A stretch of DNA of 63,586 bases, counting the filler, from Octopus bimaculoides (lineage: Eukaryota), in NCBI RefSeq assembly GCF_001194135.2. It is 3 parts of 2 records of this genome, joined end to end, with 100 filler letters (N's around TTAATTAATTAA, not from the genome) between each part and the next. Parts side by side here need not be neighbours in the genome. Positions count along the whole stretch, not along the records: positions 28,271 to 59,914 come from NC_068984.1; 2 more parts are not named here. One strand, 5' to 3'. Position numbers and translations under genes: made by a program. Under the pieces are notes generated by a model. The model saw only the letters and a program-made list of their open reading frames with translations. It was not told where the DNA came from and did no database searches. The stretch's first letter is position 1. Each line of letters starts with the position of its first letter. Positions 1 to 63,586 of this stretch are shown piece after piece.

Positions 1-21
1 ATTATTTTGGTGTTGTTGTTG

Positions 22-56
<35 letters not shown>

Positions 57-61
57 GGTGG

Positions 62-98
<37 letters not shown>

Positions 99-158
99 AT
101 TATTATTATTATTATAATTATTATTATTATTATTATTATTATCATTATTATCATCATT

Positions 159-205
<47 letters not shown>

Positions 206-218
206 TATTATCATTATT
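1..218. repeat. Compound trinucleotide microsatellite (GTT/ATT/ATC)n
   Basis: Direct reading; explains the poly-M/I/T ORF 2..214. Confidence 0.97.
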
Positions 219-758
219 TAGTGAAAGAGCAGTGCATGCCCTCAAAGTGACACTGGGGTACAAATACACAAAGCCCGGTATATCCATCATGACTACCCGT
301 CTGATAAGGGTACACAAGGCACATCCATCACAACCATATGTGTGCTACATGATGATCTCATATCAAGATAAACAGCGCATGACCTCGCAGGTGTTGCCCA
401 GTTAGAATTTTCTTCAGGTCGAGTAGCCCATCCTACTCAAAAGTTCCCTGAATAAGGTTTGTTTAAGGATGTTGAGCAAAACACCCATGTTTCCAAAGGT
501 GAATTATTCAAACCCCAAAGAATTCCTCTCAACACATGGCTATAATGCTCCCCAACTACTTCTGCTCATGATCAGAGATGCATATATCGTCAGCCACCAA
601 GGGACATGCTCAACTGGTTAAGGTCAAACAACTGACAAGCAAATCTGTGGTATTAAGCAGAATATTTACCGTTGCCCTTCATTTTATACCAAGACAAAAC
701 AAGTACATGATAACACTTCCAATCAATTAAGATCAGAAGCCATGAGAGCCACTGCCTG
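219..758 (-). mobile_element. Unclassified interspersed repeat bounded by (ATT)n on both sides; possibly the 3' UTR of a TAA-targeting non-LTR element
   Basis: Its left end (gagcagtgcatgccctcaaagtgacactggggtacaaatacacaaagccc) recurs at about 29526-29580, also between ATT tracts. No ORF. Strand inferred from the truncation pattern. Confidence 0.55.
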
Positions 759-834
<76 letters not shown>

Positions 835-1430
835 NNNNNNNNNNNNNNNNNNNNNNNNNNNNNNNNNNNNNNNNNNNNNNNNNNNNNNNNNNNNNNNNNN
901 NNNNNNNNNNNNNNNNNNNNNNNNNNNNNNNNNNNNNNNNNNNNNNNNNNNNNNNNNNNNNNNNNNNNNNNNNNNNNNNNNNNNNNNNNNNNNNNNNNNN
1001 NNNNNNNNNNNNNNNNNNNNNNNNNNNNNNNNNNNNNNNNNNNNNNNNNNNNNNNNNNNNNNNNNNNNNNNNNNNNNNNNNNNNNNNNNNNNNNNNNNNN
1101 NNNNNNNNNNNNNNNNNNNNNNNNNNNNNNNNNNNNNNNNNNNNNNNNNNNNNNNNNNNNNNNNNNNNNNNNNNNNNNNNNNNNNNNNNNNNNNNNNNNN
1201 NNNNNNNNNNNNNNNNNNNNNNNNNNNNNNNNNNNNNNNNNNNNNNNNNNNNNNNNNNNNNNNNNNNNNNNNNNNNNNNNNNNNNNNNNNNNNNNNNNNN
1301 NNNNNNNNNNNNNNNNNNNNNNNNNGCGGCGGCAGAGGCAGCGGTGGCGGCGGAGATGGTGGTGGTGGTGGTTAGGAGGAGGAGGAGGAGGAGGAGGAGG
1401 ATTTTAATGACTGGTTGGGGTGATGATGAT
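759..1430. repeat. (ATT)n, N gap (835-1325), then (GGC/GGT/GGA)n
   Basis: Direct reading. Confidence 0.95.
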
Positions 1431-2349
1431 GGTAGATAGAACACTTTTTATGCGTTCAATCTATTTTGTTGACATTACTACTTTACACTGAATAATGCTG
1501 CAAAATAATTTTTCCCTTTCTAGTTAATGCGATCACTGCAAAAAGAAAATAATTCCATCGTCTTTGATGTAAACAACTTTAAGATAATGTGTAGTCCTAA
1601 AAATGAACATAGCTATTGCAAAGATTACATAACATTTCAATACAATGCGAATTTTTTTTAACAGAACCCATCAATATTGGTTGAATTTTCCAAAGTTTTG
1701 CTGTAATAACACTGTAAAATAAAGATAATTTAAGCTATTTCTTTAAAGTTGGAGACTTAATAGTAATTCACCTGATTTTTAGAATACTCCTCTTTACATT
1801 TTAGGCTCTGTTTAAGAGAATTATATTAGACTGGTATACGTGTTTGAAGAGCAGAAATAAGTGCAGCTCGCCGGCTGGTTTGCTAGAGTATGTATTAGCT
1901 AGATTATGTTTACGTATAAATAAGTCCATAAATTTCACTGCAGTGTTTTGTAAAAGCTGTGTTGTTACCTATTTATGATTTTAGAAGTTATTGAGAGATT
2001 TTTCTTTTTTTTTTTAGGTGGGTAGTTAAATTCGGTGTTCATTCACAAAACCGAACTGCCGATATCAAAATTGCTCTTCACTCTATTGCCCATATATATT
2101 CTTAATTAGTTTTCATTAATTAAATTTTAGTGTTGTCTCACCTGCTTTTCTTGGTGAAAATTGATAATTAAGCTACATAAGTTTTTTAAGGAAGACTTCA
2201 TTTTTTTCATTAACAAATGAAAATAAGATGTTATTTTAGTTAGGATTAAAAAAATAAAAGTATTGCGGTTATGGCAGTGTTGGAGAATATCAGCAGTAGT
2301 AGAAAATTATATTTTCAGAACTTTAAGTAAATCTACATATATGTTATAG

Positions 2350-2399
2350 ACAAGAAAATGAGTACTAGTGATGTGGTCCGGTTGTATTCCTACGACGAA
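2350..2399 (+). other. Candidate coding exon (D)KKMSTSDVVRLYSYDE, unassigned
   Basis: gttatag acceptor, AA|GTAAGA donor, only one open frame; ATG at 2358. No homology recognised. Confidence 0.2.
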
Positions 2400-2440
2400 G
2401 TAAGAAATCGATTATTATCATGCTGTTGTCATCATCGTTT

Positions 2441-2450
2441 GTGATGATGA

Positions 2451-2484
<34 letters not shown>

Positions 2485-2560
2485 GGTGGTGGTGGTGGTG
2501 ATGATGATGATAAACCATCCGTGTGTGTGTGTGTGCGTGTGTGCGTGTGTGCGTGCATGA
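2441..2560. repeat. (GAT)n(GGT)n(GAT)n followed by (GT)n
   Basis: Direct reading. Confidence 0.95.
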
Positions 2561-3064
2561 ATGTGTGATTGAAATACCTTATAGTACGTTACATTTTACA
2601 AACGACCTTCAAGTTGATATATTTGAAATTCAGTAATGTATCGAATTACATGAAAAATTCTTAGAAAATTGCTGGAAGAGCCGGAAATCTATAGCTAAAA
2701 TGTCGATGCATAAAACTACCTCACAATATAAGCTTCAGGGGTAGGAAATATATCATCGCTAGTCAACATTTATTAGACGTCGTCGACTTCATATTTAGAC
2801 ATATACTTAATATAAGTGTTTAATTTGTCTTAATTTTACACTGTCACACTAAATAGTGATTATTGCCATGTTTTATATGTCCACCTAAGACGAACTATAC
2901 ATACATTCCGAATTTAAGTACAGTAACATAATAAATTTTGTAATGCTATTATCAGTCCGAATATGCTTGAAGCACGTTCGAAACGGTGAACAAGCTACTC
3001 ATTGCGTTTTGTCACGGAAAATATATCCCATTTAATCACAAATGGTGTGTATACACCTATATCA

Positions 3065-3290
3065 GTTTGCAGCGCCGTCTACCCTTTGCATTTTGAGTTC
3101 AAATTCCGCCGAAATCGACATTGCCTTTTATCCTTTAGAGGTCGATAAATTAAGTACCAGTTGCGTACTAGGATCGATCTAATCGACTGCCCCTACCACC
3201 AAATTTCGGGCCTTGTGCCTAGAATAGAAAAGATTATTCTAAGGCAGCGAGCTGGCAGAAACGTTAGCACACCAGACGAAATGCGAGGTC
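3065..3290 (+). mobile_element. SINE family A copy plus the head of a second copy
   Basis: gagttcaaattccgccga...gccttttatcctttagaggtcgataaattaagtaccag body, tail gaaaagattatt, then head aaggcagcgagctggcagaaacgttagc; same family as 39156-39389. Confidence 0.85.
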
Positions 3291-3659
3291 AAATTTATTT
3301 TTCGTATGTTTAGGAAGGGCGCTGGATTACTAGATTGTGTTTAGCTGATAGACAAACTGTCGTGCGCTTTTTTATTTATGGCGCCCTTTAATAGTCTGCA
3401 TCAACTTTGCCTTTATTCCTCCTGCGGTCGGTAAAATGAGTTTCGATCATAAGTTGAAGGGCATATAATTGACAAAGCCCTTCTCTCTCTTTCCCGCAAA
3501 ATTCTGGTCGTGTGATGTGTAAAATATCAATATTAGTTACAACATTTGATATATTTATTTTGGAAGGGTCTTCAGTATAAATCCGGAAAACATTTCATCT
3601 TCGTAATTAGTTATATTTAACAATAAAAAGAATAAAGCCCCTTCCTTATTCATATAGAC

Positions 3660-3865
3660 TTATAGGCCCGGTTTCTTGAATTCTGTTTCCTGAATTCTGA
3701 ATTCTCTGGACGGGACGCCGGAATACTCATTTCTGCCAGCTACGTGATTGGAGCAATATGAAATGTTTTGTTTAAGAGCACAACGCACCACCCGGTCCAG
3801 GAATCAAAACCATAAGCTTACGATGAGGAGTACAACATCCCTAACCACTAAGTGATACGCTTCCA
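3660..3865 (-). mobile_element. SINE family D copy (tRNA-like head)
   Basis: Similar to 56690-56918; minus strand reads tggaagcgtatcacttagtggttaggg...ttgattcctggaccgggtgg...ctcttaaacaaaacatttc. Confidence 0.75.
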
Positions 3866-4597
3866 CTAATTTTTAACAATAATCAAACATAATAGAACCT
3901 AGTAAATCTGAAAGTGGACAAATTCATTTTCTGCTAATTAAATTCAATGAATTTGTCTTTGACATACACCCATTATAAGCAGGATTTCTTTTTGATGTCT
4001 ATTGATAGAAATATGATTTGAATTGTGGTATTATTTTGACATAGCGTTACTTTCCAAAACTCATTACATGAAATTCCTAGTATGTCTTATTTTCTTACGG
4101 CATTTGTAAATTTTGTTTATATGTTTGTAAACGTAATTTATGTAAATCATATTCCCCAGGAATTATCAAGATATGCCACAGATGTAAATTATTAACACTT
4201 TTCCACAGGACTATTGCAGTCCGTGAAATAGTTTTATATTCCTTCTTGATTCATTATCAACTGCATGTAGCTGTTCTTGACTCTGAAAAGACATCTTACA
4301 ATATATCATGCGAGAAGAAATAGTCTAATTTATAAAACAGCATTCTACTTTTGAGAATGCGAAATATTTTAGTGCATTTTTATTTGATTCATTCCTGAAT
4401 ATACAATAATTTATATCAAGTACATAATGAATCTGGTAAGGTATTTAATATAACAATACACCTAATTAAGGTTACACTTATTAAATTAATTTATTAATAA
4501 ACAAAACTTTGATTTTGGTTAGACATTAGCTGAAAGCGTGCCATATATTAAAAAATAAAGAATAAACTGTGTTACATTGTTTAAATACCTTTCTTAC

Positions 4598-4696
4598 CTT
4601 CGATGTGTTTTGCAGTGGCCTAGCACATTGCATTTCATCTTCCTTTTCTCTTCCATTAAATGGTGACAATTGATACCGGTTCTCTGTGCCAAAGAC
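4598..4696 (-). other. Candidate 99-nt exon, unassigned
   Basis: ttgcag acceptor, AAG|gtaaga donor; frame 0 open (VFGTENRYQLSPFNGREKEDEMQCARPLQNTSK); preceded by a 61-nt GT..AG intron-like segment (4757-4697). Confidence 0.25.
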
Positions 4697-5117
4697 CTGC
4701 AATTTAGATACATATGGCAATTTTTTTTTAACCGATAACTCGGCGGCCTGACTGTACCTGACATTCTTAGCCCTCTAGTTGCATTGATTTTGCTCCGCCG
4801 TCGTGGATTGACTTGCAAACTGCTGAAGTCCATTTCTCTGCATTGTTGTGGTTTTCAAAGGACGCCACACCACCACTTAGTGAGCAGGCCATGCATGGTC
4901 ATCTCTTCAGTATAAACAGCTTTCAGCCTCTAAACTTGGTGCACGCTTCAGCAAAACAGTCTCTCAGTAGGGTCATTAGTTCGGTATCTTTGCTGCTTGA
5001 CTGATCCTGTCGAGGCATACGCTCTGCTACCATTGCTACCAAATATCAATTGTCACCATCGCATCACTATGAAACAGTGAAGTCGGGTTTCGCAATGGAT
5101 TGCTAACTAGCTAGCTG

Positions 5118-5134
5118 GATAGATAGATAGATAA

Positions 5135-5201
<67 letters not shown>

Positions 5202-5295
5202 CACACACATATCTCTCTCTCCCCCTCTATCTCTCTCTATCTATCTATCTTTCTAGAGAGAGAGAGAGAGTTATAGATATATGTATGTATACGAT
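5118..5295. repeat. (GATA)n, (TC)n, (TCTA)n, (GA)n compound microsatellite
   Basis: Direct reading. Confidence 0.95.
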
Positions 5296-5849
5296 AGAAT
5301 TCCATGCATTTACAACTCGGAGCTATAGTTGAAGATACTCGCACGAAATGCTACGCAATAGAACTGGACTTAGAACCGCATTGTTACAAGCGAGCTTTTT
5401 TTTAACAACACAACCATTCTTGTACATATATTGCTGACTTTTTATTTTATTTTAGCATTCACAGCTCAGTAAATTCGAAACTTAATCGAATATACTTACC
5501 TTGTATTAGTTTAATTCTAATAAAAATGACTATTGGCTACTCTTCAATAACACTGATTCGACATTGCAAACTTCGCTAAAAAAATCCTTCTTTAATATCT
5601 TAATCTCCTTATTGCCTCAGTATAATATTTATATTTGTTTTATATAATACATATTATCAGTAGATTTGGTTAATATATTAGCTTCTAGTATCGTTAGAAC
5701 TCATTGAAACTTAATGTTTACATAATTCCACTTATGTAAACACGAATCAAAGTTCGTTGCCAGCTTTCAATATATTTCTTGAATTATATTTGTAGTTGTA
5801 TGTCTAAGAAGTTTGATTTGCAATAATGTGATCTCGGCCTCGTGTATCT

Positions 5850-5867
5850 CTGTGTGTTGTGTGTGTG

Positions 5868-5945
<78 letters not shown>

Positions 5946-6130
5946 GTATGAGTGTGTGTATACATATAGGGAGCAGACATACAGATAGACATATTTATTA
6001 AAGAACACTCAACGTATGATAATGTTCTTAATAAATTATACCTACATTTCAAATATATTTGGTCCTCTGGTTTAATTGTGTCCATCGTACAATGAGGTAT
6101 ATTTAATAGTATATATATGTCGTTGAATAT

Positions 6131-6165
<35 letters not shown>

Positions 6166-6200
6166 TACATACATACATACATACATACATACATACATAC
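5850..6200. repeat. (GT)n at about 5850-5960 and (ACAT)n/(AC)n at about 6130-6200
   Basis: Direct reading. Confidence 0.9.
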
Positions 6201-6639
6201 ACACTTGCAATGTAAAAAAGGAGAGCTTACATGTACGAAACCCAATATTAGTTTCTTTCACTGTAACTATCGCAGTATTTTGTGTTCTAACACAACATTC
6301 ACTTTTAAGTGGGGAGAAATATTACCTTTTAGTAATAATACTACTTCTGACGATAATAACTATTTTTTAATAAGTCCGCTAGCTATTCATGACACCGGTA
6401 CCTTATGGACACTATGATTCTTTGTATATCGTTCGCTGAGATATCGCTGCTACTCTACCGTCCGGGCACCTATCGTGGTCAAGGCTAAAGGCTGATATCA
6501 CGTGACCTGGTAGTCTCGGCGATGGTAATGCTGGGTGATTTATTTCCCCGCTAGTGATATAAAAAAATGTGCTTATATGTACCGAAAGCCAATAGGAGAA
6601 TATGTCTTATAGTAGCTATCGCAGTATTCTGTGTTCTGT

Positions 6640-6762
6640 ATACATATATACATACATACACACACATACATACATACATACATACATACATACATACATA
6701 CATACATACATACATACATACGTATGTATGTATTTGCGTGTGTGTATGTGTGTGTACGTATA
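6640..6762. repeat. (ACAT)n microsatellite
   Basis: Direct reading. Confidence 0.95.
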
Positions 6763-7501
6763 TATGATCTGTGTAACTTACATACCTTATTAGTGACTCA
6801 CGAAGCAATGATCAATAAAAAAACAAGTTGTAAGATGAAATAAATACTCGGATCGAAATTATCGACTAATTCCCTTGAAGACGCTACTCCATCAACGTAG
6901 AGGGTGAAAGCAGTCAAAGAATATTATAGTGGAAATATTGGCTTTCTTGAAATATTTTTGCATGTACGTTTGTAGGAAAGATTTCGTGTAAAATGTAACG
7001 TAGCATTTAAAACTCGTACTTTATTCCCAATATTAGTGATCCATATGGAACTCTTATGCTTTGCTGAACCTTCGTTATTTTCCGTTATGGTTCACCAACA
7101 TTTATGCTTCATTTAACTAATTCCATTTGCATTTTACTTCGAGAGAAAAGCGAAGCATTCAGTCAATAAGCAGACACCTAGAACTGTTTAAGAAAATATT
7201 TGTTTTTCTACACCATCTAACGTTATTCTCAGAGCATATAAGATTCGATTTAGCTCTTATCAATATTTCTCTATGTTCTGTAGGAAAACAAACTTATTTT
7301 AATTTCCATACTAGGGATAAAATGAAATGTAAGGTTTACACTAATCGTGGTGTCTCAAACTGGTATGCATTACTCAATGCCTTCTTGAAATTTCACTTAT
7401 TATTCATAGAAATGTAAAGAAATTCGTCAACATCATTGACATATCCTTTATATACATCCATAATTTGATTTCTTACATGAGGAAAATGCACTTGTGAACT
7501 A

Positions 7502-7628
7502 CAGGGTGTCCACGAGGTCTGGGTACATGGAGTAAATAAAATCATAACATAAACAATTAAATATAAGAAATAATAATTTCTTAAAGTATGTGTTAATCCC
7601 CATGTACCCAGACTTTGTGAACACCCTG
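7502..7628. mobile_element. Tc1/mariner-type MITE, 127 bp
   Basis: 29-bp TIRs CAGGGTGTCCACGAGGTCTGGGTACATGG / CCATGTACCCAGACTTTGTGAACACCCTG (3 mismatches); TA at 7500-7501 and 7629-7630; AT-rich spacer. Confidence 0.9.
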
Positions 7629-9002
7629 TATAATGACTTGTAATGAAAACTGCAATGTCATCTTATTTTTTTACTTAATATCATCCATTAATCTCTTATC
7701 TAAACGTACGAATTAATACAGTATGTGACTTGATGACTTCCTATTTCCTAAGGTATTATTACTGAGAGGCCATCTCTAGTTACAAATGTAACTACATCGC
7801 GCCATGAGCTACCTTTATTGAGGAGTCCCAAATATATTCTATACATTACTGCAACCAGTAGATCTGGCTGCCTAATTTCTGGTGATAGGAGTTAAGCAGT
7901 CACACCTTTTCAGTAGTTATTATAGTGAAACAGTCACAATTAACTATCGGCTTAGGTCTCATTAATTTACAATCAAATTAACGATCAATATTCGCATTAT
8001 ACATATCAGCAACGATGCTTTATCTGAGACAAGAGTGTCAAAACTATCTTACTATCCACTTCCATTTCACATTATGTCGAAGTCCGTAATCCAATAACGA
8101 CTAAACTGTTAAGTATGTATACTAAATTTCGCAAGAGTATCCACTTTTATATTAAATTCTTCTATTACATTTTTTTCCTTACCGGCAGACTTACAGACAA
8201 TAAATAATATTCTGAAAAAGGTCGCTCGTGCTCAACTTATAAACCATTTTCCGTTCTGGCCTTGCAGGTAGTTTTCTTCAGACATAAGTAGTATAATATA
8301 TTCATCAAGCTTATAGTTAATTCAATTTAATAATCGGGTTTCACATGCTTCCTATAATAATAGTTCATATTTCTCGACATACCTCTGTAGCTGTGGGCGG
8401 TAATATATCACCGCTTTACTTTCACTTTCAAATTCCTGTTCATCCTCAGAGATTTGATATGATACAGGTAAATCCGAGCTGATACGATAAATATCTAACT
8501 TTTATTCAGTGCTATCAGCTGCGATGAAATTCAAATATCTAGGTGTAGATATTGTTCACGTACATAAATGAATGATAGGTTCTGCGGTGAGCGATTTAAT
8601 ATCTTAGATTGAAAATGCCCATGATTAAACGAAGAGTATAAAAATATAACACTATATTTAAAACTAGTTCATTGCCCAGGTGTTATGACATACATGGACA
8701 TTGTATTATTTGCTCCTTTCTTATGGGCAGACATATAGTTAATGAAATAATGGAAGTTGTTGTTTGTTTAATAGTAAAGGGCGAGGGTACAATTTGCATG
8801 GGTTTGCATGAAAGTGTTTTCTGTTCTTAAGAAAGATCAGAAACTATGCATTATTTCATCGTATAAAAGGGGGTTAATACGATTTTGTCCAGAAATCGCG
8901 TTTTCAAAATTTTAATTACGCCCTATCCTCACCGCAATTTCTTAATTTGTAACTTTTTTTTGTTTTTTTGTTATATACGTAGAAAAATACAGAGATTACT
9001 AA

Positions 9003-9772
9003 TCTGGGAATATATATAAACGCAGAAGCAGGCACACACACACACACACTTGCACTCATAGAATTGATAATATTGAAAACAGCAAAACGTACAAGCGAAA
9101 TGAAATGTAGTCAATATAGGTGTAAAACATACTTTCTGTAGCATAGTTACACTATAAAAAATGGAAAGTCACCAATTTAGCAAAAGTTACTAAATGTAGT
9201 TAATATAGGTGCAAAACATATTTTGTGCAGCATAGTTGTGCTATAAAAAAATGGAAAGTCACCAATTTAGCAAAAGTTAGTATGCGTCACCAATGTAAGA
9301 AAGTACAGAAAGTCAACATTTATTTAGACCATGTATTAAATGTTATAAAATTCACAATTGAATGAATGTCACGGTGAAGAAAATGAAAGTTCAAGAAAAT
9401 TCAGAAGGCATAATTCAATTTTTCATAGAAAAATAATTTATTTTCCAATTTTGAAACGAACGTTAAACCAAGTGTATAGAAAAGAAGATGCTGTTGCTGT
9501 GAACGTTAATTTAAAATATTTGATGAAGGATGTGTGTAGCAAGATATAAATTAATTTGACAATACTATATATTTTTATGCACTTCGGTACCAACTATAGC
9601 GTAAAGTATATATGAATAGATATTTCTGATATGTATTCATAAGCTTAACAGGATTTTAGGGAACAAAAGTTGTGTAAAGAAGCGTATTAAAATAGAATAT
9701 ACCTATTTCTGCCGTGGGTTTCTTTTGGCTGTTCATGCAAATCGTATACATACGATTTGCACGTAATACTCG
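9003..9772 (+). mobile_element. Possible non-autonomous Helitron
   Basis: 12-bp-stem hairpin at 9736-9761 followed 8 nt later by CTCG (CTAG-like); internal 89-bp tandem repeat; the 5' end is a guess. Confidence 0.3.
9103..9281. repeat. Two tandem copies of an 89-bp unit
   Basis: aaatgtagt(c/t)aatataggtg...ggaaagtcaccaatttagcaaaagtta starts at 9103 and 9192. Confidence 0.9.
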
Positions 9773-12126
9773 AAAAATATTTTCCTGTATTCAATTAAAG
9801 CCATTAACGTCTAGGATTAAGTCTCAATGAAACTAAACAAAATAAAGTATCAGGTAAATACTGGAGACGATTTTGTTGATGGTATTACTCAATAACTAAA
9901 TAAAGTGACGTTGCCTTTATTTTATATCAGGCGTTTATAACTACTCATTTTAAACATAAAAATTAACTTTAAAAAAGTATTTCAAATTTTGGATGATATC
10001 TCTTATGACATGTCCATTTGTTTTTATGAATTTTGTATCCATTACTCTCCTTCTTTCTGCAATTGGATTCTACAAAAATAGGGTTTCCGGGATTTCATTC
10101 CACCTTTTAAAAAGAAAAACAAATCTATGTGGTCTCTAGTCATGTGAGACCCACCCATTCTGGAAATTCCTCTTGTTTTTACATAAGATACAGCAATTGT
10201 CTTTTCACCTCCAAAACCACATTCCTACTAGGTCTCAAATCTATGCTCCACATACAACTTCGAACCGTACATGAATGCGTATATGAATTAATATTGCAAT
10301 TGCGTATGAAGTCAACCTTTGAATTTAAATACACACTGTACATACACACTGTACATACACAAAATAGAGCACTCTTTGGATAATCTCAACTCCGAAAATA
10401 ATGAATATCTGTCTCAACTTTTATGATTCTGCTCTTCCTTTTCTCATTCTTACTCCACGTGTCCTTCTCCATACTTAGAATGATAGGCTCTCTGGTGTGA
10501 GATTTACTATTTTAAATGCGAAAGTGGTGTTTTTAGTTGTATATCTATTTTGTTTATATGTACGTGTGTATTTGTATGAGTGTATTTGTCTATGTGGCGT
10601 ATGTGTGTGCATGCGTATTTTGGCTATGTAGGTACGTGTAGGTGCATATACTTCCATGTACTTCTGTTCACGTATGTATATCGGAATAAATGTATATTTC
10701 TACTTACAAATAAATTCGATTGTTTATATGCATTTATGTGATGTGTGTTCATTTGTGCTTGCACGTATATGCTCGTCTGGGTGTGTGTACACTCATATTT
10801 GTAAGTAGTCTTATTTACTACTGAAGGCAATACCATAAATTGTTTTCCCTTTCTATTCATTCACAATTAATATTCTATACAATGTAATTTGAAAGAATTG
10901 TATGAGTTTCAGTGTGGAGACATATGGTTAACTATATCAGTGAATAATTATTCATAAGCTGCTATTGCCTTTTGGTTGCCGGCTTCTTTTATTTACCATT
11001 TCCCCACCGCACTCCCTTTTAATATAACCCTTCACTTCCTTTCACTTTACCTCGTTTGAGGCTATGATATTTGCTATGTTCCCTCTCCAATTCTTGATTT
11101 CCTCATAATATCTTCACCTCGCCACACTTGGCTTCCCTCCTCTTATTCCACCTTTCTTTTGAATATCTCTCTCATCCCTTTGTGCACATTAACATCATTC
11201 TTTCAAACATCACTTTTTCTTTCATATACAGGCATCACGACTAAGTGACGACCACATTTTCTGCTCTTCTTACAGTCAGACGTAGATCACGGCAAAAGAA
11301 TTAGATCCTATACTTCACAGGGTAAATTAAATTTTATCGAAACTTTCAAAAGTAATTATCGTTATCAGTATTATCATTTAAATTCTAATTACATTTAACG
11401 ATTGTAAATAAGGTGAATCATACCACGTTAGTTGTAACCACTCATATAGAAACAATATTTTTCATTAACAAAATTTAATAACGTGTAGAAGGATAAAATT
11501 CATGAAATCTTATTGGAATAGAGTATGCTTTATTTAAGTCATTTCAAAAGTATGCATTTTGTTTGATTTATTCTGAATGTGGAGAGCATTAATATACTTC
11601 TTAATGGAAATGGATTGCCAGTAATCGAAATCTGTACAAAACACATAATTATTATTGCTTAACCCCAGGCAGCCTTGAATTGTGGCCTTCTTTATATTTT
11701 ATAGTCACAGTACCTATGTGTTCATTTTAAAAATTGTAGTGTATGATCTCAATGGCAATAGGCGGCTATTTCTTTCAAATATAGTGATTGGCGAGCAAGA
11801 AGGGATAAATGAGATGAAAATTCATATTCTTCAATCGAAAACAGTTAATGCTATCAGGAGGAAGAACTGGTAATGATTATATAATTCCTGCACAAACTAT
11901 TTTTGATGGAACATTTCAATAATCAAGTTTTATGAACAGCCGCTGTTAGTTCGTACAAGTAACGTATTCCTGGAAACACATTCCTATTTTTATGCATTTC
12001 TCATACATATGACGATAAGAACTAAATATATTTCTAATCACAGATATTGTTATAGAAAAAAATCTAGCAATATAACTGAATCAGTACATGAATTGCTGAC
12101 CGCTTAGCTTACTAAAAAGCTTTATC

Positions 12127-12290
12127 AAAGAAGAAGAAGAAGAAGAAGAAGAAGAAGAAGAAGAAGAAGAAGAAGAAGAAGAAGAAGAAGAAGAAGAAGA
12201 AGAAGAAGAAGAAGAAGAAGAAGAAGAAGAAGAAGAAGAAGAAGAAGAAGAAGAAGAAGAAGAAGAAGAAGAAGAAGAAGAAGAAGAAGA
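12127..12290. repeat. Pure (GAA)n tract, about 54 units
   Basis: Direct reading. Confidence 0.98.
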
Positions 12291-12379
12291 TCCGTTACAA
12301 TAACCACGTACTTGTAAATTTCATTGAGAAGAAGGTCAGTAAAGAACCAGTCATGTAATATGATATATAAACAGCTTTA

Positions 12380-13000
12380 AAATATTTTTCAGACCATGCG
12401 TAATTGCAAGGATTCCATCTTCATTGGGAATAATGGTATAGATAGATTAGACATCCACCGTGGAAGGGGATTAGAACAGTTTAGGAAAGAAAGGAATGAG
12501 TTGAAAATGCGAAGGGACAGTTAAAACCTTCGTCGTCTCCATAAGTTCTTAGAAACAGTGACCACTATTCTTAAGTATGAGAATAATATGACTATCACCA
12601 ACAAATTGGTGAAATCTCTGTACCTTAGTGTTCGCAAGCATTTATAGAGCTGCTTGCTAAGATGATGAATGTACAGTCACAGATAAACGAATTCAAATCG
12701 CTGAGGGAGGAATCTAGATTGTGAAAATGTCCACTGCCTTGGTCCAGATTGAATCGTTTAGAGCATACGACCCAAAGAGAGGAAGGACTGATGAGATGAG
12801 AGGAGGATCAAAAAATCTGTTCAGTAATAAATTTGGAGCCAACGATATCCCGTGAGAAAATGGAGGAATGAAAAAAGTTTTAAGAGCGTGGAATATTTTT
12901 GTAGCGAAGGCAAAAACTTAGAAACTGAATGGGGTTTATTAAAACGAGGACAGAAATATGTAGGTCTCGGTGGAGCCAAGCATGGAAAAATAGAAGCTGT
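12380..13000 (+). pseudogene. Possible highly degraded 3' part of an RTE-like RT
   Basis: Faint motif echoes only (e.g. TDKRIQIAE resembling DEKRIQAFE); many stops. Confidence 0.2.
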
Positions 13001-14191
13001 TCTCAGCTACACATAATAAGCACTTTACAAAGATCACGTGCATTTCTGTGATTGGAAACAACCAGTCACAGAAATGCATTCGGTAGAAACTATTATAGTT
13101 GAAGCATGTAAGTTCGGCAGAACTTGAATAAAGAACTTTGCTGCTTCAGGCAGATACATGAAGAGAAAAAATATGAGTTAAAAGTTGTTTGAATGACATT
13201 GGTTAAGAATTATTCAAAGAAACATATTAATAAAAATGTATTATTTTTCTCACTTCCTTATGCACACGACAGTAAATAAAGCACGAAACTTTATTTATAA
13301 TAAAATTCTACATATTTGTTGTACATTGTCACCGCTTTTGATTATTAATGAACTTTGAATTATGGCATAAGCAATTTATGAAATTTCAGTTAAGTATTTT
13401 GAAAGTTTTGTGTTTGTTTGTTTTTTTTAATAATTATTAGATTTTTTTATTATGTTCATTTAGAGTGGTTTCGATTAACGTTGAGTTTATGGGGAAAATA
13501 ACCCTGCTAATCAGCATTTTGCTTTGTGATGTCTTCAGTAGTGAATAAAACGATATAGAAACAGAAACATAGACCTACGTGAACATATACATGCAGCCAA
13601 ACCCCAAAACAAAGTACCTTCTTTCACAAACAAAACAATAGATGTATACCTAGATACGCATATAGATATATAGACTCATTTACAAATTTACAATAAATAA
13701 CTAAACAACTAGGGAACATATTTCTTGTTAAAATTCTAAAATGATTACTTGTTCTTATATTGAATCCAGTTTCCCCTGCGATGAAATCTTCACTTTCAAC
13801 ATTACGAATGGATAGGTAAATTAGTAGCATTATACTAAACCAAATGCAACTGGCTTTTGCAATAATGTAACTTGCTAACTGTAAATGGAACTTAGATGTA
13901 GTCGTGATGAACGTAGTAAATGAAATTGCATTGTACTAGATAGAATGCGTTCTTTATTTAGTTTTGCATCTTAACTCTCTGATTCTATAAAGGTCCTTTT
14001 TTAATTCATGTGAGTCTCATTGAACCTATCGACGAATCTTTGACCTTTTCATACCTGATAATCCTTGTTGAGATGAAAATCCTATTAATAAAACCGAAGG
14101 TATTAAGCCTTTAACGGAAATATACATATTTCAGAAAAATATTTGGTAAAATATTTATTTGCTAAAATATAACTAACAGAAATACACACAA

Positions 14192-14212
14192 TATCTATCT
14201 ATCTATCAATCA

Positions 14213-14268
<56 letters not shown>

Positions 14269-14330
14269 GTTTGTCTATCTGTCTGTCTGTCTGTATGTAT
14301 GTATGTATGTATGTATGTATGTATGTATAT
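14192..14330. repeat. (TCTA)n(TCTG)n(TGTA)n
   Basis: Direct reading. Confidence 0.95.
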
Positions 14331-16679
14331 AGCGCAGATCAAATAACTAATACAACCTTACCCAGACATTATGCTTAGAAACTGAAAATTGCGAATTAAT
14401 TTATTGAGTTTGTTTGACAGCGGTAACACATATATTACATTATGTTATAAAAGCTATGACATTTCATTTCGTTAAATGGTTCGTTTAGACAACAAATAAA
14501 ACATAAAAATACTAAAAATACCAGGCCGAAATAATAAATAAAATACACAAGAAAAAATTATTGAACTGTAAACCCAGGTATAAAGTGGCATTATTAACTA
14601 ATTAGCTTTAATGCCTTACATGTAAAAAGCTTTTATCGCTCTTGCTTTTTTGGGTTTTTTTTTGTTTTTTTGCTTGATTTTTACTAGACGCAATGCAAAA
14701 GTATTTTTTCAAATTAAAAATATTTGTTTATTTTGAAATTTATCCATCTTCTCGAAATATTCAGAGAACTTAATAAAATGTTAACAACATGACTAGTCAA
14801 GGATGTTAGCATCATGGACAAGGTCACGAGAGTAATTCACACTGTGATTAGGAGTTTGCAATGATACGTGAATCCGCCTCTAGTAACTACAGTTGAGAAA
14901 TTCTGCCTGCTAGAAAAGCTGCCGAATTTCCCTCAAATTACACTTTACACTCTAATAAGGAACCCTGTTTTCTTTTCCTGGACACATCTGTATTTTCGTC
15001 ATCGTTTTATTAATTTAATACTCAAGAAAACAATTGAAATTATTATAACTACATCGTAGTTTATAGATCTAGTAGAGGTAGAATCAACAAAAAAGTACTC
15101 CATCCAGTGAGAGATAAATATAAATTTAATTCACATACTGAAAGAGCTGTTAATAGTTTCATGCTTTTATGATACTTTAACAAGCATATTTATAAAATAA
15201 GTCATGCATCTCCAAGCAATTTTTCAGGTTCCGTTTTTATGCGTTATATATATTTTAAAAAGCAAGGAAGCCGGACAGTGAGAAAATAAATAAAAAACGT
15301 GGAAAACCTTGAAGAAGGTTAGTGTAAAAAATGGAACGAGAAAAAAGACAAAGGAACGAAATAAAACAAACTAAGATCCCCGTCCGCTCTGACTAAAGAA
15401 ATTTCTAGCAGGTGTAAACACATGGACAGCTTTCTTTTATCGAATTGGAGGACACCACCTGCTTCGGACTGAGACGCTGTGTCGTAGACTTTGACATATT
15501 TTCTGTTATTTTCTTCTATACCAGATGTATTGAATGTGCTTTTTACAATCAAGGTGGACGTGATTTTCTTGATTACGTTTCTTTTTTTATTTTTTCTCAG
15601 TTCATTTTTGCACCAATCTTCTTCATATATATTTTTTTCTTATTTTCTCACAGTCCAGCGTCCTTGCTTTTCCAAATATATACAATGCATAAACAGGACC
15701 TGAAAGATTGCTTGGGGATACGCGGCATATTTCATAAATATGTCTCTTCAAGTATCATAATAGCATGAAACTATTAGCAGCATTTTCGGTTGTACATTAT
15801 GTATATATATATATATATATATATNNNNNNNNNNNNNNNNNNNNNNNNNNNNNNNNNNNNNNNNNNNNNNNNNNNNNNNNNNNNNNNNNNNNNNNNNNNN
15901 NNNNNNNNNNNNNNNNNNNNNNNNNNNNNNNNNNNNNNNNNNNNNNNNNNNNNNNNNNNNNNNNNNNNNNNNNNNNNNNNNNNNNNNNNNNNNNNNNNNN
16001 NNNNNNNNNNNNNNNNTGGACAAAATAAGAAACAAGAACATAAAAAGCAAAAACATGGAAAAACTTTTTCCTAACAACGAAAAAAATAAGAGAGAAACGA
16101 GACATGCAACATAAAAAACATTCCCTTCTTCAGCTGTCCCCTGTTTTATCTACTCCGCGTTTCGAAGTTAAGGACAACGCGCGTCTTCGTTAAAACAGTC
16201 CTTCCCGCAAAGCAAATTAAATAAAATTTGGGATTTTTTGCTGAGGGTGAAAGTGGTAACAAAAACAGGACAGTGAGAACAAAACAGTAAAATCAAACGG
16301 GGAGGGCTGTTAAGCCAAGACGATGTGAAGTAGGGAACGCTGGAAAAACGAGCTTTGAGAAGAGACAGATAAAAGTACGCCTTGTCTTTAGGAAGGAAGT
16401 GGAAGAAAGAAAAATGGATGGCCGTTAGTCACGTGTGAGCAACGAGAGATTCAAGGAGGAAGAGTGAGAGAAAGAAGGAACGGTGAAGGGAAGAGAAGAA
16501 TAGGGAAAGGGTGGGAGAGAAAAACAGAAAGGAAGAACAAGAGAGGGAGATAGATAGACAGAAAAGAGATAGAATAAGAGTGCGCATCGTAATTACTAAG
16601 ATAAAACTTACTTGGAAAAGGATGCGTGGCGTTCGATCATATAAGTACATATATTTGTGTTTGATTTTGCCCTTCTCCT

Positions 16680-17015
16680 CACACACCGGTGTTGGCTTCC
16701 TTATGTCTCTGTAACTAGGGATTGATAGAAAATACAAAAGAATAAGTACATGACTTAAAAAGAACAAGTACTGGAGTCGATTTGTTCGACTAAATTCTTC
16801 AAAGAGGTCACCCGCATGACAACGGTTCCATGACTAAAACACGTAAAAATTAAAAGAATATACACGCAAATATCCACTGAGTTTCCACTAAATTTCCATC
16901 TACCAAGTTCTACTCAAATGGTATGGGTTAAGACACTTGTTCAAGGTACCACGCGGTGGAATTCAACCCAGAAAGTTGTGCGTGCAAAGTCACTGCGTGT
17001 CTTGTAAGGACTTTA
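16680..17015. mobile_element. Two degraded SINE family B fragments in opposite orientations
   Basis: Tail-like aagtactggagtcgatttgttcgactaaa (+) and head-like aaatccactgag...gacacttgttcaaggtaccacgcggtggaattcaaccc (-). Confidence 0.65.
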
Positions 17016-17571
17016 TTGATTTGCTTACAATTAGGGGGAGCAGAACCGTTCATAAGTGACAGTTCCTTTACATTGAAATAGTTAGAATTCCTCAAAAACA
17101 TTACACAAATAAAGAAACCTGAATCTGTCATATATTATTCAGCTTCCAGGAATTCGGCACTTCTTGTGTTAGCAACTGGCTGTTCAAAGGCGATAATATC
17201 ACTTATCTGCATGAATAATGTTTGATAGTCTTCTTTATTAAAAGAAAATTCAAAGCATATTTTAATTATGTAAATTGTGTGTTTTTCGTCGAGGCTTTAA
17301 CTCTTTCACTTATAAATTGATCTGATCTATCTATCCATTGCTTTTCTATATCTTGAAACTAAAATCTGTATAACCAACACAACAGCAGCATGACAACCAA
17401 CGCCAATGTCTCCACCAAATGGTTCATTTATTTATTGATGTGTGGAATAGAGTTACGTCATCATACGTGTGTGAATATCAATCTTAATTGGCATATGACG
17501 TAGGCTTGTAAATCGGACAGGAATCCATGTATGTGTGGGGACACTCGCGTGTATATCTTTTATCATTTTTA

Positions 17572-17752
17572 TTTTAAACTTGTTTCAGTCATTAAACTGC
17601 AGCCGTGCTGCGGCACCACCTTGAGCGAATTTTAATCGAATGAATCGACTCTAGTACTTTTTTAACAGTCTAGTACGAACAGCTAAGCTACAGGTACGTA
17701 AACATATACTAACATTTGACAAGCGGTGGAATGGAGCAAACACAGACACAAA

Positions 17753-17806
<54 letters not shown>

Positions 17807-17955
17807 ACGGGCTTCTTCCTGTTTCCGCCTACCAAATCCACTCACAAGGCTTTAGTCGGCCTGAGGCTATAGTAGAGGCACTTGCTGAAGTTGCCAGGCA
17901 GTGGAACTGAATTTGGGATCATGTGGCTGGAAAGCAAGCTGATTACCACACAGCT
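17572..17955 (-). mobile_element. SINE family B copy with central (TA)n
   Basis: ttgtttcagtcatt...gacgggcttcttcctgtttccgcctaccaaatccactcacaaggc...accacacagc. Confidence 0.9.
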
Positions 17956-18294
17956 GAAGTAAAGCTGAAATAACTTAGATGGTATTTCAAACACCTATTT
18001 TGACGTAATGAAGCAGAAAGAGTACAACAGAAGGTAGAGGAGAACATGGGAGAGAGAGAAAGAGGTTCAATCATTAGCAGACAATTTTGTTTAAAAGGCA
18101 ACTGGAATATGATCGTTCGTCACACTGAAAATAATAAGCAAATCTATTTAAGAAAATAAAACAACAAAATTCACTAAGTGCAAAAATAAGAATGATCTCT
18201 TACGCGACCTTTCCAACTGCTTAAATCAGCAGCCGAATTTCCTTCACATTATTTTTGCTCTCCACTATCTGTAAGAAAAAGACAAGGAACCAAA

Positions 18295-18600
18295 CAAGCC
18301 TCTACACATTTTGTTTTGTTATCTGGCCAAAGTTTTTGACATCATACACTGCATAGCACCGTGGAAAATACTTCCGAAACGTAACATTCTGCCAAAATTT
18401 CTTTTCCAGAATTCATTCCTTTTATGACAAGGGGGAATTACAACCATTTGAAGTCCGTGGCGGTGTGAAACAAGAGAACGCCCTTACATCAGTCTTTTCC
18501 CCAATATACCTCTGAGCTGTTCATCTACCTGCTGTAAATGAAAATGAAGCTTCTTCAGAAGCAGAACTTAACAATCACTTACGATGGAGGTGTCTTCTAT
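18295..18600 (+). pseudogene. Degraded RTE-clade reverse transcriptase fragment
   Basis: KPLHILFCYLAKVFDIIHCIAPWKILPKRNILPKF and FEVRGGVKQENALTSVF align by eye to the RT motifs F.DL.KAFD and GV.QG..L.P.LF. Confidence 0.7.
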
Positions 18601-18938
18601 CATAACTGATTGTTAAGTTCTAAGGAAAGCGATTTTCTCAAATTTTAAGACATAAACAAACGCTATATCAGAAGTGAAGTAAGCGGATGACAAATGAATG
18701 TCCAACAAATAAGTGACTCTTGGTTTCAGAATATGAAAATAACAAATTTGGCAGATTAGTAGATAGATATGCAGAAAGAGATAGAATGGTAGAGAAAAAT
18801 AATGAAAGAAGGAAAGATTGGAAACATGGAAAGAAAGGTATGTAGAGAAAAGGATAGCGAGATAGTTAAGAAAATTATAAACAGAAAAAGCAATAGAAAG
18901 GTAAGTACAAGGAAGAAAGGAAGGAAGAAAGAAAGAAA

Positions 18939-18939
18939 T

Positions 18940-19020
<81 letters not shown>

Positions 19021-19025
19021 CAGAC

Positions 19026-19072
<47 letters not shown>

Positions 19073-19075
19073 GAA
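18939..19075. repeat. (GATA)n
   Basis: Direct reading. Confidence 0.97.
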
Positions 19076-19894
19076 GGAAAGAGAATCAGAGAGATAATTT
19101 ACGCACAGCAGCCTGAAAGAAAACAAGACTTAGACAAACTAAGAGCTGGAAAACCACTATTCGGAAAAAAGAGGTGACTTGCGGAAGGGAAAAATGGAAG
19201 GGTGATGGTGGATTGAGAGAAAAACAGAAAGTGAGAGAGAGGGAGAGGGAGGGAGAGAGAGAAAGAGAGAGAGAGAAAGGATGTTTGTAGCGATAAAACA
19301 CAATACGAAATAGTGAAACGAAGAGAGGGCTAGAAAGAAAGTAATAAACGACAAGGTACAAGGAAGGAAGTAAGAGTAGAAGGATAAAGATGCAAAACTT
19401 GAAAGTAAGACATGTAAACTGGATGTCAATACTAACATCTGTGTGCAAAAGATAAATTATAAGTTTGGTTGAAAGGTGATAACTATGTATCAAATAATTT
19501 TCATGCAAAAGAAAAATGTAAAGACTAAATATTATTTAATTAATCATACAGAATAGGAATAAAGTTACACGACTATTTCTGTCAGAATGAAGTGGAGTAA
19601 TAAAGACAAGTTTGTAGCAAATGCACAGAAGAATTATGACGAGAAGTAATTACAATGACAAATAACGAGAAAAACACATTGAAAAATAAAAACCAGACTG
19701 TAAAAGGAATATGCTGAAAAAGAAAAAAAATGAACTAAAATTATGAATTACGTTGGAATATATTTAGAAATTCTTAAAAAACTGGTCGATTAAATGCGAA
19801 TATTTTTGTAAATATTTTACTTTTATAATCTTCATCACTTAACACAATTTGTGGTAAGCTACTACTGCTGCTCCTGCTGCTGCTACTTCACACA

Positions 19895-20791
19895 ATAATG
19901 GTTTCAAATTTTGAAAAAGGCCGGCATTTTCGGAGAGGGGCTAAGTCGATTACATAGACTCCAGTGCTGAACTGGTAGTTATTTTATCAACCGCGGAAAG
20001 ATGAAAGGCAAAATCATCAGTAGATGAATTAGAACTCAGAACGCAAGGTCGGACGAAATGCCGCTAAGTATTTTGCCCGGCGTGCGAACGATTCTGCCAG
20101 CACGCTGCCTAATCTACAACTCAAAAACCTTTCTATTAAACGCACAAGGGCTGAAATTTTGGGGGAGGGGATGAGTCGATTATATCGACCCCAGTGTTTC
20201 ACTGGTACTTAATTCATCGAGCCCGAAAGGATGAAAGGCAAAGTCGACCTCGGCAGAATTTGAACTCAGAATGTAGCAACAGACGAAATACCTCTAAGCA
20301 TTTTGCCCGGCGTGGTAACGATTCTGCCAGCTCGCCGCCTTAATAATAATAATTTCAAATTTGGGCACCAGGATAGTAATTTTGGGAGAGAGGACTAGTC
20401 AATTACATCGATCCCAGTTATCTGCTGGTACATATTTTATCGACACTGAGTGGAGGAAACGCAAATTCGACCTAGGTGGAATTTGAATTCAAAACGTAAA
20501 GACAGACGAAATGACGCTATGCATTTTCTCCGGCGTGCTAAGGGTTCAGCCAACTCACCGCCTTGATATAACAATATTTTTTTCTATTGTAGGCACAAGA
20601 CTTGAAACGTGAGAGGAAGGAGGGGATAGTCAATTACATCGACCCCAGTGCTCGATTGATACTTACTTCATTGACGCCGAAATAATGAAAGGCAAAGCTG
20701 ACCTCAACAAACACTGAACTTAGAAGGTATAGACAAAGAAAGACGCTAAGCATTTTATTCGGCGTGCTAACGATTCTGCTAGCTGGCACCT
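19895..20791 (-). mobile_element. Head-to-tail array of four SINE family A copies
   Basis: Copies at about 19898-20110, 20130-20340, 20350-20564 and 20585-20791; each has gaaaggcaaa(g)tcgacctcggc..gaatttgaactcagaa...cggcgtg(c)taacg. Confidence 0.9.
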
Positions 20792-22262
20792 TAATATAAT
20801 AATAATCGTAAGATTCCACTTTAATTGCCTTTTTCAGAACAAACCACCATTTGTTGTTGACGATTGACTCCGTCAACGCCCGCTTAACTAATTCTCTAGT
20901 CCGGTCTCTGTCAGTCTGGCATGCCGCGAGTAACGCATTCAGCCCCCAGTAACCGGGTCCCTGCCTACGAAGTTTATCTAAGTGGACCGTACAGATCCCA
21001 GATTTGTGGTCTGTGGAGCCGACAATTTTAAAAAGTTGACAACTCTTATTATCTAAAGGTCTACAGAATAGTCTATCGAGATACGTCCTAGATGATCCAA
21101 TGCTGTTGGTCTATGTTCACACTGGCACATTCTGGAAATCTAATCAGTAAAATAGTCATGATATATGAGAGGTAAACATATTTATTTAACCACTAGACAT
21201 CTTTCTAGTTACAGCCGTTTCGCAGCCTTCTTCATGAAGTATTAATTTGTGTATATGATAAATTATGCCTACGTGTCTGCATTAATATGCATGATACTCA
21301 TTATAAAATTCAATTGTATTACTTTTATGGTCTATATATTCCATCCAACAAAATATCTAAATATGCAAATATCTTTACTTTTCTTGTATGTATATGTATG
21401 TATATTTTTACTTATATATATATATATATATATATATNNNNNNNNNNNNNNNNNNNNNNNNNNNNNNNNNNNNNNNNNNNNNNNNNNNNNNNNNNNNNNN
21501 NNNNNNNNNNNNNNNNNNNNNNNNNNNNNNNNNNNNNNNNNNNNNNNNNNNNNNNNNNNNNNNNNNNNNNNNNNNNNNNNNNNNNNNNNNNNNNNNNNNN
21601 NNNNNNNNNNNNNNNNNNNNNNNNNNNNNNNNNNNNNNNNNNNNNNNNNNNNNNNNNNNNNATTTTTACTTTTATATGCATATTATTTACATTTAAATCT
21701 TACTATATATTTTGGGAATTGCATATCTTTTACTTCTTTATATTTATATATATTATATATGCTTAAATTCTTATTTATATTTGCAAATCAAATATCGTAC
21801 TTTTTTCTATGTATCAATGAGCTATTCCGCGTCGGTCAACGGAGTGATATTTGATCACTTTATAGAGTGTCGGTTTGGTGTCTGGAATGGGATAGCTTTT
21901 TAACCTTGGTTGGTAATCTACCTAGTTGAAGGAAACCTGAGGCCTTGGAACTACCTGATTTTGTCAATTTTCATATCACACCGGCGAGATTCTTCTTCAG
22001 CCAATAAGTGGGGGTGGTGCAGTGCAAGCTACACCCACTGAAAATTATTCACCTGCACAGGTACTTCCTGTACACCAAATCTTAATAAAATCATTGAATT
22101 GGTTGATTGGTAGAAACCTAAAAATGCAATTATAACTTACTATAAAGGTTTCAAACAGATTCAGTACATTGCAAAAAAGGCTTGGGAACGTCGGGAGAAT
22201 AGGTCTGGCTTAGAAGGTGTCCCAGTGTATCACAGGCTGGGTCTGGTCGTCATCCTGCCACT

Positions 22263-23229
22263 GTGGTCAAACAATCATCAGGAAAAATTAAAAATAAACA
22301 TCCTTTGAATTTTGGATGTTGGACTCTGCACACACGTCTTGGTGATACTTTCAACAAGAAGCCAGAAAGGCGTACTGCACTTATTGCATGTGACCTTAAG
22401 AAATATTCCCTTGATATAATTGCGCTCTCTGAAAATCGTCTCTCTCGTGAAGGTCAAGTAAATGAACCTACTTATGGATATGCTAACTTTTGGAGAGGCC
22501 TACCTAAGGGTCAGCGTAGAGAATCTGGTGTTGAGTTTGCTCTCAAGAATACATTAGTGTCCTCCATTGCAGAGCTTCCAAGTGGTATATCTGAACGGAC
22601 CATGTCATGCCATATTAAACTGATAAAAGGTAGGTTTCTTACCGTTTTCAATATCTATGCACCAACAATGTCCCATTCTGATGAAACTGTAAAGCAGTTT
22701 TATGATGATCTAGCACAATTATTGAGGAAAGTACCAATTTCTGACAATTTGGTCGTACTGGGAGATTTCAAAGCAAGATTTGGAAAGGGCTAAGTTTGAT
22801 GGCCTGTTTTAGGTCGACATGGAATTGGAAAATGTAATAAAAATGGAGTAGCTCTTTTAATGTTTTGTACTGAGAATAGTCTAGTTGTAACCAATACTCT
22901 CCTTAAAGAGAAAAATAAATATAAAACCACTTGGATGCACCCAAGATCTAACCATTGGCATCCCATTGATTATATTCTGATCAGAAAACGTGATATGAAA
23001 GATGTTTTAGTGTTCGGGCTATGAGAGGAACAGAGAGTTGAACTGACCATCATCTAGTGCGTGGAACAATAGATTTTTCGATAATACCTAAAAATCGACA
23101 GTCTGGTCCTAAGGTACCAAAAAGTTAAATTTTGCAAAATTTAAATTATCAAGCAACTTGCAAAGATTCCACAATGTTATAGAAAGTATCAACCTTGACT
23201 TAAACAATCTACGGGAAGATTTCAAAACA
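22263..23229 (+). pseudogene. RTE-clade LINE, apurinic endonuclease (APE) domain, disrupted
   Basis: [68 protein letters not shown]: canonical RTE APE motifs; stops and frameshifts after 22793. Confidence 0.95.
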
Positions 23230-23231
23230 AA

Positions 23232-23633
23232 ACTAGATAAGCACTCGGAGAGCGCAGACCTCCGCCAAGCAGCTCATTTTAAGATAGATACGCGAGTAAA
23301 ATTATTAATAGAGAAACGAAAATAGACATTAGAAACATTAACGCCACCATAGGTTACGTGGAAACGATGAACGTGTTTCAAGGGAGATAATCAAAGAACG
23401 TAACATTAATACTTCATGTAAAGTAAATATAACAAATAAAAAATCCTTCAAGAATCCATAAAAATTCCTGGATCACTACCGAAGTTTCATCATCTGTTCC
23501 TTGTGTCATTACTAATGTTTCCTCTAAGTTCCATTAAACACCGTTCAAAACTGTTTGAGTTATTTTGCAGACAGACGGATAGACGGACAAACCAACGCCG
23601 ATGAAAACATAACCTTCTTCCTTGGCGGAGGTA
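23232..23633. mobile_element. Helentron-associated non-autonomous element (HINE/DINE-1-like) inserted in the RTE ORF
   Basis: 12-bp subterminal inverted repeat ACCTCCGCCAAG (23258-23269) / CTTGGCGGAGGT (23621-23632); (AGAC/GGAC)n near the right end; no TSD; removal restores the frame REDFKTKLFQAASSSVGF. Confidence 0.8.
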
Positions 23634-25930
23634 ATTATTTCAGGCTGCAAGTTCTTCAGTGGGATTTAAATCACGTAAGTCCAGTGTCTGGTTCTCAGAT
23701 AGATCAGCAGAAACTCATTATCTACTTTTATAAAAACAAAACTTAGGTCATACACTTCTTTCTCAGTCCTTGAACCCCAGCTCAAACGAAACTTACAGAA
23801 AGCTTAAAAGGAAAGTGCAGACTGCTCTAAGGAAAATTAAACAGGAATGATGAAATGACACAGCAAAATGGAGCACAAGAAGCAGCTGATAGAAATGATG
23901 CAAGGGTTTGTACTCATATGTTAAGGAGGTATATGGCCCCAAATCTTCTTCAATAGCTCCTGTGAGAACAGCAAATGGACGTTTGCTTCTGACACCGCTT
24001 CTATTCATAAGAGCTGGGTAGAACATTTTTCTGCTCTTTTGAATAGACCATCATCCGCTGACATGATCACGATAGAAAAAATCAAATACCTTCCAGTTAT
24101 AGAAGAGATGGTATTTAAACCAATTCTAAATGACATTTACTTAGCTGTGAATAAGCTGGATAACAATAAGTCTCCAGGGTCTGATAGAATCTGTGCAGAA
24201 GTCTTGAAATATGAGGGTGACAAAATGTTTGAACTCTTAAATATATTAATTTCTCACTGTTGGAGAACTGAGAAAGTGTCTCAAAACTGGATTCAGCCAT
24301 TTTAGTATCTTTGTATAAATTGGGGCCAAAGGATCTGTGTGGTAATTTTCGTGGGATTTCGCTTTTGTCTGTGGTTGGAAAGGTACATGTCTGCATTTTG
24401 TTAGAACATTTGAATACCTTCATAGTTCCAAATATAGTGTCTGAGTCTCAGTGTGTTTTTTCTTCCACCAGGGGCACAGTTGATTGTATCTTTACTATCA
24501 GACAATTACAAGAAAAATGCATTGAACAGAATCTTTCTCTGTACCATTGCTTTGTTGATTTGAGCAAAGCATTCGATACTTTTAATCGAAATTCTCTGTG
24601 GCTAATTCTAAAGAAAATAGGTTGCCCAGAAAGATTTGTAAACATGATCAGAGTTTTGCATAAAGATATGAAAGCTAGAGTTAACTTTGGTGGTAGGATC
24701 TCTGAATCTTTTGCTGTGGAAAATGGAGTAAGGCAAGGTGACATTGATGAACCCACTCTCTTTGCAATATACTTTGCTGTTGCGTTGTCACATGCTTTTC
24801 AAAACTCTGAGAAGGGTATATACATAAAATATCGAACAGCAGGGAACGTTTTTAATCTGACCAGATTGAAATTCAAAACGAAGGTTTTTACTTTACGCAT
24901 TAGGGAACTTTTATACGCTGATGATTGAAACAGGTCTGCAATCTCCTGTATCTGCATTTGACTCAGCTTGTGATGATTTTTGCTTGACCATCAACTTGAA
25001 AAAAAACAGTTGGAATGCGTCAACCTGCGTGTGGTGCTGTTTGTGACCCCCTCCTCCTACAATTTTTATTAAGGGTAAGTTACTTGAGGTTGTCGATTCG
25101 TTCATCTACTTTGGAAGCCCTGTACAAAGTGATGGAAAACTTGATACAGAAATACATCTGCGAATTCAAAGGGCAGCAAAGGCATTTGGTGGCTTGGAGT
25201 CACGCGTTTCGTGCCAATGACATATAAATAAGAAAACAAAGCATTTGTCTTAACATCCCAGTTGTATTCTTGTGAAACATGGACTTGTTATGAAAGGCAT
25301 TTTAAATTGTTAGAACAATTCCATCAAAAATGCCTTCATCGTATTTTAAGCATTAAACGGAGTTCTTTTACTCCAAACACACATTTCCTTGCATCTGCAG
25401 GCATCACCCCAATTAAAGCTATGATTTTAAGGAACCAAATGGGATGGTGGGGTCATATTGTTCGAATGTAGATGAACGCATGCCGAAACAGATGTTTTAT
25501 GGTGAACTTGCACAGGGAAACCCTATCGGCGTAAACCTAAATAAAAGGTTTAAGGACGGCATAAGGACTACTATGAAGTCACTTGGAATGGATCCAGAAG
25601 ATATAGAACGTCTTCGTATCGAAGTGGATGGCGAACAAAAGTGTGAAGTGGAGTGAAAGCGTTTGAAGAGGGCAGGATAACGCATGTAAGACTCAAAAGA
25701 GATCTAAGGAAGAATGAAACAATCGGGAAGGTGAATGACAATGACCTTTCTGTATGCACAGTTTGTGACAGACCATGCCTTTCTTTTGCTGGGCTCAAAT
25801 CTCATTTGCGAACCTATGGAAGACAAACCTACACCAACTATTCTGCCCATATGTCTGTGCACACCTTTGAATGTAGTGTATGCTACAAGGTTTGTAAATC
25901 TAACGGAGGCTTCAAAGGACATTTTAAGTA
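23634..25930 (+). pseudogene. RTE-clade LINE, linker + reverse transcriptase + C-terminal C2H2 region, disrupted
   Basis: VWFSD, KEVYGP, NNKSPGSDRICAE, GNFRGISLLSVVGK, FVDLSKAFDT, GVRQGDIDEPTLF, LLYADD, LTINLKK, YSCETWT, WWGHIVRM, CTVCDRPCLSFAGLKSHLRT; multiple stops and frameshifts. Confidence 0.97.
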
Positions 25931-26332
25931 TGTGTTATATTATGTAGATTCCGAATATACAAAAGTTTTGGGTGAAAATGTTTTAGGAGAGGTGGGGTGG
26001 TGAATTTCGGAAAATTCACCGGAGTCCATTTCAATTCATCTTAACTTTTAAGAAAATGGATGTTTTAAAATCAAATTCTCTACAAACACGCCTCGGACTA
26101 TGTAGATTCCGAGGACATAGGAATTTTGGGGGGAAGCAATTGGGTGTTATTTTTGAGAACTGTTCCCCACTCGGGGGTGTTTCGGAACAAGTCCTGCATA
26201 TTTGTTTCATTTTCTCCGTTTTGTGCGTTTTAATGTATAGATACACAATCATATATACGTAGTAGATAGATACCTACATAAGCACATTCGACCGCACGCA
26301 CACCAATACACTCAAATAAGAAAGTTTTCATG

Positions 26333-26735
26333 GCGATATCTGCTCAGAGGCCAACGCAAATGTGCAGAAAGTGTATGGAGAGGAGTGTATGAGCTGCACA
26401 CAAGTGTACGAGTGGTTCAGTTGTTTCCAAGATGACTGGGAAAATGTCGATATTAACGAACGTTCTGGAAGACCCGCAACCAGCAGAATTGAGAAAAACA
26501 TCGCTGATATATGTGCAGCTGTGAGGGGAAATCGTCGAATCACATCCGTGAGTTATTAGAGGGTGTGCAGACTAGTTACGGTTCAATTCAGTCCATTATC
26601 ACTGAAGATGTGGGTATGAGACGCGTGTCTGTCAAGTTTGTGCCAAAACTGCTTTCAGCTGACCAAAATGACACTCGAGTTTCAGTTGCACAAGATCCCC
26701 TTGATTATGTCGAGAATGATGAAAACTTTTTGAAA
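26333..26735 (+). pseudogene. Mariner transposase fragment (HTH region to the start of the catalytic domain), inverted relative to its own 5' end
   Basis: VQKVYGEECMSCTQVYEWF, ERSGRPATS, GNRRIT, GSIQSIITEDVGMRRVSVKFVPKLLSADQ, ENDENFLK. Confidence 0.9.
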
Positions 26736-27011
26736 GGTTTGCGTAGGCCTCTGAGGAAGTATCGCCAAGCTTTTGACAAAATTTGATGCAGATTCTCTGC
26801 TCAACTTTCTCCGTAGCTGTCAATGCGACGATCACACGATACACACGTTTTTTCCAAGCACTGTTATAAACAACGGAGGAGAGCTAGAACGTTAAAATTT
26901 TGTGCGCATGCACAGCAAAGTTCAAGGTCAATCTGTACTAATCGGCTTTACTATGTGTACTTTAGCTTCGTTACTATGGCAACAGTCCGGATACTTATTG
27001 AACATACCTTG
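26736..27011 (-). mobile_element. Mariner 5' end: TIR, leader and transposase N-terminus
   Basis: Minus strand TA|CAAGGTATGTTCAATAAGTATCCGGAC; EQRICIKFCQKLGDTSSEAYAN. Confidence 0.85.
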
Positions 27012-27970
27012 TATAAATCTATACTACATAGATAGTTCCTATATGCTAATTACATCTAATATTACACTTAATTATTAAACCTAGAATAATAAAGTTTAAC
27101 CTAAATCAATATAAATGAATAGAATTTTTTACGGAAGCCTATAGCCTTCACTTAACGACTTAAATGAAATTATATTTAAGTTTATATATATTCTAATCCT
27201 GTATGAAATATTAGTTAATTCCAATTATTTTTAACGTAAATTTTATAGAGGAAATTACTTAAATATGAACAGCCGTGTAAAAGTAAACGTAAGATTTATA
27301 TTAAGATTTGCTGATACAATACATTAAACATTCTCGAGAAAAAGTTCACTTGTATCAGAAAAAAATTATCTTCTTATGTAACATGGTTTACAAAGGAGCT
27401 TGTGAATTATATAAGTCTGTTTTCATCCAAATGCGTTTCCATATTTTTCTCTCAACGTATTTTTATATCTTATGGAATACAACACATTTTCAATAAATAA
27501 ATTCAATAAATATGCTGCGAGAAAATTGTTATTGCTAACGGTATAATAAATGTTGTTGCAGAAACTACGCCTGCATATCAGTTTGGATTTGATTTACACT
27601 GAAATTGACGCTTATATTTATATACAAGTTGTTATCTAATGTGATAGCCTTGGTAACCTCATAAAATCTGAAGGAATTTTCTACACCAACTTGTATCTCA
27701 ACATTTACATGACGAGAATAAAATTTGTAGGGGAATAGGCTTCTGTTAATGATCCTTTTCCACGAATTCATTATGAATTTTTTGGAGAGGAACAGTACTT
27801 AAAATTCTTGTGAAAATTTCATTCCTTAGTCTTCAGAAAAGTTAATGAATTATTGCTTAAGTCGATGCCTAGCCTACTCCATCGAAGTTACTGCTAAACA
27901 CATTCAGTAGTGTCGAAGGTCCAAGATTTTCTCTGACCACAAAACAATCTACGTTTCAAAGTAAAAATTC

Positions 27971-28104
<134 letters not shown>

Positions 28105-28170
28105 GACTCGGTGAACTGGCAGATTCGTTAATATTTCGTCTGTCTTCACGTTCTAAATTCAAATACCTTT

Positions 28171-28270
28171 NNNNNNNNNNNNNNNNNNNNNNNNNNNNNN
28201 NNNNNNNNNNNNNNTTAATTAATTAANNNNNNNNNNNNNNNNNNNNNNNNNNNNNNNNNNNNNNNNNNNN
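28171..28270. other. Artificial scaffold spacer N44-TTAATTAATTAA-N44
   Basis: Exactly 100 bp; six-frame stop linker; identical structure at 59915-60014. Confidence 0.95.
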
Positions 28271-28733
28271 ATATATATATGCATATACTTTTCAATTAAT
28301 TTTAACTGTTTGTTTTATAAGTGCCATGCATGAAACTCTTGGCCTTCAAGTTACTTTTATAACTTTCTGCCAATTAAAAATAATAGAAAGTTATAGATAC
28401 TCTTGTATTGAGTTCTGTTTCTCCTGTGTGTTCTTCTGAACTTATATATGTATGTGTGTATGCATGTACATATGTAGATGTGTGTGATGGTGCATGTATA
28501 TATATAAGTCTGAGATCATTTTATGAGATACAGATAGTTGTGTTTTGGCATGGAAGAGAGAAGCAGAGATGAAGATTGGTGTTTTATCAGCATTTGAGTT
28601 AACATTTATTGTGGTTGAAGATATTGAAGTTTTGTATCTACAATGAATCAACAGAGATTAATGAACTGACACTCAACATGACATCATATTTGAAAGACTT
28701 TCTGGTATTCATATATGTGTATGTCTATGTATG

Positions 28734-28788
<55 letters not shown>

Positions 28789-29594
28789 NNNNNNNNNNNN
28801 NNNNNNNNNNNNNNNNNNNNNNNNNNNNNNNNNNNNNNNNNNNNNNNNNNNNNNNNNNNNNNNNNNNNNNNNNNNNNNNNNNNNNNNNNNNNNNNNNNNN
28901 NNNNNNNNNNTATATATCCGTTTGTGGGCGTTTGTGAAAGAGGAAGAGAGAAAGAGGAAAGGAAGAAAGTTGATGATTAAAGAGGTAGCAAAAGTGAAAA
29001 AGAATATACAAAAGTCTTAAGATCTTTGTAAATCTTACAAATCAAAACTGTGTTTTGTAAACGCAAAAGATTTCTATAATAAAAAGACTCACTAACTATC
29101 ACCCGCAACTGAATCCTCGTCATGCTGGTATAGGAAGATTGGCTTAAAACCATTGATGTCATGGATAATCAAAGAATATTATTTAATCATTGACTTCTGC
29201 GTAATAGATGTATCCAGTTCCTTTCTCTGACGACAAAGCAAAACACTGTCTATTGAATGGTTTTGTTTCTCAGATTAAAATATCTATAAAACCACTGTTA
29301 TGATTCTAGAATCATTGACATCCATAGCAAACCAATATTATTGATTTCTTACAGAGTCTGAAGATGTCAGGTTTAGCAAAAAAGAAGGTTGTATGGCATT
29401 CATGCCTTTCTTTACTAACTTAGAGTGTTATAAGTCAAGGAAAAATCTCTACAGCTAACATGAATTAAAGTTGTAGTTGACAAATGGTGGCGGTGGTTGT
29501 GGTGGTGGTGATTATTATTGTTATTGAGAGAGCAATGCATACCATCAAAGTGACACTGGGGTACAAATATACAAAGCCCATTATTATTATTATT

Positions 29595-29710
29595 GCCTTT
29601 GCACAGCTTCTAACGCTGGAGATGTACTAGTGTCAGTTCACTACCAGTGAACTAACGTAACACCTCTTATTTTTCAAGCACCTTCTGGAGTATTCGAGGG
29701 GTTTCAAGAT
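29595..29710 (-). mobile_element. Severely 5'-truncated R4/Dong-type non-LTR fragment
   Basis: Minus strand LETPRILQKVLEK* plus about 70 bp of 3' UTR; (TAA)n on both sides. Confidence 0.6.
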
Positions 29711-29733
29711 TATTATTATTATTATTATTATTA

Positions 29734-30081
29734 TATGTTTGACTTTTGCTTTGTATTTGTACAAGCTGACTCCAAGTCTCACCCAGAGACCTCAAGAGAC
29801 AACAAGTTAGAAGTTCAAGTTGGTGTTATGCCTAGGGTGTCATATATTTGGTTTTGTACATAGTGTTGTTCGAGAGAATGTTTAAGGAGACATAAGAAAA
29901 TTATACGTTTGTTTCAAAATTTGAGATTACATAGACAATATTTTACGTAGGATATGGGCAGTTCCCATGAGTGCTATCTTTTGAATTTCTGCCATTATGG
30001 AGTTTCCTGGTATCTGAGCTAGGTAGCAATCAGCCCCTTTTGCTATCATTCCTAGGGCTCCTATGACAACAGGTATTGTTC
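29734..30081 (-). mobile_element. 5'-truncated R4/Dong-type retrotransposon (C-terminus + 3' UTR)
   Basis: TIPVVIGALGMIAKGADCYLAQIPGNSIMAEIQKIALMGTAHILRKILSM*; same family as 31682-32122; (TAA)n flanks. Confidence 0.85.
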
Positions 30082-30101
30082 TATTATTATTATTTTTATT
30101 A

Positions 30102-30318
30102 TTAAGGCTGCAAGCTGGCAGAATCATTAACACACTGGACGAAATGCTTAGCAGCATTTCATCCATCTTCACGCTCTGAGTTCAAATTCTGCTGAAGTCA
30201 ACTTTGCTTTTCATCCTTTTTGGGGTCATTGAAAGAAGTACCAGTTACGCACTGGGCTTGATGTAATTGACCTGCTCCCTTCCCCAAAATTTCAGGCCTT
30301 GTGCCCATAGTAGAAAAG

Positions 30319-30365
<47 letters not shown>
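30102..30365 (+). mobile_element. SINE family A copy with (ATT)n tail
   Basis: aaggctgcaagctggcagaatc...gaaaagattattatt. Confidence 0.9.
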
Positions 30366-30366
<1 letters not shown>

Positions 30367-30569
30367 GACATTGCACAGTATACAATATCATGGGGTTGTT
30401 GATTGAAGATATTGTATCTACTGGAGGTTTGTACTGTTTGTCGAGTCACTACAAGGACCTCAGACAGACAGTACTTTACGCAATAAGTGTGCAGTTCCAA
30501 GTAATACTGACTTTTGCAATACATCTAGATGGTAGGCTATTTCTAAGGTTTCCAAATGTTTTTTTTTTT

Positions 30570-30862
30570 TCGGATTGGGTGGTATTGAACCCAATGCTCC
30601 GATGACAATAGGGATAACCTTTATGTTCGACTCTCATAGCTGCCACATGTTAGCAATCTCAATTCTCAGGTTTCCATATTTATCAATCTTTTCTATTTCT
30701 TTCATGATAATATGTTGATCTCCTGGCACTGCCGCATCAATTATTAGGCACTCTTGTTTGTCCCTCCTAAAGGCTACTATATCCAGCCTTTGGTGCTCTA
30801 ACACTTTGTCTGTCTGGAAATCAAAGTCCCAGTGGATTTTTGCCTTCCCCTTTTCCAGTTAT
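30570..30862 (-). pseudogene. R4/Dong-type restriction-like endonuclease domain fragment
   Basis: KIHWDFDFQTDKVLEHQRLDIVAFRRDKQECLIIDAAVPGDQHIIMKEIEKIDKYGNLRIEIANMWQL*ESNIKVIPIVIGALGSIP. Confidence 0.9.
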
Positions 30863-31288
30863 TCAACATTTAATAGTTTCAGGTAAATTTCTACCTGCAT
30901 CACCTGCAACACCTGTGTTGCTGGAGTGTGTGCAGTATTGTGCATTCTTTTTTGTTGTTGGGGGTGGGTAGGGGAGCAAACTCTTCCTGCTATTGTATTG
31001 TATACACCTGTGTGTTTTGTGTATAGTGTTGCCATGTAGATTGCATATAATATTTCAATTTAGTCGTCATCTGTCCATTGTTCTCTTCTGTTTTTGTTTT
31101 TCATTTGAGCAGTGACATTAAGAGACATGTCTGTCTGTTCAGTGTTAACTTTTTTTCACAGCGTACCATCTCTGAATGTGTGCTGAGGCTTCTTTCATGT
31201 CATTATAACCTGAGACTCACAGATTGAAATTCACCTCTATTTCTTTTCATAGTTTTATTACCAAGCATATCTACTTGTTTTCTCTCTG

Positions 31289-31325
<37 letters not shown>

Positions 31326-31328
<3 letters not shown>

Positions 31329-31633
31329 GAAAACTCAGCTTATTTCGCTGGGTATGATGGAAAGTGTCAGCTGTCCACAGCCAGCAGACTAAGGTGACAC
31401 TTGTTTTACTGGTCATGCTTCAAGAACCCTGCAAAGAATTATTCCAGTTCCAAGCAATGCTGATTTTTGTAGGTGTTCTACCTTCGCACTTGCGCCGATC
31501 TTTTTCAGCCATGTTGCTAGTTGAGCACTGATACTTCCAAGTGCACCAATTACTATTGGTATCACATCTACTCTCTTCATTGACCAGAACCTTCGTATTT
31601 CCCACTTTAAATCGTTGTAGTTGTTTATTTTTG

Positions 31634-31640
<7 letters not shown>
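31326..31640 (-). mobile_element. 5'-truncated R4/Dong-type fragment, distinct subfamily
   Basis: YNDLKWEIRRFWSMKRVDVIPIVIGALGSISAQLATWLKKIGASAKVEHLQKSALLGTGIILCRVLEA* (a frame not listed in the ORF track); (TAA)n flanks. Confidence 0.88.
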
Positions 31641-31681
<41 letters not shown>

Positions 31682-31685
<4 letters not shown>

Positions 31686-32122
31686 GTTTGACTTTTGCTT
31701 TGTATTTGTACAAATTGGCTCCAAGTCTCACCCAGAGACCTCAAGAGACAACAAATTAGAAATTCCTATTGGTGTTATGCCTAGGGTGTCATATATTTGG
31801 TTTTGCACTTGGTATTGTTCTAGAGAGTGTTTAAGAAAACAAGAAAATTATGAGTTTGTTTTAAAATTTGAGATTACATAGACAGTATTTTACGTAGGAT
31901 AATGGCAGTTCTCATAAGCATTATGTTTTGAATTTCTGCCATTTTGGAGTTTCCTGGTATATGAGCTAGGCAAGAATCACCCCCTTTTGCCATCATTCTT
32001 AGGGCACCTATGACAACAGCTATTGTTTTAGTCTTCAGGTTCCACATTTTGCTAATTTCTATTTCAAGATCTTTATACTTGCTCAGTTTTTGGTAGATCT
32101 TGGCAGATACGTTTATATAATT
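31682..32122 (-). mobile_element. 5'-truncated R4/Dong-type retrotransposon
   Basis: KLSKYKDLEIEISKMWNLKTKTIAVVIGALRMMAKG...ILRKILSM* plus 3' UTR matching 29734-29930. Confidence 0.88.
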
Positions 32123-32144
32123 ATTATTAGTGTTGTTGTTATTA

Positions 32145-32288
32145 TGGCAGTGAACTGGCAGAATCGTTAGCATGCTGGAGAAAATGCTTAGTGATGTTTC
32201 ACCTGGCTTTACATTCTGAGTTCAAATCCTGCTGAGGTTGACTTTGCCTTGCATCCTTTCGGAGTCAATAAAATAAGTACCAGTTGAA
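32145..32288 (+). mobile_element. SINE family A copy, 3'-interrupted
   Basis: atggcagtgaactggcagaatcgttagc...aataagtaccagttgaag. Confidence 0.85.
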
Positions 32289-32417
32289 GCCAAACATCTC
32301 AGAAAGTTTCATCCAAATACATCCAGTGGTTCTTGAGATATCTTGTCCATGGACAAACAAACAAATAAACAAACGCAACTGAAAACAATACCTCTGCCTT
32401 CGCTAAGGTGGAGGTAA
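32289..32417. mobile_element. Terminal fragment of a second HINE/DINE-1-like family
   Basis: aaagtttcatccaaat...(CAAA)n...hairpin ACCTCTGCCTT-cgct-AAGGTGGAGGT (32390-32415), with the same GGAGGTAA end as 23633. Confidence 0.6.
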
Positions 32418-32521
32418 TAATAACAATGATCCTTTTTACTATAAGCACAAGGCCTGAAATTTTAAGGGAGGTAACTGACCCCAGTACCAGTTGGTGCTTA
32501 TATTAGGAATCCCAAAAGATG

Positions 32522-32558
<37 letters not shown>

Positions 32559-33045
32559 TGTAGCAGGCAGGCAGGTAGGTAGAATAGTAAGAGATGTAGA
32601 GAAAGTCGACAAGACAGACAACTGCATAATGATAATAATGATTGAAGAGTAACATAGAAGCTTAGTTTATTTTTTTATATATATTTTCTTTCTTGCTTGT
32701 TATTTAGTTTTTGTTTTATTTTCCTGCTGCTCTACTTAGCTTTGGAGAATGAATACATCAATGAACAGAATAAGAAAATATAGATTTCTAACAGATCTAT
32801 ATAATCAGATCTTAACTAATTGACTGCATATCTTGCTAGTAACGGTTGTAATGTAATGTTGATCCATGTAAGACTTTATTTTTGGTCAATTTACTTACTA
32901 AACTGGTATTGTTAATTAAAATGGTTAAGATAGTGTGAGATCTCAGCTCAGCTTATCTGCATCTTTTAGTTTCTTCATTTAGTTATTTATTTTCATTTTA
33001 GAGAACTTTTTTAGGCTTCATTTTATTGTTGTTTTTTTATTACAG

Positions 33046-33075
33046 CCCTCCACACATTGACAGAAACAAAGATTG
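33046..33075 (+). other. Candidate 30-nt microexon
   Basis: Long pyrimidine tract + ttacag acceptor, TTG|gtaatg donor; LHTLTETKI or PPHIDRNKD. Confidence 0.2.
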
Positions 33076-33329
33076 GTAATGGAGTGGCACTAAAAAATAT
33101 TAAATGCATAGAATTTAACATACATATACCCCTTAGCTCTCTTAGGTCTTAGATCCTCCAGTACTGCCAGCTCAACATGCATTGATCCTTTTCCAGACAT
33201 CCTGTTTGCTTGCCTTGCTCCTAGCTCTACTTGGGCCAACTCCCATTGCTGTCATGTCATCCCAGAACATATTGCACCACATCTTGTTTACACACATTTT
33301 ATATACGCACACACACGTGTGTACACACA

Positions 33330-33620
33330 TCATCATCATCATCGTTTAACGTCCACCTTCCATGCTATCATGGGTTGGACGATTTGACTGAAGACTGGTG
33401 AAACCGGATGGCTACACCAGGCTCCAATCTGATTTGGCAGAGTTTCTACAGCTGGATGCCCTTCCTAACGCCAACCACTCCGAGAGTGTAGTGAGTGCTT
33501 TTACGTGCCACCGGCACGAAGGCCAGTCAGGCGGTACTGGCAACGATCTCGCTCGAATGTCTTTATACGTGCCACCAGCACAAGTGCCAGGAAGGCGACG
33601 CTGGGCACAGGTGCCATCAC
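33330..33620 (-). mobile_element. Repeat family C ((GAT)n-tailed SINE or LINE 3' end)
   Basis: catcatcatcgtttaacgtcc...ggatgcccttcctaacgccaaccactc. Confidence 0.9.
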
Positions 33621-33879
33621 AATATATATATATATATATATACACATACACGCACATATATATACACACACACACACCGATTCACACATACATTCACTTG
33701 TACTCATCTACTGTTAGACCAACAGCCACCTATGCCTGTGAAACCTGGAAGAAGACAACAGATCTCTCAATTGCGGGACAGAAATATGGTGGAAAGAAGC
33801 ATTGTCAATAATATATACTCCAATATTTGACTGGACTCTGTTATTTTTTTTTTAGTTTTATTGATCAAACAATGGAGTT

Positions 33880-34068
33880 GGTGCCATGTAAAAACTACTG
33901 GTACCAGTGCCACATAAAAAGCATGTAGTACATTCTGTAAAGTGGTTGGCATTAGGAAGGGCATCCAGCTGTAGAAACCATGCCCAAACAGACAAGTGGA
34001 CCTAGTCTGGCTCCTGACAAACCATCTGACTCATGCCAGCATGGAGAACGGACATTAAAGGATGATTA
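33880..34068 (+). mobile_element. Repeat family C copy
   Basis: gtggttggcattaggaagggcatccagctgtagaaacc...catgccagcatggagaacggacattaa. Confidence 0.85.
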
Positions 34069-34509
34069 TGAAATAACAAAAAAACAATGTTGACTTGAGT
34101 AAGATTTGAACTTGAGTAGAGAGCTGGAAGAAACGGAAACCATGCTGTCACAGGTATACGAGTACAGTGGGGGGGCTTGTAACAAATTTTGTCATTTGTT
34201 TTAGGAAGCTATGTAGTTGTGAACAGACATATAGATACCTACTGAGCTCTGGCACCCTTGACCCTGTGAAGCACCAAGGACATGATAACTGGAACGAGAG
34301 ACGGCTGTACAGGCAGTTGGTCAGTATTCATTTTCAACAAAAGGGACCAAAGCAATGTGAAACAATGTACTTTGTTCAGGAACATAATGTGCTGCCTGCT
34401 CCCAAAATGGAACCCATGACTTTATGATTGTTAAGTCAACATCCTAATATGTAAGGTATTCTGTATAATTACATAATGATTGTACCAATCTGTGATAGTA
34501 AAAGTTCAG

Positions 34510-34680
34510 GCAGTGAGCTGACAGAATCATTAGCACGTTATCCTTCTTTATGTTGCGAGTTCAAATCCTGCCGAGGTCAACTTTACCTTTCATCCTTTCA
34601 GAATCAGTAAAATAAGTACCAGTTACAACTTACCCATTTCTTCAAACTTACTGGCTTTGTGCCAAAATTTGAAACCATTA
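34510..34680 (+). mobile_element. SINE family A copy
   Basis: aggcagtgagctgacagaatc...gccaaaatttgaaaccatt. Confidence 0.85.
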
Positions 34681-35854
34681 TGACAGTAAAAGTTTTCTAA
34701 CTTTTGATTTGTGTTGTAAGTTAAGATCTTTCGAAGAACCTCATCACATTCAGTATAATTTCAATCATCTTCAAATGCCACAGCTGTAATCTCAGTACAT
34801 TTCATTGTTCTTCAGCCCTGATTCTAGTATTTTCCAATAATGTCTTTCATACACATTTACTTTCCTTTTAAATAACAAATATATATCTAGCAATCTTTTT
34901 ATCATATAATATAATTTAATGCTAAAGAAATTTGATGACTTGAAACTCAATTATACCTGATGCTGGAGATTGATTCCTATTACCATTTTTATTTCATTTT
35001 CTGCTCTCAGCTGATCGGTGCACATATTTCCTAATGGACAATCCATTCTGCATTATCAGACTTTGTCTACCATCTTTTCTGAGTCATTTTTTTACAATTT
35101 AAACAGAAAAAATATTTTTCCTTTTTGTGGAGGGAAATTTATTCTTCTGAAACATTTTTTTTTTTTTAACAGTTAATGGAAATATTCTATATCTATTCTA
35201 TTTCTTCTTTTGTTTTGCTTCACTTGAAATAAAAATCAATTTGTTGTTCACAATTTAAGCTTAAGTTCTGGGATGATAGCTAGAAAGCTGAACAAGCAAC
35301 TTTACTCAAATCCGTTTTGTTTTTTAGCTACTGTTTACTTTTTGTTCTGAAATCTCTTTTTAATAGGTTAGACATAGTATTCAAAATATATTCAGTCAAT
35401 GAATGGGTAGGCTCTGTACAGTTGTTTGACCTGCTTTAAATGGTAGCAAAATCTCCCTTAAATTCCTCTCTACTGTTTTAGAAAAAAAGATGCATTTGAC
35501 AATATGGTCTTAGATGAGCTATTCCTAGGAAAAGAATGTGCAACTAACAATTTGCCTTCATAAATTGTTAAATGGTTGTGGCCAGCTTCTAGCCTGGTCA
35601 GAGTTTAAAATATAACATTAAGTGTGTGTGTATGTGTGTCTGTGTGTGACCAAGAAATAAATTCAAATGTTAAAAGCCATGGAATGGAATAAAAACAGAA
35701 TAATCTCCTAACAATCTAACAATTTAATTTTTCAAATATAATTAGTGGCTCAGACTTAATCCAGAACATTGGACTGGATACAATGTTGGCTGCGTGCAAA
35801 AATGTATTTTTATAGATTTCAGTTTCACTTGTGTTAGCATTTAGTTAACTTTAT

Positions 35855-36670
35855 TGTTGGTGGTGATGTTGTTGTTGTTGTACAAATGTTGTTACATGCT
35901 AATTTAGTTGGCATGTAATAGCCTTTGTATAGAGATGTTATCCTGAGGTCTGGCGACAACAAGTCTTTTCAAATTTCAAGAATCTTTCTTGGGATTCTTA
36001 CAGAATACAGAATGGTGCTTTTCTGTGATTTGAACAGTATATGTCTCAATTCCATTATATTTCAGCATCTTTGGCAATAATTAGGATGTTGTATTGAGTG
36101 CTACAACCAATTTTCACAGGAACTATTTTCATCCTTGTGTTCCAGTTTCTTTATCTCTTTTACTTGATCCTGATATTTTTTTTTGGCTTTCTCAAGTTCA
36201 TTGATATCAACAACACTATTGTATAGGATTACAAATCAGTGATCATAAAGTATGTTTTCTTTTTTTTTTTTATGTGGGGTGGGTTTATTCTCTGTGTTTG
36301 CATCTGCTCTCCTTGCTTCAATAGTCTCTGTAAAGAAATCCCATAAAGTCCTGTAATCCTTCACCATGATAATCTCTGAATTCTGTGCATCTGTCACTTC
36401 AAAATTCTATCATTTCAATGAACTCTTTTACAAATTACATATACATCCACATCTGTGTTTATGCCCTTTTTCTGATAGCTTACTGTACTTGCTCAGAAGA
36501 TGAGTAATACTTCCATCTCCTTTTCTACACAATTTGCATTTGCTTTATAACTGAGTTTTATCAATGATTGTCTTTGTTAAACTTGTTCTAATGGCTTGTT
36601 TCTGAGCTGCTATAATGCAATTCAGGTTTCCACCTCTCAGCCATAACAACATATGTCATTTGTTTCTGAT
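35855..36670 (-). pseudogene. Degraded R4/Dong-type 3' region (CCHC finger + RLE + 3' UTR)
   Basis: WLRGGNL..IIAAQKQAIRT...SKCKLCRKGDGSITHLLS; LWDFFTETIEARRAD; KYQDQVKEIKKLWNTRMKIVPVKIG; QKSTILYSVRIPRKILEI* (assembled across frameshifts). Confidence 0.85.
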
Positions 36671-36699
36671 TTAGGCACAATGTCAGTAATTTTGGCAAA

Positions 36700-37020
36700 A
36701 TTGGTTAGTTGACACCATCGACCCCAGTACTTGACTGGTACTTTATTTTATCAATCTGGCAGGGAAGACAAAGCTGACCTCAGATGGATTTGTACTCAAA
36801 ATATTAAAATGTAAAGAGGCAAAATAAATGCTGTAAAATGCTTTGCAGTATTTGTTCTGCTGCTTTACATTCTGGGTTCACATCCCTCCAAGGTCAGCTT
36901 TGTCTTTCATCTTTTCATGGTTGATAAAATATAATACCATTCAAGTACTGGAGTCAGTTTATGTGACTACCCTTCACCTACCCAAATTTGAGGTATTGTA
37001 CCTTTGGTAGAAATCAATAT
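36700..37020. mobile_element. Two degraded SINE A fragments in opposite orientations
   Basis: catcgaccccagtacttgactggtactttattttatc (-); gtcagctttgtctttcatc...gataaaatataatacc (+). Confidence 0.7.
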
Positions 37021-37174
37021 CTTAGAAGTAGTAGCAATATTTTCTTGAGTGATGGTATGACTCATTAGAATCCCAAAGAATTATTGCAGAAACTTTCCAA
37101 TACCCTGTTTTGTACCTCATATTTTAATCTTGGCTAAGTCCCATACCAATATAGATTTCTACCTTTCACTTTGT

Positions 37175-37345
37175 AAAAAGCATCCAGTACACTCAGTAAA
37201 GTGGTTAGCATTAGGAATGGCATCCAGCCATAGAAACCATGTCAAAACAAACAATTGGAGCCTGGTGCAACTCTCTAGCTTGCCAGCTCCTTGTCAGACC
37301 ATCCAACCCATGCCAGCATGAAAAATGGACGTTAAATGATGGTGA
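37175..37345 (+). mobile_element. Repeat family C copy
   Basis: aaaaagcatccagtacactc...ccaacccatgccagcatgaaaaatggacgttaaatgatg. Confidence 0.85.
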
Positions 37346-37681
37346 CTTCACTATGAAAGTGAGATTTATTCAACTAGATATTCCCCTTCTTCATAAAAAG
37401 TATCTTTGTACGTAATCCAAATATAAGAACCCTTTCCAGTTGTGATTGACTGTATGTTTTTGTACTTGGTAAGCCCTTCTCCCTACCTTCAGAAGAATAG
37501 GAGTTGCTGAAGTATCCAAAGCTTTCTCTCTTCACTCCACTGATAATGTCCAAGGGAAAGCAAAGCCAATGCTAGCTTGACACCAGTGTCATCACAGAAC
37601 AAGTAAAATGTGGCTGTTATCATAACATATATTGTAAAATAACCATCACTTAAGAAAGGTTTCTAAACATGCACGTGTGTA

Positions 37682-37723
<42 letters not shown>

Positions 37724-37877
37724 TGCCTTCATAATTAAAATCACTTGCTTGTGATGATGATGATTGAGAATGTCATATTTGAATTATAAAATTTCTATAT
37801 TGCTAATGAATGTCGTGTAATTGAATATTTTAGCACTTCATTCCTGACTGACAAATGGAGAGAAATTATCTTCACAG

Positions 37878-37945
37878 GACCATAAACATTACACTAGATT
37901 ACACAAATGGCTTACAAGATAATCAATCATTGATGATTTACAGAG
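37878..37945 (+). other. Candidate 68-nt exon TINITLDYTNGLQDNQSLMIYR
   Basis: ttatcttcacag acceptor, GAG|gtaatc donor, one open frame; no homology recognised. Confidence 0.2.
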
Positions 37946-38608
37946 GTAATCACTACAGTAAATGACAGTATTCCTGTGAAAATTTATTTCACTGATTTAT
38001 AACAAAGGCACACACACAGACACTGTCATATGCATACACACATGCACATACACACACATTCACTCACTCGCTCACATACACATACCCTGTTAGCATAATT
38101 TATAGATTGGCAATGACCGGATGTTTATGATATTAGTTCAATAATCTTGTAGAGAATGTTTCAACATCTTGACATCTTTATTCTGTTAATCTACAGCCTG
38201 AAGGTAAGACATTGGAACTGGAACGATGCCTAATTAGATATCCTTAACCCTTTTAGCTTCACAATTTCTGCCAGCTCTTAACGACAACCGTAGCATATAG
38301 CTAGCTATATCGCTCTTCACTTTGTTGTTGTTAAGATAAATTGAAAGCATATGATTTATAAAGACACAAAACTACCTTCATTTGATTTAGTTTTAGTGTT
38401 GCCAAACGTTCTCTTGAAAGAATTCAAACTGGCTGTAATTCGGTAACAACTCTTAAAATGGAAAACAAAAGCAAAAACAAACATAGAATATACGCAGAAA
38501 GATTGAATAATATTGGAAGAAAATATCAATTTAGCAACTTCTCTGTAATTCAGTGGAGATGGCCAAGACAATGGAATAGGATGCCATAATAGTCAGTATT
38601 AACCTATC

Positions 38609-38984
38609 TTTTACTTGTTTCAGTTATTAGACTGTGGCCATACTGGGGCACCCACCACCTCGAAGAATTTTAGTTGAAAAGATCAACCCCAGGACTTATT
38701 TGCATTTTTTTTGAAGAATGATACTTATTCTGTCAGTCTCTTTTGTTGAATCACTAATTTACAGGGATGTAAACAAACCAATACTGGTTGTCAGGTGGTG
38801 GTGGTGGTGGGGAGGGGCAAACACAGGCACAAAGATACACGCACATAGATATAGATGCATATTTACAACAGGCTTCTTTCAGTTTCCATCTACCAAATCT
38901 ACTTACATTGCTTTGGTAAGCCCAGGGTTATAGAAGACACTTGCCCAAGGTGCCATACAGTGAGACTGAACCTGAAACCTATGG
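38609..38984 (-). mobile_element. SINE family B copy
   Basis: tttacttgtttcagttattagactgtggcc...gacacttgcccaaggtgcc. Confidence 0.88.
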
Positions 38985-39155
38985 TCAAGAGAGTACAAAA
39001 AATGAAGCCTGCAATGGTGTCATCATCTTTGTTGGTGTTTATCTCCTGGTCAGCCCTTGTAGAGCTGACCTGTGATTCAAAAGCATTCTTGCTTTATCTG
39101 TCACTTCATCGTTTTTTAAAAGTATGTAGCAATATTTTACTTAATGTACCCTTTT

Positions 39156-39389
39156 CTTATTTCTTTATTGCCCACAAGGTGCTAAACATAGAGGGGACAA
39201 ACAAGAACAAGCAAATGGATTAAGTCGATTACATTGACCCCAGTGCGTAACTGGTACTTAATTTATCGACCCCGAAAGGATGAAAGGCAAAGTCGACCTC
39301 GGTGGAATTTGAACTCAGAACGTAACGGCAGACGAAATACCGCTAAGCATTTCGCCCGGCGTGCTAACGTTTCGGCCAGCTTGCCGCCT
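39156..39389 (-). mobile_element. Young SINE family A copy with 20-bp TSD
   Basis: CpGs intact; TACTTAATGTACCCTTTTCT at 39138-39157 and 39436-39455. Confidence 0.92.
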
Positions 39390-40149
39390 TGGTACTTAAT
39401 GTACCCTTGGTACTTAATGTACACTGTACCCTTGGTACTTAATGTACCCTTTTCTGCATTAAGACACGAAAGTGTGATGTGAGGAGGTATGGCTGCTATT
39501 TCTGGCAGGTTGAGCAACAATATAAATCCTCACTTGTTGGCTTGTTTTAGTGACTTTTCTTTCACGTTGTCACTGAATTTGTGGACATAGCTGTAATATA
39601 ATTTTGGACAGGTGGATATATCCATAATATAATTCTAAATATGTAGATATACCTGTAATATGATACTGGATAGGTGAATACCCCTGTTATTTGGCACTGA
39701 AAAATTGAACATACCTTGAATATAATGTTGGATTGGTTCTATCAGAGCTGACTTTGGCCTAAGCAACCAACCAACCAACCAACCAACGGCAATAACTACA
39801 ATGGTCATTGAAACAAAAATGACAATACCATTGCAGGGGCTTTATTGGTTACAAAAGTATGTTGAAGACAAAGACTACTTGTGGTGGTCAAAATTGTAAT
39901 ATAGCATTGACAGGCAGCCATATGTGCAATACAGCCTTGCACAGGTAGATACGCTTGTAATATAGCATTACATTGTTCACAGTGGGTGTGGAAAAACGTT
40001 ATCTAATGACTTATTTGCATATATTAAGAGACCCACTCATTACTGAAAGCAGAAATCCACTGACATTAAATATATATATATAACGTTCAGTGAACTATCA
40101 GATTCAATTTTTCATTCTTAACGAGAATGCATTAATTTAGAAATTATTG

Positions 40150-40700
40150 AGTTTATAAAGAATGGGAAATATTTTCATCCAAATACCAAAGAACAATGAA
40201 GTGCTTGTATTGTGTTTGTGAATGGCGCATCAGACATAGCAAAGTTTCCATTCAATCGTTGGAATATTGTTGATTTGAAAAAGGCAGATGTGGTACATCA
40301 ATTAACAGAACGCTATCAGAGAAAATTTCAAAAGACATTCTAGGAGCTTGTCGGGAAAGGTCAAAATCACCGCTTTCTGATATCACTGAAATATTTGGTA
40401 TTTCACAAAGAGATCAAGAAAACATTGGTAATGGTTATGCCAATGGCTTCCTTTAATAAACACTATGTAAATTACAGCCATCGACTCGTTAGATCGTTTT
40501 ATATTCAGCCCCATTAATACTTCTCCAAATCTGCATGCTGCCATTGTCTTGAATCAAACTCCTTTATTAACATTTAAAGCAAACACAGTTCTTTTTGTTG
40601 ATTCTAGCCATTTCTTCTCAAAGACAGCACCGGATAATATGTTGTTAGTTTGCCAAATGAGGATCACAGTTTATACTTTAGGGATTTCACTTTCTGTGAA
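40150..40700. pseudogene. Possible very old mariner transposase remnants
   Basis: Plus strand KKADVVHQLTER (cf. W-V-P-H-E-L motif); minus strand EKKWLESTKR..NKGV..QDNG (cf. RKGV.FHQDNARPH). Confidence 0.3.
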
Positions 40701-41245
40701 GTTTAACATTTTTGCTTCTGTTTAACAAGTGCTGAGGACATAGATAAAAATAGCATTTCTTTTGAGGCTGTCTTAATATGTTTCCTTTTGTTCATTTTTC
40801 CAGAAATCATTTCATGTAAATCCTAAACCTGACCACCTCAAAGAATCATAGACATAAGTTAATTGAGGAACTTCAGAACAAGATTGTTTGAAATGAATCC
40901 ATTCCAGATAATGGGACCAGCCTTTTTTAAATTTAGCATCATGTCAAGATTTATTCAAACCTCTTGTGCTTTTGATGATGTCAATCATTGGCACTGTGAG
41001 AGGTTAAAATATTCTTGTGCTTTCGTATGGTGACCTTGCTTTAAGGCCAAGAATTTTTGATATCTTTTTGAAAATTATATTAATGATAAGTAAAATAGGA
41101 TTATTCCCTAATTCTGCTGCAAAAATCCTTTCTGCAATATTGTCGTTGAAAGTAGATTTTGTAGTAATCCTTTCCTTTTCAACAATACAGTCGAGTAGGG
41201 TGGCTGAATTATCAGATCAACAGACTTGTAGTATTTGTTTCAGCT

Positions 41246-41860
41246 AGCCTTGGGCCAACCAAAACCTTGTGAATGGGTTTGGTGGATGGAAACTAAAAGA
41301 AGCCTGTCGTGTGTGTGTCTGTGTTTGACCCCCACCACTGCTTGACAGCTGGTGCTGGTGTATTTATGTCCCTGTAACTTAGCAGTTTAGCAAAAGAGAC
41401 TGATAGACTTGAAAGGAAAAAATAAGTACTCGTAGTATTTGTTTCAGCTCTTAACATTCTGAGTTCAATCTCAATGATCAAAGGCATTCCGGCAATGACT
41501 GTCTCTTCTTTTTCCTTTTTGTAGGCATATTTGTATGGTAAGAAACAACTGCCTTCTACTGAGTGGCACCTTGAGCAAGTGTCTTCTACTGTAGCCTTGG
41601 GCCAACCAAAACCTTGTGAATGGGTTTGGTGGATGGAAACTAAAAGAAGCCTGTCGTGTGTGTGTCTGTGTTTGACCCCCACCACTGCTTGACAGCTGGT
41701 GCTGGTGTATTTATGTCCCTGTAACTTAGCAGTTTAGCAAAACAGACTGATAGACTTGAAAGGAAAAACTAAGTACTGGGGTCTATTCATTCATCAAAAA
41801 ATTCCTGAAGGCAGTACCCCAGCTTGGCTGCAGTCTAATGACTGAAATGAATAAGCTAAA
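41246..41860 (+). mobile_element. SINE family B with a duplicated 185-bp segment
   Basis: 41246-41430 is near-identical to 41593-41777. Confidence 0.88.
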
Positions 41861-41886
41861 AAAAATGATAAAAGATAGTGTACTCA

Positions 41887-42080
41887 TTTACTTGTTTCAG
41901 TCATTTGACTGTGGCCATGCTGGAGCACCACCTTTAGTCGAGCAAATCGACCCCAGGACTCATTCTTTGTAAGCCTAGTACTTATTCTATCAGTCTTTTT
42001 TGCTGAACCGCTAAGTTACGGGGACGTAAACATACCAGCATCGGTTGTCAATCGATGTTGGGGGGACAAACACAACACAC

Positions 42081-42152
<72 letters not shown>

Positions 42153-42311
42153 GAGACAGGCTTCTTTCAGTTTCCATCTACCAAATCCACTCACAAGGCT
42201 TTGGTCAGCCCAAGGCTATAGTAGAAGACACTTGCCTAAGGTGCCATGCAGTGGGACTGAACCTGGAACCATGTGGTTTGTAAGCGAGCTACTTACCACA
42301 CAGCCACTCCT
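41887..42311 (-). mobile_element. SINE family B, full length, central (ACAT)n(TA)n
   Basis: Minus strand head aggagtggctgtgtggtaag...ggttcagtccc (A/B-box-like), then ggcaccttaggcaagtgtctt. Confidence 0.93.
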
Positions 42312-42949
42312 ACACCTTAAGAATTGAATTGATTCTCCAATACATTATCCCTTTTTTTAAAGATGATCGACTCTAATTTGAGCAACATTTCCCACATGTC
42401 TGCCAACCACATACAGGCAGTTATTGTTGCTTTTTCATTGTTTTGTCCTTATTTTATAGTCTTTTTTATTTTTTTTTTGTTATTGTTAGCAGACATGTAG
42501 ACATATTTTTCTGTTTGCTCAAACATGTGAAAATAAGTCGTTTTTTATTTCTCATATGCGAGACTATATTTCACCCAGTAAAGGCCCCATGCTGATAAGA
42601 AATTTCAAAGAGAGAGACATAGAAAACACGAAGAATTCAACTCTGTCAGAGAATTTCTGTGTATTCTCCCAACCTGTTGATATACTAATGAGCCACCCTC
42701 AAAAATGTCAAATATGTGAACCAATGTAGTTTTTCATGTTTTCTGTTGCTTTTAATTTTTCTTTTTTTTTTTTAAGTATTAAAATGTTATGACACTTTGC
42801 CTACAATAAGGACATCCACTTCTTTTATTGAATGATTACTCGAGCGAAGATCAGTGGGAGTCTCAACAACAATTACAAACTCATTTCATAAGACAGCTTT
42901 CTGGATGGACCTGTTCTGCAACTAAATGTCTCAAAATTCTCCTATCTCT

Positions 42950-43110
42950 TTCTCTCTCTCTCTCTCTCTCTCTCCCTCTCTCTCTCTCTCTTTCTCTCTC
43001 TCTCTTTCTCTCTCTCTCTTTCTCTCTCTCTCTNNNNNNNNNNNNNNNNNNNNNNNNNNNNNNNNNNNNNNNNNNNNNNNNNNNNNNNNNNNNNNNNNNN
43101 NNNNNNNNNN

Positions 43111-43186
<76 letters not shown>

Positions 43187-43190
43187 ACCC
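42950..43190. repeat. (TC)n spanning an N gap
   Basis: Direct reading. Confidence 0.95.
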
Positions 43191-43864
43191 ACACAGTCTT
43201 TCTTTCTCTCCCGCCAAATACTATTAACATAATCATCATTATTATTAATATTATTATTATTATTATTATTTAAATGACGCAGCAGGAGACCTACTTCTTA
43301 TTTAAGAATAATTTCAAGGACAAGGAAAGCTAAACTTGAATAAAGAACTTTGAGATTCTTATCTATTTTGCATATGATTGTATGCTATAGAATTCTATTT
43401 CAATTGCTAATGTTCAAATTCTCCAACACGACTCTTTCAAACTTTCTCATGTGTATGTTATATATGTTGTGTAAGTGTGTAGATGTGTAGTTTCGCAATT
43501 TGAAATGTAATAAATATTTACTTAATTATAAATCTATTAATAAACTTCTCTGGCTTAATTTAATCAATACTTAGTAGTGTGAGAGCCATTGTAGTTAGCA
43601 TGGCTTTTGTCTTTAAACATCCAGGGAGAATAATATTCTCAGACAATTATTTTGGATTATTGGTACCACCCTTCATTAAATTACAAACAATTTTTGATTT
43701 TTCAACTTAAGTGCGATGAATTGATTTGGCAAGCAAGACAAATAATTAGATTTTGTTTACTCTGTGTAATTACAATTAACATTGGTTGTACCATTACTGT
43801 AGTCCATTCTGTAGCAATAGTAAAGTCGTTTTAAGTTTACTCAGAATTAGATTCCTTTCTCTGT

Positions 43865-44070
43865 ACAAATGGTTCGCAACCTTTTTAATATAGGTGCCCA
43901 ATCCAAAACCTGGATTTTTTTAGAGGATCACACCAAAAAAAGTAAAATGCAAATCAGTTTGAGAAAAAGAACAAAATATGTTTATAGAGGAAAGACCATC
44001 TGGGATCATTGAAAGGATGCTAGAGGGTTGCATGCATCCCTGGGGGTAGTAGTTGAGAACCACTGTTCTA
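43865..44070. mobile_element. Possible hAT (Charlie-like) MITE
   Basis: Right end gttgagaaccactg; left end caaatggttcgcaacc; no clean 8-bp TSD. A similar end ggttgaggaccactg occurs at about 54511-54526. Confidence 0.35.
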
Positions 44071-44199
44071 AAGGATCTGGAAGAATCTACAGAATTCATC
44101 ATCAGTTTCAGAACATCTTGATATTGTTGATATTATAAACAACATTTTGGTTTCATTTATGTAGCATCAGTATTTTCTTTAATGTGGTTTAATGTTTAA

Positions 44200-44552
44200 T
44201 GTTGTCAGCGTCGCCTTACTGGCACTTGTGCTGGTGACACGTTAGAAAAATCATTCGAGCGAGGTCGTTGCCAGTGCCACTGGACTGCCTCCCGTGCAGG
44301 TGGCACGTAAAAAACACCTTTTTGAGCATGGCCGTTGCCAGTACCATGTAACTGGCCCTCGTGCCGGTGGCATGTAAAAGCACCCACTACACTCTTGGAG
44401 TGGTTGGCATTAGGAAGGGCATCCAGCTGTAGAAACTCTGCCAGATCAGATTGGAGCCTGGTGCAGCCTTCTGGCTTGCCAGTCCTCAGTCAAATCATCC
44501 AACCCATGCAAGCATGGAAAGCGGACGTTAAACGATGATGATGATGATGATG
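44200..44552 (+). mobile_element. Repeat family C copy with internal tandem units of about 60 bp and a (GAT)n tail
   Basis: gttgccagt(g/a)cc...cgtgc(a/c)ggtggca(c/t)gtaaaa repeated; ends gcggacgttaaacgatgatgat. Confidence 0.9.
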
Positions 44553-44826
44553 TTGTGTCCTAATGATTTTGATATCATTTGCTGGCTTACAACCAAACTG
44601 ACAACTCCACAGTCTTTGCCTGTTTCTCTCTCTCCCCCACTCTCCTCTCTCTGTGATGAAGGACAGTGTCTCTAAGCATTAAATATTTCATGTCCCATAG
44701 CAGTTAAAACTTGTCAAAATAAAGCTGTGTACACTAAAACATGGAAAAACCTTCACTTCAGAAAGTGTCTTGGGAGAGAAATCCTCCATATAGATAGTAC
44801 ACACGAAAAGTTTCTAAGCTGGGCTA

Positions 44827-44876
44827 TGAATGGTATCATTGGACTGAATGGTATCATTGGACTGAATGGTATCATT
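44827..44876. repeat. 18-bp tandem repeat, 2.8 copies (TGAATGGTATCATTGGAC)
   Basis: Direct reading. Confidence 0.95.
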
Positions 44877-45177
44877 AGTTACACACACACAAAACAGGTC
44901 ATTCATAGCCCACTAAGAACTGCTGTTCATATATATATACAAACAGCAACATGATGTGTTTTCACACATATTGTGTACAAGGAGAATTTCTCTTTCTTGA
45001 GACAGTTTCCACTGCGAAGGTCTTTCCATGAGCATGTTAAATATGAATGTACACAGCTTTATCATAATCATTGCTGCTTAGTGTGTCTTTAATGAACTAA
45101 ATTCATTAAGCTCTCAGAACCAGAAGTTTTGGATCTAGCAAATATAAGCAATTAGAAAAAAAACAAAACAATACTTC

Positions 45178-45873
45178 AGGAGTGGCTGTGTGGTAAATAG
45201 CTTGCTTACCAACCACATGGTTCCGGGTTCAGTCCCACTGCGTGGCACCTTGGGCAAGTGTCTTCTACTATAGCCTTGGGTAGACCAAAGCCTTGTGAGT
45301 GGGTTTGGAAGACAGAAACTGAAAGAAGCCTGTTGTATATATTTATATATATATATATTTTCAAGCGAGATCGTTGCCAGTGCCCCTGGACTGGCTCTTG
45401 TGCGGGTGGCACATAAAAGACACCATTTTGAGCATGGCCGTTGCCAGTACCGCCTGACTGGCCTTCGTGCGGGTGACACGTAAAAGCACCCACTACACTC
45501 TCTGAGTGGTTGGCGTTAGGAAGGGCATCCAGCTGTAGAAACTCTGCCAAATTAGATTGGAGCCTAGTGTTGCCATCCGGTTTCACCAGTCCTCAGTCAA
45601 ATCGTCCAACCCATGCTAGCATGGAAAGCGGACGTTAAACGATGATGATGATGATGATGATATATATGTGTGTGTGTATCTGTGTTTGTCCCCCCAACAT
45701 CGCTTGACAACTGATGCTGGTGTGTTTACATCCCCCTAACTTAGCGGTTCGGCAAAAGAGACCGATAGAATAAGTACTACACTTACAAAGAATAAGTCTT
45801 GGGGTCTATTTGCTCAACTAAAGGCAGTGCTCCAGCATGGCCGCAGTCCAATGACTGAAACAAGTAAAAGAGA
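45178..45873 (+). mobile_element. Composite: SINE B head (45178-45340), family C (45362-45660), SINE B tail (45665-45873)
   Basis: Both halves of B are contiguous in other copies; C lies within the central (TA)n. Confidence 0.9.
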
Positions 45874-46334
45874 TTAAGTACTGATACTTCTTTTGGCCCC
45901 AGAAGATTAAGAGAAAGTTAATCTCAATGAGATCCGAGCTCAAAACTTAAAGAGACATAATTTCATAACAACACTTTTGTCCAGAGCCCTTACCAACTCT
46001 ACCATCCACCCACTGACTTTACTTTTGAGAGAGGCGGGGAGGCATGTCATGACAGTATATGAAGTACATTTGTCCATTGTTAGGTGATGCTGAAAAATGT
46101 GTTCATTACATCTGAACTCCTAGATAATTTATATCACATAAAAAGGGAAACCTAAGCCTTGTGAATGGATATGGTAGACAGAAACTGAAAGAAGCCCATA
46201 TTGTGTGTGTGTATATGTGTGCATATACTTGTATGTATACCTTTGTCTAAACATCGTTTGATGATTGTAAATGGGTATCCTTGTCATACAGTACCATTTC
46301 CAGTCTTTGGTGAATAAATATGTCAGGCCATGGG

Positions 46335-46465
46335 GAAAAAAATTACCTCACTTGGAAACAGGTGAGGGTTGGTGACTGGAAGGGCACCCAGTTGTTGAAA
46401 ATCTACCTCAATAAATTCTATCTGACGTATGCAAGCATGGAAAAGTGGGTGTATGATGATGATGA
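46335..46465 (+). mobile_element. Family C variant; inverted copy at about 55195-55315
   Basis: ggaaacaggtgagggttggtgactggaagggcaccc...atgcaagcatggaaaagtg. Confidence 0.7.
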
Positions 46466-46772
46466 TAATGAATAATGGATTGAGAAGAATGTTGCTTCAT
46501 AACATGTATTCTCGATGTACAAACATAACTTTTTTTTTCTTTTTTGCTGATTTATATGAATTTTTTTTTTTTTTTTTTTCCCCTTTCTTGCATGTCAGAT
46601 GCGTGGGAAAGTATTTGCAAATTTGGACGTATAAATATTGTTAGAAATTGTGTTTTTATTGCTAGAACAAANNNNNNNNNNAAAAAAAAAAAAGGAATAG
46701 ACTTTGTTTGTCAGTCAAGCAAGCTGAGGCAAGCAAAGCTTATGAGCCATATATATATATATAGTAGAGTAC

Positions 46773-46812
<40 letters not shown>

Positions 46813-47379
46813 GAGTACAACATGAAAGCTGAAGTGGCAAAGATGAAACTTATGATTGAAATGCATAACCATTGTCCTTCCAGTTATTTCTTATTTATTT
46901 GTTAGTATATTTGTTATTCATAAAACTGTAACTAAGTGAGAACATTCCTGCAGATACAGTAATTATAATATTAATAATATATGCACAAAGCAGTAATGGT
47001 CTAAGTATAATAGTTTTAGGTTTATTATGCATGTCATTTTTAGTGATTATCTAATAAATACAGATAAATGCTTTTGGTTTAGTATACACCTGGGTTCAGC
47101 TTAGTTGAATTCTAGGGATTAACAGCATTAGTTATTTGCTAAGAACAGAAATATAACTAAGATGAGGTGTGAATACAGTTACATGAAGCAAGGTCTAAGA
47201 TAGCCATGAGTAACCCATAGCCCATGGGACTTTCTGAATGGCAAACCTAAGGAAAAATTACCTTGAATTTTTATAGTAGTGGAGTTCATTTGATGATGAG
47301 TCGTGTCTTATGTAGACCATTTCTTGAAAAAGGTTGCTCATTTCTGCCCTAAGATTTGGTCATGGAATTAAAAGTGAAT

Positions 47380-47525
47380 TTTTAGTTCAAATTCTACCTA
47401 GTTTGACTTAGCCTTTCATCCATTTGGGATCAATAAATTAAGTACCAGTCAAGCAATGGGATTAATGTAATCAAATTTCTCCCTCTCCTCAAAAACTGCT
47501 GGCCCTGGACCAAAATTTGAAACCC
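47380..47525 (+). mobile_element. SINE family A fragment
   Basis: gcctttcatccatttgggatcaataaattaagtaccag...caaaatttgaaaccc. Confidence 0.8.
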
Positions 47526-47885
47526 TTATTTAAAGATTTTTTATTTATTTTTTAAATTATTATTTTTTTTTTGCCAGTGGGGAATAGGGCTGTGCCATGA
47601 GACATGTTGAAGTCTATCCTTCTGTCCCTAAGACAAGATTTAAACACAAACAAATCTTCATTTCTTTAGTAATGAAGACTACTATTAAAATGACACTAGT
47701 AAAGATTGTCTTTATTAGTATACCCTTGGGTATCAGTCACACCCCTAATTTAGTTTTAAGTCTTGGCACAGAACATTTTTCCCTTCATAGTTTTGGTTTT
47801 GCTTTGTGTATAAGTTGAATCCCAGATTTTTCTTTCAGTTAAAATCAACTATAAAATAGTGATGATTTATACACGAGTAAATATA

Positions 47886-48030
<145 letters not shown>

Positions 48031-48130
48031 TTTTGCTTGTGACACACTGTGCCATTAACAGGGTACAAAGTTTAGAGCTGTATGGTCAATAATCCTAGTG
48101 AGTTGACCATTACTGACTCTTATATTAGGT

Positions 48131-48380
48131 CATCATCATCATTTAGTGTCTGCTTTCCATGCTGGTGTGGGTTGGATGGGTTGACAGGGGCCACACCAGG
48201 TTATATTGTCTGTTTTGGCCTGGTTTCTACAGCTGGATGCCCTTCTTAACACCAACCACTTTACAGAGTGTACTGGGTGCTTTTTAAATGGCGCCATCAC
48301 CAATGCTTTTTGTGGCACCATCACAAGTGCTTTTTACATAGAACCATTACCAGTGCTTTTTATGCGGCACCATCACCAGT
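48131..48380 (-). mobile_element. Repeat family C copy
   Basis: catcatcatcatttagtgtctgctttccatgctgg...ctggatgcccttcttaacaccaacc. Confidence 0.85.
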
Positions 48381-49187
48381 GCTCCTCATGGATAAGCATT
48401 ACCAAGATGGTTTTAGGATATTGATTCTGCTGTGGTGGGTGGGTCATCTTGAGTTCAACAATCTGATATAGATCTTGGACCTTTGCCATCTCCTCTCCAT
48501 CTCCAAAAGCTCAGTCTTTTGCAAATGGCCTTCAGTATTTAACTAATTTTATTTCAATGATCACAGCTTAGAAATTTATTTATCTAAATCTAAAATATAA
48601 TTATAAACTAAGATGTTGATATAATATAAAGATTTCTGGTTGATAACACTTGGTTTCGAAGGGAAGTGTCTGGGTTGTTTTACAGATACACAACTTCAAA
48701 GATTTGCTCTAAATTTAATTTGAATGTTTGCTCAAACTTTTGGAACTCACTTCCAGAATGTTACTTTGATAATGACATTGGAATCTCAAGTTGATAAATT
48801 TTCTTTTTCTTTCTTCCGGAAATTTTTTTCAATTTTTAATTTTTTTATTTTATAAAGTGCTAGACAGAAAACTTAATAGATTTTTCTATTTTTCTATTTG
48901 TATACCTTTAGAATTGGCAAATAAAATAAATAATCATTCAAAACGTTTTTTTTTTTTCAGAAAATTATTTGTATGCCTTTTATACTTCTGTGTCTGTAGT
49001 TCTCAGTGGAGCAATATCTGAAATGCTATTCAACAGACAAATGAATAGAGTCAGGTTTAAAGTTAGATCTAAATTTAACATTATTTGTACACATGAATAT
49101 ATTTTTCAGGCTTTTACCTAACTTTCCTTTCCATTTTTTAATTTTATTTTACATACAATTTAAATTGCTTAGTTGCCATATAGTGAA

Positions 49188-49872
49188 GGTGCATGGTCAA
49201 GTGGTTCAGGTGTTGTACCCTATGATAATAAGATTGTGATTTCAATTCCTGAATCTGGCAGTACATTGTGTCCTTGAGCAAAATGCTTGATCTCACCTTG
49301 TCATAGTCCACTCAAGTGCAAATGGGTTCCTGCAATAGCTGGGAAGTTAACTCTGTGAGGGATTGGCATCCCATTCAACTTTTTTACTTGTTTCAGTCAT
49401 TTGACTGCGGCCATGCTGGAGCACCGCCTTTAGTCAAGCAAATTGACCCCGGGACTTATTCTTTGTAAGCCAAGTACTTATTCTATCGGTGTCTTTTGCC
49501 GAACCGCTAAGTTACAGGGACGTAGACACACCAGCATCGGTTGTCAAGCGATGTTGAGGGGGACAAACACAGACACACAAACACACATACTTACCACACA
49601 GCAATCTCACTCACTTATATGCTATGGAAACTGAGTGAATCTCTGACCTTATGAGTCATGGGGCTCATCACAGATCAAAATCATTATCATCACCATTATC
49701 ATTACCATTTAACATCCATTTTCCATGCTGGCATGGGTTGGACGGTTTGACTGAAGCTGATAAGCCAGAGAGCTGCACCAGGGTTCAATTGCCTGTTTTG
49801 GTATGGCTTTTACCCTTCCAAATGCCAGCCACTTTACAGAGTATACTGGGTGCTTTTTATGTGGCACTGGCA
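49188..49872. mobile_element. SINE cluster: D (+, 49188-49378), B tail (-, 49380-49590), C (-, 49700-49872)
   Basis: Matches to the copies described elsewhere in the window. Confidence 0.85.
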
Positions 49873-52800
49873 TAGATGTTGTGATGCCTGATGTTCAGAA
49901 TGATCTCCCAAACCTTTAATTTGTGTGGAGTTCAAATTTTTTTCTTTATCCATTTTGTCGCAGACTTAATGTTTGGAACATCATCCATTAAGCTAAAACT
50001 TATTTGTGTCTTTGATGAATGAGAGACTTGCATTCCTGTGAGAAATAAATTTTGCAAGTTCACTCTTAGTTTGAGCTCTTGTACAAATACATGGAACCTG
50101 ATGATGACTGAATACTAAACCAATGGAAATGTTTTACATACACGAAAAAAAAAAGCAAAGGAAAAAAAAGGCAAAAAAATTTAAGTTAATACTCTACTCT
50201 CTTACAAACAAATGTTTTTCTCAGTACTAATAATACCTTATCTGAAATATCTCAGCATATAATTAAACTGTGTGTGCTTCCCAACATCTTTACAGCTTGG
50301 CTATATTAGCATTTGTACAAGTAAATAATATGATCTTTTATTGCTAGCTTCAGGAAGGAGAGCTACTGCCAAAAACTCATAAAGGCCCTTTCAACTTGGA
50401 GCCAAATATATCTATAATGTTCTCATACAGATTATTATCATGGTTTTAATATCCATTTTCTTTTTATGCTATCATAAGTTTGCATAACAGCATGTTTTGT
50501 TTTGTTTTTTTCATGCATATTGATCCTCTTATTTGTGTTTCCATCTGCTTCCATACCTAACCATAACATTATAACTGACTCCACATCCAATACTGATTAT
50601 GTATAAAATATGAAGAGCTAGATTTATATCCAAACCAGCTTGCTTTGCTCTCATAGCCCAGCTATATTTCTTTCTCAATGTTCTGCCATGCCAAGGATTC
50701 ATAATTCTTCCTTTTTAATATTTGATCAATCTAGATACTCAATTTTTGTTCATGAAATTCTATTACCACAATAAGTGCAGAGGAACAGTAACTGTCAGGA
50801 TCTGAGTCCACCTTACCCTCCCACCACTGCAGCCACCATTCGGTGACCACACTACAGATATTCAAATGCAAATTGGATAACAAAGAGAATGTAACGTATC
50901 CAGACTGTTATACTTCATCCTGCCTGATTCGTTGTTGTATGTCAGAGCATGATGTATAGTACTTAGCTATGCAGAAAACATGGTGTGTCTAGAGCAAAAG
51001 ATCTCCGGGTTTTCTCTTAGTTATTTGGCCAACTACTTGTTTGATATAGGCTTCCTTAATCAAAGCTCATTAAGGCTACAAAATAACCATTAACTAAAAT
51101 CGTTAACAACTATGCACATTGATCTGTAGGTGACCAACTTATGCAAATAAGAATGTTTGACAACTAAGTCGGCCAAGATAACTTGTTGAGAAAAGAATAC
51201 ATGAATTGTCTTGGATATTTTATTGCAATGAAAGACATTGTGTCTTTTCTGTAAAACTGACTCTGTTAAAGTCATCTTTGTTTTATGAATGAAATACAAA
51301 TTGTATGAAGCCTTTTATTGGCCGAGAGAATTGAAGAAAAGTGTCAGCAGTGACTAATCTTTGTAGTCATAAAAGGAGTCGGACGAAAGATGGGAAGGAA
51401 ACATTTATCTGTCAAACAGCTTAATAAATGGATCACAATAGAGAACAAATATCTAATGAATACTAGCAGTCACTGAAGTAAATTCTATAAATTATATCCT
51501 TCTTTTACAAGAACTGACCTCCTGCCTTGTCAAAAGAAATTGTTGTTTATCAGTTTTAGTGCAATAGTTTTGGTTTCAATTGTACAATGCCGAGTTAAAT
51601 GTTTTGTACTATTGAAGTGAAATAGCAGAATCCAAAGAAATTAGTGACAGTCTGTGGACTTAGGTCAATGCATAGGAAGTACGAATGGTTCACAAAGTGG
51701 AATTGGTTTGCTGTGAAGGAGTGGACAGATCTAATGTTTAGTGCATAGGGCTATTTCTTGGAATTCTACTTAGTATTTAATTTGGTATTTCTTTAGTTCT
51801 AAGTCTGGTTCATGCTGAGGTTTAGTTTTACAGTAGATCCAATAATTCACTAAGGTTCTTTTAATTCCATCTTTTGTTTCGGTCATTAGACTGGTTAGTT
51901 TTAAAATGTTCAGTCAAATAAGATTATCTTTGCATTTGGCAAACAAACACTTCCTCTAATGATATTTAAAATCTAAAGAAAACTAGCAAGGGACATAATT
52001 CTAATAAGGTCAGTTGATTCAATTTTTCGGTCAATACAAACAATCCACATTAGAGTGGATCTACTCTTTAGAGCCATCTAGTGAAAACAATCAGACAAAA
52101 CAAGTCTTATGCTGAATTAAGTAAAAAAAATATACAGACACTACAAAGATATAATGAAACGATGTTGTGAATCCATTAGTCAGAAAGAATTTCATTTAAA
52201 AATGTTAGAAATCCACTGAAGTCTACTTGCAGCAGCTGAAATACAACCAAACTACATTTGTTCAACGAGAGACAGTCATTTTTATCATCTAAACATTGAT
52301 TTTAAATCTAAAAACATAACTTTACATTTCATGATGATTTAAACTGTTCGTTTAAATACATTTATACATAAATTTTTGTATTTCCAAGTTTATAATTTTT
52401 CATTAAGATTTAGAAATTGGAAACAATTTTGTATGTTTTTGCATGAAAACTTACAACAAACTGTTTTAGAGGAAAATGTAGTTATAATTTCTGTCTCTTT
52501 ATCACTCAATAATGCTGGATTCTATTTTCTGTCTTGTATAAATTAATATGTAACCCCAAGTTGTCTCTGATTTGTAGTAATACTATGGGGCCATGCACTG
52601 TAATAGCATGCTGCTGCATCCACCATTTATTGGTGATTCCCTACTCCTGGTGGATGACCTTTAAACCATTCAGGCGACAATCCTCCAACCCATGGGTCTG
52701 TTTGGGTAGTCATTACTGATTAGGGTTTTATGAGGTCAGAGTGCAAATCCTACCTCAACCTTTTTTAGTCACCATATACGACATGCAAGAGGTTTATTCT

Positions 52801-53319
52801 TGCCCATGCCAATGCCACACAGCACATCTCTGATTGAGCAAACACAACCATGATTTATGATATTCCAGCTTTGTTGTCTTTACTTCACTTTTTGTATATC
52901 TTGAAATATATCGTCATGATGTCTCTTCTTAAAATGACATGGTGTACATTGAGGAAGATTTAGCTGTTATTTCTAATAGGTTGCATGACCATATCAATAT
53001 AGAGAATGTCTTGTTTTCTTGCTAAAGTAGTTGTTGGTTCTGTACAACATTTTAAATCTTCCTCTCCCTCCTCACCATCATCTTTTAATGTCCAACTTTT
53101 GTGAATCAAACAGAATTCGCTGAGCCAAATTTTCTATGACCAGAAATTCTTCTTGTTGCTAACTCTCACTTGTTTCTAAGAAAGATTATAGTTCCTCATG
53201 TCCAGACATGTTCCATGAACGATTGGCAACAAACAGCATTGCTTGTGTGACTGTGTCAAGAGAAGAGAAAGAGACATGTACACATCACTTGATAGATAGA
53301 TAGATAGATAGATAGATAA

Positions 53320-53458
53320 ACAAACAGACAAGAGCTTCTTACAGTTTCCATATACCAAATCCATTCACAAGGCGGCTTTGGTTGTCTGAAAGTTATAAGA
53401 GAAGATACTTGCTCAAGGTGCCACACAGTGGAACTGAAATTGTAACCACATGGTTGTG
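53320..53458 (-). mobile_element. SINE B head fragment abutting (GATA)n
   Basis: gcttcttacagtttccatataccaaatcc...cttgctcaaggtgccacacagtgg. Confidence 0.8.
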
Positions 53459-53854
53459 CTTTAACTTGTTTTAAATTAATGATTTAATACTCAAATCTGT
53501 GTGCATGGGTTCTCTTTTCAATTTGTTGTTTTCAGCTTCTTTAGAAACCTATTAAAAAAAGAAAAAGAAAAGAGAGAGGTTTAGAGAGGCTGTCTATACT
53601 GTTGTCACCTGGTTACATATGGCTACTTCGAAACTAATTAACTCAAGCCAATAACCATGGACTTTTAACTAAAATACTTTAAGAACTGACCAGTTATTTT
53701 AATTAGATATTCCATTCATGAGTGCCATGTGCTGACACTTGACATTCTCATGTCTTTTATTTAACTCTGTGTATATGTGTATGCGTGTGTAGATGTGTGT
53801 GTAGGGGGGATGTGTATGGCTTTGTGTGTATGACTCTTTACTCTTTTACTCTTT

Positions 53855-54053
53855 CACTTGTTTCAGTCATTTGACTGTGGCCATGTTGGAGCACCGCCTT
53901 TTAGTCGAGCAAATCCACCCCAGGACTTATTCTTTGTAAGCCTAGTACTTATTCTATCGGTCTCTTTTGCCGAACCACTAAGTTACGGGGATGTAAACAC
54001 ACCATCATCGGTTGTCAAACACATCGGGGACAAACACAGATACACAAACATAT

Positions 54054-54084
<31 letters not shown>

Positions 54085-54250
54085 CATATATACGATGGGC
54101 TTCTTTCAGTTTCCATCTACCAGATTCACTCACAAGGTTTTGGTTGGCCCGAGGCTATAGTAGAAGACACTTACCCAAGGTGCCATGCAGTGGGACTGAA
54201 CCTGGAACCATGTGATTGGTAAGCAAGCTACTTACCACACAGCCACTCCA
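53855..54250 (-). mobile_element. SINE family B, full length
   Basis: cttgtttcagtcatttgactgtggcc...cttaccacacagccactcc. Confidence 0.93.
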
Positions 54251-54964
54251 GGGTACCTAAATAGTGAAGAAGTTTGGTTTGCAAGTACAAGATATCAGGT
54301 TCAATCACATTGCATAACATGTCCAGGGGTCGATTTCTTCCACTAAAAGGTGGTGCTCCAGCATGGGCACAGTCAAAATGACTGAGACAAGTAAAAGAAT
54401 AAAAGAGAGTAATAATATATTTTGTGTATTGTTGAAGCGTAATCAATTCATTGCACATAAAATTTAACAACAAAATCTTATTTGGACCCACCCCAAGGGC
54501 CATATGACCCTGGTTGAGGACCACTGGTTTCGAATCATAATGACCTACTTGATAGAGTTCAAGAATGACAGGTTCAATTCTAATGATCACTCAAAATGAT
54601 TTATCATGTCCTTCTCCCATTTCATTTCATATAATTTGCTATCTTAAACTCTGTTTCTTATCACTTCTATATTGATTTTTATTTATTTGTTCAATTGTCT
54701 TTTTTTTTTTTTTTTTTTTTTGTTAATGATATTCGAAGAGATAGTTATGTTTCTGACTTCAAATCAATCTTTATTTATATCAATTAAAGTGATGCTGTAC
54801 TCTTATTTCGTAGTCATCATTACAGTCACGTGAGATATAAACAGCAGTCATTTCAGTACAGATATTGCTAATAATCTTTAGTCATAAATGTTGTGTGATC
54901 TCATTTTTCCCTTTCATCGTGCATCAGATGTTTTATGCTGTTGAATTCTCATTTAAGTAAATGC

Positions 54965-55100
54965 TGCACATGACCTGATGGTTAGGGTGTTTGGTTCAAC
55001 ATTCTAAGGTCATTGGTTCAATTCCTTGACCTGGCTTCACATTATGTCCTTGAGCAAGGTACTTCCTTCCATGTGGCTCTAGTCTATTAGCTAAAAATGA
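54965..55100 (+). mobile_element. SINE family D fragment
   Basis: tgatggttagggtgtttgg...gtccttgagcaaggtacttc. Confidence 0.7.
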
Positions 55101-55776
55101 ATAACAGGTAACTGCTGGTGCATCTCTCTCTCTCTCTCTTTCTTTCTCTCTCTCTCTCTCATCCTCAATATTTTATTCCCCCTCCTCAATGCATTCATCA
55201 TCATCATCGTCATCAATTTTAAATTTCACTTTTCCATGCTTGCATGTCAGATTTTGTTGAGGCAGATTTTCTTTGGCTAGATGCCTTTCCTGTCACCAAC
55301 CATCACCAGTTTCCAGGCTAGATATACATAACCCCATTTGTGTTCTTTTTATACCGACACTGCACTTAGAACCAATGTTGAGTCAGATCTATGATTTCAA
55401 TTGGATCTGGTACTTACATATCTACATATGATACCTTTACGGTTATTTTACCTCACTGTGAACCCTATGTTATTGTACCTAGCCAGTTCTGGCATCCTAC
55501 ATCTTGATGTGCCTAGATTCTAACGAATCCTATAATTAATATATATATTAATAGTTATTGCCAAGCTAACATGGCAATCCAAAAAATTAGGATGAATGCT
55601 GCCATTGATTAGCTCCAAGAGGCCATCACCTCTATCTAGTTATGTGACACACGAACCTGTGTTCATTGTAGGAAAATGTGTGATTTAGCACTTGCTGGGT
55701 GCTTCACAATTCCTTATATAGTTCATAGAAGGAAAAGGGTTAAATGAGTATAAGTGTCAGAAGGAAAAGAGATATC

Positions 55777-55824
<48 letters not shown>

Positions 55825-55837
55825 TGCACACATACAC

Positions 55838-55925
55838 ATGACAGGCTTCTTCCAGTTTCCATCTATCAAATCCACTCACAATGCTTTGGTTGGCCTGAGG
55901 CTATAGTAGACGACACCTTGCCCAA
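55838..55925 (-). mobile_element. SINE B fragment abutting (CA)n
   Basis: gacaggcttcttccagtttccatctatcaaatccactcac. Confidence 0.8.
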
Positions 55926-56339
55926 ATAACCTTGCACTTCATTTTAGAAGCTCTGAAGAAACTATAAGGTGATGCTCAAGCACTCATCTCTGAGTGCACT
56001 GTATTTAAATCAGAAACAGCTGTAAGCTAATGAAATTCATTGCATAATTTCCTGTTTCCTTGTCATTTTTTAAAACTTCATTTACAGTACGTATGTGTAT
56101 ATATAATATTTCATTTGAACTGAGAAACTGCCATGTACATTGATTTAGCTAAGACCCGCATGGATATGTACAATATTCCATAATTCAAAATACAAAACCT
56201 GGCTTGAAGGACTGACTTAGCTTCTGATGTATTATTTACCCTCCAACATGTAGCTTTTGTCAACTCATCTTCTCACATGAGGCTTTTTGATAACTACCTT
56301 CCTACCACATGTAACTTTTTTTATGTCTAACCTTCCTAC

Positions 56340-56515
56340 CAAATGCTTAATGGCATTTTCCATCTTTACATTCTGAGTTCAAATGCCACCAGGGTTGATT
56401 TTGCCTTTTACCCTTATGGGATCAATAAAATAAGTACCAGCTGAGCACTGGGGTCTATGTAATTGACTTACCCCACTTCGAAATTGCTGGCCTTGTGCCA
56501 AAATTTGAAACCATT
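56340..56515 (+). mobile_element. SINE family A copy
   Basis: aaatgcttaatggcatttt...gccaaaatttgaaaccatt. Confidence 0.85.
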
Positions 56516-56689
56516 TTATAACTAACTCTCTAACATGTAATCGTTTGATGATTTACTGTCAAACATGTGACTTTACACTTCACTCATGGTATGTTTGTTC
56601 ATTTAATCAACTTGCTACTACCACCACCACCATCTGTATATCACTATTACCACCACCATTACTTTATTAAAAAAATAAATGTGCCCTTT

Positions 56690-56918
56690 TAAAGCCTAGC
56701 CAAGCTCATGGGCCCGGTTTCAATGGCGTATGTGTTTCCTAGCTGGATGGGAAGCCAGTCCATCACAGCGTTACTCATTTTTGCCAGCTGAGTGGACTGG
56801 AGCAACGTGAAATGAAGTGTTTTGCTCAAGAACACAACGCGTAACCTGGTCCAGGAATCGAAACCACAATCTTACAATCATGATGCTGACACCCTAACCA
56901 CTAAACTACACACCTCCA
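56690..56918 (-). mobile_element. SINE family D copy
   Basis: Minus strand tggaggtgtgtagtttagtggttagggtgtcagc...ttcgattcctggacc...gtgttcttgagcaaaacacttc. Confidence 0.88.
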
Positions 56919-57494
56919 CCACCATTGCTTTATACCACCACCAAAACACCATCTTCTAATAACATCATTCATGTTAAGTACAAATGAACTCTAGTGGAGA
57001 AAACTATAACACAATACAACACCAGCACATGCAATGTACACAAACAAGAACAAAACACAACAGACAACACTTTCATATCCAATAGAAAAAGAAAAAACCA
57101 TTCCAATTAATACAATTTCCTGTGTGAATTGCTTGCAATTTCATTCCTCTTTTATAATCCCTTCATTCTGGTTGTCAGAGTTCAGAAAAATAATCTATCC
57201 TTAAGACTGCCAACAAATTATGCAGAAAACTATGGTGTTTCTATTTGCCATGGTGACTGATTTAAGTATTTCAGCTTCTTCCCCTTAGAATATTCAGCTA
57301 TAGTAATCTTCCATTGAAGAATATTTATTATTGTTAAATCTGTTTGGATGATTTGTTATGAAAAGAGTTTCACTGAAAAATCATTATGAAAACACGGCTT
57401 TATTAGATTTCCCTTTTGTCTAAATTTTTATGCCAGACCTACATTGGTACAACTAAACTATTCTCTTCGGCTTATTTCTCCCCCTTTCTGTCCA

Positions 57495-57517
57495 TTTCTC
57501 TCTCTCTCTCTCTCTCC

Positions 57518-57571
<54 letters not shown>

Positions 57572-57815
57572 CTCTTTCTTTCTTTCTTTGATTTTCTGTT
57601 ATTTAAGTTTCTCTCTCTCTTCTTCCTCTCCTCTCTCTCACTCTCTGCTCTCTCTCTCTCTCTCTCTTCCCTCTCTCTCTCTTCCCTTTCTCTCTCTCCC
57701 AACTTTGTCTCTTCTTCACAGTTATCTTTCTTTCCTCTCTCTATTTGTTCTAAAATACACACATACACAACATGCACGCACGCATGCACACATGTACACA
57801 CACACACACACACAC
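57495..57815. repeat. (TC)n(TA)n(TG)n, TC-rich low complexity and (CA)n
   Basis: Direct reading. Confidence 0.92.
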
Positions 57816-58046
57816 TCCATTTATTTCTTGCTGAACAATATCAATGAATGGTGATTTTATTTAAACCACCATTTTGTTTAATAGTTTGAGATAAGTAGTT
57901 TGTAGGAAGTAACAAAAAGTTACACTTAAAAACGTTTACTTAACTGAGTTTGTGATGTGTGTCTGTATATGTGTGTGCGCATCTGTGTCTGTGTATATAT
58001 TATATGTGTGTGTGCGAATGCTTTTTACATATATATTCTTTTATTA

Positions 58047-58393
58047 TTTTACTTGTTTCAGTCAGTTGACTGCGGCCATGCTGGAGCACCGTCTTTAGTC
58101 AAGCAAATCGACCCTAGGACTTATTCTTTGTAAGCCTAGTACTTATTCTATCTGTCTCTTTGGCCGAACTGCTAAGTTACAGGGATGTAAACACACCAGC
58201 ATCGGTTGTCAAGCAATATTGGGGGGGGGGGGACAAACACAAACACACACACACACGACAGGCTTCTTTCAGTATACATCTACCAAATCCACTCGCATGA
58301 CTTTGGTTGGCCCAACGCTATTGTAGAAGACACTTGCCCAAGGTTCCATGCAGTGGGACTGAACCCTGAGCCATGTGGTTGTTAAACAAGCTT
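58047..58393 (-). mobile_element. SINE family B, full length
   Basis: tttacttgtttcagtcagttgactgcggcc...cttaccacacaaccactcct. Confidence 0.92.
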
Positions 58394-58579
58394 CTTACCA
58401 CACAACCACTCCTATCAGAGTGTAAAATAGTTGTAAAATAAACACATCATCATCATCATCATTTTATACTCATTTTTCCATGCTGGCATGGGTTGAACAG
58501 ATCATCGAAGTCCACCTCTGTTGTTATTCGAGTTGCACTGACATGTCCCATGTGTTTGTATGATTTTTGTAATTATATG

Positions 58580-59217
58580 GGATCTAGTTTAAAACGGGGG
58601 GCACCAGTATGTTCTTAACGAAACACTAACGAAACACTTTGAAACTTGGGACACTGGTAGAATGTGTCATATAAAACATCTTTTACTCTTAGTCTTCTTA
58701 ACAAAAAAAAGGAATTCGCAAGTTATTCCATGTTAAAGTTGTCGTATTTCTGCAATTTCAACCAATCACTGACGTCTATTCAGCTGAATAGAGTTACTGC
58801 TGGGCGGTCATAAAAATGTTATTCCCTGTGACATATTTCATCCGGTTTAATCATAATTTATACGCATATATTGTTTATATAATAAATTACGCTGTGCGTA
58901 GCTATGTGTGTAACAATTTTAGAGTTCGGATTCTAGAGTTAGGGTTAGGGTTAACAGTCTAGTTAGGGTTAGGGTTAGGGTATTAATACGATATACACTG
59001 TTACAGCGCTAACTGTTTTCAACTGAATAGACGTCAATGATTAGTAGAAATTATCGAAATAAGACAATTTTTTACATGAAATAAATTCGAATACAAAAAT
59101 TTTTTTCTGTTCTATAACACAAAATAGATAAGTATACGAAGTTTGAAAGTCTTTCGGTACCAAAAACACTACATAAAACATAAATGAAAACTGGTGCCCC
59201 CGTTTTGAACAAGATCC
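58580..59217. mobile_element. Unclassified 638-bp foldback element: 28/29-bp TIRs, inner inverted arms, (TTAGGG)n core, 18-bp TSD
   Basis: GGATCTAGTTTAAAACGGGGGGCACCAGT (58580-58608) / ACTGGTGCCCCCGTTTTGAACAAGATCC (59190-59217); GATTTTTGTAATTATATG at 58562-58579 and 59218-59235. Confidence 0.92.
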
Positions 59218-59914
59218 GATTTTTGTAATTATATGTCCTTCCTATTGCCATCATCTTCACAGAATGCACCGTAGTTTGTTGCCATAAAGAAATATATCCT
59301 TTTTTTTTTCTGGGTTTTTGTTATTGCAATAAAAACTATGGAAATGGAATAATTTCTTTGGAAATCTATGCTCCTTTTGATTTCTGGTTGGAAGCATGTC
59401 ACCTAATAAGACCCTTACATTTTGTCTAAGACATTTATAATCAAAGACAATGTGACTAAGATGTGTTCACCTGCTAAGATCCTTTTTCCAACTATTGAAG
59501 ACTCTTTAACCTACCATCTAATTGCCATTACATATAATTTTCATAAAGGTGTAAACACAGTTTTTTAACCCTGTGCCGTGAAAAAGTGTGAAGGGGGAAA
59601 TTTTCCATGGGTACTAAGGACAAAGGGGGCAATGTATACACCTGTACTGTTTCATTGTTTTTTAGTCTTTGTCTCTTATTTAAATATTAAATTTTAATAA
59701 GTATTAAATGTAATATTATAATATACTGTTTGTCAAGCCACAGTCACAACCACAACAGCAATAATAACAGATTTCTAAATGAGAATAAGTAAATAAATAA
59801 TTGCCCTAATTTTTCAAAAATGCTTTCAATTTTTATTCTCTGTGAGTGAATCACCTGTTTCGGTGGCAATCAACCTGTCACCAACAATTTTTTGTGATGT
59901 ATTTAATTTTGTTG

Positions 59915-60014
59915 NNNNNNNNNNNNNNNNNNNNNNNNNNNNNNNNNNNNNNNNNNNNTTAATTAATTAANNNNNNNNNNNNNNNNNNNNNNNNNNNNNN
60001 NNNNNNNNNNNNNN
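59915..60014. other. Artificial scaffold spacer N44-TTAATTAATTAA-N44
   Basis: Same as 28171-28270. Confidence 0.95.
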
Positions 60015-60143
60015 CATATATACACATACATATACTTATACATGTATATATACATTTATATACATACATATAGACATATATCTATGTATATTTATATATA
60101 TATGTGTGTATGTGCATATGAATAGGTGTGTATGTATGTGTAC

Positions 60144-60190
<47 letters not shown>

Positions 60191-60354
60191 TGCGTATAAA
60201 TATGTGCGTTTGTGGGTGTTTGTGTGTGCACGTGTGCATGTGTGTATACGCATATGCACACATACCCAATACCATTTTAGTAAATTTTCCTACTTAATTT
60301 TCATTTCCTATCATAACTAGTCTTTCTAATATTTAAATATATATGTATCCCGAT

Positions 60355-60485
60355 GGGGGTCGGCTTTGCCTTTCATCCTTTCAGGGTTAATAAACTAATT
60401 ACCAGTTGAGCACTGGGTTCAATGTAATCAACCTACTCATTTCCCCGAAATTGTTGGCCTTGTGCCAAAATTTGAGTCCGATTTT
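60355..60485 (+). mobile_element. SINE family A 3' part
   Basis: gtcggctttgcctttcatcctttcagggttaataaac...ccttgtgccaaaatttga. Confidence 0.85.
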
Positions 60486-62175
60486 TAAATATGTTAATGC
60501 GTGTATGAGAGAAAATTTGGAAGCCATGCACAATATTTTGAAACCATTCCTTTCCCTCTTATCAGTAATATACTTCATAACTATAGTAAATTTTCTCATT
60601 ACTTCGGTGTATACTTGGTAACTTCTAAGTTTATCCAGCAGATGTCATCCTGCTTGGCTAAAGAGCTCTGACAAGATCGAAATATCTCTGTTGCCTTCAG
60701 TATTTCGCTGTCAATGCAATATTCACTCCCTGCTTCATTGTCTGGATATTTCAAAAGTTTGTGTTGCTTTGTTTTTAGCATTGGAGTTGTCTGTCTTTGT
60801 TGTTGTTACTAGATTTTAAACTCATTTAGCAAGTGAATTTCTCTTCTCCTTGAACATATAATCTCAGTTATAGTGAGACGGGTCATGCGTGGTGTGTGTG
60901 TGTGTACATACTTACCTTCTTATGGATATAATATACACATATATACGCACTCATACATACACACACTCATATACGAGTGAATGGACAAACGATAGAAGGG
61001 CACTCAACACATTTATTGGGAGTTACATGTATGGATCAAAACAGTTTGATTCAAATTAGCCTGATGCTAATCTTCAGCCATTATGAATTTGAATGTTCAT
61101 TGTTATTACCATAAGGTGAGCTGCGATTGGTCGAGGAAGGTCACGCGGTGCAGCAGTTTGATGTTGGTATACCAGCGACAAGTTATTTGGAAAATACCGC
61201 ACGGTGAACAGGAAACCGATCGCGTGGTGGACAGGAAATCGGTCATGTGACTGGAGGAGAAGTAGGAAGGTGTGTGCAAGTATATACGCCTATATGGGAG
61301 TATGTGAACGTGCTCATGGTTTTGCTTGTATGTCTGTACAAGAAAGAATGCTATTTAACCTGGCATTATGATTTCGAATTTAGCGCCAAAAGCACTCGAT
61401 TTTCTTCAACAAGCATATATTGTAAGTAAATTACCAGTATTACTATGAGTAAATGCAGCTGAAGACAACCGTGTGCTTTAGGTGCTATATTCGAAATCAT
61501 GATACCAGGTTAACTAGCATTCCATTTTGCAATTTTTCAGTGGTAAGACACAATCCTTTTTTTCAACCATGCCTGTAAAAATTAATCATAAATCTTGTGA
61601 CTTCGGAGTGTTTATGACTCCTATTTTTAGCTAAACTGGTGCTTTTTAGTGCCCTGATGTTATATACATATTTATATATATTTATATATATATCTATTGA
61701 TTTTGCCTCTACGGTTTTATGCTTGCCGCCACTAATATTATTTATCTCTAATGTTCTCTCTCTCTCTCTNNNNNNNNNNNNNNNNNNNNNNNNNNNNNNN
61801 NNNNNNNNNNNNNNNNNNNNNNNNNNNNNNNNNNNNNNNNNNNNNNNNNNNNNNNNNNNNNNNNNNNNNNNNNNNNNNNNNNNNNNNNNNNNNNNNNNNN
61901 NNNNNNNNNNNNNNNNNNNNNNNNNNNNNNNNNNNNNNNNNNNNNNNNNNNNNNNNNNNNNNNNNNNNNNNNNNNNNNNNNNNNNNNNNNNNNNNNNNNN
62001 NNNNNNNNNNNNNNNNNNNNNNNNNNNNNNNNNNNNNNNNNNNNNNNNNNNNNNNNNNNNNNNNNNNNNNNNNNNNNNNNNNNNNNNNNNNNNNNNNNNN
62101 NNNNNNNNNNNNNNNNNNNNNNNNNNNNNNNNNNNNNNNNNNNNNNNNNNNNNNNNNNNNNNNNNNNNNNNNNNN

Positions 62176-62176
<1 letters not shown>

Positions 62177-62218
<42 letters not shown>

Positions 62219-62382
62219 TATATGCATATATATGTGTATATATGTATACATATACATATTATAGATGTATATATATATATATGTATGTATGTATATATAT
62301 GCGTACATATATATACATACATATATATATATAGATGTATGTATATGCATATATGTACGTATATATATTCCAATAGACAGAC

Positions 62383-62414
<32 letters not shown>

Positions 62415-62470
62415 GCATATATACATACATACATACATACATACAGACTTACATACATATATACATACAT
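62177..62470. repeat. (TA)n, (GATA)n, (ACAT)n next to a large N gap (61770-62176)
   Basis: Direct reading. Confidence 0.95.
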
Positions 62471-63261
62471 TTGAATCTCTGTTGGTAAACATCTATGGAA
62501 GTCCTAGTTAGGGGAACAATCCACTTATATTTACTTTGAAGTCTTTGTATGAATTTACACGGGTGCAGTTACATAAGCAAACAGATGGAGTAACCATAAG
62601 TCATCAGTTACGTCCCCTCTCTTTTACCCAACTTCCGGAGATGGGATTTGAATAACAATATTTTTACAATCTAACAATAATACTGCAAGCACCGAAATGA
62701 TAAGCTGATCCGCTGTTTGCAGTTGCCAAACGCATTAAGCACAGGGCGAAACAATTTACGAAACAGATGCTAATAAGACAGCGTTTGCATAGATTTCGGG
62801 ATGTACTCGGAAGCATATTCAATACTCGCATTCAAGGATGTTCACAATATACGGGTGATACTTCTATCTTGAGAAAAAAAAGTTTCCACTCAGATCCTTT
62901 CCATACTTGCTAAGAATTTGAGACCGATCTTAATTGTGTATACACACCATGTCAATTAGTTTGCGTAAATAGAAGTGTTGTAAAAACATTATATACTATA
63001 AGACGTCTGAAAGTTTATAGAATCCTCCATTGTCATCACTGTAGTGTAGATGAAAAACAGAAAATAAAAGAATGCATATATTCTCCAAATTGCTCAAAGC
63101 ACTGTTTCTTTAAAATTCATTTGTAACAATGATAATTGCCAAGAATAACAACGCTAATTTTATAAGATACAATAACACACTCTCCATCACCAATTTGAAC
63201 TTTATTCACCTGTATTGTTGTAACTATTATTATTTTAATATTATTGTAGTCTTTGCCGCTG

Positions 63262-63265
63262 TTGT

Positions 63266-63302
<37 letters not shown>

Positions 63303-63405
63303 GTTGTTCTTGTTCTTGTTCTTGTTCTTGTTCTTGTTTTACTTCTCAGAATGTTCGGTCTTGTTTGTTCTGGTACATTCTGTGAGAACGGACGTTATTA
63401 TTATG

Positions 63406-63494
<89 letters not shown>

Positions 63495-63565
63495 CAGCAG
63501 CAGCTGCAGCAGCAGCTGCAGCAGCAGTATGTTATTATTATTATTGTTGTTGTTGTTGTTCTTTT
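63262..63565. repeat. (TTG)n, (TTCTTG)n, (ATT)n(TAG)n(CAG)n compound microsatellites
   Basis: Direct reading. Confidence 0.95.
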
Positions 63566-63586
63566 ATTATCATAATATTCATCTAT

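What the first reader, a model, noticed from the sequence alone, without database searches (positions are those of the whole stretch)
58562..59235. TIR element flanked by an exact 18-bp target-site duplication: mobilisation mechanism unexplained
Seen: a 638-bp non-coding element with near-perfect 28/29-bp TIRs (GGATC...GATCC) and an identical 18-mer, GATTTTTGTAATTATATG, abutting both ends. It keeps CpGs inside a CpG-poor block, so it is probably young. Established: cut-and-paste DDE superfamilies make short fixed TSDs (Tc1/mariner 2, piggyBac 4, hAT 8, Mutator about 9-11), and Helitrons make none; TSDs near 18 bp are typical of APE-encoding non-LTR retrotransposition. Inference: this is a non-autonomous member of an unclassified system. 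Options are an unknown transposase with a wide stagger, a foldback RNA mobilised by LINE machinery (the SINE at 39156 has a 20-bp TSD), or recombinase- or repair-mediated integration. It may already be catalogued as an unclassified repeat; I cannot search.
Basis: partly seen in the sequence, partly recalled or inferred. Interest (0 to 1): 0.8.

Follow-up and report, generated by a model that had tools for sequence, protein, structure and literature searches.

The report
Young octopus foldback transposon, 18-bp duplication
A 638-bp non-coding mobile element with matching inverted ends landed recently in an octopus genome and duplicated 18 bp of its target, about twice what any known animal cut-and-paste transposon family duplicates; only this one copy could be examined, so it is unknown whether 18 bp is the family's rule or a single odd event.

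Summary
An exact 18-mer (GATTTTTGTAATTATATG) lies at 58562-58579 and 59218-59235. It directly abuts a 638-bp insert (58580-59217) whose ends are a 29/28-nt inverted repeat, GGATCT...AGATCC.

- **Structure:** the insert is non-coding. It is a long degenerate foldback with arms alignable for about 225 bp. Each arm has a strongly conserved subterminal block, and the centre holds five TTAGGG units.
- **Age:** CpG observed/expected is 1.13 in the insert against 0.31 in the surrounding DNA. With the perfect duplication, this points to a recent insertion.
- **Host:** an octopus, shown by SINE matches to O. bimaculoides proteins and O. vulgaris loci.
- **Best reading:** a non-autonomous TIR DNA transposon (MITE-like, foldback type). 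An unidentified transposase acting in trans inserted it across an 18-nt staggered target cut.
- **LINE mobilisation looks unlikely:** the ends carry no 3' tail, T-runs occur on both strands, and the inverted repeats are flush with the duplication.
the premise that DDE transposons make only short duplications is outdated. IS481EU of parabasalids makes about 15-16 or 24-25 bp, but it has TGT...ACA termini.

I could not reach any octopus genome by nucleotide search. No second copy, empty site or autonomous partner was found, so everything about the family remains untested. It is a reasonable lead that one BLAST against the octopus assemblies would settle.

The parts
58562..58579 (.). Left copy of the 18-bp target-site duplication, GATTTTTGTAATTATATG
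   Evidence: Exact direct repeat D1. Only two copies in the window. Flanking bases differ, so it is exactly 18 bp.
58580..59217 (.). The inserted element: 638 bp, non-coding, foldback-type with terminal inverted repeats
   Evidence: GC 33%, CpG observed/expected 1.13. Folds as one long hairpin, z = -7.5.
58580..58608 (+). Left terminal inverted repeat, GGATCTAGTTTAAAACGGGGGGCACCAGT (29 nt)
   Evidence: Inverted pairs I2/I3; alignment; sequence.
58616..58637 (+). Tandem 11-mer TAACGAAACAC x2 in the left subterminal region. The right arm has one diverged counterpart.
   Evidence: arm alignment.
58735..58802 (+). Left inner conserved block. It holds CCAAT (58762-66), GACGTC (58771-76) and a perfect 18-bp palindrome TCTATTCAGCTGAATAGA (58775-92). 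Candidate subterminal protein-binding site (inference).
   Evidence: Inverted pair I1, 68 nt, 81% complementary; motif coordinates.
58939..58980 (+). Central TTAGGG units: x2 at 58939-58950 and x3 at 58963-58980, all in one orientation
   Evidence: (D3).
59004..59071 (-). Right inner conserved block, the mirror of 58735-58802; GACGTC at 59030-35
   Evidence: Inverted pair I1.
59190..59217 (-). Right terminal inverted repeat (28 nt); the + strand reads ACTGGTGCCCCCGTTTTGAACAAGATCC
59218..59235 (.). Right copy of the 18-bp target-site duplication

Best explanation
This is a recent insertion of a non-autonomous class II (TIR) DNA transposon of the MITE/foldback type in an octopus genome.

Proposed mechanism, all inferred and not shown:
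- A transposase encoded elsewhere binds the 29-nt terminal inverted repeats. It probably also binds the conserved palindrome-bearing block about 155-225 bp inside each end.
- It excises or copies the element and joins its 3' ends to target phosphates 18 nt apart on opposite strands.
- Host gap repair fills the two single-stranded 18-nt gaps, which produces the flanking direct repeat.

Shown directly:
- The flush inverted repeat plus duplication architecture.
- The lack of coding capacity.
- The two-tier conservation between the arms: the terminal 29 nt and the inner block are conserved, while the sequence between them is diverged.
- The youth of the insertion.

Not shown:
- That other copies exist.
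- That 18 bp is the family's normal duplication length.
- Which enzyme is responsible.
For: - An exact 18-bp direct repeat abuts both ends, and the 29/28-nt inverted repeat begins at the first base and ends at the last base of the insert. This coincidence of boundaries is the signature of transposase-defined ends.
- The arms are homologous for about 225 bp but conserved in only two zones: the termini, and an inner block at 81%. The insertion is young (perfect duplication; CpG observed/expected 1.13 versus 0.31, P = 1.6e-6). The difference between the arms is therefore a property of the active element rather than decay, as expected if only protein-binding sites are constrained.
- There is no ORF, Pfam, protein or Rfam signal, so mobilisation must occur in trans.
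- 5'-GG...CC-3' termini and inverted repeats of tens to hundreds of bp are usual for several DDE superfamilies, for example Merlin.
- Long duplications made by DDE enzymes have precedent in IS481EU and IS1202.
Against: - Only one copy was seen.
- Nothing similar was found in the other 31 kb of this piece or in 40 kb of O. vulgaris DNA, which is a negligible sample of a genome I recall to be about 2.7 Gb.
- No animal TIR superfamily is known to make duplications of about 18 bp.
- 18 bp does not fall in the IS481EU length classes of 4, 15-16 and 24-25 bp.
- No autonomous partner or empty site was recovered.
Confidence: 0.5

Rival explanations
1. An ordinary superfamily with a one-off aberrant event. 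The element belongs to a conventional family that normally makes 8-10-bp duplications (Merlin-, Mutator/foldback- or AcademH-like), and this copy acquired an 18-bp duplication through an atypical strand transfer or repair.
For: - GG termini, an inverted repeat of 24-462 bp and 8-9-bp duplications define Merlin.
- Long imperfect inverted repeats are typical of the Mutator/foldback type (my own knowledge).
- 18 is twice 9.
- A single copy cannot distinguish a rule from an exception.
Against: - The 18-mer is not two 9-mer repeats.
- Aberrant duplication lengths are rare for DDE transposases (general knowledge).
- No Merlin or MuDR transposase remnant is linked to the element.
Confidence: 0.18
2. 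Reverse-transcriptase-mediated insertion by LINE machinery. Either a foldback RNA was retroposed, or both strands of a staggered break primed cDNA synthesis on the 3' end of the same kind of RNA. The second route would give an inverted dimer whose two outer ends are the RNA's 3' end.
For: - A young CpG-rich SINE in the same piece has an exact 20-bp duplication (39138-57 / 39436-55), so the host's LINE machinery makes duplications of this size.
- Every literature hit for 17-19-bp duplications that I checked and that was not a misprint was LINE-mediated.
- The element folds as a long hairpin.
Against: - There is no poly(A), microsatellite or LINE/SINE-like tail at either end. The LINE fragments in the piece end in (ATT)n, and the young SINE ends in a repeated tail.
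- T6 and T7 on the + strand and T8 on the - strand would terminate Pol III.
- Nothing in 72 kb of octopus DNA resembles the arms as a monomer.
- No hammerhead or other RNA family was found.
Confidence: 0.1
3. Site-specific (tyrosine or serine recombinase) integration of a circular 656-bp intermediate. The 18-mer is an attachment core shared by element and target, not a duplication made by fill-in.
For: Recombination between identical cores yields flanking direct repeats of 15-50 bp in prokaryotic integrative elements (general knowledge). Sequence from a single copy cannot tell this apart from a fill-in duplication.
Against: - The 18-mer occurs nowhere else in the window.
- Eukaryotic tyrosine-recombinase elements (Crypton, DIRS) give no direct repeats or only very short ones and lack flush inverted repeats (general knowledge).
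- The target is anonymous AT-rich unique DNA.
Confidence: 0.07
4. Repair-mediated capture of an extrachromosomal foldback or hairpin DNA (for example a defective viral or eccDNA molecule) at a chromosomal break with long overhangs that were filled in.
For: - High CpG and the foldback form would fit a recently arrived, unmethylated molecule.
Against: - End-joining rarely gives clean 18-bp duplications with ends flush to inverted repeats.
- No viral match was found for either motif.
- The arms are too diverged for a replicating hairpin genome.
- TTAGGG repeats suggest long residence in a host with TTAGGG telomeres (inference).
Confidence: 0.05

Closest known systems
MITEs / non-autonomous TIR DNA transposons; by end features the nearest animal superfamily is Merlin (IS1595/IS1016-related)
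   Same: - Short, non-coding, with flush terminal inverted repeats.
- 5'-GG termini, and an inverted repeat within Merlin's 24-462 bp range.
- A flanking direct duplication, with mobilisation necessarily in trans.
   Different: - Merlin makes 8-9-bp duplications; here it is 18 bp.
- No DDE_Tnp_IS1595 partner is linked.
- Copy number is unknown.
IS481EU / Banshee (Kojima & Bao 2023, PMC10045372) and the prokaryotic IS481/IS1202 groups
   Same: DDE TIR transposons that make long duplications: about 15-16 or 24-25 bp for IS481EU, and 15-17 or 24-29 bp for IS1202. They show that a wide stagger is enzymatically possible.
   Different: - IS481EU termini are TGT...ACA; here they are GGA...TCC.
- It is known only from parabasalids; here the host is an octopus.
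- 18 bp lies between its length classes.
Casposons (Cas1-integrase transposons of archaea and bacteria)
   Same: Terminal inverted repeats plus 14-15-bp duplications (my own knowledge; only listed the casposon papers, which I did not read).
   Different: Casposons are prokaryotic, large and self-synthesising, encoding Cas1 and PolB. Nothing comparable is seen here.
Mutator / Foldback-type elements
   Same: Long, imperfect inverted arms with conserved termini; strong hairpin potential.
   Different: Duplications are 9-11 bp (given as 4-10 bp for the IS256/MuDR group), not 18.
LINE-mobilised SINEs of the same genome
   Same: Duplication length: a young SINE at about 39158-39435 has an exact 20-bp duplication. 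CpG retention is the same (observed/expected 1.22 versus 1.13).
   Different: SINEs have a defined 3' tail and no terminal inverted repeats. This element has inverted repeats and no tail.

Membership tests
Non-autonomous TIR DNA transposon (MITE-like) | Terminal inverted repeats that begin and end exactly at the insert boundaries | tested here: met
   29/28-nt inverted repeat with 2 mismatches and 1 indel, flush with the duplication.
Non-autonomous TIR DNA transposon (MITE-like) | Target-site duplication | tested here: met
   Exact 18-bp direct repeat. There is no extension, and the neighbouring sequences are unrelated.
Non-autonomous TIR DNA transposon (MITE-like) | No coding capacity | tested here: met
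Non-autonomous TIR DNA transposon (MITE-like) | Multiple dispersed copies sharing the inverted repeats, and an autonomous partner with the same ends | not testable with these tools
   No nucleotide search of octopus genomes was available. There was none in 31 kb of the piece plus 40 kb of O. vulgaris. Metagenome, viral and prokaryote scans gave only chance matches.
IS481EU / Banshee | TGT...ACA termini | tested here: not met
   Termini are GGATC...GATCC, against the definition.
IS481EU / Banshee | Duplications of about 4, 15-16 or 24-25 bp | tested here: not met
   18 bp exactly, from a single copy only.
IS481EU / Banshee | IS481-type DDE transposase; host range parabasalids | not testable with these tools
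   No partner was found. The host here is an octopus.
Merlin | 5'-GG termini and an inverted repeat of 24-462 bp | tested here: met
   GG...CC termini; 29-nt inverted repeat extending imperfectly to about 225 bp.
Merlin | 8-9-bp duplication | tested here: not met
   18 bp.
Mutator / Foldback | 9-11-bp duplication | tested here: not met
   18 bp, and the 18-mer is not a doubled 9-mer.
LINE-mobilised retroposon (SINE-like) | Variable duplication of about 7-20 bp | tested here: met
   18 bp. A SINE in the same piece has 20 bp.
LINE-mobilised retroposon (SINE-like) | 3' tail (poly(A), microsatellite or LINE-derived) at one end only | tested here: not met
   Both ends are the same inverted repeat...AGATCC, with no tail.
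LINE-mobilised retroposon (SINE-like) | Transcribable as one unit from an internal Pol III promoter | tested here: not met
   T6 at 59068-73 and T7 at 59100-06 on the + strand; A8 at 58703-10, which is T8 on the - strand. No tRNA, 7SL or 5S match.
Penelope-like element / retrozyme | Hammerhead ribozyme motif in the repeats | tested here: not met
   No Rfam match up to E = 10 other than noise.
Casposon | Cas1 integrase and PolB; prokaryotic host; 14-15-bp duplication | tested here: not met
   Non-coding, in an octopus genome, 18 bp.

The most novel reading that the evidence does not exclude
The element is one copy of an active octopus family whose transposase routinely joins the ends 18 nt apart on the target. 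That would be the first metazoan TIR transposon lineage with duplications of about 18 bp. It would mean either a new superfamily or a known catalytic fold working in a new synaptic geometry.
Probability: 0.3. Interest if true: 0.75.

Novelty: new variant of a known kind. Interest (0 to 1): 0.5.

Why it matters
Duplication length reports the spacing of the two active sites on the target in a transposase complex, and it is one of the main criteria used to classify DNA transposons. No animal superfamily makes duplications of about 18 bp. The only eukaryotic precedent for very long ones, IS481EU, is confined to parabasalids and its mechanism is unexplained. A family in octopus with consistent 18-bp duplications would point to an undescribed transposase or a new integration geometry. 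Because this copy is young, the enzyme might still be active. If it turns out to be a one-off, it is simply an ordinary MITE with an odd insertion.

Tried and rejected
1. **Other copies in the window.** A search for the inverted-repeat core (up to 3 mismatches) and BLAST of the whole element against the rest of the piece found nothing.
2. **Paralogous empty site.** The insertion lies in unique DNA; SINE homology stops at 58498.
3. **Six-frame pseudo-protein of the element** against the 5.8-billion-protein collection, hoping for ORFs called on other copies. No hits.
4. **Inverted-repeat core in metagenome contigs.** My 17-mer was too short.
5. **Viral and prokaryote scans.** Viral contigs gave only 3 hits to the inverted-repeat core, none extending beyond it, and none to the inner motif. 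GTDB prokaryote genomes gave 18 chance matches.
6. **Full-text search of papers** for the inverted-repeat strings. Zero hits.
7. **Exact-protein look-ups of flanking ORFs.** Not on record.
8. **Harvesting octopus DNA via annotated proteins.**
   - A SINE/LINE query identified the host and gave two O. vulgaris loci (40 kb) with no copy.
   - My last protein search was swamped by universally conserved MTO1 and returned no octopus entries.
9. **RNA families.** No hammerhead, tRNA or other family.
10. **A crude TIR+TSD scan of the piece**. It was dominated by TA microsatellites. Because it needed an exact 10-mer terminal repeat, it could not have found this element, so I do not use it.
11. **Rejected readings.** Tandem duplication (the flanks of the two 18-mers are unrelated), cloning artefact (neither junction forms a complete BamHI site, GGATCC), Helitron (those have no duplication or inverted repeats), IS481EU membership (wrong termini).

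Full report

Yes. The window shows GATTTTTGTAATTATATG at 58562-58579 and again at 59218-59235. These are the only two occurrences in the window even with three mismatches allowed. The base before each copy differs (T versus C), and so does the base after (G versus T), so the repeat is exactly 18 bp. The sequences adjoining the two copies are unrelated, so this is not a 656-bp tandem duplication. A match of 18 bases at a fixed pair of positions has a probability of about 6e-11 with this base composition.

Between the two copies lie 638 bp. Their first 29 nt (GGATCTAGTTTAAAACGGGGGGCACCAGT) and last 28 nt (reverse complement GGATCTTGTTCAAAACGGGGGCACCAGT) form an inverted repeat with two mismatches and one single-base indel. 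The repeat starts at the first base of the insert and ends at the last. Its core occurs nowhere else in the window.

**2.

- Aligning the left half with the reverse complement of the right half shows homology for about 225 bp. Conservation is two-tiered. The terminal 29 nt are conserved, and so is an inner block (58735-58802 against 59004-59071, 68 nt, 81% complementary). The stretch between them is much more diverged and carries indels.
- The left inner block holds CCAAT, GACGTC and a perfect 18-bp palindrome, TCTATTCAGCTGAATAGA (58775-58792). GACGTC is mirrored at 59030-35.
- A tandem 11-mer, TAACGAAACAC x2, sits at 58616-58637.
- The roughly 200-bp centre is AT-rich and contains TTAGGG x2 and x3 in one orientation (58939-58980).
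- As a single strand the element folds into one long hairpin (MFE -191 kcal/mol against -130 +/- 8 for shuffles, z = -7.5).
- It is non-coding. The longest internal ORF is 49 aa. There are no Pfam hits in six frames, no hits in 5.8 billion proteins, and no Rfam family at the gathering threshold or up to E = 10.

**3. Age**

The insert has 20 CpGs, with observed/expected 1.13. The piece has 0.31 and the immediate flanks 0.30. At the background ratio 5.5 CpGs would be expected, giving P(>=20) = 1.6e-6.

The same signature is seen in the one clearly young SINE of the piece (observed/expected 1.22, perfect 20-bp duplication). Older SINE copies are at 0.11-0.24. With an 18/18 identical duplication, the insertion is recent. 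It follows that the divergence between the two arms is not post-insertion decay. It is a property of the source element, which suggests that only the termini and the inner block are functionally constrained (inference).

**4. Host and context**

- The piece is packed with SINEs, microsatellites and LINE 3' fragments.
- A SINE-derived ORF matches Octopus bimaculoides UniProt proteins at 74-94% identity and O. vulgaris proteins at lower identity.
- Two O. vulgaris loci (GCA_951406725.2) share the piece's SINE families at 80-90% identity.
- The host is therefore an octopus. From my own knowledge, molluscan telomeres are TTAGGG, so the central repeats are of the host type.
- The insertion site itself is unique sequence. 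Homology to the upstream SINE stops at 58498, and no paralogue covers the 18-mer.

**5. What it most likely is**

The coincidence of three boundaries (the end of the inverted repeat, the end of the insert and the start of the duplication) on both sides is the signature of transposase-defined ends. Together with the absence of coding capacity, it makes this a non-autonomous TIR DNA transposon of the MITE/foldback type.

The mechanism I commit to has three steps:
1. A transposase acting in trans binds the terminal repeats, and probably also the palindromic inner blocks.
2. It transfers the element's 3' ends to phosphates 18 nt apart on the two target strands.
3. Gap repair fills in both sides, which creates the 18-bp duplication.

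Only the architecture is shown. The enzyme, the stagger as a family property and the multi-copy nature are all inferred.

**6. Comparison with what is known**

The literature I could read gives these duplication lengths:

| Group | Duplication length |
|---|---|
| Tc1/mariner | 2 bp |
| piggyBac | 4 bp |
| Zator | 3 bp |
| PHIS | 0-4 bp |
| Ginger | 4-5 bp |
| Polinton | 6 bp |
| IS3EU | 6 bp |
| Merlin | 8-9 bp |
| MuDR/IS256 | 4-10 bp |
| AcademH | 9-10 bp |

No animal superfamily approaches 18 bp. IS481EU/Banshee of parabasalids makes duplications of about 4, 15-16 or 24-25 bp, sometimes within one family. The prokaryotic IS1202 group makes 5-6, 15-17 or 24-29 bp. Casposons make 14-15 bp, which I state from my own knowledge; only listed the casposon papers and I did not read them.

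Membership in IS481EU fails on a defining feature: its termini are TGT...ACA and these are GGA...TCC. It also fails on host range. By its end features (5'-GG, inverted repeats of 24-462 bp) the element looks most like Merlin, but Merlin's 8-9-bp duplication is not met. In short, it works like a cut-and-paste TIR element but fits no described family on duplication length.

**7. Rivals**

- **(a) A conventional 8-10-bp family with this copy as an aberrant event.** A single copy cannot exclude this.
- **(b) LINE or RT mediation.**
  - For: the duplication length fits, since the young SINE at about 39158-39435 has an exact 20-bp duplication, and every genuine 17-19-bp duplication I found in the literature was LINE-made.
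  - Against: the element has no 3' tail. It has identical flush repeats at both ends. It carries Pol III-terminating T-runs on both strands. It shows no similarity to any SINE or LINE in 72 kb of octopus DNA. It has no ribozyme.
  - A variant in which both target strands prime on the same RNA 3' end would give an inverted dimer. That predicts monomeric arms elsewhere in the genome, and none were seen in the small sample.
- **(c) Site-specific integration of a circle with an 18-bp core.** This predicts the same 18-mer at every copy. The 18-mer is otherwise absent from the window.
- **(d) Capture of an extrachromosomal hairpin DNA at a staggered break.** There are no viral matches, and the arms are too diverged for a replicating hairpin genome.

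**8. What I could not do**

The decisive test is other copies, an empty site and an autonomous partner. That needs a nucleotide search of octopus genomes, which these tools do not offer. The indirect routes all failed or were too small:
- six-frame protein search;
- exact-ORF look-ups;
- metagenome, viral and prokaryote pattern scans, which gave chance matches only;
- harvesting O. vulgaris loci through annotated proteins, which yielded 40 kb with no copy;
- a last protein search that was swamped by MTO1.

**9. Verdict**

It rests on one copy, and the claim of an 'unclassified system' is untested. I rate it a provisional new variant of a known kind, with interest 0.5. A single genome-wide BLAST would move it sharply up or down.

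Noticed in passing
window 58939-58980: Five host-type telomere hexamers (TTAGGG x2, then x3 after a 12-bp spacer) lie in one orientation at the centre of the element, between the two arms. They may be filler added when a longer element was internally deleted, or part of the parent element.
   Followed up: partly
window 58762-58792 and 59018-59040: The inner conserved block holds CCAAT, GACGTC and a perfect 18-bp palindrome, TCTATTCAGCTGAATAGA, in the left arm. The right arm has a degenerate mirror. It looks like a dimeric protein-binding site or an inward-facing promoter module.
   Followed up: partly
window 39138-39455: A young CpG-rich SINE (observed/expected 1.22) has an exact 20-bp duplication, TACTTAATGTACCCTTTTCT. 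Its 3' tail carries three copies of CCTTGGTACTTAATGTAC that overlap the duplication sequence. This suggests tail-to-target annealing during target-primed reverse transcription by the partner LINE.
   Followed up: partly
window 29930-32221: There are four fragments of a LINE C-terminal region (...VIPIVIGALG...LLGTA.ILRKVLS). (ATT)n/(TTA)n arrays lie beside some of them. The best database relatives are only 50-56% identical and come from unnamed ENA contigs.
   Followed up: partly
window 28789-28900 and 43034-43110 (approximate): Short runs of N (209 in all) lie inside microsatellites. These are assembly gaps typical of a short-read scaffold.
   Followed up: no
window 58442-58498: Immediately upstream of the insertion site a (CAT)n run leads into the 5' part of a second abundant octopus repeat (TTCCATGCTGGCATGGGTTG...). 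That repeat is truncated about 60 bp before the 18-mer, so the element landed just outside a repeat cluster.
   Followed up: partly
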